Source of the DNA: Takakia lepidozioides | Lineage: Eukaryota; Plantae; Bryophyta | Direction of reading: 5' to 3' | Length of the DNA: 12,272 nt | Assembly (NCBI GenBank): GCA_030704615.1 | Contig: JAKLZA010000199.1 | Location: forward strand, 1 to 12,272 | In this document: positions 1 through 12,272 of the stretch, piece after piece | Numbering within the stretch: the stretch's first letter is position 1 | Layout: each line of letters opens with the position of its first letter | Program-made: the position numbers and the translations under genes | The notes under the pieces: generated by a model | The model's input: the letters and a program-made list of their open reading frames with translations, nothing else | Database searches by the model: none | What the model was told of the DNA's origin: nothing

Positions 1-1365
1 CCTCACTCTCATTCTAGACAAACATAAAGGATTTGTTTGAAACAGCTGAAGGAAAGCTTGCAGGGCACAGAGCATGAAGGTATGGTTGGCACAGAATGCA
101 ATGGGTAAGTGCTTGTAAGCTTGTGGGGCTTGCAAGTATCGATTTAGAGAAAATGTACTCTCCATTCGTCTGTCCTTGTGCCACTGCGTAAGTAGTAAGG
201 CGAGCGTGTAGTCTGTTATTTCCGCCATAGCTTCAAAGCTATAGCTTTGATTGTCTCCCCTGTCGAGACGCCCGTTACTCGGAACTACGCCGACTCTTTT
301 GCTCATAATTTTTTTAAATTCTTGATCTTGCTTCTTGGAAAATACCCTCTGCAGGAAATTCTGGCTCATGATTGGCTGTTGGCTCTGTGATTGGTTTTGT
401 AATTTAATTCTCTTCTGTGGATTTTTCCCCCAGGACTGTTTACTAGGATAGCACATGTGACAAGGATTTCGCTTTTGGGTACTTGTAAAGGGTTCCGTTA
501 CCCTTTCCATGTATGCATTAATGGGCCCACAATAAATTTCGGTTAACGTGCCGGGTAGGTACTTTGACGGCCAATTTTGTCTTCCTTCTTGATGACACCC
601 GTTCTTGCAATTCATGTCCGGCTGTGTGTCTCGCCCTGGCGTCCACGTGTCCATTTCTAAACCTGCCTCCGTCCACTTTTCCGCCGGCCACTCTCCGGAT
701 GTTAACCCACGTCCACATGTCACTGATCCTATGGACTGTGTAAACCCGGTGGGCTGTGTTGAGCTGTGATAGGCTGTGTGGCACTGTGATGGGTTGTGAT
801 AGGTTGTGCAACGCTGTGATGGGCTGTGATAGGCTGTGTCACGCTGTGATGGGCTGTGATAGGTATGCGAACACCTGTAGTTCCCGCCCTGGTCATATAT
901 GCTCGGCTTAGCGACAAGTGCTCCATACTCCGTTGATATCACTGGCGCAGCCCGTGACTGCTTTTGCGTTTCAACATGCAAATCGTGCTGCAATGGTTTG
1001 TCATAGATACCACTGTACCCCTTTAACTTATTGGCATTGACTCTTCCCAGCATCTCTTTGTTAATGGTTTGTAACATGGCTGTGTTGTTATCATACATCT
1101 TTTGTATGACATAAGGTCCCTTCCATGGTGATTTAAGCTTAGAAGCTTTAATCTTCCCTTTCTTCTGCAACCAGAGAACCAAATCTCCCGTCTTAAAAGT
1201 CTTTAATTTGCCTTCATCAAACTGTTCCTTCATCTTCATCTGAATTCTGGTCATGTTATCAGCTGCATCATCATGTACTTCTTCCACAAGGTATAATTCA
1301 TGTTTCCTGACCTTAATTGAATCTTCCAATTCCATTCTCTTTCCCCATTCTGTTCTCATGGTAGG
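1..1365 (-). CDS. Uninterrupted continuation of the pol frame: integrase C-terminus plus an unknown extension of over 330 aa running off the window
   Basis: I read all 455 codons in this frame from 1365 to 1 and found no stop. It is probably absent from the ORF track because no stop lies inside the window. Confidence 0.75.
751..863. repeat. Tandem repeat, 10-bp unit (nGGCTGTGAT-like), about 11 copies, arranged as a 30-bp higher-order unit
   Basis: gggctgtgtt gagctgtgat aggctgtgtg gcactgtgat gggttgtgat aggttgtgca acgctgtgat gggctgtgat aggctgtgtc acgctgtgat gggctgtgat agg. Confidence 0.95.
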
Positions 1366-2150
1366 TCACAAGAATTCCACTGGAAGTAAAGCTTCCATAC
1401 CATAAACTAATTGGAATGGTGTATACTTAGTGGTGACTTTATATGAAGTCCTGTATGACCACAAAGCTGTCAGCAGCTTTGTATCCCAATCCGTTCTGTT
1501 TGCATTGACTATCTTAGCCAAGATAGTACATAGTATTTTGTTGGTAGCCTCTGCCTGCCCATTACCCTGTGGGTAATACGTTGTACTTTTTCTATGCACA
1601 ATCATGAACTCTTTAGTCAATAGTTCAATGGTCTCATTAATGAAGTGACTTCCCTGGTCACTGATAAATTCCAAGGGACAGCCAAATCGGGTAAGTATGT
1701 TCTCATACAGGAACCTTGTTGTGGACTTGGCTGTGTTGTCCCTCAGAGCTTTAGCTTCCACCTACTTCGTAGTATAATCAGTGGCCGTAATTATATACTT
1801 GTTCTGTGTATTCTTGGCCGGTAGGTTAATTGGTCCAACAAAGTCTAGTCCCCATTTCTGAAATGGTTCAGTAGGCATCATAGGATGCAAAGCCATCTTC
1901 CTAGATCTCTGCAAAGGTCCTAGCCTCTGACATTCATCACAACTCTGACAATACTTGTGTACATCTTTGAACAAAGTAGGCCACCAGTAACCTGCAAGTA
2001 GTATCTTCCTACTGGTAGTCTCTTCTCCAAAATGACCTCCAGCCACTCCTTTATGAACTTCCTCCAAAACTTTATTTACTTCATGGTGGTACAAGCATCG
2101 TTTAAGTACTCCATCAGGTCCTAGCTTATACATTCTGCCCCCTATCATAG
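1015..2150 (-). pseudogene. Integrase (HHCC zinc finger, DDE core, GPY/F motif) with two premature stops
   Basis: HKGVAGGHFG...WWPTL...CQSCDECQ zinc finger; catalytic WGLDFVGP / ISDQGSHF / GQAEATNK. Reading through the TGA at 1366 gives FKTGDLVL...KLKSPWKGPYVI (1111-1125)...VNANKLKGY. Confidence 0.95.
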
Positions 2151-2289
2151 TATAAGGTAAAGCCTTGATAGCGATTCTCTTCCTCTGCTCCTTACCATAA
2201 CTAGGTGGGCACTGACCATGACTAAGGTACTATCTGATTGGCCACTGCCAATCTAACCATTCATCTGCACTTCCTTGCACCTCCATTGC

Positions 2290-2787
2290 AAATAAACTCG
2301 CATCAGGTAATTGGTCGTCTACTCCTGTGGCGGGCTCTCCTGTTGTTAGGCGTGACAAATGATCTGCCACAAGATGCAAACGGCCAGGCTTGTAAACAAC
2401 TTCGAACTCAAACTCGTGCAAGATTATTAACCACCTTGCTATCCTTCCACTTATCAAAGGTTTGTTCACCAGATATATCAGAGCCTGGTGATCCACATAA
2501 AACATAAACTTTCTTCCCAATAGGTAATGCCTGAATTTCTTGACTACATAAATCATTGCCAGTGTTTCTCTTTTAGTTGTGCTATAGTTCCTTTCAGCAC
2601 TGTTCATCAACCTGCTAGCATAGTACACCGGTGAATCTATATTTTTTGTAACATTTTGGGCTAACACCGCTCCCAACGCTTCTCCTGAGGCATCACAATG
2701 AACATGAAATACTACATGCCAGTGAGGGTTAATCAGCACGGGTGTAGTTGTTACTGACAATGTAAGTTCCTCAAAAGCTGTTGACAT
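2290..2787 (-). pseudogene. Ty3/Gypsy RNase H domain
   Basis: Motifs FHVHCDASGEALGAVLAQ, YYASRLMNSAERNYSTT, KKFRHYLLG, VDHQAL, RIARW, YKPG and VADHLSR in ORF 2230..2787. Confidence 0.95.
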
Positions 2788-2984
2788 TCAGCTGTCGTTG
2801 CAAACACTGCATCTTTCTTCAGAAGCTTGCTCAATGGTGCTGCTATCTGTGCATACCTTTTGACAAATCTACTGTAATAATTGGTTTGTCCAAGGAATCT
2901 CCTTAGACTCTTAACATTTACTGGTGGTGGAGAGGCTTTAATGGCCTCTGTCTTCCTGGGATCCACAAGTAGTCCCCTCTTACA
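2788..2984 (-). pseudogene. Reverse transcriptase C-terminal (thumb/connection) fragment
   Basis: Reads CKRGLLVDPRKTEAIKASPPPVNVKSLRRFLGQTNYYSRFVKRYAQIAAPLSKLLKKD, the typical Gypsy segment downstream of YxDD. Similarity stops abruptly at about 2985. Confidence 0.92.
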
Positions 2985-3149
2985 GCAAAGATTCCCCAGA
3001 GTGCAGCTCCAGTTGGGGATGCTCCAGCTGCTCAGCCCCTACTGCCACCAGCAGAAATGTCTCCGGAGGAATTCCAAAGTGCAGCGGATACAATGTTGGA
3101 GGAGACACACAGTAGCATTGGTAGAGTTCTGGGTAGTAGGGTATTCCAG

Positions 3150-3587
3150 CGGACTCTTCGAATCCCACTCTGTCGCATGGTCTCCCTTCCCATCGTCAGG
3201 CAGGCACTCCCCGGAGATGTGGATAAGCTCAAGTTCGCATTTCGAGAAGGGTACCGTCTAGGTTCGCCAGCCTTCTACGTTTCCCTTGAGAATGAGGACG
3301 GCGAATCTCGTGGACCCACTGCGGATGAATTGTCAACATGGGATACCCACTGGCACACTCGCAACGACAAATTTGAGGCAACGCTGAAGGGTGATCCAGA
3401 CTTCGGCCATATGTCGGGTAAAATGTTCTTTGTGTGGGACGGGAATCACCGACTTCTTGCCTGGTGGAGTACATCAAGCAGAACCATGCCAAGCACATTG
3501 GCTGGCATTACATGGTGGAGTGTGTCATCCTCAGGTGAAGGCGGCAGACTCCTCCCTGCTCAAGAATGCCATGGCGGACCTCAACTC
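3150..3587 (+). other. ParB/Sulfiredoxin-like nucleotide-binding domain (exon 1)
   Basis: IPLCRMVSLPIVRQALPGDVDKLKFAFREGY...PAFYV...MFFVWDGNHRLLAW. This has the ParB-N pattern: strand, conserved R, helix, G, P-hydrophobic strand, then DGxHR (3438-3452) and a helix. Confidence 0.7.
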
Positions 3588-3619
3588 GTAAGATACTCAT
3601 ACCCTCCCAAGCACGTTCG

Positions 3620-3637
3620 AAATGCGGTGCCGCATTT
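3620..3637. repeat. Palindrome copy 1 (intron 1)
   Basis: AAATGCGG-TG-CCGCATTT. Confidence 0.95.
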
Positions 3638-4827
3638 TGGTTTCCAATCTGTTTTGTTTCCATGCTTCCGTGGACTGAACTGGAGAGTGTGCCTTGCAGG
3701 GTCACTGAAAATGCGTACGTGCATACCCACATGGCACATATGCTGTACAGGGTGAGGAAAACTGGTCTCACTGATCCGCACATGTTTGCGGAAATGCTGG
3801 AGCCCGAGCTCATTCAGAAAGCCGTGGCAAAAACTGACCGGACATGGTATCGTCTCACTATGGATGGAATGGTGAAGGTGATATACAAAGTAAGTCGTCC
3901 TCCCATTTCCCTCTGCTCATCCTTCCCCAATTTTCAGTAATCTTTCCACATGAGTCGAATGTAACACTTCTGCATGTTTTTGTTGGCAGTCAAACATCAA
4001 GCTGGATTTGGCCCATGCCAAACGCTTCTTCATGGAAAGTGAGGGGCAGGTCAAAACGTTGCAGTCATTGACTGAGCACTTGAAGGAAGCCGGGGTCAAG
4101 TCCAGAACAAAATACAAGTCAAAGCTTGTGAAGCTGGTGGCCATTGCAGATCCGGCACTTGGAAAGGACTTCATCCCCGAGATTGCAAAACACTATTCTC
4201 GGGCCATGCAGCCGACCATGCAGTTGGAGAAACTGCATCACCTCTCAACGGCATGTGTTGAGACGAAAGAGAAGGTGAGGTTTCAATGCACTGAAGTTCC
4301 TTCCTAGCAATAGCCACTCTTCTTCCTGCTCCTGACATTGGATCAGAAATGGCAGACACGGCGGCTGTCGATCTGGAATGCATCGGAGAGTATAAGGACA
4401 ATGTGGTCTTTTCCACTCGAAGTTTCCGACCTTGTAGTGGATGTGTGGCTCAACCGCATGACTTGGAGGTTCCAGGTAATTCAAGGTACTTCCCCAGATT
4501 TGCTTTTCTGAAATGAATTCCCTGAACTGCTACGTGACAATGCATGTGGGAATCGCAGGTAATGACGAATGCGAAGGAGCAAGTCGTAATGCATACAAAT
4601 TCGTTTGGCTTGTACGTCAAATGGGATGGAACACAGACATTGGAAGACTACGTGACACGTTTCAGATGTGCGTACAAGGACACCTCTTCGCCAGGGAGCT
4701 GCAGACAGCAAGAAGGAGCATGGAGTTTACACATCAGGAGGGAGCGGGAAAAGCTGCAATGCGAATTGTTTACAGGTGAAGCCCAGCTGTCATTGTATGC
4801 AAAGCCTGGTTATGAGGTTTATCTGGG

Positions 4828-4844
4828 AAATGCGGCACCGCATT
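4828..4844. repeat. Palindrome copy 2 (intron 5)
   Basis: AAATGCGG-CA-CCGCATT. Confidence 0.95.
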
Positions 4845-5749
4845 CGCATTTTATGTTTTCGGTTGCACTCTGCGAGTACGTTGGTCTCAACTTTTGCTCA
4901 CGCATGCTGACTGCCCTGCAGGTATATGAAATACGTGCTTCTTCAGACAGGGGCCCTGGCTCAAGAGCCCCCGTTCTTTATGGCTTGGACCGTGGCGGGC
5001 TCAAGCTGTGTCTACACACCCGAGATGCAGAAACAATGGCATGTCGCGCATCTCGTTGGATGCCCATGGTACCTGGACCTGTCTGGCGGAATTGTTACGA
5101 GTCTAAGAAAGATCTGCACACGAAAGCAGAAGAGAGAAGAAAGGAAAGACGTGTCCCTGCTCGGCCAGAGTCGGCAAAGGAAGCTGCTTCTCTGGAACAA
5201 TCCAGAAAGGCAGCTGAGATGGCACAGAAGACTGTGGATGCAGCTGTGCAGGCTCAACAAAAGGGTCGAAGAAGCGACTCGCCAGCAAGGAGCAGTTGTT
5301 GTGACACCCAAGAAAACAGCAGAAACAGATAGTGCAGGAAGAGGGTGAGGAAGAGGACTCCAATGGAGACTTTGCAACCAGCCCACCCCCCGAAACGCAG
5401 CCGAAATCCCTTGGTGCCCACCGTTGTCACGAGAGGGACGAGAACTGGCTCGGCAAAGAAGGCACTCTTCAATCCCCCGGGGGGCACCCTTTCGAGCCGG
5501 TGGAAATGAAGAGGCCGAAAGTGGATCCCAATACAGTAGTCCAGTGTGTAAATGAGAGTTTCTTGGCGGCTTTGGATGGACGGGCAGCCAAGTTGGCATA
5601 CATGAAGACCATGGAGGGTCTGAAGGGCAGAGCACTGAAAAAGGCGGCTGCCGAAGAGCCTTCCGACACCCCTGGGTTTCTGAAGATGGTCTCGTTCTTT
5701 GAGAGGGTGTGTGCAGACAAGGATTGTAGGAGGGGCGGAAATGCCACCG

Positions 5750-6580
5750 AGTGGTCTTGCGATATGATCATCTTGGATATTCCGGACGGAGAGCCTGTGG
5801 AAGGACTGCAAGCTTTGCCATCTTGGAACAGGTACTCCGAGGACTTTTGGAAGAAAGGATTCGGGCTCGCCCGCATGGTGTTGGACGACAGAGGCTGTGT
5901 GGTTGTCCTGGCGAGCAGAGGCAAAAACACGCAGACAGGAATTGCGAAGTGGACCCGCAAGAGCGCCGTCCCAATTCTGAAGAAGAAATGGACGTGCATC
6001 AACACATTGGGCCTTCGGTCGGAAGGGAAGAAGGTAATTACGACATTGGCACTCGTCCTTTCATTTTCTTAGGAGTTTTTAAATGCGGTGCCGCATTCGA
6101 TTTCTAATCGTTCCCCACTGTGTATGCAGACGAAGCAGTTCGATGCATACTACTTTGTGAAGGAGAACTCCACCTTTGCTTTCCGGAAGGAGGGATTGTT
6201 GGTTGACCCTGAATTGCGACCCCATCGATTACGACGTCCTGTTCAACAACGTTCCCACGGAACTTCTCCCTCATAGCCTCACTTCAATTGAACCCCTGCG
6301 GTATTCACGGACTCGGAGCCCTGTCTTCATTCAGACAATTATGGAGACATGCACTGACGTGGAGGGCACAGTGCTCGACTCATCTGTGGGACAGGTATGC
6401 AGAATCTTGTTGTATGTTGTTCTCCAAATTCTTGTTATGCTTTAATTCGCAACATCTGAAGGGCCATGTCATAATGTGTGGATGGCATTGTAACAGGTGC
6501 CTCAATGTGGGCTGGGCGGTTTTCCGACCGGCACCTCTTTGCCTACGAGGAGGACACATCCGTCTGGGGATCCCATCTGG
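5750..6580 (+). other. Beta-class amino-methyltransferase-like domain (N6_N4_Mtase-type), exons 6-8
   Basis: Motifs are in beta order: CDMIILDIPDG (cf. VDLIITDPPYG, motif IV, 5776-5787); FGLARMVLDDRGCVVV (cf. CYRVLKPDGSIYI); FDAYYFVK; and RSPVFIQTIMETCTDVEGTVLDSSVG[T]|GASMWAGRFSDRHLFAYEED (cf. KPVALLERLI..SSNPGDLVLDPFAGSGTT..AA...GRRFIGIELD, motifs X-I-II). Confidence 0.78.
6081..6097. repeat. Palindrome copy 3 (intron 6)
   Basis: AAATGCGG-TG-CCGCATT. Confidence 0.95.
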
Positions 6581-7399
6581 AAGGGCTGCAACGGAATGTG
6601 AAGGCTCCCATCGAAGCCAAAGACTCCTCGGATTCGTCGGAGTCGGAGGAAGAGACAGTGGACATTGATGCCGAGGAGAACCCGGAATACGAGTGAGTGC
6701 AAACATTGTAAGTTTGCAAAGCCTTCTGGGTGATTTTTTGTCAAATGCATTTCCGGACTGTGGTTCTCATTGGTCTCGTTGGTGATTGTTATGTGCAGGA
6801 TTCTAGGATCCGGGTCGAAACATGTAGGGCCTACACTTCTTGCCAGGAAGAATGTCCCGTTCTTTGCGAGGGGCGACTTCATGACGAGCCCGGTGAAGGA
6901 CTACTCCCTTCCTAGTTATGCAGCTAAACTCGCAAATACAGCGATTAGACGATGTGAGAATCCTAGTAAAGTAGAGCAGATTTTGGAGAGGGCTAGGGAG
7001 GACAGAAGGATAAGGAAAGAGTTGGCAACAGCTGAGACAAGTAGACGGGTGCGAAAGTTCATATGTGATTCAGCGGATGAGAGCGATGCAGACAGGGAGG
7101 ACGACGAGCCAACGGAGGTGAGATGGTCGGTTCCGCAAGGTGAAGATGGGATTTTCGAAAGCCTGGCCAACGAGCAGTCCGCTGGAGATGAGAAAGACAA
7201 TGACGGGGTGGAGGCGAGTAGGACAGTCAAGGATAGGACGACGATAGTGATGATTTCAAGATTAATAGAATTTTAATGAACTCTCTGTACATTTAAGTTC
7301 CTTCCAGAGTATATAAAGGAAATTCTCCCCGTCCTTCATGTCCCCTCTCCCATGTGCTTCTCACGACAACATCGTCCAAACCTGGTCCCTCCCAAAATC

Positions 7400-7694
7400 G
7401 GAAATGCGGCACCGCATTTCCAAACCGAGGCAAGAACAATTTTCCGTTTCATGGTTTGGACATTAGAAACTGTTCGGCGAACGGAAATGCGGTGCCGCAT
7501 TTCCGTTTTCGACACGACAGTTTTGCCGATTGCCAGCTCCTTCCATGGAGGTAAATGTAAATGCAGAGGTCAAACATGGAAATGCGGTGCCGCATTTACA
7601 TTTTGGAGATGGACATTTTTCCAACTGCAGACCCATCGACGGAAATGCGGCTCCCCATTTCATGATGCTAGACGGGAATGCGGCACCGCATTCC
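7400..7694. repeat. Cluster of five palindrome copies downstream of the ParB-MTase gene
   Basis: 7400-7421 GGAAATGCGG-CA-CCGCATTTCC; 7480-7507 AACGGAAATGCGG-TG-CCGCATTTCCGTT; 7580-7597 AAATGCGG-TG-CCGCATTT; 7642-7661 GAAATGCGG-CT-CCCCATTTC (degenerate); 7675-7694 GGAATGCGG-CA-CCGCATTCC. Confidence 0.95.
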
Positions 7695-7712
7695 ATTGTC
7701 CAATAAGAAATT

Positions 7713-8561
7713 TGTTAACCGCTGGTTTATGACTTAGACAAAACAGGCTATTAACACTACTGCCCATTTCCTAAGACATGCAACAGAGGTTGTCCGATGG
7801 TATGCTTTCAAAAACGATTACGAAGTAATCGTTTTAAGGATAGCTAAACCATGAACGTCGGATGAAGCCATATCCTTGCAGACTGCTTAATCCTATTGAT
7901 TAAGACCAATCTACAGTCTCTTAAGCATAAAAGATCTTAGTTGGAAGGACTGAAGCCTCTTGGTTCCTACAAGCAGATGGTAGTCAAGAGAAACAAGAAC
8001 TATTCTGAGATGATACACATTCTCACCATCTCACGTTCACTCTACACAGAGATACTTCGAATAGCATGGCTTTACTCCAGAGCTCGTCACATCATCACAG
8101 AAGTACACAAAATCACTCTGAGTCCCTCTAACTACACATTGATCACTGATACTCCTACTGCGCACCTTCTGAGTTGCGTGCAGTCTTTTTATACTATGCT
8201 CGAAAGAGCCGTTACAGCCTGCGGTCGTTAATGACTGTTTGCCTAACTGCCTACGCAACCTAAAAGGTTTGCTAAAAAGTGGCTCGTTGTAGTGGTCGTG
8301 AGCCATAGTGGTAAATGATCCACTACTCCCTCTATTGGTTAAAGCCGATGTTGTCGTGACCGTGTGATATTGTGGTTCACGGCTCACGGTTACTACACTA
8401 CCCCTTACTGCTCTCGTGGTAATGTACCCTTGCCCCGCCATTGGCTAAGTACCGCGTACTTAGCCGTGTCTGCCTGTGGCTCAGGTAGTGTACGTCCATC
8501 ACTACCCAGTATGTCCCGTTGCGACCCTCGTTGTCTGTCCCTCGTAGCATAGCCGTTATCA
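7713..8561 (-). repeat. 3' long terminal repeat (849 bp)
   Basis: On the minus strand it starts TGATAAC immediately after the PPT and ends GTTAACA, a 6/7 terminal inverted repeat. It contains a TATA box. The candidate 5-bp target site is AAATT (7708-7712). The partner LTR is not in the window. Confidence 0.8.
8186..8193 (-). promoter_or_regulatory. Putative LTR TATA box
   Basis: TATAAAAA on the minus strand, about 370 bp into the LTR and in the element's sense orientation. Confidence 0.5.
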
Positions 8562-8585
8562 TTTATCCCCCCCCCCCCCCTCTTT
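8562..8585 (-). promoter_or_regulatory. Polypurine tract (plus-strand primer)
   Basis: Minus strand reads AAAGA-G14-ATAAA, directly followed by the TG of the LTR. Confidence 0.85.
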
Positions 8586-8607
8586 GAAATGTGTCCGCAC
8601 AATTTCG

Positions 8608-11600
8608 TCAATTCATGTACTTGCTGTATCTCTTGGGGATGTAAGGTGGTGGCATGCCTGTCTGCGAGGTAGGAAGTGCATCCCAGGATTGTCGTGGTGG
8701 CAGCTTATTGTTCTTGTTATCGTCACTGTCTGGTTGTTCCTCTAGTTCGTGAGTAGGCCAGCTTTCTTCATCAGGGTGTTCTGCTATCCGTCCCCACGTA
8801 CCATATCAATTTTTGTTGGTCAAGATTTTGCGGTAGGTTTGCTGCTCCTCCTTGGTCCAGGGTATAATGTGTTTTGTTGCCTTGCTGCCCATTAACCAGT
8901 TAACAGCTTGGACCCCTGTTTCTCTGAAAGGGTGGTCTCTGTCCAATACCAATGGTGAAAAGTGGACCTTTGCCTGGCGCCATGCTTCAGCATAAAGTGG
9001 CCTAATATATATGCTGAAGTGATGTGTGACTCTCTCTGGTGGGTAAATTCCCAGTGAGTATCTTTTTCAATACTCTCATAGCGCTGCCAGCTTCCCCTCA
9101 TTGTCACGAACATGCGGTACAAGTAACTGCCAATATAAAAACTTGGGCATCCCATCACAATGGTTACTGCCGAGGTAGGATTAATCTTCAATTGCCCCAC
9201 TGCCCACATGTAAGCTACCAACTCCTTGTATTCCAGAGGAGCTTGGCGCCAAAATCCAATTCTCCCCTGACCATGTCTCTTCCTTAGCCAGTGGTCTCAT
9301 CCTATATCTCAGAGAATAAGAGTTTGATTGAGAAGATGCAATTGACCCAATGATTTGCAGGGAGTTAAGGTTTTGAAAACCTTCTCCAGTATTTATGGGA
9401 TTTGGTGGGGGCTGGTACTACCATCATTTTAAAGTATTCCTCTGAATACTTTAATCACTCCCCATCCTGCTTGCATGGCATGATTTGGAAATCATCCACT
9501 GCTACTGAAGTTGATGCTACAAGGACACGTGGTAGTGTTACAGGGTTTACCTCTTGAGTAGAGGCCTGCTGTGGCATGTACCAGTGTGTTGGTTTGGTGG
9601 TGGTTGTGTTGTGTGGTTGTTGTTTGTGTTGGTGTTGTGTTGTGATTGTATTGGTGTCTCTCGTTCGTGATCTTGCTCCTCTTGATCCTCTTTGTCCATG
9701 AGTTCATCTTGTTCTGGAATTGGTGGCAGGAAACTCCTCATGAATGTGTGTCACCAATTTCGTCAACTGGCAATTTATCTGCCTCACCTTGCCCTGTTGA
9801 GTTCTTAATTCCAATTCCCCCACCCACTCCCTTCATTCAACCAAGCTCTGGCTAAGGCTACGTCTGTTGCATCCAACCTGCGTGCAGTGTCAGCTTCTCC
9901 AGCTGCTGCTCTCCATTCTTGTTCATGCCAATGGCAATGTCTCTTTTCTGTGGTGGCGGTAAACAGCCTGCTCTCAGCATTCTCCCTTTGCTCAGCAGAT
10001 GCAGTGTGCTGTTGAGCCATTTGGTTCCATGATCTTGGCAGTCCTCAGCTGCCCCTTGAGTGTCTCCACCTGCTGCTTTAATGTTTGCACCTGCCTGGTG
10101 AGTGTTTCCACCTCTGTCTCTGTTTCCAAGATCTAGCTTGCTCTGCATCGAGGTCAGCTTGGACATGGCGTCTGTTTGTCTCTCTATCCTTCCCACTTTT
10201 GCTCCCACTCATCTCTGCGTTGTGCCAATGTGTTGTATTGGCGGAGTAAGGTCGAATTTTGATCTTCTATGCTGCAATTGTAACCTCATGGTTACATACT
10301 GTTCTTGTAGTGGCCAATTCCTCTGGTGCTTCTCTTTGATGTGGTCTAAGATCAGGTTCAGGTTTTACGGGCTGATGTAATCTTGGCCTGTCCATACAAA
10401 CTGTCAGTTGCCCCCAATGCTGTATTGCCTGCAGAATGACATTTGTGGTGTTCCTCCAACCCTGTTGGTCCATGCTCTTGTATCTAAAACTTGTTGTGCT
10501 AGTGTATTCCAAATTGGAATTTCTTCTTGCTACTGCTGATCGGTGCCTGTTTGTACTATCTGCGTTTGCTGACTGGTAGGGTGCTGTTGCACCATCTGCT
10601 GTTGCTGCGCCACTATGTCTCCTCCTCTGATTGTGTGGCCTCTGTGCGGCTGCTTGCTGTGCTTCGGTTGTGCCATGGCTACTTTCCATGGGCGTTTTTT
10701 GCTTTGTTGGTGGTGTTTGTTCCCTCCTTCTGGCTGTTGATTCTCCCCTTCTCTCTGTACTGGGGAATTAGCCGTCGAGTTGATGATGTCCCTCTTGCTG
10801 CACTTGTGGTTGCTTCGTTGATCTCCGGGCTCTCTTTGCAAGTCCGCACTATTCTTCCTGACATGTTGCCGTCTCAATTCCTTCTTCCTCCCTTGTGTCT
10901 ACCCGTTGTATGATTCCCAACGTCGCTGCTTCGGCCGTTAGGTGTACAGTTTGTCGAATCATCTGGAGTTAACAAGGGAGTCGCCATGTAACTAAAGTCG
11001 TTTCCTTCTTTTTTTTTTTAACTGGTCAGTTCTTGAGTTAACTTCTTCAATAAGAAGCTTGCCCAATTCACGATTTGCCAATTGAAAGCAAATCAACACT
11101 TGGTCGATTAGCTCTTGGTACAGTAGCTATGGTTTTGCCTGAGGCAAAGCAGCAATGTGCTAAGTACTGGGGCTATCTTCCTGAAGCATGGTTTTGCTAT
11201 GGCGCATGTGTAGCCTTGATCTGCTTGGTTGAGATTCTCAAACAAATCTGCAAGTACAAAACCTTGGAGGTTTTCCGGGTGCGGTGGTACGTCCAAACTG
11301 GGAAGGTGAAAATACTTCCGCCAAGTACCTCTCTGTCAGCAGGTGTGCGTGTCGTGGACATTGTGCTCCGAGTGCTGGTGTTGTAATTCTCCAAGAACTC
11401 CCGCATAGCTCGTTGTGCTTCAGGTTCAGTCCAGCGTGGTGATGAAGTATCGCAGGCCAAGACTGTCCAAACATCTCTTGTGTCTTTGTGTCCTGCTCAA
11501 TCTTCCGCAATGTTGGGCTGATTTTGAAATTGACTGCGCATAATAGAACTTGGGTGCCTTCCGCTTGTGCCTTCCATTTCTCTTAGTCTCGCGGTGTGCT
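8608..11600 (-). pseudogene. Degenerate accessory ORF(s) of the retrotransposon 3' region: plant-transposon-protein-like N-terminal domain, low-complexity/coiled-coil middle, unknown C-terminal domain
   Basis: Stitched across frameshifts it reads LDSLGLRYFITT / RWTEPEAQRAMREFLENYNTSTRST / HLLTERYLAEVF / GFVLADLFENLNQADQGYTC...IAPVLSTLLLC / IVNWASFLLKKLTQEL / TPLLT. This resembles the 'REFY.N...INWA...P.LT' pattern of Athila-type extra ORFs. Q/E/K-rich helical segments lie at 9850-10900 and a globular segment at 8770-9400. The last stop is TGA at 8608-8610. The start coordinate is approximate. Confidence 0.6.
9585..9655. repeat. GT/TTG-rich low-complexity tract
   Basis: gtgtgttggtttggtggtggttgtgttgtgtggttgttgtttgtgttggtgttgtgttgtg; encodes a Q/H/N/T-rich linker on the minus strand. 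Confidence 0.8.
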
Positions 11601-12272
11601 GTAAGGAATTGGAGCAATCTGTATCACAAGAAGTATGAAGCACACTGGAAGTTGTGTATACAACAATCCAGTTTCGGAAGAGAAGGTGAGGAGTTTGCTC
11701 CTGGGTTTAAGTAGGGATTCCTCTCTGTAGGTTTCTCCTCTAACTTCTCTCGAGGTTCTCGTGGAGGGATATCTGTCCTGCTGTTTGCCTAGGTTTAACG
11801 TGTGTTAGCTTTAATTGTTGGGCCCAGGCTTACCAAGAAGCATTAGCCTCAGGTAAGGTTTTGAGAAAACTTCATACCTTTGTGCTTGTTTTCTTCCGTT
11901 GGTTTGTGTTCTTCGTGATTTGTTTGTTTAAAACCGATGGTCATGTGATGGTCCAGTTTCGGTCAGTTTATGTTCATCCTCTGAGCTTGTTATCCACTTT
12001 GGTATGTGGTCCGTTTAGAGGGGCGGCATTGGAGCAGTACTTGCAGCTTGGTTTAATGGCTTGCCCTATCGCCGCAGTTTTTTGGGCAACCGTGGATTGC
12101 GCCGTCGTTCCGCCTCTGTGTTATGATCGAAGGGTAGTGGTGTATGATTACCACTGTCGGTGGTGATCTGGAGCGTACATCTCGGAATTTAACACAAGCA
12201 GTGACTCGTTGCCGTTTCGTATTCGTCACTGTTCTGTAGGGCATCTGTGCTGGCCACGGTCTCACCATATGT

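Follow-up and report, generated by a model that had tools for sequence, protein, structure and literature searches.

The Ectocarpus Sola1 transposon carries a 1104-aa accessory gene, which encodes a ParB-like domain and a DNA methyltransferase and lies opposite the transposase (PMC12477816). In red algae, inverted-repeat arrays adjoin ParB-domain accessory genes, and the authors of the Bostrychia study proposed that the accessory protein binds to the element that encodes it and modifies that element (bioRxiv 10.1101/2025.02.11.637652). Rotifer N4CMT and Marchantia MpDN4MT1 are eukaryotic proteins with the beta-class amino-methyltransferase fold. These two are host genes, and they were shown to make 4mC.

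Here we describe a locus of Takakia lepidozioides (contig JAKLZA010000199.1). The whole stretch analysed, 12,272 nucleotides, is referred to as the window. The region 3057–7276 is likely to be a dead copy of a eukaryotic, intron-containing fusion gene, in which a ParB/Srx-like domain and a domain of the beta-class methyltransferase fold are joined by a linker of about 500 residues. In its relatives the gene is an accessory gene of a transposon. The original prediction described such fusions as typical of phages and bacteria. The present one is less unusual than this implied, as ParB-like and DNA-methyltransferase genes of algal transposons are published (PMC12477816).

Comparison with known systems

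The gene was compared with Ectocarpus Sola1-1_Ec32 by description. The two are alike in length (about 1133 codons and 1104 aa), in the ParB-like N-terminus and N4C/N6A-type methyltransferase C-terminus, in the strand opposite the transposase, and in lying within a DNA transposon that exceeds 10 kb (for the present family, as seen in relatives). The carrier of the present family, however, has 55-nt terminal inverted repeats (TIRs), 8-bp target-site duplications (TSDs) and an ORF that is MULE/SWIM-like by eye, and is not Sola1. The hosts of the present family include land plants, namely the moss Ceratodon and the gymnosperm Taxus, the latter through an annotated methyltransferase-domain relative.

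The accessory genes PAG3 and PAG2 of the red-algal Plavaka transposons (Bostrychia) likewise offer a case of an accessory protein with a ParB-homologous N-terminal domain and tandem inverted-repeat arrays beside the gene (bioRxiv 10.1101/2025.02.11.637652). PAG3, however, has a 2OG-dependent oxygenase and no methyltransferase, and the N6A methylase is present in the separate PAG2, fused to SET.

The bacterial beta-class enzymes CcrM, M.RsrI, M.MboIIA and M.PvuII (PF01555) share the fold and its permuted order of motifs, IV...X-I-II, and they give the best profile and Foldseek matches. The present family differs from them in motif IV, which is D-[VI]-P-[ED] and not (D/S)PP(Y/F), and in having 'WRG.REK' in place of 'HP.QKP', the linker of about 500 residues, spliceosomal introns and sub-threshold Pfam scores. 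An ancient acquisition from prokaryotes, part of the original prediction, is conjectural, and no close bacterial relative turned up. N4CMT and MpDN4MT1 share the fold in a eukaryote, whereas no ParB domain is reported for either of them, and the text of the MpDN4MT1 preprint never mentions ParB. In contrast to these host genes, members of the present family travel as transposon cargo, and their catalytic loop is non-canonical.

Gene structure

According to manual reading and a script check, the gene consists of nine plus-strand exons (3057–7276), and the spliced length is 3403 nt, or about 1133 codons. The exons are as follows.

3057..3587, plus strand, exon 1: ParB/Srx-like domain; DGNHR at 3438–3452; 26 homologues at E 2e-29 to 6e-18
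3700..3889, plus strand, exon 2: helical region 3' of the ParB-like core
3990..4274, plus strand, exon 3: conserved block 'LVAIADPALG'; tblastn of Ceratodon protein P0221
4347..4475, plus strand, exon 4: 'KW..R.L..WN' block
4559..4775, plus strand, exon 5: contains a frameshift at about 4672–4681
4922..6033, plus strand, exon 6: 'CPWYLDL', K/E-rich linker, first half of the methyltransferase-like domain; family HMM A4, E 2.9e-21
6130..6394, plus strand, exon 7: middle of the methyltransferase-like domain, motif X to the first half of motif I; HMM A4, E 1.6e-7
6497..6692, plus strand, exon 8: rest of motif I, then motif II ('GASMWAGR...LFAYEED' for the two), followed by an acidic tail
6799..7276, plus strand, exon 9: C-terminal tail, in which the block 'SLPSYA' is conserved; stop codon 7274–7276

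The eight introns (112, 100, 72, 83, 146, 96, 102 and 106 nt) are all GT...AG. Both sides of every intron are frames with homology, the phase is kept at all eight, and the tblastn alignments of the relatives span the exon junctions once the gene is spliced. Intron 1 (3588–3699) is confirmed by the relatives P0007 and P0009, which have no intron there and are uninterrupted across the site. L001, L007, L008, a Logan contig and the Ceratodon locus all carry the ParB-like and the methyltransferase-like exons in collinear order. The original prediction of a single gene with eight GT-AG introns is thus borne out, and the exons do not belong to separate transcripts. It had given about 1150 aa and a span of 2986–7276; one gene stands, with the start and the length revised as above. 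The homology to relatives begins at 3027, before the start of exon 1.

The family profile A4 was built without the window and then matched to its pieces. Because this profile gives E-values of 2.9e-21 and 1.6e-7, and exon 1 is matched at about 1e-34, a chance match is ruled out. For exon 1, tblastn of P0009 gave 8e-34, and relatives were matched at E of about 1e-34.

Intron 7 was predicted to split the glycine of the SAM-binding loop, and this is the case. It is a phase 1 intron and splits the Gly codon after Thr (ACA G/GT...AG/GT GCC). Its position and phase are common to the window, L001 and Ceratodon purpureus, the last two being distant relatives. The X-I block occupies 6293–6394, and motifs I-II continue at 6497–6555.

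State of the window copy

The gene in the window has at least six exonic frame breaks. Two 1-nt frameshifts are present in exon 1 (about 3465 and 3535), one frameshift in exon 5 (about 4675), one or two in the linker of exon 6 (5100–5340), and two in exon 7 (about 6205 and 6382), the last of which is a 1-nt deletion in the SAM loop. Because of these exonic frameshifts, a continuous protein is obtained only if the breaks are read through. Family-invariant residues are also lost in the window, where PWRG is changed to PLRY, REK to RTR, and LPVPG to EPVEG. The gene is preceded by the following feature.

1366..2966, minus strand: Ty3/gypsy pol fragment, 5'-truncated, with RNase H (PF17917, 1e-32), integrase zinc finger (PF17921, 7e-16) and integrase core (PF00665, 2e-5)

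The fragment stops about 60–90 nt upstream of exon 1, at the place where the upstream region and the transposase gene are located in relatives. The truncated pol has an in-frame stop itself. No TIR, TSD or transposase remnant was found in the window. What remains in the window is a pseudogene with frameshifts and a truncation, and its element is cut by the Ty3/gypsy fragment.

The original prediction treated the locus as a hidden working gene. A working copy, possibly domesticated by the host, would need the frameshifts to be indel errors of the assembly. Three features agree with this: GT-AG and the correct phase are kept at all eight introns, every lesion is a small indel, and the only in-frame stop in the homologous frame (3536–3538) sits at a frameshift site. 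However, assembly errors do not account for the substitutions PLRY, RTR and EPVEG at family-invariant residues, nor for the upstream region replaced by a truncated gypsy pol with its own stop, and at least six indels in 3.4 kb are high as an error rate. A working gene is thus very unlikely, and we regard the copy as a pseudogene.

The frame lesions are all indels and none of the splice sites is damaged, so that some of the frameshifts could be assembly errors.

Relatives and the transposon carrier

In relatives, which come from moss and metagenome loci, the carrier is a 13.0 kb element with 55-nt TIRs and 8-bp TSDs. The homology among L001, L007 and L008 ends exactly at the TIRs, and the TSDs are ATGATGCA and GGAATTGT. 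Within the carrier, the gene and a transposase-like gene of 1189–1229 aa are arranged head to head. The same divergent gene pair is present in L014 and Ceratodon purpureus, and the Ceratodon transposase-like ORF shows 43% identity over 909 aa. The transposase is on the opposite strand in L001, L007, L008, L014 and L016. In intact relatives, the gene is an accessory gene of a cut-and-paste DNA transposon of about 13 kb. The suggestion that a large mobile element carries the gene as cargo therefore holds for the relatives, whereas the window itself retains no boundary or transposase of such an element.

The carrier's transposase-like ORF appears MULE/SWIM-like on inspection by eye. The Ceratodon gene models KAG0605740.1 and KAG0624017.1 are without their ParB-like exons.

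ParB-like N-terminal domain

The D-G-N-H-R motif, predicted near the N-terminus, is invariant in 27 of 27 aligned sequences including the window; the Ceratodon copy has E-G-N-H-R. It corresponds to the nucleotide-phosphate loop of the ParB/sulfiredoxin superfamily, D/G-G-x-H/R-R. A structure model of the relative P0009 (pLDDT 77.6) was compared with the PDB. The first 40 matches are nearly all Noc, ParB, KorB, PadC, sulfiredoxin, SerK and SbnI. The best PDB match has E 7.7e-3 with a probability of 0.99, and Arabidopsis Srx is matched with a TM-score of 0.63. In BFVD, most of the named top matches are ParB/Srx proteins, including ParB-like nucleases; phage proteins named 'DNA methylase' and 'Putative modification methylase', which may be ParB-methylase fusions, are also among the matches. 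The best E-value for the N-terminal fold matches overall is 2.5e-3, which is weak.

At the profile level, ParBc matched neither the window pieces nor the relatives, and the PDB profile search with the N-terminal family gave no match. Faint matches were observed to phrog_1033 'ParB-like partition protein' (4 of 27 members, best E 0.083) and to NCBIfam DGQHR (1 of 27 members, E 0.16). According to the model of the relative, the N-terminal domain is ParB/Srx-like at the fold level, with weak E-values. Of the predicted ParB domain, the fold-level ParB/Srx matches and the DGNHR loop stand, but a significant profile match to ParBc was not obtained.

Methyltransferase-like domain

The family profile matches CcrM in the PDB with E 7.7e-4 over the whole domain (profile positions 55–259), and hhalign to a phage DNA methyltransferase gave a probability of 94.5% and E 7.5e-8. 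The AlphaFold model of the relative P0065 (pLDDT 81.8) was searched by Foldseek, resulting in matches to CcrM (1e-13), rotifer N4CMT (8s9m, 4e-10) and PvuII (1e-8), and also to M.BceJIV, M1.HpyAVI, MboIIA and RsrI. The permuted order IV...X-I-II is present, and the pieces of the window that match the family profile follow this order. As judged from the profile and the predicted structure of relatives, the fold of the C-terminal half is that of beta-class (CcrM/RsrI-type) amino-methyltransferases. The motif order and the structural matches agree with the original prediction. Its assignment to PF01555 is correct for the fold but not for the profile, as no window piece reaches Pfam thresholds and the relatives score 23.8, 26.3, 20.8 and 15.7 bits, all below the gathering threshold of 26.7 bits.

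The catalytic loop is different from that of the bacterial enzymes. In the CcrM alignment, 'aDvPe' of the family is located opposite 'ADPPY'. Throughout the family, motif IV has the tetrad D-[VI]-P-[ED]: of 125 members, 111 carry E or D in place of the aromatic residue, and DPPY/F/W is found in none. The window has D-I-P-D (5776–5787) at this position, followed by 'LPSWN' and 'VLDDRG' ('ARMVLDDRG' is read after motif IV). The altered loop is strongly conserved ('D.PE.LPVPG...VP.WN'), as are the SAM loop and the acidic residue of motif II ('VVDL.A.TG/A...GR...ALE.D'). The Ka/Ks values among family relatives are 0.09–0.18, indicating purifying selection.

Canonical N6A/N4C chemistry is doubtful, because the tetrad D-[VI]-P-[ED] is family-wide. 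To our knowledge, all characterised amino-methyltransferases require the aromatic residue and the first proline of the tetrad. Motif loss of the METTL14 type accompanies inactivity. Judging from the motifs, textbook N6A/N4C methylation is probably not the chemistry of the family enzyme, and naming it an N6A/N4C methyltransferase by function, as originally proposed, is unsafe. The algal papers, like the original prediction, assume an ordinary DNA N6-adenine or N4-cytosine methyltransferase, and such an enzyme would fit the beta-class fold and motif order, the conserved SAM loop and motif II acidic residue, and the strong purifying selection; 4mC or 6mA is also predicted for the Ectocarpus analogue (PMC12477816). 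This is nevertheless unlikely for the intact enzyme, given that the tetrad, which holds the flipped base, is altered as described and that both residues named above as required are concerned. At the other extreme, the domain may be a non-catalytic module for SAM sensing or DNA binding, the protein serving the element mainly as a DNA clamp of ParB type or as a partition factor. The non-canonical motif and the presence of a ParB-like module together with palindrome arrays point in this direction. The high conservation of the altered loop and the low Ka/Ks, however, look less like a relic than like an active site that has been re-tooled, and we consider the non-catalytic reading improbable.

Palindrome arrays

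A short palindrome, AAATGCGG-YR-CCGCATTT, is repeated at the locus at the following sites.

3620..3637, no strand: palindrome inside intron 1
4828..4845, no strand: palindrome inside intron 5
6081..6098, no strand: palindrome inside intron 6
7385..7699, no strand: cluster of five copies (7402, 7485, 7580, 7643 and 7676), about 110–420 nt past the stop codon

According to 200 shuffles, 0 matches are expected. All eight sites are in the gene or just 3' of it, and the other 7.9 kb of the window has none. In L001, L006, L007, L008 and L014, palindrome arrays with a different core, CTCGGATCCGAG, are present. The palindrome of the L001 clade forms tandem arrays within the same element and is kept across samples. 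Ceratodon lacks repeated palindromes that are perfect and has only tandem arrays whose palindromic core is imperfect. The 7385–7699 cluster is a candidate binding array for the ParB-like module.

The palindromes may instead be small hairpin repeats or MITE-like insertions unrelated to the encoded protein. Three of the eight sites are intronic, as though inserted, the collection scan gave single chance matches only, and clear perfect-palindrome arrays are missing in Ceratodon. Such repeats, however, would not be expected to lie exclusively at the gene, nor to recur in the L001 clade as an own palindrome in tandem within the same element across samples, and the same association is known at the red-algal ParB-domain accessory genes (bioRxiv 10.1101/2025.02.11.637652). 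Thus, we find unrelated repeats a somewhat doubtful explanation and retain the cluster as a candidate binding array.

Proposed mechanism and significance

In the intact protein, the ParB-like module and the following helices would recognise the short-palindrome arrays of the element, as ParB recognises parS. Through this recognition, the methyltransferase-like domain, which binds SAM, would be placed on DNA or chromatin of the transposon itself, and the element would thereby mark itself. We propose this self-marking mechanism as a whole only tentatively, with palindrome binding and methyl transfer both putative. In a wider and quite speculative form, DNA transposons of land plants and algae may carry a self-marking system, in which a ParB-like loader on element-specific palindrome arrays delivers a re-tooled D-x-P-E methyltransferase domain. 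This domain would write a modification other than 6mA/4mC or act on a non-base target, and would control silencing or transposition.

Bacterial-type amino-methyltransferases are rare in eukaryotes, and they attract interest because they might write 6mA or 4mC. The present family represents such a fold spreading across plants and algae as transposon cargo, with a ParB-like module and candidate arrays. Three features go further than the short mentions in the algal papers: a family-wide altered catalytic loop that is still under purifying selection, a conserved intron in the SAM loop, and the occurrence in a moss, with an annotated methyltransferase-domain relative in a gymnosperm. The window itself contributes no more than a dead copy, together with the finding that KAG0605740.1 and KAG0624017.1 are short of their ParB-like exons. 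That a transposon may target and mark its own DNA becomes a directly testable idea.

Gene structure

The gene under study lies on the plus strand of the window (3057-7276) as a run of ORF pieces in which all three frames are used. Nine exons were assigned, with junctions read in the sequence and checked by script.

Exons of the window gene
3057-3587, plus strand, exon 1
3700-3889, plus strand, exon 2
3990-4274, plus strand, exon 3
4347-4475, plus strand, exon 4
4559-4775, plus strand, exon 5
4922-6033, plus strand, exon 6
6130-6394, plus strand, exon 7
6497-6692, plus strand, exon 8
6799-7276, plus strand, exon 9

The eight introns are 72-146 nt long, all begin with GT and end with AG, and have a lower G+C content (0.38-0.50) than the exons (0.52). 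Each intron joins precisely the two frames with homology to relatives, and tblastn alignments of relatives to the in-silico-spliced gene cross the junctions. Intron 1 is confirmed by the relatives P0007 and P0009, which lack it and are continuous through the junction. Intron 7 is a phase 1 intron within the Gly codon of the motif I loop (ACA G/GT...AG/GT GCC, slashes at the splice sites). Its position and phase are the same in the distant relative L001, a metagenome locus, and in the moss Ceratodon purpureus, and most family ORFs stop directly past '...TG', at the intron 7 site. A reading with the junctions of introns 5 and 7 out of phase was rejected; comparison in the right frame led to nearby exonic frameshifts. 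According to the gene model, the junction-crossing alignments and the evidence for introns 1 and 7, the anatomy in the original prediction, including the split SAM loop, is correct. Splicing yields 3403 nt, or about 1133 codons, which is near the predicted length of about 1150 aa, and the observation as a whole is confirmed.

Fold of the two domains

Pfam searches with nine individual ORF pieces from the window gave no ParBc or N6_N4_Mtase match, even at E values up to 1, and phmmer searches of the PDB with the pieces of the window and of L001 gave nothing. A length-filtered homologue search with the ORF 5332-6069 also gave no match; the filter probably left out the long-exon relatives found later. 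In L001, most of the C-terminal part is contained in one 518-aa ORF, which matches PF01555 below the threshold (E = 5e-5, 23.8 versus 26.7 bits).

The family of the methyltransferase part comprises 23 matches by word-indexed search and 276 representatives by exhaustive search, mostly exon-sized fragments; the named members are three C. purpureus proteins and one Taxus chinensis 'Methyltransferase'. The family profile, from which the window was excluded, matches CcrM over the whole domain in the PDB (E = 7.7e-4), with further beta-class enzymes ranking below it. Pieces of the window gene are likewise matched by this profile, at E = 2.9e-21 and 1.6e-7, and in the expected order. The predicted structure of the relative P0065 (pLDDT 81.8, pTM 0.81) is matched by CcrM (1e-13), rotifer N4CMT (4e-10) and M.PvuII (1e-8), and further by M.BceJIV, M1.HpyAVI, M.MboIIA, M.RsrI and TTHA0409. 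The beta-class fold is thus recovered both by profile and by model. In tblastn searches of phages with window and family pieces, only noise was detected, except for weak matches (E = 0.1) to Gordonia phage DNA methyltransferases. One of these, a stand-alone methylase with no ParB fusion, was aligned by hhalign with 94.5% probability over motifs X-I-II.

For exon 1, 26 homologues were found in metagenome and Logan assemblies (E = 2e-29 to 6e-18, 38-52% identity), and none of them carries a Pfam domain. The contig of the closest, P0001, stops at exon 1. The N-terminal alignment shows the invariant pattern 'IPLCR', 'GY', 'YV' and 'V(W)DGNHR..AW'. Its profile has no ParB match among PDB sequences. 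Searches of 27 N-terminal members against Pfam, PHROGs and NCBIfam did not reach the ParB families and gave faint ParB or DGQHR hints only; the PHROGs family 'ParB-like partition protein' is the sole one matched by more than one member (4/27, E = 0.08). The AlphaFold model of P0009, an intact relative (pLDDT 77.6), has PDB top matches that are nearly all ParB/Srx proteins (Noc, ParB, KorB, PadC, sulfiredoxin, SerK and SbnI), the best with E = 7.7e-3 and probability 0.99. In BFVD, ParB/Srx proteins form the majority of the named top matches, which include two phage proteins named DNA or modification methylases. We describe the N-terminal domain as ParB/Srx-like at the fold level with moderate confidence. 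Both folds were predicted on intact relatives, P0009 and P0065, rather than on the window's own sequence.

Catalytic loop

At the position of the CcrM ADPPY motif, the family reads aD[VI]P[ED]. The site is covered by 125 members; in 111 of them the aromatic position is occupied by Glu or Asp, and none has DPPY/F/W at motif IV. In the window, the sequence is DIPD. Strong conservation extends over the loop and its flanks ('D.PE.LPVPG...VP.WN'), and Ka/Ks between element lineages is 0.09-0.18. These sequence comparisons therefore indicate that the methyltransferase-like domain is under selection, but without a defining feature of N6A/N4C enzymes. We do not file the family as functional N6A/N4C methyltransferases.

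Transposon carrying the gene

Five loci show the ParB-like part and the methyltransferase-like part in collinear order: L001 and its two paralogues (L007, L008), a Logan contig bearing both relatives P0025 and P0036, and the Ceratodon chromosome locus L016, where collinearity extends across the full length of the window gene. The annotated start of the Ceratodon proteins KAG0605740.1 and KAG0624017.1 corresponds to exon 3, and intact ParB-like exons lie just upstream, so that these public models are probably truncated at the N-terminus. L001, L007 and L008 come from one assembly, each on a different contig of 300-400 kb. The similarity among them (92-98% for L001 and L007, 73-92% for L001 and L008) is bounded exactly by a 55-nt inverted repeat, 13.0 kb apart, and two element copies are flanked by perfect 8-bp direct duplications, ATGATGCA and GGAATTGT.

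Element copies and Ceratodon features
L001 3467-16505, 13.0 kb multicopy element with 55-nt TIRs and 8-bp TSDs
L007 3420-16243, the same element
L008 ~3494-16489, the same element
L016 (on CM026442.1) 8646-9188 and 9310-9547, intact ParB-like exons
L016 10001, start of the annotated gene
L016 9-2675, minus strand, homologue of the transposase-like ORF, further upstream of these exons

The element carries the ParB-methyltransferase gene and an opposite-strand ORF of 1189-1229 aa. The 1189-aa form has no match in Pfam or PDB sequences; inspection by eye only suggests a block resembling MULE and, at the C-terminus, a CxC...CxH motif (MULE/SWIM-like). This transposase-like ORF is paired head to head with the gene in a second sample, at 82% identity, and again in Ceratodon, at 43% identity over 909 aa. 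The L001 contig has short runs of the plant-type telomere repeat TTTAGGG at 18047-18071 and 19168-19206, which hint that the source organism is a plant or alga.

Decay of the window copy

No TIR, TSD or transposase is kept in the window, and tblastx against L001 and Ceratodon detected no remnants of the transposase-like gene there. The homologous frame shifts inside exons at least six times (~3465, ~3535, ~4675, ~6205, ~6382, and one or two within 5100-5340), and invariant or near-invariant residues of the family are replaced (PWRG to PLRY, REK to RTR, LPVPG to EPVEG). Exon 1 is only ~60-90 nt from a truncated gypsy pol; at the same place, relatives have ~2.4 kb of intergenic DNA and the divergent gene.

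Retroelement in the window
1366-2966, minus strand, 5'-truncated, degenerate Ty3/gypsy pol (RNase H PF17917, 1e-32; integrase zinc finger, 7e-16; integrase core, 2e-5)

This pol consists of two adjacent ORFs split only by an in-frame stop at ~1762. The reverse-transcriptase and gag portion is absent at the point where the ParB-like gene starts, implying a junction formed by deletion or recombination near 2970-3030. Some of the damage to the gene could stem from assembly errors, since its lesions are all small indels and no splice site is lost; against this, the substitutions and the truncation speak for real decay. The window copy of this transposon-borne ParB-like/methyltransferase-like accessory gene is thus a dead and truncated pseudogene. 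For the family, the proposal that a large mobile element carries the gene as cargo is well supported by the TIR-bounded 13.0 kb unit, the TSDs and the recurrent gene pair. The interpretation given with the original prediction holds in part.

The 12.3 kb window is eukaryotic-looking and repeat-rich, and its Rfam and tRNA scans were empty. It is not human DNA and contains neither a toxin gene nor an animal or crop virus. A tandem repeat of the 10-nt unit GGCTGTGATA is present at 752-874 (~11 copies, 30-nt higher-order period). A strong T-over-A skew (AT skew -0.38 to -0.50) is observed at 9500-11000, where ORFs have no Pfam match, and GT-rich microsatellite-like repeats are located at 9585-9657.

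Palindromes and known systems

The 18-nt palindrome AAATGCGG-YR-CCGCATTT is present in eight copies in the window, all of them in introns of the gene or its 3' flank; shuffles give 0.

Copies of the palindrome
3620-3637, intron 1
4828-4845, intron 5
6081-6098, intron 6
7402-7693, cluster of five copies just 3' of the stop codon

An exact scan of metagenome contigs gave four single matches, probably by chance. A different palindrome, with the core CTCGGATCCGAG, is present in the L001 clade as tandem arrays inside an intron and as single copies, and it is kept in L006, L007, L008 and L014.

Tandem arrays in the gene intron of L001
11410-12528 and 12641-13116, periods of 117 nt and 74 nt, with a GTCTCGGATCCGAGAC-type palindrome in each unit

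A degraded relic of the 74-nt unit is located at 6549-6705 of the divergent copy L003. In Ceratodon, only tandem arrays with an imperfect palindromic core are observed, upstream of the gene.

The kind of gene is already known, though barely studied, since an Ectocarpus survey described a gene for a 1104-aa protein that combines a ParB-like part with a 4mC/6mA-type methyltransferase and lies opposite the transposase of a 21.5 kb Sola1 element (PMC12477816), and Iyer et al. listed phage ParB-Tls loci as well as adenine methylases linked to ParB in chlorophytes and chytrids (PMC4738411). With MpDN4MT1 and rotifer N4CMT, this family has no more than the fold in common. What appears to be new is the occurrence in a land plant, the non-canonical catalytic loop under selection family-wide, the conservation of the SAM-loop intron, and palindromes specific to each lineage. 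Red-algal ParB-domain accessory genes are likewise accompanied by inverted-repeat arrays (bioRxiv 10.1101/2025.02.11.637652). By analogy, the palindromes and the gene may form cognate ParB-like/parS-like pairs. In the mechanism we favour, the ParB-like module would target the element's own palindromes, and SAM-dependent marking of the element, of whatever chemistry, would come next.

Follow-up and report, generated by a model that had tools for sequence, protein, structure and literature searches.

The DNA analysed here, a stretch of 12,272 nucleotides that we call the window, carries a decayed gene accompanied by repeated copies of a short palindrome (dyad), and this raises the question of what reads these dyads. 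The original prediction was that the gene's own product, a protein joining a ParB-type domain to a methylase-like module, loads on them and thereby marks its own element or protects it from silencing.

The gene of the window and its eight dyads

The gene spans positions 3057 to 7276 of the forward strand, as delimited by three-frame translation and by tblastn with the Riccia protein P0163. In the three-frame model it has nine exons, of which exons 1-3 lie at 3057-3587, 3700-3889 and 3990-4274, exons 4-6 at 4347-4475, 4559-4775 and 4922-6033, and exons 7-9 at 6129-6396, 6496-6693 and 6799-7276. The reading frame is broken near 3467, 3535, 5343 and 6205, the acceptor of intron 5 shows a frame mismatch, and the left flank of the gene is a fragment of a Ty3/gypsy pol gene. 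P0163 matches the window at 3153-3476 and 5686-6024, and thus in both domains of the protein. Pfam searches with ten exon pieces of the window gave no match, and no similarity at the DNA level was found between the window and the relative loci. These relatives, which encode proteins of about 1100-1250 aa, come from the liverwort Riccia sorocarpa, the fern Adiantum nelumboides and eukaryotic contigs; dN/dS between two Riccia copies of the gene is 0.27. The window is not human DNA, nor is it a virus or a pathogen gene. It is best explained as containing an accessory gene from a family of Mutator-like DNA transposons of land plants, in a copy that is truncated at its 5' side and frameshifted.

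A scan with the pattern AATGCGGNNCCGCATT, allowing up to two mismatches, gave exactly eight matches in the window, starting at 3621, 4829, 6082, 7403, 7486, 7581, 7644 and 7677. The number expected by shuffling is 0.01, and none of 200 shuffles reached eight, so that the eight palindromes of the original prediction are real and non-random. Allowing three mismatches on the 14-nt core added two matches (3711 and 5947), which is at chance level (3.3 expected). The consensus is AATGCGG-YR-CCGCATT, and the spacer dinucleotide is either TG or CA, meaning that one asymmetric dyad is present in both orientations. As had been claimed, and in agreement with the gene model, there is one copy in each of three introns, each listed without a strand: the exact match AATGCGG-TG-CCGCATT at 3621-3636 in intron 1 (3588-3699), a copy with spacer CA at 4829-4844 in intron 5 (4776-4921) and a copy with spacer TG at 6082-6097 in intron 6 (6034-6128). 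The pattern scan of the window found zero dyads in the exons, in the left Ty3/gypsy pol fragment and in the right flank. The other five copies form a 3' array, likewise strandless, at 7385-7700, which includes the copy with the longest arms (11-12 bp, at 7486) and a degenerate copy with one mismatch (at 7644). These five copies lie downstream of the gene, 129-418 bp past the stop at 7274. The upstream flank shared by the first and fourth copies is also present, with CCCTCCCAA found 9-10 nt before 3621 and 7403. The counterparts of the 3' array in the Riccia elements are their 3' subterminal arrays.

Transposon context and dyads of the relatives

That the gene is part of an element of its own, as had been supposed, is supported by its relatives, which place the family in a mobile element. 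We call an element Mutator-like when it has terminal inverted repeats and a target-site duplication of 9-11 bp, a combination seen in the relatives only, the window copy being truncated. In Riccia, the accessory gene sits within such transposons, with terminal inverted repeats and target duplications of 9-10 bp; for three insertions the duplications are CCTTGATCCG (L049), GAAGAAATG (L048) and GTGAAATTTA (L001), and the terminal repeat is common to all three.

Nine of the ten lineages examined have a dyad of their own, clustered in the flanks of the gene, in its introns and in the subterminal regions of the element. Within the clade of the window, the dyads are TGGTCGG-GT-CCGACCA (L006, 17 copies), CGTTCKG-YR-CCGAACG (L007, four copies) and TGTCGG-AT-CCGACA (L002, 35 copies), the last being part of a 329-bp satellite which, through expansion, now counts more than 35 units. 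Riccia subfamily A has the dyads CCAGCGG-N3-CCGCTGG and CCGGCGA-N3-TCGCCGG, subfamily B has CCGGCGGA-S-TCCGCCGG and subfamily C has AAGCTAGCG-N5-CGCTAGCTT; the Adiantum dyad is about 36 bp long. Only 15-bp direct repeats, and no clear dyad, were found at L004. Any cis-acting sequence of a transposon would be expected to co-vary with the lineage.

The matrix of motif counts by locus is block-diagonal, each dyad being confined to the loci of its own lineage, and a single Riccia genome holds three to four different dyads side by side, each limited to the loci of its own subfamily. Hence, the check proposed for the original prediction, co-localisation with the gene and co-variation among subfamilies, came out in its favour when run on the relatives: the dyads are gene-linked and lineage-specific, and they change with the element. 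Furthermore, intron 5 of the window and the homologous intron of L007 each contain their own dyad at the same position, with different arms. Among the copies of one element the arm sequence is identical, beyond what mere pairing demands, as expected for recognition by a protein.

The proposed confinement of the dyads to introns and the 3' flank holds in the window but not as a rule. In complete relatives, dyad arrays are also found 5' of the gene and at the end of the element remote from it. In Riccia subfamilies A and B, moreover, one dyad each falls within the coding linker and is translated as G-[GV]-[PV]-R-R, which excludes a strict restriction to non-coding DNA. The limit apparent in the window arises because this copy is cut off on its 5' side, at about 3000.

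Chance and an independent MITE origin were both rejected as explanations of the dyads, which have no long flanks in common, are element-restricted in every locus and are subfamily-specific within the roughly 140 kb of Riccia DNA examined. An exact scan of metagenome contigs with the extended window dyad gave 36 scattered single-site matches, four of them counted on both strands, and no clusters; the contigs were mostly long and likely prokaryotic. Judging from the lack of clusters, this collection does not contain the source organism, so that the result bears on the collection and not on the source genome.

The two domains of the accessory protein

The N-terminal domain (IPLCR...WDGNHRL...AMxDxN) is encoded at 3153-3587 of the forward strand, with its DGNHR motif at 3438-3452, and was delimited from 375 homologues, among them proteins of Riccia sorocarpa and Adiantum nelumboides, together with their alignment, an AF2 model and Foldseek. 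The model has a mean pLDDT of 85. The PDB structures at the top of the Foldseek list are Noc, sulfiredoxin, PadC, KorB, ParB, SerK and SbnI; almost all matches are ParB/Srx-fold proteins, yet they are weak (best E 5e-3, TM 0.3-0.5). The domain is thus predicted to fold like a ParB/sulfiredoxin domain of the NTP-binding type, and the claim of a ParB-type domain is borne out at this level. The protein is, on the other hand, not a canonical ParB. Firstly, Pfam families, those of ParB included, gave no hit for the window piece or for 55 family members, and phmmer and profile searches of PDB sequences returned nothing for either of the two domains. Secondly, the GERRxRA box of the ParBc/TIGR00180-type profile is absent, the motif here being DGNHR, whose G-N-H-R is conserved at 90% or more in the alignment. 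Within the ParB/Srx superfamily, the domain appears nearest to the DGQHR/DndB branch, with faint profile matches that are below the curated cut-offs (TIGR03187 in two of 55 family members, best E 0.001; Pfam DndB in three of 55, best E 0.057). Canonical ParB reads parS through its HTH domain and not through its N-domain, and Pfam searches of the family members detected no HTH family after the N-domain, where the AF2 model has helices at a pLDDT of only 50-79. Loading and spreading as a CTP clamp, as on parS, would therefore be an analogy with ParB.

The C-terminal domain folds, according to its structural matches, like a beta-class N6A/N4C DNA methylase, which agrees with the methylase-like module originally claimed. 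Its N-terminal half is encoded at 5686-6033 of the forward strand (tblastn, alignments and Foldseek), and a motif I-like, SAM-binding segment follows on the same strand at 6365-6555, where alignments show it split by intron 7 into 6365-6394 and 6496-6555. Foldseek returned CcrM first (E 9e-12), followed by M1.HpyAVI, M.MboIIA, M.BceJIV, M.RsrI, N4CMT and M.PvuII. In two alignments, motif IV precedes motif I. The Pfam profile PF01555 scores 23.7-26.2 bits on Riccia homologues, against a cut-off of 26.7 and in the motif I region only, and one Riccia paralogue has a precomputed PF01555 match. A word-based search for homologues of the 231-aa methylase-like piece returned none, probably owing to its length filter. 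However, D[LMIV]Px stands where the catalytic DPPY is expected: DIPD in the window (5776-5787, forward strand, from the alignments), DLPT, DMPT, DLPS or DMPS in Riccia, DVPF in Adiantum, DLPD in L006 and DMPE in L008. Marking of DNA through methylation, one of the two outcomes originally proposed, is therefore doubtful, because the tetrapeptide (D/N/S)PP(Y/F/W) is missing in all lineages aligned.

Possible readers of the dyads and known systems

Which protein binds the dyads, and what binding does, is inferred. The explanation that we consider best as a whole, and moderately probable, is that the accessory protein recognises the dyads of its own element. The eight dyads of the window are the form that a short, GC-rich palindrome takes in this lineage; each lineage of the family keeps many copies of its own palindrome in non-coding parts of the element, in the subterminal regions, between the divergent genes and in introns. 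Their reader would be a dimer of the accessory protein that the element itself encodes, so that the protein would act on its own element alone. The likely outcome would be self-regulation or a shield against silencing by the host, much as with VANC and TnpA, or as with a repressor that has many operators, for example KorB; methylation by enzymatic activity is less likely. Such self-recognition is favoured because the dyads are lineage-specific, because they match in intron position, because they lie inward of the terminal repeats of the elements rather than within them, and because they are retained in L048, a deletion derivative that has lost the transposase-like gene and kept both an intact accessory gene and the dyad arrays. 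Against it count the weak fold matches of the N-domain, the lack of a recognised HTH, the domain with which canonical ParB reads its sites, the second protein of full-length elements, which could bind the dyads, the general expectation of co-variation for cis elements, and lineage L004 with no clear dyad. A more detailed version, which we regard as rather unlikely, is that an NTP-switched ParB/Srx-fold protein fused to a catalytically dead methylase may load as a dimer on the dyads and spread along or bridge the element, which would make the dyads the eukaryotic counterpart of ParB or KorB sites.

The alternative that survives best, although we regard it as rather unlikely, is that the dyads are sites for the element's divergently transcribed Mutator-like transposase, used in assembly of the transpososome, in regulation or in both, and that the accessory protein is not their reader. 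Every accessory gene of Riccia and Adiantum has as its head-to-head partner a transposase-like gene, multi-copy in Riccia and conserved in Adiantum. Dyad arrays lie between the two divergent genes and in both subterminal regions in opposite orientation, and those of L050 are within inverted terminal segments of 1.2 kb. The partner protein, which has cysteine/histidine clusters, could bind the dyads, and Mutator transposases can regulate their own copies sequence-specifically, the AtMu1 transposase reportedly activating its cognate copies (2026 preprint, bioRxiv 10.64898/2026.08.24.746577). However, the dyads begin about 270-440 bp inside the ends of the Riccia elements, outside the terminal repeat, which is common to subfamilies A and B despite their different dyads; the terminal 60 bp or so of this repeat carry no dyads, but another repeated motif, ACATATCAGC, that is constant where the dyads differ. 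Dyads also occur in introns and coding sequence, far from the ends. Moreover, the clade of the window has dyads without a detectable partner gene nearby: no transposase-like gene was found in the 4-10 kb upstream in L006, L007 and L002, and the partner protein had no tblastn or tblastx match in these loci or in the window. Finally, the partner is called a transposase from D..D..E-like motifs recognised by eye only, and Pfam searches with 19 of its homologues gave no transposase family, only a faint match to the RNaseH-like domain of ZSWIM1-3 (E 0.18).

Far less probable is that the host reads the dyads, through one of its factors or through its methylation machinery, as CpG-rich promoter, enhancer or boundary elements or as silencing targets, and that no protein encoded by the element recognises them. 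Every dyad does contain CGG/CCG, and hence CG and CHG methylation sites, and arrays are found in the 5' intergenic regions, where promoters are expected; but this explanation would favour one motif per host, and not three to four subfamily-restricted dyads in a single Riccia genome.

Very improbable too is that the dyads are DNA cruciforms or RNA hairpins of the pre-mRNA or 3' UTR, acting as processing signals or precursors of small RNAs, or that they arose without a specific reader from the growth of tandem repeats or satellites. The palindromes can form RNA structures (-9 to -20 kcal/mol), the arrays are tandemly structured and the L002 dyad is part of a satellite, but the z-scores of the intronic copies are modest (-1.6 to -1.7), arms identical within a lineage are not the compensatory variation that a structure predicts, and dyads flank divergently transcribed genes on either side and have different arms at one shared intron position in two lineages, which suggests that selection acts on a sequence that is recognised.

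Self-recognition by the accessory protein has counterparts among known systems. The VANC proteins of the Arabidopsis VANDAL elements, which are also Mutator-like accessory proteins, have been demonstrated to cause loss of DNA methylation (PMC5735166, PMC10398659), a function for which the present protein is only a candidate, and they have neither a ParB nor a methylase fold (PMC5735166) and bind motifs that are not dyads. The analogy with VANC made in the original prediction fits in that target motifs are tandemly accumulated in non-coding regions, also in the interior of the element, and differ between related elements. TnpA of En/Spm, a non-catalytic protein, binds 12-bp repeats that occur, direct as well as inverted, in the two subterminal regions, an arrangement like that of the dyads, and it regulates the promoter and the methylation state of En/Spm. 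It is transposase-derived, belongs to the CACTA superfamily and has no ParB or methylase fold.

The architecture itself has been described in algae. The accessory protein of Sola1-1_Ec32 from Ectocarpus joins a ParB-like domain to a DNA methylase, and binding and modification of the element that encodes it have been proposed (PMC12477816), a source that attributes green-algal ParB-methylase cases to Iyer et al. 2011. Like this class, to which we matched it by description, the family combines a ParB-like N-domain and a methylase domain of the N4C/N6A type in a single protein of about 1100 aa, whose gene lies in a DNA transposon and on the other strand from the transposase. Unlike it, the elements here are not Sola1 but Mutator-like with 9-10 bp target duplications, the hosts are land plants, DPPY is degenerate, and cognate dyads and their co-variation are documented. 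For PAG3 of Plavaka elements from the red alga Bostrychia moritziana, self-binding has likewise been suggested (bioRxiv 10.1101/2025.02.11.637652). This transposon accessory protein also has a ParB-like N-domain and tandem inverted-repeat arrays beside its gene, but it carries a 2OG-oxygenase, the methylase being on a separate PAG2 (with SET), and its host elements are Plavaka/CACTA, Zisupton or Fanzor. In bacteria, ParB-parS, KorB-OB and Noc-NBS share with the family a ParB/Srx-fold N-domain and many short palindromic sites on the encoding replicon, and fusions of ParB with N6_N4 methylases are common in prophages (PMC12704722). These bacterial and phage systems have GERRxRA instead of DGNHR (DGQHR/DndB-like), and HTH, dimerisation, ParA and CTP motifs as ParB features, whereas here the gene is eukaryotic, intron-bearing and located inside a transposon.

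The idea of self-binding ParB-methylase accessory proteins is therefore not new, having been proposed for algae (PMC12477816; bioRxiv 10.1101/2025.02.11.637652); the land-plant member and the comparative support are. They add land plants to the hosts of a class previously known only as a prediction in algae, and provide the first comparative evidence, from co-variation, intron-position conservation and retention in a transposase-less derivative, for dyads as functional partners of the element. Molecular detail on how transposons recognise themselves and escape silencing is available for very few systems, mainly VANC and TnpA, and here Mutator-like elements of bryophytes and ferns have taken up a two-domain protein of bacterial or phage type. 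If the more detailed version, with loading and spreading or bridging, is true, each transposon subfamily would have a private code for self-recognition, serving to protect it against silencing or to bring its ends together, and rapid co-evolution of protein and dyads would take place inside a single genome. The subfamily-specific dyads, several per genome, form a natural specificity series for testing self-recognition, and the family might yield programmable modules for targeting DNA in plants.

Palindromes and gene in the window

With up to two mismatches allowed, the palindrome (dyad) AATGCGG-NN-CCGCATT has exactly eight matches in the window, starting at 3621, 4829, 6082, 7403, 7486, 7581, 7644 (one mismatch) and 7677, whereas dinucleotide-preserving shuffles of the window predict 0.01. 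The eight palindromes of the original prediction are therefore real, and their reported placement agrees with our three-frame gene model: one lies in each of introns 1 (3588-3699), 5 (4776-4921) and 6 (6034-6128) of the plus-strand accessory gene, and five lie within about 420 bp 3' of its stop codon (7274). A looser scan of the window added just two matches, which is chance level. The two arms are separated by TG or CA, indicating one slightly asymmetric dyad present in both orientations, and the arms reach 11-12 bp in the 3' copies. The metagenome contigs scanned for this dyad gave scattered matches only, each a single site. In character the window DNA resembles that of plants and is not human.

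According to the three-frame reading, the accessory gene has nine exons (about 3057 to 7276), separated by introns of 69-146 nt with canonical GT..AG ends. The copy is decayed: its reading frame is broken near 3467, 3535, 5343 and 6205, and the frames also fail to match at the acceptor of intron 5. On its left lies a minus-strand Ty3/gypsy pol fragment (900-3000) that comprises the RT C-terminus, RNase H, integrase zinc finger and integrase core, has internal breaks and lacks the gag-PR-RT N-terminus. This fragment abuts the accessory gene at about 3000, so that the upstream region of the gene is missing; since the fragment is itself incomplete, we interpret the boundary as a junction of two truncated elements and not as a simple insertion. 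The window lacks a 5' dyad array because the gene copy is truncated, and its 3' array is the counterpart of the 3' subterminal array in complete elements. Just past the 3' end of the pol fragment (753-874) there are at least eight tandem 10-bp units (GCTGTGATRGG-like), which may be part of an LTR or of internal non-coding DNA. No ORFs recognised by Pfam were found in the right flank (7700-12272), which had been called a retrotransposon; its minus strand holds many degenerate ORFs, and a poly-C run of 15 nt lies at about 8567-8582.

The transposon and its lineage-specific dyads

In the liverwort Riccia sorocarpa, the accessory gene lies head to head with a transposase-like partner gene that is multi-copy (27 paralogues), and this divergent arrangement is also present in Adiantum and in one distant Riccia subfamily. 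Read by eye, the partner protein carries cysteine/histidine clusters and D..D..E-like motifs that appear Mutator-like to us; none of the profile searches of this protein confirmed that identity. The same terminal inverted repeat was found at three independent Riccia insertions, together with exact 9-10 bp target-site duplications (CCTTGATCCG, GAAGAAATG and GTGAAATTTA), a combination that is the signature of the Mutator superfamily. The Riccia elements span 9.7-14.9 kb. One of them, in subfamily B (L048, 6577-16251), is a non-autonomous deletion derivative: the partner gene is gone, whereas the terminal repeats and the accessory gene are intact and a target duplication of 9 bp is present. At L006, in the window's clade, a 269-bp direct repeat (3282-3550 and 14648-14915; 91% identity, 11.4 kb apart) flanks the accessory gene and arrays, a possible sign of tandem element copies or of a terminal structure of another kind. 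In subfamily C (L050), a 1.19-kb inverted repeat (3230-4418 and 14175-15308; 89% identity) bears dyads and is far longer than the ~60-bp terminal repeat similarity in subfamilies A and B.

The test put forward with the original prediction, namely whether the dyad co-localises and co-varies with the element, gave a positive result. Firstly, in nine of the ten lineages examined, a short palindrome peculiar to the lineage clusters around the accessory gene. The L006 dyad, (AA)TGGTCGG-GT-CCGACCA(TT), has 17 copies, located 5' of the gene and within it; that of L007 and L008, CGTTCKG-YR-CCGAACG, has three upstream copies and one intronic copy; and that of L002, TGTCGG-AT-CCGACA, lies inside a 329-bp satellite, of which 27 units precede the gene and eight fall within it. 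In Riccia subfamily A, the two subterminal regions carry CCAGCGG-N3-CCGCTGG, oppositely oriented, and the interval between the accessory and partner genes carries CCGGCGA-N3-TCGCCGG; subfamily B has CCGGCGGA-S-TCCGCCGG at the same positions plus intragenic copies; and subfamily C has more than 30 copies of AAGCTAGCG-N5-CGCTAGCTT, spread over the two ends, the region between the genes and a partner-gene intron. In Adiantum, six to eight copies of a ~36-bp palindrome lie between the two genes. For the intragenic dyads of L006 and L047, assignment to introns is approximate. The tenth lineage, a Riccia subfamily (L004), showed no clear dyad, only 15-bp direct repeats; two blocks of these CTGATGACGTG-like repeats lie 3.6 kb apart downstream of the gene (13492-13560 and 17087-17200). 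Secondly, the motif-by-locus count matrix is block-diagonal; within the window's clade, a CGG-N2-CCG core is shared and the outer bases differ. Thirdly, the second dyad of the window and the intronic dyad of L007 lie in homologous introns, the following exon starting YMKYVL in the window and YWKHVL in L007.

At L002 (1155-10000 and 12191-16440), where the 329-bp repeat has grown to more than 35 units before and within the accessory gene, a dyad array seems to be becoming a satellite. In Riccia, one dyad copy lies within annotated coding sequence, in the linker that joins the two protein domains (L001 12454, L048 12375, L049 12367), where it encodes G-[GV]-[PV]-R-R and varies by subfamily in step with the non-coding dyads.

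The accessory protein and the reader of the dyads

Pfam and PDB sequence searches with exon pieces of the window gene were blank. With the first-exon piece as query, a full HMMER search returned 375 relatives, most of them exon-sized ORFs on eukaryotic contigs, which include several of the loci compared here, with gene calls at ORF level; annotated proteins of Riccia and the fern Adiantum nelumboides were among them. One 1207-aa Riccia protein (P0163) aligns to both the N-terminal (35% identity) and the C-terminal domain (26% identity, E 6e-10) of the window gene, so the two-domain architecture is conserved. Two Riccia gene copies give a dN/dS of 0.27 over 526 codons, indicating purifying selection on the protein.

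The N-domain (family consensus IPLCRL...FYVS...WD..W...FE...VWDGNHRL.AW...AMH..N; model mean pLDDT 85) has top structural matches that are nearly all of the ParB/sulfiredoxin fold (Noc, Srx, PadC, KorB, ParB, SerK and SbnI), with weak scores (best E 5e-3). Its sequence matches are faint ones to DGQHR and DndB only. From fold and sequence together, the modelled domain is predicted to belong to the ParB/Srx superfamily, outside canonical ParB. The C-domain model (mean pLDDT 74) strongly matches beta-class N6A/N4C DNA methylases, CcrM best (9e-12), followed by M1.HpyAVI, M.MboIIA, M.RsrI, rotifer N4CMT and M.PvuII; the Pfam PF01555 match is weak and lies at the motif I region. A GxGA[ST] motif I-like segment and the next acidic residue are retained, whereas the catalytic tetrapeptide, canonically (D/N/S)PP(Y/F/W), reads DIPD, DLPT, DMPS, DVPF, DLPD or DMPE depending on the lineage. 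The domain is fairly called methylase-like, and is probably not a canonical methyltransferase. Methyl marking by this protein would have the degenerate motif as an argument against it, and CTP-clamp spreading would be a proposal by analogy with ParB. CcrM, the best structural match, recognises GANTC, a site present in GGA(C/G)TCC, the central sequence of the dyads in Riccia subfamilies A and B (L047-L049, L001); the L002 dyad centre contains GATC. Both may be coincidental.

Judging from sequence arrangement, we think it somewhat probable that the accessory protein recognises the dyads of its own element. Several lines of evidence favour this. First, the dyads are internal to the ~60-bp end of the terminal inverted repeat, and these terminal ~60 bp carry another motif, conserved between subfamilies with different dyads. 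Second, dyads are found throughout introns and the intergenic region, and once in coding sequence, rather than at the ends alone. Third, the transposase-less L048 retains the accessory gene and dyad arrays, and the window's clade has dyads with no partner gene detected within 4-10 kb. Finally, arm sequence is identical among copies, beyond mere pairing. On the other hand, no DNA-reading domain was identified in the accessory protein, and true ParB does not read parS with its N-domain. That the transposase reads the dyads seems rather unlikely, although the partner protein bears zinc-finger-like clusters, and Mutator transposases can themselves be sequence-specific regulators (bioRxiv 10.64898/2026.08.24.746577), which counts against the accessory protein as reader. 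Host or structural roles jointly account for the remaining probability: binding of a host factor is hard to square with several distinct dyads coexisting in Riccia, and RNA hairpins, although possible, leave unexplained both the sequence identity among copies and the subfamily-specific motifs within one genome.

Relation to known systems

In function, the demonstrated systems that come closest are the VANDAL protein VANC (PMC5735166) and En/Spm TnpA. A giant Sola1 element of Ectocarpus, described in 2025, encodes opposite its transposase a protein that, compared by description only, has the same domain architecture; its authors proposed that proteins of this type attach to the transposon encoding them and modify it epigenetically, and cited green- and red-algal cases (PMC12477816). 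The red-algal Plavaka PAG3 combines a ParB-like domain with a 2OG oxygenase, tandem inverted-repeat arrays adjoin its gene, and self-binding or modification was likewise suggested (bioRxiv 10.1101/2025.02.11.637652). In prophages, ParB-fold/N6_N4-methylase fusions are common (PMC12704722). In view of the algal precedents, the window gene is a land-plant, Mutator-borne addition to a kind of system already proposed. What is new here is the explicit comparative evidence tying the dyads to the element, the degenerate methylase motif, and an intronic dyad site that is conserved in position.
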